The notes under the pieces: model-generated
Database searches by the model: none
Seen by the model: the letters and a program-made list of their open reading frames with translations, nothing else
Told to the model about the DNA's origin: nothing
DNA from: Curvularia clavata
Taxonomy: Eukaryota
Assembly (NCBI GenBank): GCA_023920165.1
Contig: CP089280.1
Span: 1,364,001-1,428,000 of the forward strand
DNA length: 64,000 nt
Direction: 5' to 3'
Shown here: positions 1-64,000 of the stretch, piece by piece
Position numbering within the stretch: the first letter of the stretch is position 1
How the letters are laid out: every line of letters starts with the position of its first letter
Position numbers and translations under genes: made by a program

Positions 1-1243
1 GAGAAGGGAGACACTGAGGTAAGTGAATAGTAGCAAGCCCCATGTTAGTATTACGCTATCTCACATCTTGCAGACTCCTGTTCAATATACTACGCCAGTG
101 TCTCCTCTCAAAGAGAATGAGATTACTCGTATTCCTACAGAGGCGACTTTGCACCCCAAAAAGGCCATCTCACCACAATCAACTTACCACATCTATGAGG
201 AAACCCCACTCGACAAGTGCATTTCGCCGGTAATAGATCCAAAAAGGGAGAGGTGGTCTGGCCCAAGTCTGAAAGAACAGAAAATAAAGCGTCTGCAAAA
301 AAAGGAGCGTGAGAGCTCTGGCCTACCCCCTGTCGAGCCAGATGATGCCGCTTTCTATATGCACCAGCCTTACCTGTCGTTCCATTTACCGCCCCAGGTC
401 CTGTATATGGGCAACAGTAAGTACACAGCGAAGCCTGCCGTCATTATGCACGAAGGTTGCTTTTGGAAGAAGTACACACTACAATTAGGGCCGTCGATTA
501 GCCAACCAGGCGTGATTGACCCGCGCGGTGTAGTAGCATGGCGCCACAATGGAGGCGACAAGAAAGCACTCAAAGCCGACCGCCACAAGCTCAAGGGATA
601 CAAGGTCCGAGGATGGCGACTCTGGGGTGAAACGGGGAAAGCATATGTGCATGCTGTTAAAGCCAACCGAGTGGCAGGCAAAGGCCCAGATCCTGATGTG
701 TTCGATTCAAAATCCGTAAATCCGGCAGTGGCTGAAGAAGTGGTCTGTTTGCGGTGGATGAGTCCCCTTTCCCGTCATACTCGATGCTATCACTTCCGCT
801 ACATGGGTATCGATTTTTATTGGAAAGGAACTGCTTCTGTTCGTGAGTCACGGGCTTGTGGGTTACTATTACGCTTCAATCACTTGAAGCTCGTTGCTCG
901 GTTGCCAATCGTTGACGACAAGAAGCATGAAGAGGACGAGCTTTGTTTGGGACGATATACGTGTTCGATTGCATGCAAGAAGAGTGGCACACTGGAGTTC
1001 TTCGATGCCACCATTCTTCATTTGATTGACGAGTATGGGCCATCGATGCTGGACTTGGGTTCTGTGGAGGAACAGTCAGAGGGGGACGCGGAAGCTGAGC
1101 GAGCTCTGAGATTGAGGAAAAGTAGACTGTATCAGGTATTTGTAGCGACGGCAATGTGCATGATAAAGAGTGAAAAAGAGAAACGACACACGCTAATGGA
1201 GTTGATTCTGGGTGTCGCAGAGGGCGGAGGCGGGGCTGCGTGA
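1..1243 (+). CDS. Hypothetical fungal protein, 5'-truncated by the window edge
   Basis: Exon 1-18 (EKGDTE), GTAAGT..CAG intron 19-73, in-frame exon 74-1243. No domain recognised. Confidence 0.7.
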
Positions 1244-1458
1244 AGATATTTAAGGAAACGACACTGGTCCAGTGTGTATATACTATTTTTTTTCTCGAAA
1301 TAGCAGATCCAGTATTTTCTAGGAACCTATGGAAAATGGAGGCCGTGATTGTTCCGGCGCGATGACGTTGTTCCCATCGCGTGTGTGAACTACGAATTGT
1401 CTGTGCTTTCCGAGACATTCTGTAGCAACCATCCCACTACTCCCAATACTTCATAACC

Positions 1459-2430
1459 ATGTCACGACTGGCCATTTCTCGCGTAGTCCTACAGCCTACT
1501 TTCCATGGCGCCGTTCGCGCACCACTGAGACCCATTGAGGCGCCAGGCTGCGTTCTGTAAGCCTCCAATGTTGCTTCGCGCAAGCATCAAAGCTGTGCTC
1601 CGCTCACACCACCTAGGCCTCTTCTTCGTGCCTCGACACCACAATGCTCTTCCCATGCTGTTCGCGGCTTCTCTGTAACCTCGCAAGTACAAAAAAAGGC
1701 TGGAAAAGCGAATAAATCTCACGCCCGAACCGACTCGAGCCCACCAGTCAACAGAGCTGGTATGCCCACCCCCACCGACGAGGCCTACGATGTCTCTGGC
1801 TTGGAAGCGCAGATACTCAAGGCGATTGAGAAGCTCACGCACGAGCTTAGCCAGCTGCGTAGTGGGGGAAAGCTCAACCCGGATATTGTGGAAAGCTTGA
1901 AAGTACAGCTGGGTACTGCTGGACATGGGAAAGAGACCGTAAGACTGGGAGACATCGCTCAGGTTGTTCCCAGAGGAAGAGTGCTGAACGTCATTTGTGG
2001 AGAGGAAGGGGTACGTGTGGATCGTGTGGATCCTATTCATGACAGTAGAATGCGGAACGGTTGACCTAACATTCACCAGCATATCAAGCCTATAACTACC
2101 GCCATCGCCGCCTCACCACACTCCCTCACACCCCTCTCCCCTGAGCCATCCAATCCTCTGACTATCCAAGTGCCCCTGCCACCGCCGACAGGTGAATCGC
2201 GCCGAGCCGCCGTCAAGTCGGCCGTCAAGGCTTCTGAGCGCGCAGACAAGCTCATACAACAGGCGCGACAGGAGCATAACAAGAAGTTGCGAAAGTACGA
2301 AGTCAACCGCGAGGTACTACCTGACGACCTGCAAAAGGCAAAGAAGCTGATGGAAGAGGTGGTCAAAAAGGGTCACACAGAGGTGAAGCGTATCAGTGAC
2401 GGCGCCAAAAGGGTGCTTGAAAGCCAATAG
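1459..2430 (+). CDS. RRF1: Mitochondrial ribosome recycling factor
   Basis: join(1459-1556,1617-2010,2080-2430). Arg-rich presequence (VRGFSVTS). RRF-like motifs LSQLRSGGKLNPDIVE, LGDIAQV, VPLPPPTGESRR, PDDLQKAKK. Confidence 0.88.
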
Positions 2431-3321
2431 CCAACGTGCGAGCTGTACATATTATGCTCCAAATTCTGACATAATCTAATGTCCTGAAATGATTAGGAAC
2501 TACTTTTTGCAGCTCCCACCCTCCATCTTGTACTAAACGAGTTGAAAATCCGCTATGCAGTATGGCTTACCTCATAGCCAGACACGGCATAGATCGCCTG
2601 TCGCGTCTACCTTTGTCGTTCCATCCTGAGTATGCTTACACCGATGCAGGTTTCCTTTGCCTGATACAGCGATTTATCTGCGAGTTGCTGCCTCAATATG
2701 AACTGGCTGTCGGCAAGTATGGATAAGAGAAAGACTCGGCAAAATATGGAGTCACCGAAGGACTTTTGACAGTCATGTCTATTGTTGCCGGCCCTCCTTA
2801 CCGTGCCTCAGCCACGACTGACATCACTGCCGATCAACAACGCATCGCACAACGCCTCGCCTCATTTGCTGTCACGCGCATGCCTCGGGTCAGCGCAACG
2901 GAAACGCCGTTTCCGCAGCACCTCTGTCAGAATGCAGAGACGCCGATGTCTGCCTTGATGGCGAAGTATCGGATATGGCCATATCCCGAGGTAACTCATT
3001 GATGCACGCTGCAGTCAGCAACTTGGATAGCCTCGCTTTGCCCGCCAGACCGCCACAACAGGACTTGGCTTAATTATGAGCGTGAGATTTACTCCAGGAT
3101 GTCCCCGCAGTGCGGGTCATACCTTGCATGTATAATAAATCACTCCTCGATCTTGCGAGCGCTCTACAGCCACTTCCCTCTTACGTCTACCTCCCCACAC
3201 CTTGACATCCCCATTGTAAAATTATCGCGACACTGCAGGGACATCGCACAGCAATTACAGAATCATAAATGGCTCCAGTATTGGGGATAGGCAATCTCAA
3301 TAACTAAAGACAAATGTAGTC

Positions 3322-4608
3322 ATGGCGCCGCTCAGCAGCCATATCAGCACTGATGGTAAATTTCTGGCCTTCGATAAGCGATGGCCCGAGCCAGCAACGA
3401 CTCGTACTTCACCACCCACTCGAGCCAGCATGTCGCTTGAGGGTGGTTTCCTAGAGGCTTGGGCACAGGGATACAACGTGGGCAGTTTAATCGTCCTCAT
3501 TTTGATCGTCTTATGTAATTACCGGTCTGGAATCTGGCTCCATAAACTCATTCTACTCGAGGTGAGTCCAACACCTCACTACTGCTGGACCAAAATCTGA
3601 CTAATAAAGCTACTTCTTGCCATCTGGCACGGTACTTTCATTTTTGTCGATGACCCGTACTACGGATGGTATCTGTCATCGACCGCCAGCCTCCTCTTCA
3701 TCTCCTACTTCCTCCACAACGTAGTTGCATGGCTCAAGATCCGGCCTTTCCTCCCATTGTGGGGGTCCCGCCTCTTCATCATCTCGCTGCTCTGTGTCCA
3801 GCCGTTCTGGGTCGCCGAGGCATGGTCGAACTTCGCGTACTTCAACCAACTCCCTAGCGGGTCTAAAGTCAATCTTCGCACGCGCCCATGGGAAGCACTC
3901 GTTCGTGACCCGTGGTGGATCTTCACAACGTGGAAGCTCATCCACGCAATAAAGAAGACGTACACATTCAGTCTATGGACTCTGGTTCGTATAAACAGGA
4001 GGTTCGGCGTCATGCTGGCCTGCATGATACTCTCCATCATCTTCCTGTTGACCGACGCGGCCGTCAGCGCCGCTAAAGTAACCGCAAGCAGCGGCATCAA
4101 TCCTTACTGGCGCTTTGCTCTGATTTTTAAATGCTGCGCAGATGTCATTTTTCTCGACGACTTCAAGTCTGTTCTTGACGACATTCTCATCCATAAGTTG
4201 AGCTCGGTCACCAACACCGTCCCACGCGGATCAATCTCGCGTACCCGCGCCCCCCACAAGCGCTCCTGGTCTACCTCACGCGAGGAATTCATACAGTCTA
4301 GTATGCTAGAACCACCGAATACACCATCCCCTGGCACTCAGAACAGCCAGTTCAAACCCGCGAGGCCAAGCCTTGGTTCTTTTTTCTCTTTTTCTAGGAA
4401 GTCATACCAAGGGTCTACAGAAACACCGATGATTCAAGTACACCCACCCGTGGCAACGGAGTCACTGCAGTCGAGAAGCTTGAGTTGTGATAACAGTAGT
4501 ACGCATAGCCATGTAGTGGCACCGAGGCCGGTACATAAGCTGTATCGCAACCCGGAGTTGCGGGCAACGGAGAGTGACGGGAGTTTATTCATTGGTAGGC
4601 TGGTTTAA
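3322..4608 (+). CDS. Multi-pass integral membrane protein with Ser-rich cytoplasmic tail
   Basis: Intron 3562-3609 (GTGAGT..AAG) joins the two ORFs. Several hydrophobic segments are followed by a low-complexity C-terminus. Confidence 0.75.
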
Positions 4609-5021
4609 CGGGAGATAATACGAAAAAGAGCAATGTCTTGTACAGTAAATGTGTTTTTAGCGGAGCGAAAACGGCCTTGTCATATAAAGGATGCTGGGCA
4701 TGTATTATACCCCACTGGTACATGTTTTATTTAATAGCTCTTGTGGACGAATCCAAACGATACAATTACGAACCCCATGTTCATGGCAGGCTGAAGGTAT
4801 CTGTTTCAGGCGTATAGTGCCTATTGTGTAAGACGTGCTCGTGATAAGACTTGGGGCTCTGGGCCAAAGAGTGGGTATATGGAAGAGTCGACGATGCGTG
4901 AGAATGATAAGAGGCCAAGAAAGTATATATACATGGAAAGATATTGAGAGCTGAAAATGACGAACGAGGAGGGCACAAAGACATAAAGAAAAACAGAAAA
5001 AATCGCTGCGTTAGCTTCGTA

Positions 5022-7232
5022 TCATATCCAGCCAGGCGGTGCTCGCACAGCAGGCCGTGGAAGTTGTGGAAGTGGAGGGGATTGGATTAAGTGACTCGCG
5101 CCAGACACTCTCCAGCCTTGCTTTGGGAGCAACCGTATCCGTACCTTGCTGGAACCTTTATCAGAAACACCTCTTGTTGCCGTATCTGACATAATGTCCA
5201 TCTGTGTTTTCTTTGGCAGACCATATAACAGCGTGGGCATCGCTGATGTTTTCCACATGCCGATTTCGTTGTGGCTATTACTTGAAGTCTTGTACATCGT
5301 GGCGGCCAGAAATACGATGCTCATTAGCAGCATGAGCAAAGGGAATGTCATCCATCCCCAATGAACTGCAACATACGTCTCCCGTGCAAAAGCCGTACCA
5401 GCAATGAGCTCATTGCTGTTCGTGTCCGAACGCATGACGTTAGTCATGGCTTGTGCAATCCTCTCCATGTGGTGGGTGATGTTGTTAGGTGAGAGCCATG
5501 GACTGAAGTTGACCTCACGGAACATAACCTGTTTCGTGAAGCTGGTCCTGATCTTTATGTACGGTTTCGCGGTTGGATTGGAAACCGTCAGCATTGCTGG
5601 GAAGATTTCGTCGAGAGCAGTTCCAAAATCTACGAATGTGTCATTCGAAATCCCGAAGGCACTGCTGTTTCCTTTCAAAGTCGGCGGGCGTATGTTGATC
5701 TCGCCAGCAAAATCCACCATAGTGTAATCTCCATATGGCAAGTATTCAGTCTTCCACGGCCATGGCATAGTTGTCGAGTTGACGAAGGTGTTCTCTAGAT
5801 GCTCTACGTAGCCGCCTGAATTATACGCAGAGCGAAACGTCTTAACGCAGAATGAAAGCATACATTCGTGAGCCACAGGACGCTTTTTGTTGTAGACGTT
5901 GTCGACCGAGCCATTCACCGAGCTGACAATCAGTGCATCAAGCATCGGATACTGTACATGGTTGAAATTGATAGAACCAGTACCATAGAGAGCATGCCTC
6001 GCGGGATTCGTAGATAGGGGCAAAGTGCGCATAAGGAGAGTCTCTCCTACTGTGTCGTTCTCTATCCGAAATCCCGTCATAAGAACCGGATCATCACTGG
6101 TAGCATTCAAAAAATAGCCACAAGCAGTTCCTTTGACAGATATGTTAGTCGATACTGCAAGGTACAGTGAGGTGAATATAGCCTGGGATGAAAAGACCGC
6201 TTGGAATTGATAAATAGGATAAGTCGAAAGTAACATACCATTTGGCCATGTGTGTTCAGTACTAGGGCCAGTCGAGTTTCTTATCCAGTCCATTCTCATT
6301 GTGAGGCAGGCATACTCGAGCATGTGTGATACTTCTTCGCATGCACTACAGACTGCCAGAGTCTCGTAGGGTGGCCATTCGCATCGGCTAGTTGGGCATA
6401 CGAGAGGCACCTCAGCTTGGGTAGCGTTACCGACCTTGGTCGGCTCGGTTCCATTGGCATAATAGTAGTAATATAATGCTTTTCGTAGCTCTTGATTCAT
6501 TTGGGACACTGGTATATTATCCCAAGTGTTGTCGTACTGGGGCTCGTACTTGGGCTTGTAACGAACGCTACGGGGAATAGAGCTCTCGCCTTGTAGTACC
6601 CAGCGCTCCGGTAGATCTGTCACCTGTTGGAAGAATGTATCAATTGCCAACAAAGATACCGTTAACAGAGCGCCTAGTGCAGCAAGCGATCTGCCTCTTG
6701 TACGACATAAGAGCATGAAGGAGCCCCATGCCCCACGCGACGCCTTATCGAAGATTTCGAAATCAAACGCGTCCCTAGATTTCTTGCCATGAAACCACGT
6801 CCATTTTAGCTGGCCGATAGCCTCAGATATAGGTAGGATTAGTGCTGCTGATGCGACTTTAGAAAGAACCGTGATGATGGTTAGACCTAAAGGCCACGTG
6901 CTAAGGGACCGATCATGAAGATAGCATAGTATTCCTATAATCGCCCCTTTTGGTTCGTTAGTCCTGAGATTGGTATGATGGCACAAGCTGAAGGCCTTAC
7001 CCATACAAGCTGCGCTTGTTATGACGCTAAGAATTTCGAACAACCAACGTTTTAGAAGACTTTCAGACGCATTGTATTGTGCGAGCTTTTGCTCGACACG
7101 GCTCAGAAAATCGAAGGAACGCTTTTCGTTGTCTGTGGCTTGAAATGTCTTACTTGGTGGACTGGGCCCATACGAGTATGGAAATTGAGGTTCATTAGAA
7201 GGAAAAGGTGGGACCCTCTCTGTTGTATACAT
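5022..7232 (-). CDS. DUF3176-family membrane protein
   Basis: Signature LILPISEAIGQLKWTWF..DFEIFDKASRGAWGS. Two probable in-frame introns, 7000-6947 and 6238-6131. C-terminal YVAVHWGWMTFP..WKTS motif. Confidence 0.85.
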   Translation of the reverse strand: MYTTERVPPFPSNEPQFPYSYGPSPPSKTFQATDNEKRSFDFLSRVEQKLAQYNASESLLKRWLFEILSVITSAACMGKAFSLCHHTNLRTNEPKGAIIGILCYLHDRSLSTWPLGLTIITVLSKVASAALILPISEAIGQLKWTWFHGKKSRDAFDFEIFDKASRGAWGSFMLLCRTRGRSLAALGALLTVSLLAIDTFFQQVTDLPERWVLQGESSIPRSVRYKPKYEPQYDNTWDNIPVSQMNQELRKALYYYYYANGTEPTKVGNATQAEVPLVCPTSRCEWPPYETLAVCSACEEVSHMLEYACLTMRMDWIRNSTGPSTEHTWPNGMLLSTYPIYQFQAVFSSQAIFTSLYLAVSTNISVKGTACGYFLNATSDDPVLMTGFRIENDTVGETLLMRTLPLSTNPARHALYGTGSINFNHVQYPMLDALIVSSVNGSVDNVYNKKRPVAHECMLSFCVKTFRSAYNSGGYVEHLENTFVNSTTMPWPWKTEYLPYGDYTMVDFAGEINIRPPTLKGNSSAFGISNDTFVDFGTALDEIFPAMLTVSNPTAKPYIKIRTSFTKQVMFREVNFSPWLSPNNITHHMERIAQAMTNVMRSDTNSNELIAGTAFARETYVAVHWGWMTFPLLMLLMSIVFLAATMYKTSSNSHNEIGMWKTSAMPTLLYGLPKKTQMDIMSDTATRGVSDKGSSKVRIRLLPKQGWRVSGASHLIQSPPLPQLPRPAVRAPPGWI

Positions 7233-8303
7233 CCTCGTATGAATGTATGATGACTGAGATTTGGAACTGCGTACTCGGTGCCAGCGTTACTTTGAATGAT
7301 TTGATAAAGTTCATGATTGGCAGCCATATCCGCAGCAACCAAGCCTCTTTGCAAAGATAGATACCAGATGCCAGGAGCTTATCGGCTGCCGGCAGGCGAG
7401 CGGCAACTTGCCCAGTCAAGGTCGTCTAGCTATCAGTCCGCGCTTCGACAATTAACCGACAACACACGCATAGCTCTAGAATAGAAAATTAAATTGCTTA
7501 GCTATAGGAGTATAGTTAGCGCCGTACTTTGACAACACATAGGTTGTTGGGCGGCTTTGGGGGAATAGCGGTTGTCGTACCAATCATGCGGCAATCTTTC
7601 ATTTTAGCGCCGTGGCGCAATGCTCTACCAAGAACCAGTCCCGACAAGGTTAGATGAAATTGTGGGCGCTGGTTGGTGATATGGTACACAGTACCTGCAT
7701 CCAATACTGAATATAAGCGCCGAAAGTGCTTCGGTTTTGAGATATGGCTTACGGGGCACAACACAAGGCGATTTTCGTCCCTCGACGACATGCAGCAGAA
7801 GCAGCGGTGTCCTGGTGCAACCATTCTCCATCTGATCCGGCGGGCAGTGTTAAACGTGGGGGCCATCTCAAATACTGTATCGTGGAATGTTGAACGTCAC
7901 TTGCAGGTGAATGGCAAACGAAGTCTCAAAGCAAGTCACGAATGACACACATGTCCATGTTGGAAGTGCTCAGAATGGTGGGAAGTTCTGTGGATGCAGA
8001 GTATTTGGCGCAGAGAAGCTTATAGTTCATAGGGCAAGCAACGAGATTATGTTGTTGCCACAGAGGACGTGTATGTGCGCATCCAGGAGGAGCGTTTGTC
8101 GGCTTAGTTGTCAGTCATGTGACAAATTTCATGTAATAGGATTCATAATCCAACCTGCCTTCACTTTGCCCTCGTTTATGCATGCTGTCGGTTTCCTGTT
8201 CGGGCATAGCGCCTTGGCATGTATATTATGTACTTTAGTCTCACTCACCTGGACTGTGTACACTCAATCAAGCTTGTATTACTTTTGTCCGCCTACTTGT
8301 TTT

Positions 8304-8859
8304 GAAGACTCCTTCGTGCCAATGGCACAACTTAGGGAGGTCGTTTCTGAATAGTGGACGCCTGGGGGCAGCGTTACCATGCGCGCTCCCATTCGAACAC
8401 CATGAAGAAACGCCTTCCTAAGGACAAGCTTTCAGCGCCACCATGCGAGCGCAGCCCAAAGAGGCCCTATCAGATCTCAGAATATCCAACTGAATTCGAC
8501 AATTGATGCCACTTCTCAAGCATCGTAAGCTGGAAGCACTCGGCATATACCACCCAAGCAGTCCTCCTGAAATGTCAATGGCGTTGCCTACCGCCCCCAG
8601 AGAACCACAGCGATACATTGTCGACCGCATCCTTACCAAGAAGCTACGACGTGTACTGGGCACAAGGCGAAAACAATGGCATACGCGATGGCAAGGCTAC
8701 GACTCGTCCGAAGACCCCTTCGTGCCAATGGCACAACTTAGGGAGGATGTTTCTGAATAGTGGACGCCTGGGGGCAGCGTTACCAGGCGCGCTCCCATTT
8801 GAACACCATGAAGAAACGCCTTCCTAAGGACAACATTTCGGCGCCACCATGCGAGCGCA
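8304..8859 (+). repeat. 150-bp direct repeat (8304-8453 and 8710-8859)
   Basis: By-eye alignment gives 8 mismatches in 150 bp; the copies are offset by 406 bp. Confidence 0.95.
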
Positions 8860-8860
8860 A
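8503..8860 (+). pseudogene. Chromodomain relic, probably the C-terminus of a Ty3/Gypsy chromovirus integrase
   Basis: YIVDRILTKK..RKQWHTRWQGYDSSEDPFVPMAQLREDVSE/VDAW follows the chromodomain pattern (Y.VE.IL..Y.V.W.GY...DTW.P..L). A frameshift at about 8758 separates VSE from VDAW. Confidence 0.7.
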
Positions 8861-9315
8861 GCCAGAAGCGCAAATTAAGAAATCATTACAACACATCATG
8901 CTCCTATTGTTCCTTACAACCAATGAGGCAAACGAAATGCCTACCTTTCAGACGAACGGCGAAGGCAACAAGCAGACGCTGATCCCAAAACGGAAGTGCT
9001 ACAGGTGGACAGCTCCCAATACGGATACGCTACTGCCTTCACCTTATCACCATTCCTACCAACACTCATACCTTTACCCACAAACCTTTTCTTCTTCTCA
9101 CTAATTTCAACCGCATCCCAAGAAATACACTGATACCCACTCCTGTAAAGCAATTACTGCTGCCTACCCCATCCCCAATCCCCATTTTCACGCACGGCAA
9201 CTACTGCCACCCATCGTTTGTACCCCATCTCACCTATATCCACCCACTTCTACCCTTGCCTACCATCATTCACATCACAACCATTGTCGGTAAGGCTTCC
9301 GTCAAAGTGAAAGCC

Positions 9316-12300
9316 ATGAAGACCGACGATGGCAAAGACAAAAAGAAGCCCGAGTTCCTCGAGGGCATCTCATCAGAAGTTCATCAAGAAGTCCACGACG
9401 TGATGGCATCCTACGTCGTCGACGGAGACACGAAGGATCTCAAGGTCGCCAAGAAAATCTCGTCCAGTGACTTGAACTTTCCGCTGCTCATCGCAAACGG
9501 CGAAGATCTCAAGACATGCACCGAGAGCAAGCCGTACATGATCCCTGAGGGCGCTATGCTTCATTTCAAGAAGCGAACACTCCCACCGCGTAGTCGAGCG
9601 CACGCTAAGAAGCGCGAGGCCCAAGGCAAACAGATACGCTTCAACAAACTCGACACGGACAAAATCTTCATGATCACACAACGCCAACTGCCCATGAAAA
9701 AAGAGCTCAGGGCTCTCCTCGAGGACGCCGCCATCAAGGCTAATGCAGAAGGTATCCCAGTCTGGGACTACATCATGCATATGCCAGAAGTCAATCATGG
9801 CCGCCAGCGTTCAAGGTCGGTCCCTGCGTACCAACCCACGAGCAGGCGCAACCTTAACCGAGAGGAGCTCACGCCCGACCTGCGACGCACGGCAGTAGCC
9901 CATTTCGCCGAGACCGCAGCTGGTGTTGGTGGTCTCAGCTACCCGACCAGCGAACAAATCATGACCGAATACCACAGGTTTTTGGCAAAACGTCCGCACC
10001 GCATGGAGGAGGATAACCTGGCTCCTGAAAAAGACGACCAGTCTTCTAATAAACAGGACAACCAGTCTCCAGCTGAAAAGGACACTCAGCCTTCCAATGA
10101 ACAAGACGATCAGCCACCCGCCAATGACGACGGTTGGGCCGACGATAACGGCTGTGCCGAAGGCGACAGTTGGGCCACCACCAAGAAGAGTACCCGAACT
10201 CCCTCCAAGAAGATCACAGACTTCCGTGATTGGCTCAGGTTCGGCCTCAAATGGATGGTAACAGTCGAGCAAATCCTCCAAGTCGTGGACAAGCGCTTTT
10301 TCGTCTTGGGCACAGGTCTCATCCCCGTCAACAAAGCTTTCCGAAACATCAAACAGGCAGACCTAGACCATTATATATCGCTCCAAAATCCGCCAAAGCT
10401 TTTCAATGAAGACAAAGAAAAGGAGGAAGACTACATGCCGCCAAAAGAAAGTTTTGCCAAAATCATGCGTAAATTTGGGGAAAGGGCGGAGGCATACCGC
10501 CGCATCTTTCCACCAGAGAGAAGCCTCACGGAGGTCGCCGCGAAGGCAGAAAAGTTCAAACAAAACAAAGAGGATCTCACGCGCATGTTCATCTGCACTC
10601 AACCACAACACCGTTCATACGGTCGACTAGTCCATACCGTGAACTACATTGACGAAACCACGCCAGATATACAGCTTCAACACGTGGTATACGTCGACCT
10701 CACGTACGAGAACGCGCGGGTGCCACCACGGGATGATACGGACCTGGATTACATACCAACCCACAAGGTGATGGACGTCACTGACCCAACCTGGATACCA
10801 ACATTGAAGAAACTCTTCCCTCAGACCGCAGATATTGATAAGTACTACGATGATGTGCGAACTATGATCAAACTATTGAACCATCGCCTGTACCTGATGG
10901 TGATTAAGCACAACGAGGCCACATGCACAAGCAACCTTTTCACTCACAAGGACGTACCGGAGATGATAAAGGACCTCCAAGTCATGATGAGAAAGTCGCC
11001 TGCTATCTTTATACTCGCACGATCCAGCGATTTTGACCAGAGTATTGAAAAGCTGGTTCAGCAGTTCCGAAACTTGGCGCTCTACAACCCTCTCAACGAG
11101 TTTTTTGTTGAGGTCCTCAATCCATCTCTGACAAACAAAGGCATCAGACCCATGGAGGACCTTCCTAAGTTCACGGCAGTACCCCAATATCATTTCTCGA
11201 ACTGGCAGGAATTCACAGAGCAAGTGGGCATCGGAGCTATAATCGAACAGCGCTTTGCCATAGGCACTCACACCTACGATGGCATCGCCGCCGTCATTCC
11301 CGTGCCTGCCACGTACAAAAGGGATGCAAAGCTGAACATGGCATACCATCTCCAAGTCATGGTGAAGTATGATTCAAACAAGCCGCGTTTGATGCCGGGC
11401 GATTCCGTACTAGTCGATCTGAACCCCAAAAAGGGTGCATCTGTCGCCAGTGAGGTAGTGTGGAAGGGCAGGGTCACTGAGCCAACCCAAGCGACTCCCA
11501 TGGGAACAGTGAGCATCGTTATTGAGCGACCTTGGAAGGAAAATTCTATCGCAGATACGACCGAGTACTCCAAGCTTGAGATTTCTCGCCTCCGTCTGAT
11601 GTCGCCGCCTGAACTCGTTAAATGGACGACAGAGAACTGCAAACGTGGCGTCCAGATCTTCGTGAAAAATGACGAAAAAGAATGCAAAAGGCTTACGGGA
11701 AACATCAGCAAAATGACCATGAGCAAAAAGCATAAGATCGTCTACGAGGAAAAGGCAGAAATGCTCGACAAGATGTGCCAGATGCTGTTGTGCAGGGACC
11801 ACACCATATCTGCCGCCGCGCCGTTGTACCAAGGTATCCAAGACCCGGAGCGAGCGAATGTCATCGAATACATTGCAAGCCTACTTCGACCACACCAAGA
11901 GGTGATATACTCCAAATGGGCGTTCGATGGCATCTACAACAAGACTATCTGGCTCACTGGCCCGTCCGGATCTGGTAAGACGTACCTGGCTACCATGACA
12001 GCACTGCCATATCTCGGTGGAGTCAAGGTTAGTCAAAACGTGATCAATATCCTGAACCACGAGCAGGCTGTTTACTTCCAGCTACAGACACTTGCAGAAG
12101 CAATAAAAGCCCCCACCCAGGCCGGCGGAGACGTTGTCAGCCAGTCCGATGACAAATGTATGGGCAGTTGCAAAGGCAAGAAAGAAGGACCGAAGATCAA
12201 CATCCCAAAACCGGAAAGATCGGACAAGTATGTCACGCAACGAGGTCGCATCACCATGGTGGCACTACAAAACGAAGCGGTTGACAACTTGTATGCGTTG

Positions 12301-13956
12301 ATGGATCCAATAGCTCGCGAATACTGCAAGAGAATGGGATTCCCGGTGCCCCTGGTGCTTCGGATACACAACAGGGATGTAGAGATCAACGCTGTGAAGG
12401 CAATGGCCCGACCATCATACCACCCAACCAAAGAACGCTTGCGATTTAGCGTGGATCCAGATGCCAAAGCTACGCTCACCAGCGAAGTTGCGCAGAGTCT
12501 CTTGGAAGGTTATCTCGAAGCGTACCGTGGCGGTCAACCTGGCATCGCAGATCGACGCTTCAAGAAGCTGCAGGGATCAGCCGCAAAGTATATACTGGAG
12601 CTAGCTGACTTCCCATGCTACCCCCAGTCATCAGAGCTCAGAGCGGCATTCACATTGGAGGAACGGCGAGGCCTCGTCAAGGAGTTGGCACCACTGCGTC
12701 AAGCACACAAGGACCTCAAGGGGAACAATGACAACATGACCAAGGACATCGCTCTCGAAATTGCCAAGGCAGCCCAACTCGGTTTCGACAAGCTGATTGA
12801 ACGAGCATCGGTGGTTTGCACCACGATGTCCGTGGCCACCCAGCCTTCCTTCAACATGACACGGCGAAGCCATGCCGTCTTGCTGGAAGAGGCTGGGCGA
12901 GCTAACGACGCTGAAACTATGGGACTGTTTGGTCACTACTGGAGCGCAGACATGATCCTAGTGTCCGGAGCCACGAACCAGCTAAAACCGAGCACCTTCG
13001 GCGACGAAAAGCAGAATCCGTTCCATCATATCACTGGAACATCCACAATCTCCCGCCTAGGGGTAACCGGTGGAAACGTTAACCAGTTGATAGCGTCGTC
13101 GCGCTTTTTCAACGAAGCACTGTTCGAACTCTGCGCTGCCGTCAACAATATTCCAAAGATGGAACCTGTCGAGGGAGCTTTCGACGAAAAGGTTTCCAGC
13201 GAATATGCGAAAGTCAACAAGAGCATTTGGGGCGTCGACACAAACCTGTTGTTCATCAATACGACGTCCGTCACCCCCATGAAGAATGCAAATGGGTCAA
13301 CGTACTGCAAAGAGACCGCCGCCACTGCCATGAAGGATGCGGTGGAGCGCCTTCAATACATCGAAGGGTTTCACCATGCCATTATCACGCCGTATAACGC
13401 ACAAGTCCTCGTGCTCAGGAAAGAGCGTGACTTCGCGGCTTTCCTCGCAAGGTCCCAAGGCAAGGTGGTACTTGCAAAACGACTGATGGACATGGAGATT
13501 AGTACGATTGACTCATACATGGGACGTGACAAGATGTCCGTCACACTTGATACCACTGGCAAGATCGGGCATCTTTTCGAATATCGAAGGACGGTGGTGG
13601 CTCTGACTCGGGCACGCGTTTCGTGTGTGGTCATCGCTCCAACATACGAGTACACTATATGTACAGACAAAGTCAAAGAGAGTCACCCCCTCGTAAAGAT
13701 TATCCTCTTGATGGAAAAGAGGGGATGGATCCGTTCGCTTGGGCTCACAGAAATCCGATCTTTCTCACAGTATCAGTCCATAACAAAGGTAACTGGTCTT
13801 GGAGACGCAGAGCTGCCCCAGGTCTATAAAAAAGCGGCAACAATGGCAGCGACCGATTATAGCGGACCCTGTGAGCAAGAACAGCTAGATATCATCAGGA
13901 AGATGCAGGAACTCGACCAACGCGACGAACGCGACAATGTGAAAGGAAAGCGATAA
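9316..13956 (+). CDS. Intronless divergent UPF1-like (DNA2/NAM7, SF1B) helicase, about 1546 aa, with an unknown N-terminal region
   Basis: GPSGSGKT (11959-11982), ALQNEAVDNL, LLEEAG (EEA at 12886-12894), GATNQLKP, IITPYNAQV, TIDSYMGRDK, VALTRAR. A UPF1 1B-like segment RLMPGD..WKGRV lies upstream. First ATG at 9316. Confidence 0.88.
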   Translation: MKTDDGKDKKKPEFLEGISSEVHQEVHDVMASYVVDGDTKDLKVAKKISSSDLNFPLLIANGEDLKTCTESKPYMIPEGAMLHFKKRTLPPRSRAHAKKREAQGKQIRFNKLDTDKIFMITQRQLPMKKELRALLEDAAIKANAEGIPVWDYIMHMPEVNHGRQRSRSVPAYQPTSRRNLNREELTPDLRRTAVAHFAETAAGVGGLSYPTSEQIMTEYHRFLAKRPHRMEEDNLAPEKDDQSSNKQDNQSPAEKDTQPSNEQDDQPPANDDGWADDNGCAEGDSWATTKKSTRTPSKKITDFRDWLRFGLKWMVTVEQILQVVDKRFFVLGTGLIPVNKAFRNIKQADLDHYISLQNPPKLFNEDKEKEEDYMPPKESFAKIMRKFGERAEAYRRIFPPERSLTEVAAKAEKFKQNKEDLTRMFICTQPQHRSYGRLVHTVNYIDETTPDIQLQHVVYVDLTYENARVPPRDDTDLDYIPTHKVMDVTDPTWIPTLKKLFPQTADIDKYYDDVRTMIKLLNHRLYLMVIKHNEATCTSNLFTHKDVPEMIKDLQVMMRKSPAIFILARSSDFDQSIEKLVQQFRNLALYNPLNEFFVEVLNPSLTNKGIRPMEDLPKFTAVPQYHFSNWQEFTEQVGIGAIIEQRFAIGTHTYDGIAAVIPVPATYKRDAKLNMAYHLQVMVKYDSNKPRLMPGDSVLVDLNPKKGASVASEVVWKGRVTEPTQATPMGTVSIVIERPWKENSIADTTEYSKLEISRLRLMSPPELVKWTTENCKRGVQIFVKNDEKECKRLTGNISKMTMSKKHKIVYEEKAEMLDKMCQMLLCRDHTISAAAPLYQGIQDPERANVIEYIASLLRPHQEVIYSKWAFDGIYNKTIWLTGPSGSGKTYLATMTALPYLGGVKVSQNVINILNHEQAVYFQLQTLAEAIKAPTQAGGDVVSQSDDKCMGSCKGKKEGPKINIPKPERSDKYVTQRGRITMVALQNEAVDNLYALMDPIAREYCKRMGFPVPLVLRIHNRDVEINAVKAMARPSYHPTKERLRFSVDPDAKATLTSEVAQSLLEGYLEAYRGGQPGIADRRFKKLQGSAAKYILELADFPCYPQSSELRAAFTLEERRGLVKELAPLRQAHKDLKGNNDNMTKDIALEIAKAAQLGFDKLIERASVVCTTMSVATQPSFNMTRRSHAVLLEEAGRANDAETMGLFGHYWSADMILVSGATNQLKPSTFGDEKQNPFHHITGTSTISRLGVTGGNVNQLIASSRFFNEALFELCAAVNNIPKMEPVEGAFDEKVSSEYAKVNKSIWGVDTNLLFINTTSVTPMKNANGSTYCKETAATAMKDAVERLQYIEGFHHAIITPYNAQVLVLRKERDFAAFLARSQGKVVLAKRLMDMEISTIDSYMGRDKMSVTLDTTGKIGHLFEYRRTVVALTRARVSCVVIAPTYEYTICTDKVKESHPLVKIILLMEKRGWIRSLGLTEIRSFSQYQSITKVTGLGDAELPQVYKKAATMAATDYSGPCEQEQLDIIRKMQELDQRDERDNVKGKR
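10027..10176 (+). repeat. Coding tandem repeats in the helicase: 4 x 24 bp, then 3 x 18 bp
   Basis: EKDDQSSN/KQDNQSPA/EKDTQPSN/EQDDQPPA, then NDDGWA/DDNGCA/EGDSWA. Confidence 0.85.
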
Positions 13957-15613
13957 TGGCGTATTGCGTATGGGGTTTCGGGTCTGCATGGATGGACCTT
14001 TTGTGAGAATGGATCGAACTTCGGATAAACTTTTTTTTCGGGAACTCATTTTGCAATACCTGCCGATGTAGATTATAACTCTTCAATCACTCCTTTTAAT
14101 ACTATACTCTTGTTCAAATACGTAATTGCTTTGAGTTGGTACGCTCAGTTATTCAATATCATGAGGCTGTGGCAAATACAACGACGTGTCAGGGGTGAAG
14201 GCGGATCTTCTGGTGTGCGTTTCTGTGTTTTTACCAAGTGATTGATGGAGCCATTGAGGCAGAGGGAAGTATAATCTCTAGTATGTTCAATGGTCGCGTG
14301 GCATGATGAGCAGTGGAATAAACAACAGAATTTCAATACTATGCAGTTGTCACAAGTACCAATGGGAACCTGGCTTCTAGCTCGATATGGGTTTTCAGCT
14401 CACCAGAAGTGAATTGCAATTCAAACTATGTATTTGTCTCAGATCATGCTTTCATCAAAACCAGGACCTATCTCCTAGTGTACCTGACTGTCAAAATTTT
14501 GAGTGATGAATTGTGTAAAGATAGGTGCTTGTATTTGCCTAACGTCCCTAACACGGACATTTGAGTATCTAGTGACTTACATTGGGAGGATTAGTTTATG
14601 GTTGACTAGTACTGGTTGAAGGCTTGTATCTCTCTCAGCCTCAGAGTCTGGATCTACCGGGCTCTTTCGCTATATACATTGTGTGAAGCAAAGATTGCTG
14701 CATTCCGTTCTCATTTCTCAAAGATAAAGCGGGAGGCATGGCCGTTTATCTAGTAGTTGCTAAGTAACGATTAATTCTTACATTTCTTATATACTTCCTT
14801 GTATATGCATCTCCATCGCGGTTTATTTGGATATCGAGGCTTCAATGATCTTGTACAGTTATCGTGCCTTCGCTCAAGTTAACGATTGCACTTCACTAAC
14901 AAGATCCCTTCCTCATCTCAGCTGCAACGCATATAGCATTTCATAGGTACGACATTTGGGGAAAGTTGTAAGCATGAGCTTGGAAGAGAGATTGATCACG
15001 GCTCTTTAAAAAGCCAGCGACGAGTTGGTATCACAAATTGCATATGAAGATGAACATACGCTTTGGGGATTTCCCTTTTGTTCTTTAGACATCAATGCGA
15101 TTTAGCTAGCAATAGGCCCTTGGCCTACCGAAGATCCTGACCCGTAACAAAACTTTCGCACGCTGATCGATTGTAGCTCCTTAAGTTACTTCCATCAAAC
15201 TACGCCCGAATAACTGTAGCAAGAGCTTTGCATCATCAAATTTATGTTCGAATCATGGGGCGGTGGCAAATATAGCTGAGAGCGATCGGAAAAATAACAA
15301 CTTTTTGGATACCATGTAGTTGTCTGAGGAGCCATCACTACCAACTCATCTATTAGCATTCATCTTGGTCATTCAGAAGACTGGCTAAACAGAATCTGGA
15401 AAGCAGTACAGATCAATATCAGAAGCAGTCAGTACAGCGCGCCAATAGGGCCACGATACATCTGAGAGAATGGATGTGAGCACATGCCGCGCGGTATGCA
15501 GCAGGAAACGATTTGAGTAAGTTTCTATTCAACTCAGCAGAACACGCGAATAACCGAATCGGCGATGTCTTAGCCCATGAAGAAGGGAGTTTAGTCGATT
15601 CAATGTCTAACGC

Positions 15614-15615
<2 letters not shown>

Positions 15616-15675
<60 letters not shown>
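15616..15675. repeat. Perfect (AG)30 microsatellite
   Basis: 60 bp of uninterrupted AG. Confidence 0.99.
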
Positions 15676-15679
<4 letters not shown>

Positions 15680-16065
15680 TGCATTTGATAGCTTGTGCGC
15701 GTTCGTAAAGAATGGTGTATTTGCCACACTGACTAAACAACGTAAAGAAGATCAGCATGTTCGCCGTATTTTAGACACTCATCCGCGCTGCACGCATTTC
15801 CCATAATGCTATTTTGATGAGTCCAGCGAGATCCTGGCTCGATCTGCCAGGAAGGCACGTTACGCTACCAGCACCTGCCGTGCGAGTTTGTCCACAACAC
15901 ATGACCACCAGAAAGGATTCAGTACTCCGCCCTCGTGCATAGCAAAGCGCTCCGAGTTTGTCGCGTGGTGGTTTGTTGTGCGCCATGTCCAAGTGTTAGC
16001 AGGATGGTCTGTGGGTTTGATTTTCCTAGCAAAAAGAAAAAGACAAAAAGTAATGGTCCGACACC

Positions 16066-16075
16066 GGGTTCGAAC
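16066..16075 (-). promoter_or_regulatory. Pol III B box downstream of U6
   Basis: The minus strand reads GTTCGAACCC, about 60 nt past the U6 T-run. Confidence 0.7.
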
Positions 16076-16133
16076 ACACAACTTCACTCAATATTGAAGA
16101 TGATAGCTTTTGTCCAGTAACAACAAAATCGAG

Positions 16134-16235
16134 AAAAAAAATGGTTGCTTCTCTTTGATTATGCGTGTCATCCTTAGTGCAGGGGCCATGCTAATCTTCT
16201 CTGTATCGTTTCAAATTGACCAAATGCCCGAAGGC
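16134..16235 (-). ncRNA. U6: U6 spliceosomal snRNA
   Basis: Minus strand GCCTTCGGGCATTTGGTCAATTTGAAACGATACAGAGAAGATTAGCATGGCCCCTGCACTAAGGATGACACGCA..TTTTTTTT. Contains the ACAGAGA box, AGC triad and ISL, a 5' GCC-TTCG-GGC hairpin, an A box TGGTCAATTTG (16222-16212) and a T-run terminator. Confidence 0.98.
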
Positions 16236-16259
16236 GAAATGAAGACAAATTAAGAAAAA

Positions 16260-16266
16260 TATATAT
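16260..16266 (-). promoter_or_regulatory. TATA element of U6
   Basis: ATATATA at about -25 to -31 from the U6 start. Confidence 0.7.
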
Positions 16267-17988
16267 CCCCGCATGCAAGTAACGGATGGGTTGCCAGTAA
16301 ATCTTTCAGTTTGTGCTACTCCGCTATGAACGGGGGCGTGGGTGGGGAGCGGACGGGCACAGACCAAAATGTCGGTGTAGGGCGCCGGGAAAACGAATTG
16401 CTAGGCCGTCTGTCAAGCTGGTGTGTGCAGCACTGACTTTGCCGTGGTGGGTTCCGTACTTTGTGCTCTAAGACGGGCTCTTCGTGAGCGATCCTGTGGC
16501 GACGCATATGGTAGCAAAATCAACCCCATAGCAGGTCGAATACTTGTTGATATGCCTGCTTGCGCTGTTTGCAGTATTGCATACGTGGTATGAAGATCAT
16601 CTCATCTTCAAATACATGTTGAACTCTACACTTACAAAGTACTATTATTTGTGGCATTGTACGTGAAAAATCTCAGTGAAGGCCAAATGTTTATGATGAG
16701 TTCCTGTCTCAGTAATTTTGACAGTGAACTGGTAGCCTGGCACCCTGGCAGCGTGGGCCCCAGCCGTATTACCCGAACACGTGCCGAAACAAAGTACCAC
16801 GCAGCGCCGCCGCGTAACGTCCAAGTTCGCGCAAAGACTTGAATTCTCGATTGAAGATGACACAGATGATACGAATAGCTTGAAACTGCTGCTATACACG
16901 GGGAAAAGTATCACCTGCGGTGCTGTATCTACCGCGGTCGAGGCTTGGGTACTACTGTTGCACACCAGTCGCGCCTTCCGTTGCGCTGCACTTCCACTCC
17001 AGAACCAGCAATGACACTGGCTTCACACATCCAACACTGTACCATGCAGTGTCCTATCGCGGGCATAAATAAATAAGCTATTAATATTTTTAGATACCTA
17101 CAGAATCAATCAATGCTTTTTTGTTGTTCAGCGAACAGAACAAGAAATATTCCCTCTTGCATCATCTACGCTACATCACGCAAGATGGCTGCGACACACC
17201 AGGACAGGTTTAACAACAGACTCAACGACGTTGATGACGGTCTTGAGAGCGAGAGACTACAGAACGTCTATCCATCTACCCTCAACTCTTTTGCCAACTC
17301 CACGTAGTCGATAATATAGAAGTGTATATTCCTATTCCCTTGGACCCCCAAGAATTCCAGGAGACTGTAGGAATAAGAACATCGCATACCAAATCGACAA
17401 AACATTGCATCCACAAATTGTTCACAACCTCCCATACCTCAGTGTGAAAATCACTATTAAACTTCCAAGCGCAACCTTATTTCTGCGAACCATACCTATC
17501 CCACACCTCCACAGTTGCTCTCTTACCCCACACGGCCTAGCACGAAACGGGCCGGGAGCAACAATCACGACATCCCACCCCTCGATTTCGTATTGCGCGC
17601 CCCTCGGAGCAGCCCACGTTTGCATCCCTCAAAATGCCCAGCATGTCATATAGCCACATTCATTGGCAGAAATCGGCTTTTAGGATCGGATATGGTGCCC
17701 TTATCTCTCTCAATGATGCACAACTACTCCACGCAGGACGCTTGCAACAAGGGTTCGCAAGTCAACTATGATGCACTCGAGTGCTCAAGCCACGTTCTTG
17801 CATCATTTTGGAGGACAAGGGAGGTGCAAAGGTGGGTCTGATGGACGTTGGAGTAAGTTCGCGACGGGATAAATAGGTTCGGGGTAATCATTTCCCTGGT
17901 CCTGTGTTGTGTGACAACGCCAATTAATGTTTTTTGGAACGTCGAGACGTCGTAAATAAAGAGAAGACAAGTAAGAGGTGGCAAGATC

Positions 17989-19756
17989 ATGGCGGAGGAT
18001 AAACGCGACGCGGAACATGCACTCTCCAATACCAGTTTGTCGGATTCTGCTGAAGTCATTGGGAGTACTGGACCAGTAAACGAGAAGAAATTGCTGAGGA
18101 AACTCGATTTGAGACTGCTTCCTGGAGTGTCGATATTGTATCTGCTTTCTTTCTTGGATCGCAGTAATGGTAAGATCCCTCTGTTCCTACTAGTTTTTTC
18201 CTAGAAATCCAAATACTGACAATCTCAGTCGCCAACGCACGCATCGAGGGCCTCGCCGCCGACCTGCACATGACAGGGAACCAATATCTCACTGGCCTGA
18301 CTCTTTATTTTGTCGGCTACGTCCTGTTCGAGATACCGTGCAACATTATACTCAAGCGGACGACGCCCAGGTTCTGGCTACCGACGCTGACAGTGGCGTG
18401 GGGAATCGTTGCGACGCTGATCGGCGTCACGCAGAACTTGACCGGATTCTTTATTGTGCGATTTTTGTAAGTTTATACCATTTTCCAATTTTTACATGTC
18501 CATCTTCCAAAACGTGTCAAGGGAAACAATGAGCTAACACACCCAAAGTCTCGGTGTCACAGAATCCGGCCTCTTCCCCGGCGTCGTATATTACCTGAGT
18601 ATGTGGTATAAGCGCAACGAGCGACAATATCGTATCTCGCTGTTTTTCAGTTGTGCCTCTCTCGCCGGAGCATTCGGTGGTGTATGTTTAATCCCAACTC
18701 CCCTCAGTAACTTGACACGAAGCTGACGTCTAAACAAGATTCTGGCCTGGGGCATTGCCCACATGAACAAAGTAGGCGGACTAGCTGGCTGGCGTTGGAT
18801 ATTCCTCCTTGTAAATTCCCAAACCCTTCTAATCTCCAAACCATTCTGACTGTCCTATAGGAAGGTATCGCCACCGTAGTCATCGGCGTCGCAGCCTATT
18901 TCTTCATATCCAACTACCCGTCCACCGTCTCCTGGCTGACCCCCTCTGAACGCACATTCCTCCAATCCCGACTCAGCGCCGACAGCGACGCCACCGACGA
19001 CGAAGCCTTCTCCTGGTCGCAGGTTCTCCTCGCGACCAAAGACATCAAAGTCTGGCTTTACGCTTTCGGCTTCCACACATTGAGCTTACCACTCTACACT
19101 TTATCCCTCTTCCTTGTACGTCACCCTGTCCCCTCCCCTCCCTTTCAACGAAGCTGACATTCTCACAGCCCACAATTATCAAAGACATGGGCTACACATC
19201 CGCCCACTCTCAACTCCTCACCATTCCCCCCTACGCCCTCGCCACTCTCTTCACCATCGCCGTCGCCATTCTCTCCGAGCGCCTTGCCCGCCGCGCCGCC
19301 TTCATCCTCTCCACTTCTTCCCTCGCTATAATCGGGTACATTATCCTGCTCGCGAACAAGCATCCGCGCGCTCGTCCCGGCATCTCTTACCTCGGTACTT
19401 TCTTCGCGGCCTGTGGTATTTATCCTTCTGTCGCGCTCATCCTGTGCTGGCCTGCTATCAACGTGAGTGGGCAAACGAAGCGGGCAACGGCGAATGCGCT
19501 GCAGATTAGTGTGGGGAATTTGGGTGCCGTGCTGGGAACGCAGTTGTATAGGGCGAATAGTGGGCCGAGGTATGTGCTGGGACATGGGTTCGCGCTGGGT
19601 TATCTGGCGCTGAATCTGGTGGTCGTGAGTACGTTGTGGGTGGTGCTGGTGAGGGAGAATAAGGAGAAGGAGAGGGTGGTGAGGGAGGCGGGTGATAGTG
19701 CTGGGGAGGATAAAGCGCTGGGGGACAGGCATCCCGAGTGGAGGTTTCAAGTGTAG
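17989..19756 (+). CDS. MFS transporter, allantoate/nicotinate (Dal5/Tna1, ACS) family
   Basis: LLRKLDLRLLP..LSFLDRSN, FEIPCN, ESGLFPG..YLSMWYKR.E...R, GWRWIF, QLLTIPPY, GQTKRAT. Multiple short introns. Confidence 0.92.
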
Positions 19757-20247
19757 AGGCCGATTGAGTCTGAGATTGTCGGTAGAAGGAGTCTGCCTAG
19801 AGAGATGGATTCGAGAGGTGAATGTGTACACATGTATAACTATTCTCTCATGCAAACCTCCTCTAAATAGATCCATTTACTCCGCAAGGGTATCTATGCT
19901 ACGTACGCCTGTAAAGCACAAAAAACGAACAAGATGCCTTTCAAAAGCATGCTCGGAACGCTTCGCAGGTCCAGCCTTAACCCCACGCTTCGTACGGGTA
20001 TATTCTTAAAACTGCAACATGCAGATGCTCTTGCGTGCGTTCATCGTATATATGTAACCATCTACGTGTCTGTCCTTGCGCTTCCAAAAAGCCAGCCGAA
20101 GCCTCCACTAGGAAAATGGATATAAAAGAAACTAAAAAAGAACGCCATGCAAATGCAACCATAGCCCTCCATGCATTTTAGACCCACGCTGTTTTCTTCA
20201 TCGAGGCTAGAACGCTAACAATACTTCATCATAAACAAGGGCATTAT

Positions 20248-23200
20248 TTAGATGCGCCCGCCTTCTACAATCTTCCTACCAATCAACTCCAACTCACCAC
20301 TCTCTGCAGTGCGCCTGCGCTCAAGAACCCATCTTCCTTCTCCAGCCTCGTCGTGCTCACGGACATATGTCACACTGTCTGCGGAGCTGCCCTTCCTACT
20401 GTGACCACGGTTCCAGCCCCCACTGCTGCCGCCATTAGGCGTGAGTGGAGACGAAGTCGAGACGGGACTGAGGACTGCACTTGGTCTCCGTGCGCCAGGC
20501 GTGGAGCTTGCTGGTGCGGTTGGTGAGGAGAGTGCAGTGTCGATTGGGGGTAGGTTGGGCGGCCGATTGTAGTTCTGCGTTGGGAATGGCGAGGATAGTG
20601 CCATGGGGAACGGCGACATTGGGAGGGCGATATTCGAGGGCGATGTGACAGACAAGCCGGTCGGCGACATGGCCATGCTCAAGTTGTGCTGAGCAAACAG
20701 CTCAGATATCGGGGGCAAAAGCGGCGCTTCGTTTCCAGCGGCATACATACCCGGACTTGGGAGGCCATTGTAGTCGTTGTTGACCTGAGGACCCTCCAGC
20801 CGCTCGCCGCCGCTGGGACTATCATCGCTGGAGTGACCGGATTCATACGCGCCATTAACAGCATCCACGGGGCTCTCGTCGCTACTGCTGTTGTGTTGGT
20901 TCTTAGGAAAGTATGGATTTTCTACAGGGCTGGACGAATGCTCCATCATGCGGTTGCCAGCAGGAGTCGTGGCTCGAGGAACGAATTGCATGCCCATGGG
21001 AGACGAGGTGCGCGGACTGTTAGATACGCTTGCCGGTAAGCTGGCAGCGCTGCCACCAAAAGCTCCTTTCCTCAACTTCAGTAACGAATCCATGCTCATA
21101 TCTTCTTCATCTTGACCGAAAAATCCACCGTATGGACTCATGCGGGCAAGTTGTGCTAGCGCAGGACTGGTAATTGCGGATTGCCCGTCTCGGAACTGGT
21201 TGAGACTGATAAAGGAATTGCGCGTGCTGTATTCACTTCGCTCCGTGATCGGGGTCAAGTTGGGCTCCCTCACAGCGTTGCGTCCACTGACAGTTCGACC
21301 GACCCCAGAAGGCCCAAAGAAACCGCCCCAAGCACTTGGTGACTCGCCAACTGCGGATGCATAAAAGCCGAATTCTTGCCCATAGAAGCCTTCGTCGTCA
21401 TATGCTAGTGCCTCGGCATTTGCTGCAGCGATGATTGGATCGTCTTCCAGAGCCGAGTCAAAGTCGCTGTAGTCATAGTCGTCGACAAAGCCTGAACTCA
21501 TGCCGTAGATGTCGTCGTCCTGTGGGAAGCTGACCGTGTCCATGCTGAAACGGCCATCGTCAGGCACCAAGCTGGGCCTCGACTGACTGTCAGAAGAAGG
21601 GCCCTCAGGATCAGAGGGAGGTTGGCCTGCATCTACGCTTGCCTTCCTATCAAATCGGCCGGCAGCCTCGGCGCGAATGGCTGCATCTGCAAGCGCACTG
21701 TGGTAAGCGGTGAGATCCCCAAAGGTGGGCCCAGCCATTTGCTGTACAATGGAGTTCTTGTGGGCGAGAGACGGGTTTGACTTGTCTAGATTTTGAGAAA
21801 CGGCATCATCGTCTGCCTCATAGCCAGTCTCGGAGTTCAAGATGTCGTATGGGCGAGGTTGGTGGATAGCCGATTGTCCGTCCGTAGGCAATTTGACCTT
21901 CCTGTCAAAGAGTGGTCCGTCGGGATCATCAAATATGCTCTCATCAAATTCCGTTGGTCCAACATCATCCTGGTCGCCAATAAGACCGTCGTCAAAGTAC
22001 ATGTCGTCATCGTCGTCGAGGTCGATTCTGCTCGATACTGGCTGATTACTACCAGCAGGGGCAGCTTCTGTAGGTGCATCCGTTGACTTGACTGGTGATG
22101 AGTCGTCAAGCTCACCTTGGGTGTTGCTCAGACCCAGTCCATGTGTCTGGGTGTCTGTCACATTTTCCTCGCCAATCTGGTTACCCATATATGGCATCTG
22201 GTACTGTTGGAACATGTTTCCTGGTATGGCGAGCCCAATAGGATTACCATTCATGTCTACGGGTATCGGCATTTGTCCAAGCGCATAATTCATCGGGTTC
22301 ATGTTTGGTTGTATCGACAGAGACGAAAACTCAAGGCCATTGATGCCAGAGTCGAGCGTCTGGTTGCCCAATCCACCCGAGAAGTCATCGTCTTCACCAA
22401 GCATGGGTATTTCCTCATCAAAGCCGCCGTCCATGTCGTCGTAGTCATCCATGCCATATTCATCGTAGTCATCTTCGACCGAGTTGGTGGAGAGGCGTGC
22501 CTGCTTCTTCTCCGCTTCTTTTGCCTTGTGTCGCTCCTCGAGCAGCTTTTCCTGTGCAGAGTCGGTACCGCCGGAAATCTGGAAACTGAACCTAGAGGCT
22601 TTACTACTGTAGCGGGCGGGAGGTCCATCTGATTGGAGATTGGGGTCAGTGACAGATGCGGCCCTTGACCGTGCTGGTGGCATCGTTTTTGTTGATTTCT
22701 TCTTCCGTGGCGTGACATCTGTGGAGATGTCTGATGGATCTTCCGACTCTTGCACTGGTGACAGAAGTGAATTTGCGCCATCGATTGCTTGGAACGAAGG
22801 ACGAGGCGGCGGCGATGATTTTGGTGGCGGTATTTGTGGCGGTAGTTGGGTCGGTGATAACGATGGAGAGGTTTTAGGGGGCATGGGAGGGAGAGGAGAC
22901 TGTTCAGGTAGAGGAAAGTGGGCAGAATTTCTTGCCAAAAAGTCCTTGTTTGCCAGATTTTCTGCTCTTATCGCAGCCTGCGACTGCTCGTAGCTGGTGT
23001 CATCATCAAAGTGCTCGCGGAAAACCGGTGTATGCTCCCTGTCTATCTTTGGAGGACTGGCGCGAGCAACCTCGGGTTGGACCTCGCCTCCCTCGGATGA
23101 TGTATTGTAGGAGTAATTTCTGTTGAGTCTTGGTGCATTGAAGTCGTGCACAATCTTTCCGCGAATACTCGGGTCGTAATTGTCTGGCATGGGCGGGAGG

Positions 23201-23934
23201 TTAGAAGGCGAGCGTTGTGTGACGAGAGACTCATCAGCAAGAGGATCCAGTGTCTGGGCCGACTTTCGTCGCATGAGGAGCGACATTGGCTTTCGCAGGC
23301 TGATTCTGGCTCTTGACTTGTGAGAGGGTGCCACTGTTGTGGGCGTCGAGGAACCCTTGGAGCTGCCTGTGAACTTGTCGCTGATTCCGCTCAACAACGA
23401 GGGCTGGGACTTGGAATACATGGCGTAACTGGGGGAGATGGGTGAAGGTGCTGGCTGGGCAGATGGCTGCGAGGGGGTCTCGGCCAGTGGAGATAGAGCC
23501 GCAGAGGTAGTTGACATGTTGGAGCGCGGAGAGGGCGAGGGGAATTCATGTGAGGCCTGGGGTGGAGAGAGCATGGAGCGGGTTTGGACCATCATGGTGT
23601 TGTTGGTGGTGGTAGCGCTGCCGTCGGTGGTGGCCGAGTGGTGGCTGGGCGTGTACTGGGAGCTGTTTGGCGAGGCCGACTTGTCGAGCTTGGAGGCGAC
23701 GCGAGCAATGGGTGGCAGCTGTGGCGGATAGGGTGATATGGGCGAGGCAGAAGTGAGGCTGACATTGTCGTGGAGGCGCGGCGACGAGAGGTATTCAGTG
23801 CTATGCGACGCTGGCGAGGGGAGTGGGTAAGGGGTGGGGCCTGACGCGGCTTCTGGAGAAGCGATATTCGAGGCATTGCGCTTCGCGTGGCCAGGCCTAA
23901 ACTTGGAGAACATTCCCGAACCGGAGGGCGCCAT
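20248..23934 (-). CDS. Large intronless Ser/Pro/Asp-rich, probably disordered protein
   Basis: 1228-aa open frame. Conserved-looking islands: IRGKIVHDF, EPNLTPITERSEYSTRNSF, and C-terminal RWVLERRRTAESGELELIGR. Function unknown. Confidence 0.8.
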   Translation of the reverse strand: MAPSGSGMFSKFRPGHAKRNASNIASPEAASGPTPYPLPSPASHSTEYLSSPRLHDNVSLTSASPISPYPPQLPPIARVASKLDKSASPNSSQYTPSHHSATTDGSATTTNNTMMVQTRSMLSPPQASHEFPSPSPRSNMSTTSAALSPLAETPSQPSAQPAPSPISPSYAMYSKSQPSLLSGISDKFTGSSKGSSTPTTVAPSHKSRARISLRKPMSLLMRRKSAQTLDPLADESLVTQRSPSNLPPMPDNYDPSIRGKIVHDFNAPRLNRNYSYNTSSEGGEVQPEVARASPPKIDREHTPVFREHFDDDTSYEQSQAAIRAENLANKDFLARNSAHFPLPEQSPLPPMPPKTSPSLSPTQLPPQIPPPKSSPPPRPSFQAIDGANSLLSPVQESEDPSDISTDVTPRKKKSTKTMPPARSRAASVTDPNLQSDGPPARYSSKASRFSFQISGGTDSAQEKLLEERHKAKEAEKKQARLSTNSVEDDYDEYGMDDYDDMDGGFDEEIPMLGEDDDFSGGLGNQTLDSGINGLEFSSLSIQPNMNPMNYALGQMPIPVDMNGNPIGLAIPGNMFQQYQMPYMGNQIGEENVTDTQTHGLGLSNTQGELDDSSPVKSTDAPTEAAPAGSNQPVSSRIDLDDDDDMYFDDGLIGDQDDVGPTEFDESIFDDPDGPLFDRKVKLPTDGQSAIHQPRPYDILNSETGYEADDDAVSQNLDKSNPSLAHKNSIVQQMAGPTFGDLTAYHSALADAAIRAEAAGRFDRKASVDAGQPPSDPEGPSSDSQSRPSLVPDDGRFSMDTVSFPQDDDIYGMSSGFVDDYDYSDFDSALEDDPIIAAANAEALAYDDEGFYGQEFGFYASAVGESPSAWGGFFGPSGVGRTVSGRNAVREPNLTPITERSEYSTRNSFISLNQFRDGQSAITSPALAQLARMSPYGGFFGQDEEDMSMDSLLKLRKGAFGGSAASLPASVSNSPRTSSPMGMQFVPRATTPAGNRMMEHSSSPVENPYFPKNQHNSSSDESPVDAVNGAYESGHSSDDSPSGGERLEGPQVNNDYNGLPSPGMYAAGNEAPLLPPISELFAQHNLSMAMSPTGLSVTSPSNIALPMSPFPMALSSPFPTQNYNRPPNLPPIDTALSSPTAPASSTPGARRPSAVLSPVSTSSPLTPNGGSSGGWNRGHSRKGSSADSVTYVREHDEAGEGRWVLERRRTAESGELELIGRKIVEGGRI

Positions 23935-24684
23935 CTCTTGTGTGTTTTGTGTCGCCGCACGGCCGCTGGCGCGTTACCCCTCTGCGGAGGAGAGGAAGAG
24001 TGGGAAAAGACGCGCGTAGTTGAGAGCGAGAGGAGACTAGTCGTTTGCAAGATTCGTAAGCCTCTCAGCGAGGCAGGGCAGCAAAGCACACCATGCTCCG
24101 GTGGTGGGGGATAAAAAGTTGGTGGTGGTGGAGAGGGTCACTGGGGATGCACAAGACACGGGCGGCCGGGGGGGTCAAGGGCGCAAGAGGCAGGCGCGAG
24201 GGGCGTCAATGGCAGCGGCGACCGAGGCGACCAGGCTGGCGGGCAGGCGCAGGACAGGGCAGGACGTCGAGAGCAGAGTCGTGGGAAAAGGGAGCCGAGT
24301 GTTGCTTGTTGACTTGCTGACCCCAAACGTTTCCCAAGATTCATGCGCCGCCCACTAGCAGGGGACCACCCGCACCACGACTCCCCACGCCCACTCTTGC
24401 AACGCTCTTGCAACGGCTGCGACGTACGCCCTGTTCGATCGGTGCGATCCACACACAGCTGCTCGGCTCCACATGCTCGCTGGGCTGTCGCCGTCGTCGT
24501 CGTCTTCTTTTCGGCCGGCCTGCCACCAACATCATTCGTCAATGTCAATCTTGTGCACCACCAACAAAGGATACGAAGACCCTGATGACGTTCGACATGG
24601 TTGCTTATTCATTCAACTATAGGACCACACATGATATCAGCCTATCCTATCCTATTCCCCTCGCCTCGCCTCCCCTTTTCTTCC

Positions 24685-26526
24685 TCAAACAATCCGCTTT
24701 CCAGCCTGGGCCTTCCTTGGTCGCCAGAGCCGCTTGACCAAGTCTCGCTTCCTCAGCTCCTCGACCGGGTCGGGTCCATTCAGCGTCGTGTTGTATGTCG
24801 CGTTGGCTGGAGTCACGTGCATTTGGATCGTCGCGTTACCCTCGCGGTAGTCGCTCGTTGGCGTGCCTACCGTCCGGTAGTCGGCACTAAGCTTCTTCTT
24901 TCCCGTCGCGACATCGACGCGCTTAAGCGCTCGCTCAAACATCTCGAGCGACACAAGGGGCTGGTAAAAGGGCACCTCGTGGCCCGACTCGTAGATGCGC
25001 ACAAATGAAAACAGCCCAGACTGCTTCACCTGTCCGTGCACAATGCTGTCACTTGTGCTGATGTTAGTAAAGCCGGCTTTCGAGTATCCCTTGGCCTTGA
25101 TCTGGTCCGCCACTACCTGGCCACCCAGCCAGTTGCAATTGTAGTCGCTGCTCAACACATTAGTACATCCCATCTGCTTCAACCGGAACAGTGTTCCAAA
25201 CTTACGCGTCTCCGTAGTACAGCATAACCTGAACGCCTGCAGCAAGCAGCTTCTGGCACGCCTCAATCGTGCCCGACTCCCGACCATCATCGCCCGTGTT
25301 ACCAAATGCAGCGCCCACCGTGCCGGAGCTGGTGGAAAAGTTCTGGAAAGCTCCAATCGCCTTCTGCACCTCGGGCAAGTTGAGGTAGCTCTCAAAGTAC
25401 GAGTACGGAAATGGATCCGGCATCAGCTCCCGCATATCATATTCGTCCCGGTTGCTGTAGATGTCATACAGGTTCTCCACCTTGTTAGCACAGAACTGAT
25501 CTGCGCTCGCGCATACAGAGTTGCCTCCCTCCTTGTAGCACTGCTTGATGCGGTCAACGCAGTTGCCAGGACCATACAAATTGTTGAACCATTCGTCCTT
25601 GACCGTCTGGTTGTACGGATCAAAGTCATATGTGTTGCCGGGATACACGCTGAAGTTGTAATAAGCTTGGTACTGGACTAGCGGGTCAAACCATCCGTTG
25701 CCAATCAGCACGTTCTCTAGCTCAATCTTATGCGCACCAGGAATCTTTTTCGCATTCTGGTCCAGGAAGTAGGCGTTGAACACCGGCGCATAGTGTCCAC
25801 CATAGCTCTCGGTCGCAAAGTTGACGCCGTGGCGCGCGTACTCGGGGAATGCACCCATGAATCCTTGTAGCGTCTTCCACATGTTGGGCGCCGCTCCTTG
25901 GGTAGTGTTGGCCGTTAGACTAAGATCCGGCTTCGAATAGGTACCGCAAGTTCCGTATGTTGCCGCATAGTCTGGGCATGTCGCGTTTGGCAGTTCAATG
26001 ATGTAGTTTCCGTCATTGTAGCCGGGGATGGGAATTGAGTATGAAAGACCCACTTGCGTAGGTTCGTCGATGAAAAGCATATTGCTAACGTTCGACCACG
26101 AGTACGGGTTGTCATACGGCTTCATATCCGGTCCCACACCGCAGGGTCCCAATTCCTGGAACAGCCCGATCATGGAACTCGATCCAGGCCCTCCATTGAT
26201 CCAAATCTGCGCAATCAAAATGTTAAACCAGGACTCGATGCGTACATTCAAAATAAACTTACTGTCAAAGGCGCGTCCTTGGGGTCCTGATTGCGTGCCT
26301 CAAAGAACCACCAGAAAATATGCTGATTTTCTCCAACATCCGCGTACCCTGAATAACTCTTCACTTTCGGGTTCATTTCGCAAATACCAGGCGGCACCTG
26401 CTTATACCGTACGCTGACATTTGCATAACCCTCCTTCGTTATCAGGTCCGTAGGCGCAGGAACAAATTGTCCCAGCACACCCGCTGCCAGTAAAGGCGCG
26501 GCCAGCAACTGAGTTACCCTCTTCAT
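24685..26526 (-). CDS. Secreted serine carboxypeptidase (peptidase S10)
   Basis: Signal peptide MKRVTQLLAAPLLAAGVLG. Motifs WINGGPGSSS, TESYGGHY (catalytic Ser), GDADYNCN and SGHEVPFYQP. Introns 26262-26207 and 25205-25148. Confidence 0.93.
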
Positions 26527-27665
26527 TGCGACGATTGTGCGTTGGCGGATGGCTGTAATGAACTCCATGTCAGCATGTATGTCCAAACAAAAATCACAAA
26601 TCACTCTCATACCTCCTAAATGCCTTCCAAATGTCTCACCGCAGTCACTGGAGAAAAGCCAAGAGCCCGACAACAACACAAAGCAGCGACACAAGAGGGA
26701 GGAGCACCCTTACATACATATATTCTCGCCGCCACAATCGCCCATCTAAGTCCGGCCCTATGCACGCCCCCCGTATCCCCTCACTCTCACCTTCTCGTGT
26801 CGGTTAATTCACTTGCTTATCATCGTACCAGGCTCACCCGAACGGGCCCTCTAGCAGTTAGCCCGCCTTATGGACTATGTATGGCCTAATTATCATCCCT
26901 CGCGTCATTTATTTCAGAACCTTAGCTATCTGCCCTAAAAACCGGTCCGTCCGGATGTTTAAATGATCGGCGTAGCAGAAGTGGTCCGAAAACGTCGTGG
27001 GCTACATGGATTTGACCCATCACTCAGACTTTCTTAACCGCAAAAGAAAAATTGAGGCTTACACCATGTCGTCTACCTCCCCAAACTTTGGAAGAGGAAA
27101 AAAAAACGTTCCAGAGCAACACATCCATCTACCCCGCGTAGCCCTCGCACACAAGCATACGACGCGCAGTGCTTGTGCGAGCTTAACAGCGACGCCATCG
27201 CCGGGATTCAAGCCTAGTCAGGCAGGTAACTTGGATCTATGAACGCCCGTTTAGCCGAGATATGGCCTAGCTAAGTAAAGCTTCGGTTTTATTTGGCCCA
27301 TCCAGCTCACCGTACACAAATGCTGGATGCTGTTATCTGTGTCATGACGTGTGTCTCTACCAGTCCTGCGAATCGCACCATGAGTCCCGGTGTAGTAGAC
27401 ACGGAATTCGGCTGACGTTCGTGCATACAGCCACACACCTTGCACCTTGCACCTAACGCCAACACTAGCCTCATTCAGCACACAATACAATGTCCTTCAT
27501 TTTGAATCACAGTTCATCGTCAAAAGAGCTCTTATTGTCTCTATAACATCGTGGCTATCGTTCAAATCTTTCAGGATCCGTCACTTCGTATGCAGTCGTA
27601 AAATCCTCCCAACGCCTTAAGACTCCATCCCGGGCCGCAATGCCATGCAACTAGCCCTCCGTCGC

Positions 27666-28784
27666 CTATAATACGGTGCCAAAGCCAAAGGTTGTCTTAA
27701 TGCTCCGCACGTAATACTGATCCCAGTTGGTCTTGGTAGGCTCCTCCTGGCCCACGGGTACGCCCTTCCATTCCACTCTCATGACCGTTACCGCGTCAAT
27801 GTCGTTTTGATCAAACCAGATTGACAAGGTCGAGTAGTGTCCGGCGGGCCATTGTGCAAGTCGCCATTTCTGGACGATATGCGTAGGCTCCTCAAGCTCG
27901 GTAAACTCTCCGCTGACGTTTCCGCCAAATAGCTCAAAGGTACCGCCAGGCTTAGCACCTGTGAAATTCTTGGGAGGCGCGCGTGTGAACGCGGCAAGAC
28001 GCTGAGGGTCTGTGAAGGTTTGGAACAGATTGGCAGCGTCTGTCCTAAACTCTGCGCTGTCGGTGATTGTGGTCACATTGACAACTGCGCCAGTGCTGCT
28101 CTTTTGAGAAGTAGTGGCTTCTGACTTGGAGCTACTGGACTTGTTCACGCTCGAACTCGAGTAGACCTTGGCAGGTGTGAAATTGCTGCTTGGGTTGGTT
28201 CCTGGCGCATGCTGGATGTCCTTTGCATGCTCGGCCATGATTGCTGGCGCGAGCTTTGCAAAGACTTTCCTCAGTTGTGGTACGATATCAGAGCGCACGA
28301 GCTCCTTTACGGGCTGTTTGCTGCTGTCATCGGAATAGACGTCTACATCAAACTGTAATCATGGTCAGTAATCAATCCGAAGCCTGACATAGATTGCAGA
28401 TAGGGCCTAAGCGCAGGGAACATACGACATACTCGTCTTCCTCGGTGTCGTGAGCGACTTCCGGGACCGTAATAGTGCCGCTAGCTTCCTCGCCCTCCTT
28501 GTTCTTGCCTGCCGACCGAGTCAGCGCGTCCAAGAGGAGTGCACCTGGGGAAAAGACATACCTGAGTATTCCAACTTCAGCTTGACATCAAAGATGGTGA
28601 TGACCTTGCCCTTGCGCTGGCTCACATCGACGTCTCCGTCCATGCTCACGACCTTGTCGATTTTTGCTGTGACGCCATTCTTCTCTGCTGATATTTGTGC
28701 AAGCTCCTTGTCGAGGTACTCGCGTGTCCAGCCCGAGACATCCTTGTTGACCCAATGCCAGTTGTTAGGGTTGTGGAGCACCAT
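27666..28784 (-). CDS. AHA1: Activator of Hsp90 ATPase
   Basis: N-terminal MVLHNPNNWHWVNKD, VSQRKGKVITIFD, and a C-terminal AHSA1/START-like domain ending TFGFGTVL. Two coding introns. Confidence 0.95.
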
Positions 28785-28884
28785 GGTAGCGAAGTGAACG
28801 TGCGGTCGTTAATGGGCAAATTTTCTGTAAAGTCGTGTCAGCTCTAGCTTCTCCACGCTATTCAAAAGAACAAATTTGTTGGAA

Positions 28885-28984
28885 GATTAATCAGTAGGCG
28901 ACTAAAAAGTCTATGCAGCTGATCCGCATGCAAAGAGTACAAGTCTTCTCAGACTGGTGCCAGCTTGTGTCTCATCATTCAATC
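28885..28984 (-). ncRNA. Intronic box C/D snoRNA (predicted 18S guide, yeast Gm562-equivalent)
   Basis: Box C ATGATGA (28978-28972), D' CTGA (28952-28949), D CTGA (28894-28891), terminal stem GATTGA/TTAATC. The guide GCTGGCACCAG complements 18S CTGGTGCCAGC. Located inside the 5'-UTR intron 29011-28825. Confidence 0.82.
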
Positions 28985-29127
28985 AGAGGTAAAGTACAAG
29001 AAAATACTTACAAATTATGCACGGAGAAGCTGCAGGCAGAACTGAGGGGATTCGAAATAAGAAAATAAACGCGTTTAATTAAAAGGATGGGTTGAGAATG
29101 AGAATTATGTAGAGGGGACAATGAGGC

Positions 29128-29142
29128 AGAAGTTTCTGGAAC
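29128..29142. promoter_or_regulatory. Perfect heat-shock element upstream of AHA1
   Basis: aGAAgtTTCtgGAAc = nGAAnnTTCnnGAAn. Confidence 0.7.
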
Positions 29143-29781
29143 TCATAGCGAACTATGCGCTAAGGTCGGGCCGAGAGAATATCCGCGAATCCTATTGGCT
29201 CGTGCCCCGATCATGGGATGTACGTATCGTGAATCGTAAACTCATCAAGTGGATTTTCTTCTATTTTCCAAGCTATCAGTACCTTCATGCTCTGCAAAAC
29301 ACATATGTACGTGAATTATATGGTCTTTGAATGTTTGGACGACGATCAGGTCAAATCGCGGATATTCCGTCTTGGAGATTGTCTCACGTGTAGCCACAAC
29401 TTTATGTAGATGCTTATGAACCATCGGGCTTGACTATCTTATGCATACAGTCAGTTTATTCCAGATATACGATAGAGAAGCCCTTTGTTCATCGGGATAG
29501 CTTCATCATGGTGCCTGAGTTCTGGCAATCACATCACGATCGTATGGAGGGAAGCCAACCAAAGGTGCGCTCAGCAAACTACTTCTCAAAGTATTTGGTG
29601 GATCTTATGCACCTATTCCAAGAATGATCGGCTCGAATGAAAGCGCCGACGGCCATTGGATCCATTAATAACAATATGATTATTAACAGACGCATTTCAA
29701 TATTTCTCATAGCACCACAACACCTCTTATAAGAAAAGAAGATTGAGAGGAGAAAAGGGTATCATTACTCTGTCAATCTAT

Positions 29782-31449
29782 CTATTCGTCTAACAAGTCC
29801 ATCACCAGCTGCGGAATAATCTGCACACCCTCACCGTTGATCGCGCTAATAGGCACAGCTTGAATGTTGCGCTTCCATGCGTGTTGGCGATTACTAGGAT
29901 GCGGCAGCGTGCCCTTGGCCACTCCTTGCAGATAGCTATGGAGCGACTCAAAGTTAGCTTGCGTGTCTGGCAAGTCCGCCTTTGTTGCAACAACAAACCA
30001 CGGCTTGGAAGAGATGGGTGTGGTGGTGATGAAAGGTAGCGGTTTGGGAGATGGATCCAGTTGCGGAGAGTCGAGAAGGTCGGACGCATCACTGGGCGGT
30101 GGGCTGGTTCCGGCAGGCATGTAGGTTACCATTCGACGCTCCGTTTCCGCATTCAGTTCTTTTCCGCGAAGCGTTTCGTACTCGGATACTTCACGCCAGA
30201 GCAGCTTGAGTGCCTGTACCGCGTCGCCAGCAGACAGGTCGATAACAAATGCAAGGACGGCGGCGCGTTCGATGTGACGCAGGAATCCTAGTCCAAGCCC
30301 TTTGTCCAGATGTGCGTCTTCGATTAGCCCGGGCACATCAGCAATAGTAAAGTTTTCCCGCACTTGACCATCTGACCTGCGCGACTTCACAAGAGGTCGA
30401 CCCTTGTGGTTGTCCAGTACGACGGTGCCGACATTTGGTTGAAGGGTTGTAAAGGCCCAGTTGCCGACACGCGCGCGACTGTTACTCAGAGCCCGGAGAA
30501 GCGTACTCTTGCCGGCATTAGGCAGACCAACAAGGCCCAGATCGGCAAGTATCTTGAGTTCGAGCTGTAGCGACAGCTTCAACCCTTCATCTCCCCGCGT
30601 TGCCATCTTTGGTCGCGAGTTGAAAGGCGTCATAAAGTGCGGGTTGCCCAGACCACCCATGGCGCCAGCGGCTATCAACATTGGCGTCTCCATGTGCTTG
30701 TCTAAATCCAACCACAGGGGCGCTTCGGGCTCGAGAGCAGCGAGGTGCGATCTTCGTGGCGGCGGGAGCTTAGGAAACTTGATCCTGCTCAGCTCTGAGG
30801 CTGCAGTGCCGGGATACACGAGCCATCGATCTCTTCTGTAGCCAGACTCGCCCAATTCCAAGTCGTCGTCTTCTCCGTGCTGCTCCATCTTCCAGTGCTC
30901 CTCTTCCATAATGGCCACAGGGTCATGTCTTTGCAGCTCGCGCACAATGGTTCCCACAGGTACGGTAATCAGGATGTCTGTGCCTCGCTCGCCGCCCTTG
31001 ACTTTGCCCTGGCCATTGCGCCCTCTACCAGCCTTGATCAACCGGCGCCGGGCCAGCTTGTGCAGAGATGTCTCGCCGCGGACGGCCTGTATGTATACGT
31101 TGCCGCCGCTGCCGCCATCACCGCCGTTGGCAGGGCCTTCTTCAATGTACTTTTCGCGTAGGAAGGAAACACATCCATGTCCGCCGCCCCCAGCCTCAAC
31201 TGTGAGAATGCATCGATCGGCAAATGGCGTGAGCGAGTAGTCATCGGGCGTGGGGTCCAGTCGCGAGGAGCGCCCATGTGACGGTGGGTCAGACTGCTCG
31301 GCGGCGGTCGATTTGCATCTTCGCTGTAGTGGACGTGACGAACGAAGCAGCCATCTGTGTGCAAGGGAGACGAGTTGCGCCTGGGGTACGGCGGGGTACA
31401 GAAACGGCGTCAGCGTACCGCTCAAGCAGCTGGATCGAGCGAAAGACAT
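29782..31449 (-). CDS. MTG2: Mitochondrial Obg-family GTPase
   Basis: Gly-rich Obg fold (GGGGHGCVSFLREKY..GPANGGDGGSGG), GLPNAGKS, FTTLQP, DVPGLIE, TKAD, ISA. Likely ATG at 31449. Confidence 0.92.
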   Translation of the reverse strand: MSFARSSCLSGTLTPFLYPAVPQAQLVSLAHRWLLRSSRPLQRRCKSTAAEQSDPPSHGRSSRLDPTPDDYSLTPFADRCILTVEAGGGGHGCVSFLREKYIEEGPANGGDGGSGGNVYIQAVRGETSLHKLARRRLIKAGRGRNGQGKVKGGERGTDILITVPVGTIVRELQRHDPVAIMEEEHWKMEQHGEDDDLELGESGYRRDRWLVYPGTAASELSRIKFPKLPPPRRSHLAALEPEAPLWLDLDKHMETPMLIAAGAMGGLGNPHFMTPFNSRPKMATRGDEGLKLSLQLELKILADLGLVGLPNAGKSTLLRALSNSRARVGNWAFTTLQPNVGTVVLDNHKGRPLVKSRRSDGQVRENFTIADVPGLIEDAHLDKGLGLGFLRHIERAAVLAFVIDLSAGDAVQALKLLWREVSEYETLRGKELNAETERRMVTYMPAGTSPPPSDASDLLDSPQLDPSPKPLPFITTTPISSKPWFVVATKADLPDTQANFESLHSYLQGVAKGTLPHPSNRQHAWKRNIQAVPISAINGEGVQIIPQLVMDLLDE

Positions 31450-31909
31450 GCGTTGGGGGCGTAACAGGATGCGATGTCGTCTCTGCCATTGATTTCTACA
31501 ATACGTCCTGAGACTAGCGAATAGTAGCGGCCCGATGATCTGCGCTTTGCGCCACTTGCGCAGACCCCCTTGGCACATTCGCGAGCTTCTCTACATGCGG
31601 ATATGTTCCAGTTCCAATGCTCCAATCTGAATCAGCTTCATTACCCACTCGACTGTGTGCATTGATAGGTGTCAAGAGACCTTGATGATTTCATCTTAAC
31701 CCTGCATTGATCGCGTACCAGTACTAAACGCGTATCTGCAACTACCTGCATATACACGGGTTTAGTGTATACTGGCGTGATCGGAACACTGTCAACATCT
31801 TCTCTTGTTTCAATCGATCGCGCGGCCTACGTAAAGGATTCAATCGACATAACACCTGACAACTTGCAACTCCGCCCCCAACATCAACGCCGTGCGCGCC
31901 GCCCCCATC

Positions 31910-32975
31910 ATGATCCAATGTGCCGTACTCTGCTTGGCTTCGGTCATACTCCATGTCACCAACCCCGAATGGACAGATTTCGGCACCAAGTTCGGTCAAT
32001 TTAGCAGTCTACTACATTGGTGTCTCAAATGGACGTTGTCCTTGTGGGCTCTGTGCGAGTTGAACTGGACATTGAATCGGTGGGCTGATAGGCGATGGAG
32101 TTTCACTGTTGACAAGAGTGGCTGGGATTGGAAGCGTGAGGTAGCTGTTGTCACCGGAGGTTCGGGAGGTATTGGAGCGGCTATTGTAAAGAAACTTGTT
32201 TCCCACGGCATCAGGGTCGCAGTTCTGGACGTCAATCCCCTCTCAGACGTCTTTACTAAAGGTCAGTTGACATGCATGTACCGTGTTCCCTGCTAACAAG
32301 GGCCTAGATGAGCTCGCCCTTATACGATTCTACAAGTGTGACATCACTTCACCAGACAATATCCATCAGGCTGCAGAGGCTATCCGCTCTGACCTGGGTC
32401 ATCCATCTATCCTCATCAACAATGCTGGCATCGGGAATGCGTGGAACATTCTTGACATTACCCATGAGCGCCTACAAAAGTTGTTCAACATCAATCTCCT
32501 GAGTCACTGGAGCACCGTCCAGGAGTTCCTGCCAGATATGCTTGCCAAGAAAAAGGGTCACATATTGGGCATTGGAAGCCTTTCTGCTTATGTGACATTA
32601 GCAGGTGCCGTCGACTATAGCTGCGCAAAAGCCGGTGTCCAGGCCTTTTACGAGGGATTAACCGCTGAGCTAAAGCATCGGTACAAGTGCCCCCAGATCC
32701 AGTCGTCTTGCATCAACCCGAATTGGACTAAGTCGGCCATAACATCGCACGGAGCAATCTCGGGAGGTCTAAAAAAGATGGGGGCGCGACTGATGGAAAC
32801 CGAGGACGTCGCCGAGGTCGTTGTGAACCAGATCATCTCCGTGAGGAGCGGCCACATAGCTCTTGGCCCATCAATCACCACCAGGTTCAGATCGCTGCCT
32901 ACTTGGTTGCAAGAGGTTGTCCGCGATGACCAAAGCCGCGCCGTCGTTGGCACCGGCTCAACAGGGAAAGGATAG
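31910..32975 (+). CDS. Short-chain dehydrogenase/reductase with N-terminal membrane segment
   Basis: VTGGSGGIG, NNAG, YSCAK. Intron at about 32262-32307. Start codon uncertain. Confidence 0.88.
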
Positions 32976-33713
32976 GCCGATCAGGGTATCTTTCGAGCAT
33001 CCAACAGGGTAGGAATGAGTGGTACATGCCCGGTACGGCACGGAAGGACCCGTTCTACTCACGTGGAGTAGATCCGTCATTGACAACAGGGCATGTTCAA
33101 AACAAGAGTGTAGTGCCGCAATATGGAGTGATCATCGGGTATCGAGCAAAGGATTCAATGAGCGGCACAGTCGTCTTGTGTGCTGCTCTGGTTGTACGAG
33201 GCTGTGCCACTCTGCAAAATCTGGCTAGAAAGTTCAATCGAGCCTCGCATGTGACTGCAACAATGTCAATAGATGTCTTGTACAACTTAATTTAAAATGC
33301 AGCCTCACGATCTAAGTAGCGAACTGAACGTTGATGGAATGCCGAACATGCGAACATGCAGCGCCACAGCCGCACTGTGAGCTAATGTTAGTTGGCGCTG
33401 TGTGTATTCTTGGGCTGGGAATGCGGGCATACGGGACTCCGCCCCAAATTCTTTACAAGGGACCATGCAGGTACGCTGCGCTTATCCCGATTCGGCCCCA
33501 GACAAAGTATTCTAGTAACGAAGGGATTCCGGGCCAGGAATCAGTACCCTCAAGTTGAATAGTCATATGTAACCTCTTTGTTTTCCGGTTTCATCGTTGC
33601 CGCGAGTCGTGTCGTGTCGTGTCATAGGACCGCGCTCGCTGTGTCGCTTTGCCTTGCCTTGCACTTTCCTCATAGTCTTCTTGGTTCAATTGATTTTCTC
33701 GTGCGAGGTTGCG

Positions 33714-36700
33714 ATGGGTTGGTTAATAGGGAGCTTGTTTGCTTACTGCACTGCATCATTGGTTGTTGGGAGTAATGAGGCGTTGCTGAATCCACAGAGT
33801 GAGTGAGAGATAGAAGTCTGGTAGTGAAGACTGGCTAATTCTTGCCTAAGCAGATGCAAGAACATCCAATACCCACAATACTGATGCAATATTGCCAATA
33901 TTTCCGCGTCGCGAGCTGTCTTTTCGCAATGATACTAGCGTATCGGAGAAGTCGGTATATACTACGCGCACCTCATCAGTGCTTATTGCCGCTGCCGTCG
34001 CGACACCAACAGAGACGGTGCTCCCTTCGACATCAACTCTAAAGGAATACAGTTTTCCATCAAAATCTCCATCTCCGGAATCTTCATCACATACGTTACT
34101 CGAACCGAGTAGCAATGTGCCTTCCACGTCATCTGCCTTGGATAGCTCAGGGGTAGTGTCGCGTGGTACCACGAAAAGGTCGATCGCACCTCCAATCATT
34201 TCCATAATAGCTACAGCCTCAACACATGTATGGGTATCCGAGCAAGTCCATTCAGATATCTCCGGAGTCGCGTCATCAATAAACCCGTCACGATCCGCTT
34301 CGAGTTTAGCAGTGACACCGGAGCCTAAGCCGAGCCTGGGCGGTTCACTCTTGTCAACATTATTACAAGATGTAGCTTCGTCTCAAACAGCAAGCGCTCA
34401 GCTGCCAAAAATTACTTCCGGCCTCGTTTATTCGTTGTCGGATAGTCTGATAACTAATCTACTGTCGACAACACACAGCGAAACACAACAGCAATGGAAT
34501 CAAAGCACAGCCTCAAGTGCCATTTTACAACCTACGACAACACAAAATGCAGAAATTTTGGCATCAGAGTCGTCATTTGCACCATCCCCAACCGCTGTGG
34601 TGTCAAGTCTGCAAAAACAGCATGTCGAGGCACCGACTGAAACATCTAGTGCATTTTCAAATCTCGGTACAGCACTATTGATGGTTTCTAATGCTTCAAA
34701 AACTGCCAATGGTCTGCAACAGCATTTAGTGTCTAGCTTGGCCAACTGGGCGCCCCTGATATCTTCTACATCTGGTGCCAGTCGAAGCAGTGGCACTGAA
34801 GTAGCGACTTCAACAACAACCACGCTGACCAAGACCATCCCTCAGCAAACAGCTTTGGTTTCAGAGGTTGTGGAGAAACCTTTTACATCAATAACACCAG
34901 CACCGAGCAATACTTCGTCTTCCACATTTTTGGCTACGACCTATTCTGAGAAGAGTGCAGCTAATGCCCCTTGGTCATCACTTGTCTTTACCTGGGCCAA
35001 CTCCCATACTACCATCCTTTCGACGCCCATTCTGCCAGCAAAATCTGCTATACCAACAACTTCTAACATATACACGGATAGTAATATCTCCAGTGTTGTG
35101 CCTACTACACACAAAACTGGAACACCTCAATCGGCCAGTCCAAGTACTTTGGGCCCATACGCGACACCCGTCCAAGGAAATAACCTTTTCTTACCTTCTG
35201 GAATACATCCTGCTTCCGCCTCTGGTAATGAAGACATCTCTAGTAGGGCTAGGAGTAATTCATCTCCCCAGATGACGCAAACGAGGCTACAGCTTGTATC
35301 TATATCAGCACCAATCCTGTCAGCATCTCTGATGCTAACTACCATTCAAACTTCAACACCAACACGTATTGCGGAGATCGCAGAGGCACAATATGTGTCT
35401 AGTGGCATCCTTTCTACAATAACTTCTCTACCGTGTTCAAATATCTCCAAACCATTTACTGGATGGACAAATACTTCTGCACCTAAGCCAATTGCAACTG
35501 GTGCCGCTTTCATTCCACCATCTATTTCGACTGGCCTAAAAGTCAACTCGAGTACAGACCCACTTGTTATCTGGTATATGAGCCGAACATCAAGTATTTC
35601 CTCCACCAGTACATCGCCACCCGTCTCCAAATACATGGATATCAGCAGCTTTGTCACCCGAACAAGAACATCGAGTTCAGAGCCACAGTCGCAAGCAATA
35701 TTGGTAGCCAGCGATGTCAATACAGCCATAACAGCGAGTACAAATACCACTCTTCTTCCAATACACAGCCCTACTGAGACAGTAGCCGCAACACCCTCAC
35801 CTCCATTGACCACATCTGAGGCTGCCGGAGTTGCCATTGGGGGCACAGCTGGACTTCTCCTTGCGATCATCGCTGCAGTCTTTGTTGCTCGCCGCTACCA
35901 CGCAGCCCGTTCAGCAAGACAAGGAAGTGATGGGTCGTCCGGTGTATACCCTCAACTCGCCTATTTGTACGATCCTTCGCTTGGACGTGCAGAAAGTGAC
36001 AACGGCAGTGACGACGAGGCATCGACCTTCATGTCTGGGGGTGCAACGGGTCAACTACTTACACCAACAAGAAGCAGAACGCCGCCTGCTCCTCCACACA
36101 ATTCTGTGGATTTTGGATATCGTCGACTGTATAGCTCTGAAGCACGCTACAGCGACCCCGGCAACCCGTTCACAGATGTCGAGGACCCTTTTCTGGAGTG
36201 GAGGAGCAGTGACGTGATCAGTACAGCGAGCGACACGAGACTTGCTCTTGCTGCTGCCGTTGCAAGATATAGTAATGGTCCTCAGAAACCGCTCCCTCCA
36301 CTACCCAGCAACGTTTCTACACATGCTTTCCGCGACCACATCATTCCTTCTCCGACACTAAGTCCAATCACAAATGGGCATGGCTTACGGTGCAGTGTTG
36401 TAAGATCATCAAGTCTGAGCAGTGTTCAGAGTCAAAGATCACTAAGAAAACTCCATTGCTCTTCTTCATCGAATTCGGGTTCGAGAGACTATGGAAAAGG
36501 AACGAGGCAAAGTCTGACGTCTATCCACGAGACCGACAGTCATCATCGGGTGTCGGATCTGATGGAGCACGATCTTCTCTTGCCCGTTGACACACGAAGT
36601 GAAACATCAGACTCAGTGGTCGTGTATGCGTCTACACTGACATCAAAATCACTGACACAATACTCAATCCCGGCCTCCTTCACGAACAACCCAGACTGCA

Positions 36701-37173
36701 CGTCTTCGAGAGAAAACACACCACATTCAAACCCCCCACCCAACCACTCCACGCAATCTCCCACTCATTACTCCGGGCCACCACCCGTTAATTCCAATAC
36801 TACAGACGTATCCTATGCCGACTTTCCCTCACCCCCAACCGCCATCTGCACCCCCACCCACAAAGGCTGGGACGAAATAAAACGTATGTCAACCGACTAC
36901 ACAGTTCTCAGGGCTCCTCTCTCGCCACTCTCGCCCTCTTCCTTCTCACCAACTTTCCCCTCGCCGCCTCCTCCCTTGAAACAGCGCTCGCTTGTAAATC
37001 TCACACAGAAAACAAGTTTATCAGGTATCAGTACCACAGGCCAACCTAGGGGCTGGCGAGGTCATCCTTCTTTTCCTGCACCACTGAGAATCAGGACGAG
37101 GTTTGAGGAAGGTGAAAGGAAGGGGTTTGATGCGAAGAGGAAGAGTTTGGGGGATTTGAGGGGAGAGAGGTAA
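33714..37173 (+). CDS. Ser/Thr-rich single-pass membrane protein (mucin/cell-wall-sensor-like)
   Basis: Signal-like exon 33714-33798, intron 33799-33853 restoring frame, long S/T ectodomain, TM GVAIGGTAGLLLAIIAAVFVARR, cytoplasmic YPQLAYLYDP and NPF motifs. Confidence 0.8.
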
Positions 37174-38279
37174 GGATTTCACAATGGTAAGGTTGGAGAT
37201 CGAAGGAAGATGATGAGTGACGGAAATCTTTCCTGTGATAACTATACAAAGCACTTTCTTTACATATGTATTTTACCTTTTAGTACCTGCTGTGTTGCAA
37301 GGATGACTGTTTTTTAATTTGTACGGGGCCGGCGAGGAGAGCAGTGTATGATTCCCCTGTATGTATAATTATTTTCTACCTTTTCGACTGACTGACGCAA
37401 TGGAGGAGTTTTGAATTTCCCATTTTCCCTCTTGCTCATCAATACCTCTTTACTATTATACCACTTAGCATTCTTTCTCTAGGCTCATTTTTCCCTGAGT
37501 CATACGATCTGGTATTCCCAGCCATGCTCATCCCACTTCCGTGATCTTTTTCCCCTGCGTAAGTCGATTAAAGGGTATCGCAGTGCTACAATAAAACTCA
37601 TATACAAACGTTCCTTACTCGTTCTTTCAAACATCTTGCAAGCTGTGGACGAAACACAGAATCTTCACAGAATCTTCTATCCCATATCTTCTACCTCACA
37701 AACATTACATGCCTATAGTGCTACCAACTCCGCATTCGTGTACCATCGCCCAATTCCCAAGTCCCATCCCACAGCCTACTACACTAATACCACCACTATC
37801 CCACAGCCCCACTCAATCCGAACATAACCTCTGGGCATCGCGATCCCAAGATGCCGTCCCATCCCGTCCTGCAAGCCCTCTTCCTCCTTCCCCTCTTCGC
37901 ATACATGGGAAAGCTTAAACGCAACAAATTGCATTTGCCCCGCTTCGACACTCAACGCTTGACTCTCGCCCTACGGAACAAACGGCACCTACGGGCACCT
38001 CCATCCCCATTCCCATCGTCCCATCACTCCACTTACCAAGGGATGTCAGAATCAGGTTTATGTGTCCCGCCAGCCACACAGCGCGCTACTCCATCTCTGC
38101 GCCCTAGGCTCGTAGTAGTACACCCGAAGCTCCTTCTTACTTGCTTGCCGAGCGAGCGAGTTGCGCCTAAGAAAAAAGAGAGAGTTTTCAACCACCTAAA
38201 ACAGCATTTCTTCAGCTCTTTGCACTAAACTAGTCTAGTACATAGAGCCGTTGAAACCTTCTTTTACATACTTTCTCAG

Positions 38280-40430
38280 CCTCCTTCTTATCTTTCCCGC
38301 CAACAAACCCCCCGCCCCCGCGAACCCGCGCCTTACTCCTAGCGCCGCCTAAACGTCGGGAAGCATGCAGGCTTAGCTGTGTTGTCAGCCCGGTATATGG
38401 CTCCGTGGCCTACCGGATGAGGCGGGCGGGGGCGGGCTGGAGAAGAGAGGAGAATGGGGAGGGGGGAAGACGGTGAGGGGTAAGAAAGCTGTAATCGACG
38501 GAGAGAAAGGACAAAGCGAGAAATTGTGAAAGAGATTGGGAGAGGGGTAGATACATTCTACGCACGTAATCGTCAATGCCGCTAGACGGAGATACCCGCC
38601 CTTGCTCTTCACCCCTCGCAATCAGAATCCCAGGTGCATGTCTGCGGGACTATTGACTTGACCCCACTGTAACACTCTCTGCCAATGCCGATGGATGCAG
38701 TGGAGAAGAGATGGGTGGAGTTCGACTAGGATTCTTGACGGGGAACAGGAAGGGCGGATGCGGGCTAGCTAGGATGTACGTAAACTTGATGGTAGGTCCA
38801 CGGAGGTAGGAGGAAGTTTACCCCTCCATGTCGGCTTACGAGAGACATCATACTAGCAGCCATGGCGCTGGAAAAGTTGATGATGGGGAAGTATGTACGG
38901 AGATGCAAGATGCAAGACGTGAGAGCGAAAGCGAAAGCGCCAAACAAAGAGCAAAAGGAACAACAGATGCCTGGCCCCATTCTCTTCATCACGTGTGGCA
39001 AAGAGGGTGCTACCTACACCTAAGCGTCGCATGTTGGACCTTGGTTTCGTGTTCTCTTTGCTTCTTCTGGTTCTCCCCTCCCGAACTACGCAGGGTAAAA
39101 GAACAGAAGAAGGAAAAAACAAACAGCAATGAAAACCATCTCATTTGCCGGAAATAAACGCCGCTGCGAGCGAAGAAAGCGGTAGGAAGAAAGAGGGGGG
39201 AGAAAGGACCTCTAACCCTACCGATGCAGGGAGAGAAAGCAAAATACGTCGATTGCATGCATTGTGCATGCGTTGAAGGAAGGGTCGCAAGATTAGGGAA
39301 AAGAGGAAAAAGTAAGATAGCTCAAGAGCGGCCTGTACCGGGGAGTGTCTGTCTGGGGATGCATGCACATACACAAGGAGATAACGGTGAACTATCAGCA
39401 CGAGTGTCTGTGTGTGAGCGTGTGCGCACTGGAAAGACAGTTAGGCTGGGGGCAGAAACCCACATCTGGATGTGGTATGAGCCTCCGCGGCTGCATCAGA
39501 CACCCCGGTGGCAATAAATATGATGCAACATCAGGGCTTTGGAAAAAGAAAACGTGGCAAAAAGAAAGAACAGGGCGAAGAAGGAAAGATGTCATGTTAC
39601 TTTTGTTCGCCTGCTTCGTGCAGCTACTGCATTCGTGCATGGCTATTGTAGCAGGGCTGGCACAGGCCGCCGAACTGCTTTTCCGGGTAATTTTTGGCTA
39701 CCAAACTTTGTTCGGGGAGACAGGTCCCACGTCGCGTGGCGTGGCCGGAGGCGACTCCGGTATGCACGCTAAGGCTCTCACAGCCTCGCTTCACTATCCA
39801 TGTTTTTGGCAGTTCTCTCTTTTCCGGCTTGGGCAGCCCGTGTGCACACGCGGGCAAGAAGGGGTGTTCAGCCGGAATCAACCGGAGGCGCACGGGCGGT
39901 GAGATAGAAGAAAGTAAAGTTCCGAAACCAAAAAGCAATCATACACAGGACGTCATCAAGCTGTGCTCCGCAATCTCCTATGCACGAGCATGGGTCCGAC
40001 TAGATCTCATCTTGCATATGCACGTCGATGCATGCACGCACGCAGCCAGGAAGAGCACGAGGGGTCTTTGTATGCAAGAACTGATCCACTTTATTCGTTT
40101 TTCCATGTGCAGTATGCCATGACCTGACTGCTATACATCATAATGTAGCATCGTGAAATCCGGGGCTCGCGACGGTGGCCACGAGAAGCATCGGTGCTGG
40201 AAGCCATTGCTTCTTCGCCCCTGCCCTCGACTGGTCCAGAACCTCCTGGTCTTATTTCCACTGCAGAACCCGGCTTGGAACATCGCAATCGTGGTCTTGA
40301 TTTCGATGTTCCAGATTGTGAATCCATCAACGCCTAGAACCGGCTGAAACCCGCTAAACATGGCTGAATTTGCAGTTGCCGTCGGCTCCTGGCGTTCATC
40401 GCGATGAAGAGCTAACCGTTGGCCTTGAGA
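38280..40430 (+). ncRNA. TER: Candidate telomerase RNA (ends approximate; core 38785-39960)
   Basis: Template CTAACCCTA 39212-39220. TBE AGGTCC 38794-38799 / GGACCT 39206-39211. Pseudoknot 39670-39715 pairing with 39916-39924. Enclosing helix CTTGATGG 38785-38792 / TCATCAAG 39953-39960. Many long hairpins and no credible ORF. Confidence 0.72.
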
Positions 40431-40577
40431 AAAAGAAAGGAAATGGGTAAGAAAAAAGAAATTACAAGAAAAAAGAAGAAAAGTACATACCAATTGCAGT
40501 GACACGGCTCTCGCGATCTTGTTCAGTAATATCCATTCTGTCAATCGTCCCCAGATACGCATCCTCAGCCCAAACGT

Positions 40578-43127
40578 TTATGGGGCGTCGGGGCAGTCGC
40601 ACCTGTGCTTCTTGCGGTTCCACAATTCGATGAGCCACTGATGAGATGCCTCGACTTCAATAGGGCCAGGACACAGAGGAAGCTTTTGTCGGTACTGCCT
40701 CTCATACTCACGAATCAACCGATGATGGTCGATCTCATGAATCATACGCTCAATCAGCTCCTTGGTTCGTCCGCTGGTCTGGGGAATCGCATGAAGTGTA
40801 TCCTCAGCCACGGCTCTAGCTTCGTCCGTCGAAAGCTGAGCGAGCTTGTAAAAATATTGGCGGCTGTATACCTCCGAGGATGTGTCTTGGAGTGGAGTCA
40901 GACCACCTAGCTCGCTTACGAGGATCAAAGGGCGCTCAGTGTAACTCCAGGTTTGCGCATCATGGAGTGAACTGCGATACAATACCTGTATGTCGAAGAG
41001 GTGTAACTTGGTCGCGCCTACATGGGCAGCGTTCAAAAGTTCCTGCCTCAAGCCACTGGCATCTAGATTCGCATGGATGATCGGGTTTTCTGAGTCGAGG
41101 TTGATGCTCCGAGCTTCAGCCTTGGTGACGCGGACTTTAACAAATAGCGTATGTACTTGTCCTAGGTACAGCTGAGGAATCACCCGGTTTCCACACAACT
41201 CGACGACTTCGCAACCGGGTTTACTGCGGATGTCGACGTTCAAGGCAGTCAGCTCGCCGACAGGCTTGGCGCATCGGGCATTTTGCAAGATACATTTGAT
41301 GCGACTAGGAGTCGACTGATACTTGGACCAGTTGCTAGCGAATACGTTGATGCAGCAGTCCTCGGTGCAAACAGTGTCCTGAGATTCCGGCTCGCGGCGG
41401 TAGGGCAGTATTGCCGGGTTGACTCGATGGAGCTGGAGATCTGGAAAGGACTTGGAAACATCATGAAGAACATGGGCTGCGGGCGACAGTATAATGATGT
41501 GGGTACGGCCTGCCTTGAGACGTTCGACTTCAAGGGACCTCGCTATGCCAAGGATGACATCAGTCATAGACGGGTTAGGTCGAGGCGGATCCCAGACTTG
41601 GACGCCAGTATGCGCAATTGTGGAGGTGAGCTCTCGGAATATTGACTCCGTCTCTCTGATGAAGTCCCGTAGCGGGTACAGTATATCAGGCCGATTTCCG
41701 GTGACTTTCCGGTGAGTGCAATGGGTCGTGTATAGCGCCAGTCGGTCCCCTGAGCCGAGATGATACTGCGAAAAGTAAGCATGCGACAGCTGCTTTTTCC
41801 GTGCTAATGCGGCCTACCAGAGCTCCATTAACGGCTTCCAGGGATTTTTCGAGACAGGTATCAGTCACATAGTAGCTAGGGTTTACATTAGCTAGCGTTT
41901 CAAGGCTGCTTAATTCGCATTTACCCATTGTCTACCACGAAGACTACGTCTATAGTGGCATCGGGTAAAGACCTCCGATTGTGCAAAACGCCCTCAATGT
42001 CAATCGCGACTGTAACTTCCTCAATGTCCCGGGTGAGCATCTTGACATCTGAGAAGAGACGAACCGCCGCCCTCAGAGTCGTTGGTAGCGAGTCCGGCTT
42101 GCATGCACTTGCCGACTCTTGGTCGTAGTCGGTGGGTGGAGGCAAGTGCTTTGTGAGTTGGTTCATGATCCCTTTGAATTTTTCTCCGCTGATGTTTTTA
42201 GTGTGATTAAGAATTCAGAGCGGTCTTTACTCACTCGCGAGCATTCCTTGCCAAATAAGCTACCAGGGCCTCTTCGTTTACCTCTTCAGTAGTCGAATTT
42301 CTCTCCGCCTCGATGACAGCTCCAGGCGTTGCAGTTGCGGTTGCGGTTGCAGAAAGAGGATCAGGTGTGTTACCAGTGCTTACATTCGTGTCCCCTGTGC
42401 CCTGGCGGCGCAACAAAGGCAGACTACTTGCAAGGAGCTTCAACTTACTTGATTTGCGCGGTCTTGACTGCTTGTTTTTCTCTTCTTGAATATGGGATGC
42501 ACCCTCAGAAGCCTCTTGAGTGCTCACGGGCTCAGGACTCTTTGTGAGTCCAGACAATCCTGGCGCGTATGCGGGCTCAGCCAGAGGCACATCTGACAGA
42601 GGCCAAGGCACAGGTTTCGAGTAACATTTTGGGGATTTATCACCTCTCTCGTCTTGACCGGTATCGCGTGGATACGTCATGCCGGCTTCGAAGCTTGATC
42701 CTGATGCTGTTGAGCGGCTATTTCTGTTCTTTGGGATGGTCAGAGGATAATGGCTCGGGGTACGGCTGATGAGCGGTAGCGCTGCGGTCCATGACCGTGG
42801 TGTTTTGAGCGGATGCGCCCAGTCAAAGAAGGACACATCGAGTTCATCATTGGGCGGTAGCTCCTAGATATCGCTCTTGATTTCGTCGATGATATCGTCC
42901 AATGGGCCAAACACGTACTGATCGCCAATTGAGCTGTGAGTAGACTTACGAAGTATGCGTCGGCGGAACGTCGTCTTGCGCAGCTTCTTTTGTATGTGCA
43001 GCGGCGATGGACAGAGGTGAGTGTGGGGAAACAAGAGGCTGCCAGTGGTCGTTGTCGCAACCATTGTAAGGTCGCCAATGTGAGCAAACGGAGGCTCAGT
43101 CACCGCACGCAGGGAACGCATTCTCAC
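40578..43127 (-). CDS. Multi-exon hypothetical protein with a vWA-like segment; in-frame TAG at 42866-42864
   Basis: Consecutive minus-strand ORFs linked by splice signals. IDVVFVVDN and HIIILSP strands resemble vWA beta-strands. Exon structure not fully resolved. Confidence 0.6.
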
Positions 43128-43476
43128 TCCTCAATTTACTGGCTCATTCACCGTGAGCCGTTGCCACGATGTGTATTGGTCTGAATTCAAAGCGAAGCTC
43201 GCTGGTAGAGGAATGAAGATGGCTAAGAAGACTAACTGATGGTCCAGCAGAGAGTAGAGATGGCACACAGGTGACGGATCAAGGCTAAGGAGAGGAAGCT
43301 AGCTCTCATCTACTCGATAGGGAAGGCACAATGGTGAGGCACATCAGCAGTCTCGTTGCGTTGCTCTTGCCGCACAAAAGGGACTTGATTGTTTACTATA
43401 GGCAGTGAGGGGACTAGAGCTAAAGGCAGTAGCCGCTTTAGCGCAGGGCTCTTACAGCGGGGACTTGACGCGCTAA

Positions 43477-44593
43477 CTAGACCTCAGCGGTTCGAGCAGC
43501 AGCCATTTCTAGGTGCATCTTCATGCTCTCCTGCATTTCTTCGTCGGCTTCACGGAAGCGTATCTGTGAAAAATAAGTGCCTAGTACTTTGAGGTTGCAT
43601 CAGTGGAGAGGGCTTACTATGTCTTCCCCAGCGCCAGTACCGTATAGTACAGGCTCGGATAGACTAGCTTTGACTGCTTTTCTCACACGCTCCTCCCACA
43701 CACCCTCCCAATTCCACTCGCCTGGGCGTCGATTAGGCCCTAGTGCATTGGCACTCTCGGACTTGTCGACTACTAACGGCTCTGGGCTGGGGGATGCGGA
43801 GGGAGAACGCTGAGCGCGCAGAATAGGAGCACGGTGCGCGCGCCAGGCGTGATAGGCACCTGGATTGGCAGCGGCCTCGAGCGGAAGCGAGTCCAATATC
43901 GACTCATCACTGAAAGTGGAGCGAATGTACTCTAGCATGCGCACAATGGAGATTTCCTCGGTCGGGCAGGAGGCACCATGAGCACCCGGAGTGACATGCA
44001 AGTCTGAAGGTGCAGGACTAGCAGGGCCAGATTCACTGGCATGGCGCGAGTCTGGCACCGACTGTCGAGTTCGCCCGAACCAGTGTGGGAAGCCGTGTCG
44101 CAGGCTGAAGCCGCCGGGTGGCAGACGCTCTTCATCCGTGGCACTTACGGTGTCGGACTCAGCGGCGCCAGTCGTGTAGGTATACGTGGTAAGCGGCGTG
44201 AGCAAGGGGTGAAAGACATCGGTGGAAAAGGTCACGAGGGGGGGTACAGCGGGATAGCTGGGTGGGAAAGAAATTTGGAAGCGTAATACGGCAGGCGCAT
44301 ATGGTCCTATCAAAAGGTGAACAAGGCCAATCTAGATGGGCAAGAAGCACAAGGCAGTCGCTTAGCCCTACGGAACACCCTACCTCTTCGCACGAAGATC
44401 ACACCGACCCACAGTGATGGGTCGCCAGGCGTGATGCTCAGGAAAACGCCATCCAGTTGCGCATAGCGCAGACGGGAGCTGTGCAAAGTTAGGTTGCGCT
44501 AGCAGGAGCGTGTGGCCTGCAAACGTACAACTCTGTGAGGAGATGCTGTCTCCGGAAGGACGGGAGGGCCGACGCAGAACCAGACAGCGGCAT
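43477..44593 (-). CDS. Ubiquitin E2-variant protein, FTS/AKTIP-like (FHF complex)
   Basis: Spliced MPLSGSASALPSFRRQHLLTEFSRLR..LWVGVIFVRRGPYAPAVLRFQISFPPSYPAVPPLVTFSTDVFHPL. No catalytic Cys is evident. Three introns. Confidence 0.8.
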
Positions 44594-47500
44594 TGTTGGC
44601 CAGCAGCGATGGTTGTATACTACTACTTAATGTGTGGTTCGGCATGCCTCGAAGCACGGCGCGTGGGCGTTTGGCGCTAGCCATGGCGCTAAGCCAATCT
44701 ACGCGGCTAGTACGAGTCCTTGGCCCCTGATGTTTCTAGCCGTGCCCTCCTGTGAAATTCGCTGCTGGTGCGACGGCATTGCTTTCCACCGTCGCTCCCC
44801 GGAACGCCAAACGAGATGGGCGCACAACAGGAGCAGCGCAAAGAGAGGAAAAAAAAAGAGATGAGGTAGCAGTGTGCCACCGACGTGGCGGGCTGATAGT
44901 GGTGACATGTAGGAGTAGTAGCAAGTTGGATCGGGTCATGTGAAGTGGGTGTGCCTGTCATGGTGACATTGCAAGTACCATGCCTTGGTTTCCTGAGGGT
45001 GCCGGCCCCCCTGATGATCGTCATCGTTCATCTCTGTCAGACTTTACACTCGGGAGGCAGCGTGCAATTGGGCCGAGCAGCAGCAGTGCCGGGCAGGTTG
45101 CACCGGTCCGAGTGAGGGACAGTGATAGTACGAGGCCAAACTCGAGCCAGAGGGTGACGGAAGGCGTCGTAACTGCATGCACGTTGCATTGTGGACGGGC
45201 CAGGGCGCCGTTAGCACATGCGCAGGTAGTGGTAGCAGTAGCCTCGCACACCATTACCACATACTGGTTGTTCGGTGCATCAACTTGCCGGAGCCGCTCT
45301 CGTGAGTGCCGAGCGGCCGCCTGGATACGGGACATGAGGGTAAACAAGGCTCTGGCGCCTAAAGCAGGCTGCGTGTGTACGAGTTTAGTACATGGTTAGA
45401 CACGAGTGTGAGTCGCCGGTGACGACGAGCTGTCGTGTGACGTTCAAACAACATGCGCTGGCTCCAGTCAGTGCATCAAGGGCAGCCTTACGGGCAGTGT
45501 AACAATCATCAATGGGCCGCCAAGTAGGCAAAAAAAAAGGACCCCAGATATGTGGAGTAGAGGCTGCAGCCCAAATCAAGACAATATCGTGCTGCGACGA
45601 GCTGGGGCAGCAGGGCAAATTGGATCGACCCACGCTGCCGGAGCATATTGACAGAGTGCGTGCGTGCGTGCGTGTGCACTCTTTGTATATTTGTCCCGCC
45701 AAGCGCGAGAGCAAACCCCCCAACCCTCTGAAACCTCGCGGATCCAAGGCGACGAGTAGTGGGCGGCTGGCAGGTCGTGGCCTCTGCATGGTGAGTTATA
45801 CAGGTGGCTAGGAGGAAAACAGCATGGTGTGCAGTTCGGAGGATTCCATAGTCGAGCAGAGGGGCCAGGGGGGCATGAGGCCAAGAGGGCTAAAAAAGGC
45901 GGTGGCTGTCTCAGACGCTTCCATAGCTGAACCCTGTCCTCGCGTGGAAATCTGCAGGCCAGCCTTACATATCCACACCGCCATGGCCGCTTAGGCCACA
46001 CGGCCCACACTGCTGCGTCGAAACAGCCGTTATGCTTTGGCAGCTTGGGCTTTTGTTTTTTTTCCTCCGGGTGGCCATGGTTGCAGTTGGTTGCTTGCTC
46101 GCCATGGCGGGCACAAGCAACGCACCGCTGGAGGGGTTGCGACAGACTGCTGGCGACACACGACGGCGGCGGCGCATCCGGGGCCCACCGGGCGAGGTGG
46201 CAGCCGTGTCTATGTGTGTACTTTGTACCTATTGTTCCATGTTGACATTGTCCAAAGCAGCGTCCAACGCACACGCGGGTCAGCTGACAGTGGGGGCAGA
46301 TACCCAGGGCTTGGGCTCAAGGCGGCAGACGGCATGGAAGCAGAACAGTCAGGCAGAGCAGAAAGCAGCAGAGAGAGTAGTGTAGTACGCCACTGGCTGA
46401 GACGCGGTTGGGCCGAGTGGGCAGGGCGTCGTGGGAGGATGAGAGGAGTTCGAAACCAGGCTGGTCGGACAGGGGGGTGGCAGCTGGGGCAGCAAATGAA
46501 ATGGGCGTACGTCGCGAGCCAGGCCGCGATCTGAGGGACACGAAACGCGCTGCGTCGTCGTCGTCGGCCAGTCAAGCGGCGCGACTCGTGCAGCGCATGC
46601 TGACGGCAACCGGGATCGTCGTCGTGTATCGCGACAAGGCAACGCAGGTCTGATGCGCGTCGCCGCGTGACCAGTGGGCGTGCAGTCATTGTGCTCGAGG
46701 GCGCGGCCAGGGCCATTCACCGCCAGTTTTTTTCCCACGTCTTGCTGTCGTCTGGCGGGCCGGTTGGCGCAGCAGCAACGGCTGTACCAACGAGGCCATG
46801 ATCTCATACGCCTGCCTGCCACGCTGGTGGCCAGCATTCGTCTGCAGCCGCACGCACGAGGACCCATTGCCCACTGCCCGCGGCCGTGCATCGAGTGGTG
46901 GTCTGAGCTGGGCTTCGAGAAATTCTTCGGCGACTCTGCTGACTCGCCGGCCGTCGTCAGTGAGGCCGCGCCGGGCTGCGGTTTTGGGCGCGGTGCCCCT
47001 GAGGCGGGCTGGGCAGAGGAAAATTAGCAGCGGGCTCGCAGCTGGGCCGGGACCGTGTCCCATTCGCCGGCCGGGGCAGCGGCCAGGTTACCGGTTTTCC
47101 GTTTCGGGCATGTGAACGGCCAGCTGCGGCGCCGGCATGTCGTTCCCATCGCAGCCGGGGGCCCCCCTGGTCGCGCCCGACTCAGGCGCTAGCGTGGCCG
47201 TGGCATCTGGGAAAAGCATGCGGGCGCACTAGCGCCGAGCCTTTGGGTCCCGGGGAGTCGGGCTGCACTGTTGATCCTGTTCCTCTTACGAGCCACGTCC
47301 AACGCTCTTGTAACTCTCCCCTGGTCCGCCTTACTCGCTTGCGAATAGTCGTCCAATGTCGTGGATTCCGCCCAACCCGAACCACCTTGCTTCGAGCACC
47401 AGCCCATCTTCCCCAGCCCAGCCCTGGCCCACCCCTTCAGGGGGGCCCTCTCCAGCTGCGCGCTGCACAGTCAACGCCCGTCCGGTCACGGTGGATGTCG

Positions 47501-48127
47501 ACGGGCGTCACAAGCCACGGCAGGCACGCAGGCACGCAGCCAGCCAGGCAATCAATCAATTGCTGCCATCGCCTCAACTCGTGACATGGACCGACGGGCG
47601 CCATCGTCGTGCGGTGGTGCCAGCACCGCTGGGCCTTTGCCGCCGCCGCTGGCTCTGGCTGACGGAAGCGTGGGCTGGGTCGTTGCAACGATGCCATCAC
47701 GGATCCGCTACTCATTTTACATTTGCTGGTCCCTCCGCTGTCCCTATCCGCCCACACTACGTATCCATACCCACTGCCATCACCGCTTCTTTCTCCGTTT
47801 CTTCCCCGCCGCCACGATCCTTGCTCACTCCCAGCGGGCTATCCGTTTTCAGGACGCCACTTAAATCTTGCTACTCCTTATATACCCTGTGACGCTCGCG
47901 TCCTCTGCAGACGGCCCTCTGAACCCTGGAGGTACTAATCTCTGTCGCAACCCTCGCACATGTTTTATTTGTCTCGACCAACCCGCTCTTCAACTGCCCT
48001 CCGCCGTCGCCCTTGACCACCACTACCACACCGCACCACATCACCACCACTTGGATAACCCATTGGCAACACAGCACCACCTCGTCGTCGCCAATTCACT
48101 TGCTACTACTACTACCCCTGGACCACA

Positions 48128-50058
48128 ATGGCTCGGTATGGCGTGCCAGCTGCCGTCGGCAGCGATAGAACGCCCTTCCCTACCCGACAGATGGCGGTAC
48201 TTGGTGAGCCTCACTGCCATAATAATCCATGTCGGCCCTGTCGCCGATGTCCTCGTCATGTGACTTGCTAACCGACCACCGCCAGCCCTGTGCCGGATAT
48301 GCGAACCTATTGCCTTCATGTCAATATTCCCCTACGCCTACTTCATGGTCGAATCATTCATGAGCGGCCACAGCTCCGCCCAGATTTCCATGTACACGGG
48401 CATGGTCACGTCGTCATTTGCCTTCATGGAGTGCATCAGTGGCATTTTCTGGGGCCGGCTCAGCGACCGCGTCGGCCGCAAGAAGGTGCTGCTTGGAGGC
48501 CTCCTGGGCACGGGGCTGAGCATGCTTCTTTTCGGGTTCTCCCAGAGCCTGCCCATGGCGCTCATTGCGCGGGCTCTCGGGGGCCTGCTGAACGGGTGAG
48601 GTCATAGTGCGAGTTAGCGCCTGAGCCTCGCTAACCGAGTATGCAGGAACATCGGCGTGCTCCAAACCACCGTCGCAGAGCTGATTACGGATGAGCGACA
48701 CCAACGTGAGTTTGGCCCAACTTTAAAATTGCCACGCCGATCCATACTGACTTGTTTTCCGTAGCGCGCGCATATTCCATCATGCCATTTGTCTGGTGCC
48801 TTGGGTACGCTTTTTCCTCGGCACTTTCCCCTCTGTCCTCTGGCTGACCGCTTTTTTTTTGTGTAGCACCATCATTGGCGGAGCCCTTGGCGGCCTGCTT
48901 GCTCGACCGGCCAACGTCATGCCCTACTTCGTGGGCACCATTTTTGACACGTATCCCTTTCTTCTTCCAAACCTTGTCTGCACTGCTTTTGTTGTCCTCG
49001 GTCTCACCGTCGGCATTCTGTTTCTGGAAGAGACTCACGAAGATCGCAAGTATGACCATGATCGCGGCCGCGAGGCGGGGCAGTGGCTTCTGCGGAAGCT
49101 GTGGAAGCGAGCTGCAGAGCCAACTTTCGATGACAAGGATGCTTCGCTTGACGAAATGACCTCGATGCTCCGCGATCACGACAATACGCAGGCCTACCGG
49201 AGCACCGACAGCTCGCCCACACTGTGCAGCACCCGCACCTCCATCTCGGAATTACCAGAATTCTCCCTCGACAAGGAACTCGCACCTGCACCCAGTTTCC
49301 GCCAGGCCTTTTCCAAGCAAGTATGCATGAACGTTGCGTGTTACGGCATCCTCGCGTTCCACACCATTTCGCTTGAGCAGCTTCTGCCCATCCTCATGTC
49401 CAAAAAAGTGCCTTCGGGTGAGAACCAGCATCTCCCATTCCACTTTGAGGGCGGATTCGGCTGGTCGACTCAGACTACTGGCGCTTTCCTGGCTGCTCAG
49501 GGCTTTCTTCAGATGTTTGCTCAGGTCATTGTTTTCCCTTGGCTAAGCAAGAAGCTCGGCAGCCTCCGTACCTTCTGGATTACGCTTACCTGCTACCCAA
49601 TTGTCTACCTCCTGGCTCCTTACCTGGCTATCCTGCCCGAGAGCCTCCGCATTCCTGGCCTGAGCATTCTGCTCATCGCAAAGGTCACGTTCCAATCGCT
49701 CTCTTACCCATCTCTGGCCATTATCCTGGCCAACTCGTCTCCCTCCAAGAAGGTCCTTGGCACGTTGAACGGTGTTGCCATGTCTTCTGCCAGTGTTGCT
49801 CGTGGCTTTGGTCCTACCATTTCTGGTGCCGTCGACAGCCTTGGCACCTCGTTGCACATGTCTGGTCTTGCATGGTGGGTCATTGCTGCCGTTGCCCTTG
49901 TTGGCTGGCTTCCAGGATTCGCTCTGCAGGAGGGCAACAAGCGACCAAACTTTACCTCGCAGGAAGACGAGGAGGCGCTTTTGGATACCGACAGTGATGC
50001 CGATTCCATCATCACCCTGACCCCAGACGAGACGGTTGAGACCGTCCTCTCAAAATAG
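48128..50058 (+). CDS. MFS transporter (DHA1/YCR023C-like)
   Basis: FPTRQMAVLALCRICEPIAFMSIFPY, motif A WGRLSDRVGRK, GGLLNGNIGV, LGTLNG. Three introns. Confidence 0.92.
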
Positions 50059-51297
50059 ACACAACACGGAAAAGTTCACGACCTTCACCGTACGATGCAT
50101 ACAAATTTCCCTTTCTGGATGCGGCACCGCCATGGACTCGACATCACCGCGCTGGCAGCGATACTTCTTTTCGCATTCAACTTTCGGATTATAGACATTT
50201 TTTATTGGCGTGGGACCATGAGGGATCCTACTTTGTTTTACTCGGCGCATCATCATGGGAGCGACTTAGCGACATGACTTACTGGGCGGTACCTTTTGAT
50301 CAATATTTTTTTTAGACGGAAAAAAGCTCGACTGTATTAGACACCAGCAATGGTTGGCGAGCCGGCGTTTGTTTTTGAAGAACAGAATACCCCGACACGT
50401 ATTATTTTCTCGGCACACTGTATGTATGTTAGAATAGCTTGCTCAGGCAAATGGACGACATGAATGATTTCTCAGATTGAATTGTCAAACACACGACTGT
50501 TGCTTTTTGACGCATGCACATGCATGAGCTATAGGCGGAGGGGCCTGACTCGGCCAGCATTTCAGCGGTGTAATAGTGAGGCCGAGTGCAGCCCCACCCA
50601 CTGTCTCGATGATCTGCGCGAGGTTCTGCCAAACAAGCCTAATGGAATATGTAGACAGGCATAACCAGCGTGATTCCTTTGGTGTTACGGATACTTCCTT
50701 TTTACCTCGATACGTACCTGAATCGGTGTGCTTCATGCACATGGAAAAGCTCAGGGTCTCGAGTCAGTGGTGGCCGGTGTGCTTCGGAGCGTCGCGGTTA
50801 GGAACGGTCACGAGGGAACCGCTCGCACACGTTGCTTCATGTTACAGATTGGGCCAGACACGGACGTGCGTTTTTATTGACCATGTAGCCCGTGACGAGA
50901 TTGTATAGCAAAATCTACTTGACCTATCCGTCCTCCCACATGGGCTGCCAACGACGTGCTACCCTTGGCCCGAGCAGCCTATCTTGAACCCCTCCGATAG
51001 AGATAAGGCCCGCGGCTCGGCCTGCTAGTCGTCCATGAGCGACCAACAGCCGTCGAGTGCTTTGCGGGCGGGGGGAGCAGAATGGCAGTGGTGCGCCGCA
51101 GCAGGATTGTTTGGACACGCAATCGTATCACACATCCATATCTCGGTAGCCCATGGTTGTAGTTGCATGTCACTGACGCCTTATGCTCGAGTGCGGGACC
51201 AGAGCTTGCCCGCGCCCCATCGTCTTGACTGAGCTCGGAGTTACGCCGCCAAAGCTCCTACTAGCCGAAACCCTGACATTTCTTGCCATGCGCCCTG

Positions 51298-54200
51298 ATG
51301 AGCGGCCTCAAGCGCTCTTTGGAGGAGTCGTCTCATGACGGCGATAGGCCCTCGCCCTCCGATTCCTCAGTCTCCACCGTCAAGCCTGCATCGCCCGTCG
51401 CGCCCTCGTCGTCGACCTCGTTCCGCAATGTGAGCGCCTGCAACCGCTGCAGGCTTCGCAAGAACAGGTGCGACCAACGCCTGCCTTCGTGCGCTTCGTG
51501 CGACAAGGCCGGCATCAAGTGTGTCGGCTACGACCCCATCACCAAGCGTGAAATCCCCCGCAGGTATGGACAAAAAAGTCTCCAAAGTAGAGGGTTGCCT
51601 GGAACTGGCCTCGGCTCATCACTGACAAGTGCGACAGCTACGTCTATTACCTCGAAACCCGCGTCGCATACCTCGAGTCGCTGCTACAAGAACACTCGAT
51701 TGAATTCCAAGAGGCCGACGACTTCAACCCAGCTTTTGCGTCCAATGTTTCTGTCCCTCCCAGACCCGCTGCCGCTGCCGCGCCGCCGCCTCACAATGGC
51801 ACCACCAAGCCCACACCCGCCCAGGTAAAAGAGGAGAGCGAAAAGTATGATCGCGAGAAGCTCACCAAGCTCGTATCCAACATTGGAATGGTCTCGGTCC
51901 AGGGAGCCAGCGACCCGAGGTACCTGGGCTCAACATCGGGCATATCCTTTGCAAGAGTAGTATTTGCTGCCGTCAAGAGCTCGGTATCAGGCTCCTCGTC
52001 TGAGCGCGGAAGCAACCGCGGCGGCAAGGCGCCCAACAATGTTGTAGACAGTGGCACGTCCATGCGCGATTCCTTCTTTGGCCTACAAACCAAGCCGACC
52101 ATACGCCAGGCACCCTTTCCAGACCGAGAGCTTGGCTCGCGTCTTGTTGAGCTGTACTTTGAGCATGCAAACCCGCAGATACCCATTTTGCACCGTGGCG
52201 AGTTTATGGAACTATTTGAGCGTGTCTACGCCTCCGGAGAACGGCACCGCACATCGCGAGAATCGTACATGCTCAACATTGTATTTGCTATAGGTGCTGG
52301 TATCATACTCGGCAGTTCCGACTCGGAGGGCTCACCTACGTCGGACCACGGCCGTTCCCAAACCAAATCACGGTCGTCTCCACCGAGCAGTAAGAAACGG
52401 CGACTCGCAGGCCATCAGCACCAACCCGAAGAGTATCACGCGTCTGCCATTGTGCATCTGGAAAACTTCTTGGGCTCCTCTCCTGCTGCGGACCGACCCG
52501 ACGGCTTCGGGGGTGGCCTTGAGGAACTCCAGGCCGTGCTACTTTTGGCGGGTTTTGCGCTCCTGAGACCCGTAGCACCGGGTCTGTGGTATATTGTCGG
52601 CGTGGCTGTCCGTCTTGGAGTAGACCTCGGGCTGCATTACGAGGATGGTGTGGGTATCGATGGGGCAGCGTCCGAAGACCAGACTTTTGGGAATGCGGCA
52701 TCAAAGACCCAAGGCAACGGCAATACATCGGCTACCAGCAGCTCAAAAATAGATGCAAAGGAAAGAGGCCGCAGACAGTGGGTCCGGGATTTGCGGAGAC
52801 GGCTATGGTGGTGCGTCTACTCCCTGGATAGGCTTGTGAGCACATGCGTCGGCAGACCATTTGTAAGTATGACCTCTTTGACATGCTACGTCGGCCAAAG
52901 TTCCCGTGGGGGTTTCTTTGATAGACTCGATTTCACATGAATTTCTCTGTACCCCTCATGTAACCTGATATCCGAGAGCTGACAATTGGGCAGGGCATTA
53001 CCGATCAAATCGTCACCACCGAGTTTCCGTCTTTGCTTGATGACCGATACATTACTAAGGAGGGGTTTCTGGAGCCACCAGCGCACCAAGAAAAGCCCAC
53101 ATACAAGGTTGTGGCTCATCATTACTTCCGGCTCAGACTGCTGCAGTCTGAGATTTTGCAAGTGTTGCAGTACAGACAGGCCCAACAAGCAAGAGCTAGC
53201 GGTGCAAACCGGAAGAATGAGTTTATGCATACCAAGCTGCCTTCACCGTTCCTGGTCAACTTTGAATCCTTCCGCGCCTGGCGGGCCGACGTTGACCGGC
53301 GGTTGTTGGAGTGGAAGGATTGTGCCCCTACACAACTTGATGCCGGAGTGCAGTTTTCTCCCCTCTTTTTGGAGCTTAACTATTGGCAAGCTCTGATCAT
53401 GCTATATCGGCAGAGCCTGGTGGTGCCATCCGGCCTGCAAGACGAACTTGGCAATACTGGCTCAGACATGGGAAGTCCGTCTATGAGTAACCTTGAAGAG
53501 AGGGAGGATGAGGATTTGGTCTTCCTCAAGGTAGCCGAAGCGGGTCAGAAAGTGCTGAAGCTTTACCGACAGTTGCACCGTGTGCATCTTGTCAACTATA
53601 CATTCTTGGCTACTCACCACCTCTTCATGGCCGGTGAGTCTGTTCAGAGTTAGTTTCATGTTGCATTCTAACCTGTTGCAGGTATATCGTTTCTATATGC
53701 AGTGTGGCACAGTGTCCACGTACGCAGCTTATTGGTACGTCGGAACCATCTGCCCGTCATACAGGGAACATGAGTAAAGTTTCACGTAGCTGACCACTCT
53801 GCAGTCGCTCGATGATGTCGACTTTACCGTTCTTGCCGCAACCTCCGTCTTGGGCGACCTAATCGACAAATGCCCTCCTGCGGAAGCATGCCGCGACGCG
53901 TTTGATCGTATGAGTAAAGCTACGATTCAGATGTGCATGTCAACGACCGGCTTCGGACCCCAGGCCCTGCAGTCACTCCCGCAGCTTCAACAATACAATT
54001 CACAAACTTCGCCGGGCACTGCACATCCGGCCGCCGACGCTGATGCAAGGGCAGATGGTGAGATGCTGGGCTACGGCTCAGGGGATTCGGCAACTTTCTT
54101 CGGCAACCGACGTCAACAGCAGCAGCAACAGCAACAACAACCGCAGAGGCGACCGATACCGCGCTTCGACATGAATCTCAAGGATCTCTTTTCGGACGAC

Positions 54201-54800
54201 GAAACGGACAAACGCTCTTTTAGCCGTGTCAGCAACCAAGTCAATGCCATGAGACCTCCCCCAGCACCGATGAAAACGAATTCACAGCTCCAACAGCCTT
54301 TCACTGCCGACCTGAAAATCTCTCCACAGTTTCGCTCCCATCAGCAAACTAGTTTCTTCGCAGCAAGCCCTGAAATGACTAGCCCGAATCAGCAAAATAA
54401 CTTTTCTACTACTCCGCCTGCTAACCCGCCCTTGCCCTCGCCCTATCAGGTATCAAGCCAGCTATCATATAACTCCTTTTCTCAGAATATGAACTCTTCG
54501 TATCCTGATCTAGGAGGGTTTTCTGATCTCGACTTCCTAGATAGCTTCCCCATTCAAGGGAGTGGGGGTAGTGGTGGCGAGTCTAATCCTGGAGGCATGC
54601 AGGATGTAGGCATAGCTTTTGGAATGGGATTTGGAGACGGGACCCATGATTGGAGTGATGGGAATGGGTTGGATCTCTTTGATGGGTTCTTTTTTGGTAA
54701 GTCATTTACCACCTTTTTCTCTGTTTGCCTCGTGTGACAGGAATTGGCTAACGCTTTGTTGAAAATAGGTCCAGGAGGCACGGGAAACACGGGTATGTGA
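51298..54800 (+). CDS. uaY: Zn(II)2Cys6 transcription factor, positive regulator of purine utilisation (UaY/Ppr1 type)
   Basis: FRNVSACNRCRLRKNRCDQRLPSCASC..CVGYDPITKREIPRSYVYYLE, fungal TF middle region RRRLWWCVYSLDRLVS, polyQ at about 54114-54140. Several introns; stop 54798-54800. Confidence 0.88.
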
Positions 54801-55961
54801 GATGATCAAAATGGGAACTTTGAGGTAGTAGAAACAAAAAAGGGTGGGGTTTTTTTTAAGGCAGGCGGATTTTATCTGTTGCTCCAGGCAGTGATATGGG
54901 AGATACTATAGGGACATGGTTATTCGATACCCTCTTTCCAAAGATGAGAAACAACTCAATCACTTAACATCAAGCTACGAGAAACGAAAACCCCACGTTT
55001 CTCTTCTCCAGATGTGCCTGTGGCCTAGTGACTTGGCGTGGGGGTTTTGCTCCATTGTGCCCGGAAACCGGCGAGTCCCGATGAACACCCTCTACTCTAT
55101 CACATTCTTACACCTACACTGTCTCTCTATATCTACCAATAAGCAAAGGCAACATAGCTTTGCCAAACTTCAAAGATGCACACTCATACTGAGAATGAGG
55201 TAGCAGGATTTTATGTGTATGCACCTGCACCAAGCGTGTAGTTTCATTTAAACAGCTCGCAGTGAATCAATAGACGAAGAAATTATACAACAACAGTGTA
55301 TACACCTAGTTCTCACGCTATCATGCTGACCTCTATATATGAACGTGCTACGTAGAAGCGAGGCAAGTGAGTCTTCCTGGGTCCTGCTATCGAAGTGATT
55401 GTTCGTTACTGGCCTAAACTTTTGTCTTGGACGAGGGATCTGATCAATGTTGAAAAGTACATATGGTAGGTTGATGATCTGTATGTGTGTTGCTGGAAAG
55501 ATAGAGCTGGGCAGCCAAGGGCACGTATTCATGTGGATGTGAAGTACCATGAGAATCTATTCTCATTTTTACTAGTTTGTTCGCAACCTTGCGGCATAGA
55601 CTAAACCTGACGATTAGAAACAAAATCGTCTATACTGGATCTAGCACCTGAGAAGCTGAATCAGGATGCGAGTGAAGCAAAAAAGTTGGAAAAAAAAAGA
55701 AGAAGAAAATTCACAGAGGTTACTTCATCATTACATATCACAAAACCTCGAATCAGGTATTGCAGAGATTCGCGCTGGAATGAACTTTTTGAATTCCTTC
55801 TTCAGCTGGTATGCAGAAGACTTGTCTAAGCTAACCAGAGCATGTGGCTCGGCCTACCCTCCATCCTCTTTCGAGGAGCGGGCGACCACTGATCGTAATC
55901 TTCATGGTATCGTTTTGAAGCTAACCCTTAACTCCACCCAATGAACAAAAGCACGACCAGC

Positions 55962-56876
55962 TTAGTTCATCTGCCTGACGAGCTGGTTGATGAACTCCTC
56001 ACGGTTACCAAGGTCACCACCCTCGATGAAGTGCTTGAACTTGCGGGTGCGGAAACCACCAGTGGGCGAGGACAGCTTGAAGGGCCAGAGGAAGTTGGAG
56101 ACGGCCTTGAAGTTGGGGCCGACGGTGTAGAGCTCGTGGATAACGTCCTCAATGCAGGTGATGCCGTACTTTCCGAGGTTCTCCTCGATGAGAGAGTTGT
56201 CGGTGATGGGCAGGCGCTGCTTGTTGACCTTTCCGTAACCGCGCTTGTAGACAAGCTCACGGACGGTCTTGAGGTTGGGGTATCCGTAGGTGACGAAAGG
56301 CTCGACGATCTTCAGCATCTCAGAAGTGGCCTTGGTGAGCTTGACGAAGACACCGTTGTTGATCTGGAGGAGACGGAGAAGCTGGAGGGTCTTGCGCTTC
56401 TTGGGGTCGATCTTGTTGATACTGCCAAGAATTAGCATCTGAATTTGCGCTTTTCGAAGAATTTTACGCACCCCTTGATACGGACAACGAAGGCAAGCTT
56501 GGCCTCAGCGGGGACGTAGAAAGAGTTGTCGCGCTTTGCGGCCCTCTTGGCCTCGATGATGTCCCTCTCGGCCTTGACGTACTCCTGGTTGTACTTGGCG
56601 GCCCTCTCCTTGATGACCTCGCGCTTCTGCTTGCTGGCCTAAGAAAGTCTTAGCCAACTGTGATACTCCTATCTGCTTGCGCAGGTTCTGGGAGACTGTT
56701 ATACCTCACGCTTCTTCTTCAGGTCCGCAGCCTGGGACTCGGTAGCCTTCTGGTGGGCCTTCTGCTTCTTGAGCACCGACTCGGGCACGGCGATGTCATT
56801 GTGGGTGGGGACGCTGAAGAACAATTAGCATTGATACAACTCTGAGATGGCATTCAACTCACGAAGTGCGGGCCAT
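55962..56876 (-). CDS. RPL7: 60S ribosomal protein L7 (uL30)
   Basis: [66 protein letters not shown]. Three short introns. Confidence 0.97.
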
Positions 56877-57114
56877 TTTGCTGGTGGTTAGTGGGCTTGC
56901 TTGGTGTTGTCGAGAAGCTGAAAAGACAAAGTTCGGTTGGGGAACTCGAAATTCATGTGTGGACGCTAGGGTCGCGCCAAGATGGTAAGCCGCGCTAGTG
57001 CCCCGCTCCATTGGTCCACTCTTCGCCGCCATCGACATTTTCCTGAGAGCTACGAACTTGCGACAATTGCTGCAAGTTCACCAAATTCAGGTTCCCATAT
57101 TCATACAACCAACA

Positions 57115-59727
57115 ATGGGTCGAGGAGGAGGTCGCGTAAGTTTCCAAATCATGCGCCACACGAAACCCTTCCATAACTTTACCTAGGGCGGCGGTCGCAA
57201 ACCATTTCGCGGCAAGAACAAAGGTGGACGCGGTGGTGGTGGTGGAGGACGAGACACTCGCACTGAGCCATGGTCCACTATCGAACGCAAGAATGAGCTC
57301 TTCGAGAGCTACTACCGCATGGGAGGATTCCTGGACGAGGCAGAGTTTGAGGAAATGTGGAAGGCTCTTCAAGCCGACCTGCCCAACAGTTTCCGCTTCA
57401 CTGGTACCAAGTCTGATGCTCTCGCCGTGCGTGAGATCTTCAAGCAGCGATACGTTCCCGCGATTGCCTCCAAGCATTTCGAGGGCAAGCCAGTCGAGCC
57501 TCCCGAACCAGTACAGGCCTTCCCCGACGAGCTCGTGTGGCACATGAAGACGCATAAGAAGATTATCCGACGACATGCGCCTTTCGCCGATTTCCAAAAG
57601 TTCCTCGTTGCCGAAGCTGCGTCAGGAAATATTAGCAGGCAGGAGGTTGTCAGTATGATCCCGCCGCACTTCCTCGATGTGAAGCCGGGCATGGTGGTGC
57701 TCGACATGTGCGCAGCACCGGGCAGCAAGTCGGCGCAGCTAGCTGAGATGATTCACGGTGACGAAGAGGAGCGGGTGCAGCGAGTAGCAAATGGCGATGC
57801 TGTCGACCTGAGCGCAGATGGCGACTACAGCGATGACGGACGCTCGACAGGCCTACTCATTGCTAACGACTCTGACTATAAGCGTGCCGGCATGTTGGTC
57901 CACCAGGTTAAGCGACTCAACTTCCCTAACCTCATTGTGACGCAGCACGACGCATCCATATTCCCCTCGATCGAGCTACCCAGCCAGGGCGGCAAGAAGC
58001 AGTACCTGAAATACGACAGGATTTTGGCTGATGTGCCCTGCTCCGGTGACGGCACAGCCCGCAAGAACCCAAATGTGTGGCAGAAATGGACACCCAAGGA
58101 TGGTCTCGGTCTGCACGGCCTTCAGCTGCGCATCTTGTTCCGAGGTCTGCAAATGTTGAAGAAGGGCGGTCGTATGGTATACTCTACCTGCAGTATGAAC
58201 CCTGTGGAAAACGAGGCTGTCGTTGCAGCAGCCATCGAGGCCTGTGGTGGTAACTCCAAGGTCCGACTCGTAGACTGCTCAGATCACCTACCAAACCTCA
58301 AGCGCAAGCCTGGCCTCAATGCCTGGAAGGTCCTGGACACGTCGTCTGTCACTGCCGGAGGAGAGAAGACTGCTCATCTGTTCACCAATTGGGAGGCGTA
58401 CCAAAAGGCTAGGGCAAAGTATGAGGTCGAGGAGCCTGAACGCCAGTTCTCAACCAAGGTTACCCCCAGCTGCTTCCCGCCCATTGCCAAGTCCGAGGAG
58501 GAGCGCATTCCTCTTGAGCACTGCATACGTGTCTACCCACACTTGCAGGATACTGGTGGTTTCTTCATCGCTATTCTTGAGAAGTTGGACGATATCAAGA
58601 TTGCGCAGATACAGAACCCAGAAAACCCTTCAAAGGCACAGAAGACTCAGGCCGAGACGACCACCGAGTCTTCCGTCCCAACACCAGCTGAGAACGTCAT
58701 TGAAGCAGACGCTACCAAGACAGACACTCCAGACGATGCTTCTGATGTTTCAGCCCCTCTCAAGCGAAAGCTGGAAGAGTCTGAAGAGATTGAAGCTCAA
58801 AAGAAGGCCAAGACCGATGATGCGGCTGCCGAGGCCACGGAGAATGAAGCTGCTACAAATGGCTCCAATGCTCAATCTGCGGTTTCCAAAGAGGCTCGTC
58901 TCAAGCCTGAGAACCAGAACCAGGCCAAGGAGTATTTCGAGTACCTCTCTCCCGATGACGCAACCATCGCTTCCATCATGGATTTCTTTGGTATCGACAG
59001 CCGCTTCCCGCGTGATCGTTTCATGGTCAAGAACAAAGAGGGACTGTCCCTTAACAAGATCTACTACACTTCTGCTTTTGCAAAGACCATCATCTCGCAG
59101 AACAAGGACCGCGGCATGAAATTCATCCACTGTGGTGTGGTCATGTTTGTCTCGCACAAGGTCAAAGACCTGGACCGTACCCAAGCACCATGGCGGCTGC
59201 AAAACGAGGGCATCCGTATCCTGGAGCCATGGGCAAAGAAGCGCATAGTCAAGCTAGAGAAGAAGGAAACGCTCCACCAGTTGATCAGGGAGATGTTCCC
59301 TAAGTTGCCGAAAGAAGGCGACACTGGTCTCGGCGAGGTTGGCGAGCAGCTCCAGAAGATGGATGTGGGCTGCTGCTTCGTCCGAATTGAGAAAGACGAG
59401 GAGCAGGGCATTCCGTTCCGTATGGTGCTTCCTCTTTGGAGACACCCGGGCAGCGCCAACCTGATGGTTGACAAGGACGACCGCAAAGCGATGTTGTTGA
59501 GGATCTTCAATGAGAAGGACACCGAGATCATCAACCATGTCGCAGAAAAGGCGAAGGCAGAGCAACAGGCTAAGGAGGCGGGGGAGAACGATACCAAGGC
59601 TGATGAAGAGGGCGACGCCAGCGATGGTGAACAAGCCACTGAGGCTATGGTGGCTGAGGAAGAGGAAGGCGGTGTGAATGTTGATTTGGCAGACGGCGAG
59701 GACGTAAAGATGGGTGAAGATGCTTAG
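57115..59727 (+). CDS. NCL1: tRNA (cytosine-5) methyltransferase
   Basis: RGG-rich N-terminus, intron 57136-57186, SRQEVVSMIPP, DMCAAPGSKS, DVPCSGDG, YSTCSMNPVENE. Confidence 0.95.
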
Positions 59728-60495
59728 ACGACATTGTTTATCCATTTTTAACGTCAATCTCAGCTATTTACATGATTCACGAGTCAAAATGGGTTGAATC
59801 TGCATCGGGGTTGGCGTTCTGTTTTTCCATCTATCCACACAGTGTAGCTTTTTAGGGTATACTTCACAGGACGAATGACATTATCAAGTCATGAATTGCT
59901 TTAGTTTCTTAGGAAAGTACCGTGACAGTGATGATTTTATGCAGGTGTCATAGAATATATGGTGGCATGAAGTGTAAACTTGAAAGCTATTGGCGCTTTT
60001 GAGCTACTCAAGCGCCGTAGCATGCCTCTGGCAAATAGCTTCTCACGAACAAGAACAAACTATCACACAAATTCGCCGCGCGCATCAGATACATTCGCTG
60101 ATCACTTCACCAAATCAACCTTGTTAGACTTGTTCTATGCACATTGTCCGTGCTCATAGGTGATGGATCAGCAGATAATACAAGCGTCGTTCAGCAATGA
60201 GATGATTGACTTATTGAGTGTGAGAAGATGAGCATTTCTTGAAAGATTTGAGTTTGGCTAAGTGATTTCGAAAATGTGGGTTGGAAGTGGAAACTAATAA
60301 ACACGTACGTCATATAAACGTGTACAAACCCTCCTTACGGCCACTATCTCAGACCCGAACCTTTTACAAAATTGCTTTTGCCGTCTAATATTACTTATAG
60401 AGCCAACAAGACTACAAGTCTAGGATACCACCGTACCAAAAGTTATACAGTACATTATCCATATCATCCCTACAGTCCAATTCAGTCGCTCTCTA

Positions 60496-61545
60496 TCAAA
60501 GCTTGGGGAAAAACATTGGCGTCTCCCTCTTCCACTTCTGATAGTCTTTCCGATCCCCATACTTCTTATCATACTTATTCTCACTCAACGGCACTCCGCT
60601 AATCTTCAACAGCAAAAAGCTCACAAAAGCCGGGCTAGCCGCACACATGCCCGCAACCAGCATCTGCCCTGCAACCCCACCACTCAAGCCCAATGCCGCC
60701 TGTGCAGGCTGTCGAATGAGCAGACCAGCCGCCGCAATAGCGATACCTGACCAGAGCGTCGCCTCGCCAAAGTAATTCGGGTGCCGAGATTTCGACCACA
60801 GACCGTGGGTGAGAAACTCTTCAGAATGCTTCTTTTGCTTTTTCGCCTGTACCCAAGCATCCTTTTGGCGATCGGCAATGACTTCGAAGCCGAAGCCAAA
60901 AGCGAAGATGGCAAGACCGAGGATGTCCGTAAGGTAGGGTTTAGCGGAAATGGCTTGCCCAAGTAGGGAGGTAGCGTAAGCAGACCGTGGCACTGCGTTT
61001 ACGAGGATAACTGGTAGAGTGCAGAGCGAGACCCATGTCGCTTGGGCGAAGAAAGCGACGAAGAACTTTGAAGGTGAGGTGCGTATTTCGTCGAAACGCG
61101 AGTCTTTGCCTTCGTCGCTGGAAATGCGTCTGAAGAGGTACGATCCCACTGTGATCCATTGTTAGCCACGTGACCTTGTATCTCGATGCACCCCAAGGGC
61201 ATTCTTACATCTTGTAGCCCAGATTCCCACTGCAGCACTCAGAAGCGCCTGCCTCCACCACCACGTTCCTTGCCCGAGGCCTTGGCTGCTGAAATACTCT
61301 GCTATACCACCAGTAACGGCTCCTGCAGCCTTAGCTCTCAGATACGGCATCGCCAGACTCAAGGCCGTGCAGGAGAGGTATGTAAGACTCCCGCTGAGAT
61401 CATAGTAGCGTTCTGTTTGCGCTGCGATGGAGGGAACGGCAACGGCGGCTTGGATACCGTATGCGAGCGCAACAGAAGGCACAAGTGTGCGCAGTAACGG
61501 ATTCTTAAAGGCCGTGGCCCGTAGGAGCGTCTGTAAAAGCGTCAT
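60496..61545 (-). CDS. DUF1295 / steroid 5-alpha-reductase-like membrane protein
   Basis: YYDLSGSLT, DSRFDEIR, FEVIADRQK, GLWSKSRHPNYFGE, SGVPLSE. One intron at about 61208-61149. Confidence 0.9.
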
Positions 61546-62164
61546 GTTGGAGATGGACCGGGATGCTTCGCGGGCCTGCGCAAAAGGTTCAGGTATAAGA
61601 CACGAAGATGTTGGGTGGCTTCGTTGCTTCCTTTATGCACTTGGGTCGCCTGAAATCCTATGTTGTGACACAGCATATCCAAGAAACATTATTGTTGCCA
61701 TGAAACTGACCGCGCATACAGTTCGGTGCGATCCATTCGATCTAGTACCAATCTAGACTCGAAGTCGCGATCGATATCGTCATGGCTCGCTTGCAACTAA
61801 CCCAGACAGGGGTCGAGTCCCAGCCTTCTGGACACATGAGGCTTCTAGTCTGCGAGAGCCGGAGCGTCCGGAGCCCGACGGGCTTACTCTGTAACATAAC
61901 CATCCGTCCTCGGTGGATATGGCATAGATATTGAGGTGTGTTTCCACTTATTAGGCATTGTAGGTTTCACAGGAACGGAAGGTAAATTTCAAAGACATGT
62001 GCTATGCTGGCTGAGCTCATTGAACACCATGCAAGCCATGCAGTACCCAGGTCTTGTCATAATGCATTTAAATCCTCAAATATACACATCTTGAACAACG
62101 GCAAACCAATCCAACATCACAACCCCAGCGCTCGGAAATGCCGACTCCCGCTTTTCCGAAGACA

Positions 62165-64000
62165 CTATCTCTTGAACGCTGCGTCGATCTCCTTGCTGCC
62201 CCAATCAATCTCCACCTCTCCGCCATATACATCCTGATTAATCGTGACCATGCGCTCCGACACATTCATGTATGTCTTCTCGCACTCTTTGAGTACCTTG
62301 AACACGAGATCGCGACTGATGGATGGGTCGTCTGCGTCGCCGAAATGCTTGTCGACTCGCTTCTTCAGGGACTCGATGCCCTTGCGCAGCTCTTTAGCAT
62401 CGTGCGAGTGCACCAGCTTCTTGAACACGGAGCGAGAGTGGGAGGAGCGTTGCGAAATAGCCTGGGCGCTGGCGCCAGGTTGGCCAAGAAGTGTTTCAGT
62501 AGACTCAATAAATTCCTGGCTGATGTCAGAGGTCTGTTAAAACCGACCGTCATTGATGTGCTTACCAAAAGTTTGCCCAGTGGCCGCCGAATAACGGCAT
62601 CAACGTAGAGGCCCATGTGCTCGCTGTACTCGTCCTGAGCCTTGCCCTTCCAGTACTCGAGGACTGAGACAGCACGACCATCAACTTCCTCCATGTAGTG
62701 GTTCATGTTTTCGATAAGCAGAATGTGGTAGTTCAGCGCCTCCTTGTCTTCAGGATCACCCTGCCCTTGTGATGCCATGACGGTAGGAGACTCCTTTGCA
62801 ATGACCTTCAAACTCTCAAACATAGCCTTGTTGAGTCTCTGGTATCCATCGTTGACCATGCGGCGGATCTCCAATTGATCGCCACCTTCAGCTGAAGAAG
62901 GCAGCATATTTTCGATAGCAACCGCAAAGTGAGGGAAGGTCTTCATGAAGGATATGACGCCCTTGCGCTTCTTGATCTTGACCTTTGTATCCTCGATCGC
63001 GCGTATTTGCTCGTCCAAAAACCGGCTAAAGAGTCCCTGGAGACGCTCGTGTATCTTTTGCAAGTTCCTAGTCAAGAAGTCCTGGTTCGTTTCCTCGATA
63101 TCGAGCAACTTGCGATCTACAGCACAAAGAATGCCTACACCTTGTCTGTGAAAAGTTAGTTACCATCACAGTTAACTCTAGAACAGGACTCACAAAGGAT
63201 CTGCCTTTGTAGCCCAATCAACAAGGCTGGCAATCTCTGCTGGCCAAAACGAGAAGATCTCCTCCATGACCCCAGTCACATGCTTTGCCATGACTCTGTC
63301 TGGCTCAAATTGTTTCCTGATCCACAGATTAGGACCTCGGCGATTTTCCGGAGGCGCTGCCTGTACTGCATCAGGGAAGTCCAGCGAGTCTGTTGATGTA
63401 GCATGGAAGAACTCTGTGATGAAGTTTTGCTCGGTCAGCAGCACAGGGCCTGTATCGTCCAAGACCCTGCTGAAAACGTCATAGGGATGCAGCTTGCCAT
63501 CCTGAGCGGCTGGCTTTGCTTTGCCCTCTTTGCCCTCTTTCCCTTCTTTATCTCCAGAAGCTGCTCTCAGGCCACGTGCCAAAGTTTGGCTTCGTTTGAC
63601 AGTTAGCTTGCGTGCGGTACCTGTGATGCTCTCTGGCTCTTTCTCTTGTGTAGTGAAGAGTAACTCTTGTTCCTCCCCACTAGGTTTCCGAGCAAACTTC
63701 CGCCATGCTAGGATGTTATCGCGAACCTCCTGTTGATACAATTGCGCTGCTTGGTTCTGATACATTCGAAGGAGCATATCCCAAGAAGCCCTGTCAATCT
63801 CCTTGGCAAAGAGCATCACTGGACTCAGCATCCACAGCTCACTTCGACCAGCATCATGTGCTTCAATGTTCTTCTTCAAAGACGGCATGGAACCCTGATC
63901 AAGGTTGGAAAGCGCGTCTTTTGTTGATAAGAAAGCTGCACCAAAGGTGATTTCCATATGCTTCTTGAGTCGCTCAAGAAACATGGTTCCCTCACCGAGA
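62165..64000 (-). CDS. SEC3: Exocyst component Sec3, C-terminal part (5' end outside the window)
   Basis: IRAIEDTKVKIKKRKGVISFMK, EDKEALNYHILLIENMNHY, VIRRPLGKL, LKKRVDKHFG. Introns at about 63193-63147 and 62565-62517. Confidence 0.92.

Follow-up and report, generated by a model that had tools for sequence, protein, structure and literature searches.

The Dothideomycete M. graminicola is among the fungi for which a telomerase RNA (TER) has been described. It is included in the 73 Pezizomycotina TERs reported in 2013 (PMC3592445), and our literature searches, which included five genus names and left the species table of that report uncovered, returned no paper dedicated to the telomerase RNA of Dothideomycetes or Pleosporales. 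For N. crassa, the accessible portion of the same report describes a TER core that spans nt 225-1515, a telomerase that also requires the P6/P6.1 element, and a helix called PK2.1 in the downstream loop of the pseudoknot (PMC3592445). Ascomycete TERs are described in the available text of PMC9564094 as independent, snRNA-like Pol II transcripts, and the TER of U. maydis is described there as being cut from the 3' UTR of an mRNA. Flexible use of the template was recently reported for human telomerase in the available text of PMC13252387.

Here we report a locus that is probably the TER gene of this fungus, encoding a telomerase RNA of the Pezizomycotina type. It lies within a window of 64,000 nucleotides, by which we mean the whole stretch of DNA that was analysed and to which all positions below refer unless a contig is named. 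The putative TER occupies the gap between a + strand gene, which ends at 37173, and a convergent one with its coding end at 40578, and would be a non-coding Pol II transcript of the + strand of about 1.5-1.7 kb. Knowledge of this class goes back to 2013; the locus would probably add a member to it. The original prediction had proposed a core with template, boundary helix, pseudoknot and enclosing helix, and all 11 of the 11 sequence segments that it quoted were found in place. Its claim of a TER gene holds up as the best explanation and is supported by the TTAGGG telomeres, the TERT gene, the single-copy locus, the conserved 5' half of the pseudoknot and the lack of a better locus among the template sites tested under the strict descriptor, but identity is unproven, and the registers of the helices are less secure than had been drawn. 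Of ten defining features of Pezizomycotina TERs, four are present (the template; a single-copy, intergenic and non-coding locus; the pseudoknot; and the enclosing helix), and none of the ten failed outright. The features are as follows.

33850..37173, + strand: upstream neighbour, a Ser/Thr-rich predicted membrane protein (fungal hypothetical clusters at 0.94)
38557..38640, + strand: conserved block that contains a CACGT motif and may be the promoter or the 5' end
38785..39960, + strand: putative template-pseudoknot core, 1176 nt, with segments read at their coordinates
38785..38793, + strand: 5' strand of the core-enclosing helix, pairing with 39952-39960 (7 Watson-Crick and 2 GU pairs)
38794..38799, + strand: 5' strand of the putative template-boundary helix, pairing with 39206-39211 through six Watson-Crick pairs and closing a 406-nt arm
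39206..39211, + strand: 3' strand of the putative template-boundary helix, abutting the template
39212..39220, + strand: putative template CUAACCCUA, a 3-nt alignment region plus six copied nucleotides, with the predicted product GGTTAG
39221..39222, + strand: CC directly 3' of the template, which may provide a second alignment register
39321..39902, + strand: open frame of 193 codons over the pseudoknot, not a conserved protein
39542..39590, + strand: A-rich tract, at or just before which the X5 and X13 contigs end
39670..39723, + strand: 5' half of the pseudoknot, with two alternative registers of stem 1 and the stem-2 5' strand at 39704-09
39724..39913, + strand: structured insertion (by folding z-score) in the downstream pseudoknot loop
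39914..39934, + strand: 3' strand of stem 2 (AAAGUU at 39916-21) with alternative distal pairings
39952..39960, + strand: 3' strand of the core-enclosing helix, inside the contigs of the X18 relative
39992..40087, + strand: CR4/5 candidate 2, drawn by hand (P5 39992-96/40083-87, P6 40003-08/40061-66)
40089..40117, + strand: candidate 3' end, a pyrimidine-rich Sm-like tract (40089-40104) and two possible 5' splice sites
40166..40199, + strand: CR4/5 candidate 1 (4-bp P6, junction A40186, 4-bp P6.1, UCGG loop)
40578..41813, - strand: convergent downstream neighbour, last coding exon of a Pleosporales protein

A genome with TTAGGG telomeres and a TERT gene should encode a TER with a TTAGGG-type template. 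The assembly consists of 8 contigs and carries TTAGGG arrays at contig ends (among the 100 listed of 214 24-mer matches), so that the telomere repeat is the one that the original prediction presupposed, and a TERT RNA-binding domain is found at one locus in the genome (E 5e-28); a TER of this type is thus expected somewhere in the genome. The region 38300-40300 is single-copy. Homolog alignments of the convergent neighbour halt at or above 40550 in 100 of 100 homologs, the best named ones coming from Exserohilum (65%) and Alternaria (62%) and the named ones being Pleosporales, while the upstream neighbour returned no Pfam match. An Rfam search of the window gave two hits above the gathering threshold, U6 and one snoRNA, and none at the TER locus. 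Counting against the prediction, there is no Rfam telomerase match even at E 10, and the six hits up to that threshold in 37800-40800 are due to chance. The two gathering hits are a U6 snRNA gene at 16136-16235 (-; RF00026, 92 bits) and a C/D-box snoRNA like Afu_190 at 28890-28980 (-; RF01498, 42 bits). The window also encodes an Obg-family GTPase (29782-31590, -), a short-chain dehydrogenase (32271-32975, +) and a UQ_con-like protein (43600-44331, -).

If the locus works as described for N. crassa and Aspergillus, the enclosing helix would join template and pseudoknot on TERT, and the TAG at the telomere's 3' end would pair with the 3' CUA of the template. TERT would then copy six bases (GGTTAG), halt at the boundary helix and realign. 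In the pseudoknot, a U tract may engage the A-U pairs of stem 2 in base triples. The RNA-binding domain of TERT would be bound by a P6/P6.1 element located 3' of the core, and spliceosomal cleavage beside a U-rich tract would make the 3' end.

The elements of this core are unequally secure. As had been claimed, the template exceeds one repeat and is complementary to the genome's own TTAGGG. The six Watson-Crick pairs of the boundary helix can form as predicted, but their probability is 0 in a free fold of the core, in which the template is mostly paired. Free folding over such long range, without TERT or pseudoknots, is unreliable, yet it still counts against the boundary helix as drawn. Forcing the originally proposed model onto the core costs 19 kcal/mol of 394, the boundary arm (38780-39225) folds no better than shuffles (z -0.5), and a 6-bp partner of the boundary type within 600 nt has a chance of about 40% at any position (Markov null, 40-44%). 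The enclosing helix, which sits 1 nt from the boundary helix, had been given as 38785-92 with 39953-60; these segments do pair, but through seven Watson-Crick pairs plus G38792-U39953 rather than Watson-Crick pairs throughout. Seven of its pairs have probabilities of 0.91-1.0, but they form the ends of the folded fragment. A possible outer clamp of 38599-38610 with 40050-40063 (7 + 4 Watson-Crick pairs) could be a second enclosing helix, and both of its blocks are retained in the X18 relative introduced below. We rejected an 11-bp helix of 39573-83 with 40210-20, which crosses the enclosing helix and by our estimate is within chance for 2.2 kb.

Both stems of an H-type pseudoknot with a U-rich loop and an A-U-rich stem 2 can form at the locus, which is one of two such sites on the + strand of the window. 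Stem 1 had been placed at 39670-75/39710-15. This pairing is possible, but an Aspergillus-like register at 39675-86/39712-23, in which 11 of 12 positions pair (four as GU), folds better, with a probability of 0.81 versus 0 in the whole-core fold. Local folding also favours this longer stem, which grows further in the hairpin state. U tracts lie at 39679-82 and 39691-95, and the junction CUUUGUUCG also occurs in the TERs of A. fumigatus, N. fischeri and A. clavatus. Both registers share stem 2 (39704-09 with 39916-21), whose distal part could pair 39922-24 with 39684-86 or 39928-34 with 39691-97. The segments of the predicted stem 2 and of the hairpin inserted in the pseudoknot are present, but G39686 had been counted both in the CGG of stem 2 and in the GGUA/UACC hairpin, so that one of them loses a pair. 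The domain 39660-39940 beats shuffles on the + strand only (z -2.0 vs +0.4 on the - strand; 40 shuffles), and the loop region 39716-39915 behaves alike (z -2.2 for the + strand versus -0.4 for the - strand, again with 40 shuffles).

How often such a layout arises by chance depends on how strictly it is defined. The template 9-mer has 416 copies in the genome, telomeres included. Per template site, the full layout is expected at 3.0e-3 (relaxed) or 1.7e-4 (strict) under a genome-like Markov null and at 9.3e-3 or 4.8e-4 under a null with the composition of the locus itself. For a test on real sites, three patterns covering some permutations of the template yielded 190 sites, six of which were dropped (three telomere ends, one site near an end, the TER locus itself and one duplicate); 161 of the remaining 184 were used and 23 left out. 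Including incidental sites and a few duplicates from overlapping loci, 172 sites were evaluated, and one was skipped for its short context. Three of the 172 pass the strict four-helix descriptor, namely the TER locus and two AT-rich repeats, and five pass the relaxed one; the other survivors of either descriptor are repeats of 20-27% GC with A-U helices. A loose descriptor that allows G-U pairs and 5-bp stems and would accept Aspergillus TERs is passed by 26 of the 172 sites, and by summed helix energy the TER locus ranks 8th of 172. In a second set, comprising 60 of the 61 other sites with a U tract and CTTTGTYCG, the TER locus alone passes (1 of 25 template-like sites). The layout exceeds chance only in its strict form and alone does not prove identity, and because the descriptors were drawn up with the locus already in view, these results are support and not proof.

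Regarding a better TER locus elsewhere, the strict test yields no better site among the 172 that is not a repeat, but by energy an intergenic site, L208 (C2:1883073-1885983, -; template at 752 of the minus strand), ranks just above the TER locus with short stems, i.e., a 7-bp stem 1, a seven-U loop and a 6-bp stem 2, and is a possible competitor. Among the seven sites above the TER locus by energy, four overlap frames of at least 200 aa, another belongs to a repeat that recurs at 17 other fetched loci, and L215 extends into an apparent coding gene. We also rejected a site with an Aspergillus-like motif at C2:3770426/3770802 (L038), which lies antisense within a coding gene with the motif in the intron of that gene and fails both the boundary and the pseudoknot tests; by eye, the overlapping gene looks like a GH18 chitinase. 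As a separate observation, a repeated element (L143, L124, L147, L157 and L167; 17 other loci match) has TAACCCTAA at a fixed position.

Sequence conservation in relatives was seen at two places. The 193-codon frame over the pseudoknot has a single match among 1.84 billion protein representatives, P0101 (71% over 100 residues), a singleton called as a gene on a contig of 2.2 kb. P0101 matches one window frame over 39575-39616 and again over 39833-39847 and 39854-39904, and another frame over 39654-39812, where 53 of 53 codons are identical in a comparison at codon level that leaves silent positions invisible and the evolutionary distance of the relative undefined. Among its other 74 residues, 36 are in identical runs of five or more. 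As the 53 identical codons are flanked by frame shifts on both sides, it is the DNA that is conserved and not a protein. That a small protein-coding gene at 39321-39902 explains the conservation is thus highly improbable: an ATG-started frame of 179 codons does exist and one protein matches it, but that sole match spans two window frames with two frameshifts and is itself a singleton call. Stem 1, the two U tracts and the stem-2 5' strand all fall within the invariant run, which is the strongest independent support for the locus. The conservation that the original prediction had called for in relatives was thus found for the 5' half of the pseudoknot.

The second place is the 3' part of the core and the sequence beyond it. 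Contigs of a relative in the run X18 cover 39871-40043 with 15 substitutions and one gap and 39945-40112 with seven substitutions and a 12-nt insertion at 40049-51, amounting to about 91-96% identity over 39871-40112 (about 91% for the contig that covers 39914..39934), and further upstream only blocks of 20-40 nt are kept among the matches listed. Short blocks kept in the diverged X18 organism upstream of the core are 37974-37994, 38383-38422 and 38557-38640, and the diverged contig aligns at 38580-38610 with similar loose ends. Other searches were negative within their scope. A pattern scan of metagenomes gave 27 hits, all by chance (0 of 27 with an upstream template or a stem-2 partner, and no BLAST match), scans of prokaryote genomes and of viruses gave two hits with no true homolog among them and 0 hits, respectively, and a scan of prokaryote genomes for the neighbouring proteins confirmed 0 of 40 candidates. 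Homolog searches found 0 of 2 candidates for a minus-strand frame over the template and no Atlas hit for a frame at 37851-38225. The corresponding 125-codon frame (37851-38228, +) has lost 15 nt in frame in two other strains and is probably no gene.

A TER of this class would be a single non-polyadenylated RNA of about 1.6-2.4 kb. Possible traces of transcription were sought in four of 19 runs, all consisting of unstranded contigs without transcript ends; the RNA status of X5 and X13, from two studies, is a guess, and X19 is recorded as a metatranscriptome. RNA-like contigs that come in from the upstream side stop at 39541 in X5 (depth 139) and at 39499 in X13 (depth 34), and both runs have only pieces of depth 2.5-2.8 over 39725-39998 before contigs resume at 40086 (X5) and 40105 (X13). 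The gaps at 39542-39724 and around 40000-40085 are not evidence of absence. X19 contributes a single piece of 197 nt at 38882-39075. These contigs weakly hint at transcription across the locus. Their stop at the A-rich tract may reflect internal oligo-dT priming on a longer, non-polyadenylated + strand RNA, and it fits a polyadenylated transcript that ends there equally well.

The latter possibility leads to an account in which either the upstream mRNA with a greatly extended 3' end or an ordinary polyadenylated lncRNA (~37260-39540) meets the 3' UTR of the convergent gene, the layout is due to chance and the TER lies elsewhere. It would explain why contigs drop after 39499/39541 and resume at 40086/40105, it gains from the many sites that pass loose descriptors and from the absence of the boundary helix in the free fold, and several permutations of the template as well as the 23 listed sites stood outside the site test. 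We nevertheless judge it unlikely: the best-conserved stretches (39654-39812 and 39945-40112) lie beyond the contig end, the stop falls where internal oligo-dT priming would be expected to end coverage, and the strict test offers no better TER candidate among 172 sites.

The same data bear on where the RNA would begin. The X5 contig at 37263-39541 has, at depth 139, ten times the depth of the upstream gene and is separated from it by a break at 37076-37262, hinting at a separate abundant transcript of either strand over this interval. One X13 contig, on the other hand, runs unbroken from the upstream gene through the template. Strain differences number 31 sites at 37295-37770 and are sparse from 37771 on (at least six up to 38848), a pattern suggestive of constraint at some distance upstream from the core. 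As a sub-case of the TER-gene explanation, the mature RNA might be cut from a longer transcript that starts far upstream. The continuous X13 contig, the scarcity of strain differences from 37771 on and the U. maydis precedent (PMC9564094) speak for it. Yet a contig across two genes does not show a single transcript, the X5 break comes with the tenfold step in depth, a promoter-like conserved block lies at 38557-38640, and ascomycete TERs are, in the accessible part of the same source, independent snRNA-like transcripts, so that we consider a far-upstream start quite improbable.

The 3' region of the putative TER gene, in which the original prediction had placed neither CR4/5 nor the 3' end, holds competing candidates for these two features, which with the core define the family. 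CR4/5 candidate 1, which has the P6/P6.1 shape of the Aspergillus element and lies 200 nt downstream of the core, is the sole P6.1-like match in 38300-41000 against a background of 3.3% per 600 nt, and its P5 is uncertain. Candidate 2 has a 4-bp hairpin (40067-78) with a UAUG loop and lacks the junction A; it competes with a stem of 40003-18 with 40071-86 in a region that is conserved in the X18 relative. The interval 39950-40110 folds no better than shuffles (z +1.1), and no 5-nt NUNGN loop on a 4-bp stem was found in 39900-40500. A possible 3' end follows the Sm-like tract, where ATGTGC (40105) and GTATGC (40112) are possible 5' splice sites, and no AUAAGU or AUACGU 5' splice site is present on the + strand in 39960-41200. 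The spacing to a branch motif is atypical, being either 12-19 nt (the nearest, too short) or about 300 nt for CTAAC at 40412, which is followed by the first pyrimidine-AG about 85 nt later. The best P6.1 candidate and the best Sm-like tract cannot both be correctly assigned as drawn, because the former is situated 3' of the latter: an RNA ending near 40105 would not contain candidate 1, and a CR4/5 at candidate 1 would have no splice signal downstream.

Twelve telomere ends were read, nine of them picked by a genome-wide pattern (arrays breaking after CCCTA), and the four unread ends were without a match. TAGGG units stand at the proximal junction of five ends (C2 left and C3, C4, C5 and C6 right). 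They also surround an interstitial telomeric remnant at C2:1138100 (L270). The locus reads CCCTACC across the 3' edge of the template, and a CC 3' flank is shared by 4 of 55 other comparable template sites. With this sequence, a primer that has paused at GGGT might pair again over 3 bp and be extended by TAGGG. The same units could arise from one-base slippage on any template, from old degenerate repeats or from errors in long reads, so the observation has modest weight. Arrays starting at TAGGG do not discriminate between templates and were left unused. Of two apparent one-base read-through variants at telomeres, the one at the right end of C5 is sequencing adapter and was discarded, and the one at the left end of C2, seen once where the contig end is ragged, carries almost no weight. 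The ~50 nt outside the telomere array at most of the ends read we take to resemble a long-read sequencing adapter or barcode.

These peculiarities could be combined into a variant Pleosporales TER with a second template register, a 3' end made without AUAAGU, a non-canonical CR4/5 and maybe a mature RNA cut from a longer upstream transcript. We regard this combination as doubtful; if true, the second register would explain the TAGGG units at the five telomere junctions. As for the TER gene in general, TER genes escape gene finders, and at this locus there is no Rfam match either. Locating it would complete the telomerase of this genome and could seed a search for TERs across Pleosporales. Of greater interest are the absence of the AUAAGU signal and the possible connection of the template flank with the telomere variants.

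The locus both resembles and departs from described fungal TERs, as far as the accessible portions of the reports cover them. Like the TERs matured by spliceosomal cleavage, it has a U-rich tract followed by a hexamer, either the A-starting ATGTGC or the canonical GTATGC, and CTAAC at 40412 with its ~85-nt spacing recalls the long distance from branch point to 3' site in S. pombe, but neither hexamer fits AUA(A/C)GU, and the branch spacing of 12-19 or ~300 nt differs from theirs (PMC4299874). Compared with Aspergillus and Penicillium TERs (PMC3603654), it lacks AUAAGU/AUACGU with a branch motif ~30 nt later, and its 3' region is much shorter; its putative boundary helix abuts the template, whereas that of the Aspergilli is mostly 2 nt away, and has 6 bp instead of ~8. 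It shares with these TERs a stem 1 ending in CGG/UCG, a five-U tract and the junction CUUUGUUCG, a purine-rich linker ahead of the stem-2 A tract, and 3' of the core a hairpin composed of A, 4 bp, a U..G tetraloop and G (PMC3603654). Their pseudoknot alignment (CGG, five U, ~16 nt ending in CUUUGU, then UCG) fits the alternative stem-1 register here, and both the CACGT-type upstream box (CACGTG in Aspergillus promoters) and the pyrimidine tract near the proposed 3' end have Aspergillus counterparts in the accessible text (PMC3603654). In comparison with N. crassa TER (PMC3592445), the template register is CUAACCCUA instead of UAACCCUAA, the boundary arm measures 406 nt instead of ~180 and the arm from template to pseudoknot ~450 nt instead of ~830, and the 4-bp stem with a 5-nt NUNGN loop of N. 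crassa is absent from 39900-40500. Both nevertheless share an enclosing helix, a boundary helix (putative here), a 9-nt template of 1.5 repeats and a two-stem pseudoknot in the same order. In both, the downstream loop of the pseudoknot holds a structured insertion, the telomere repeat is TTAGGG and the core measures ~1.2 kb (PMC3592445).
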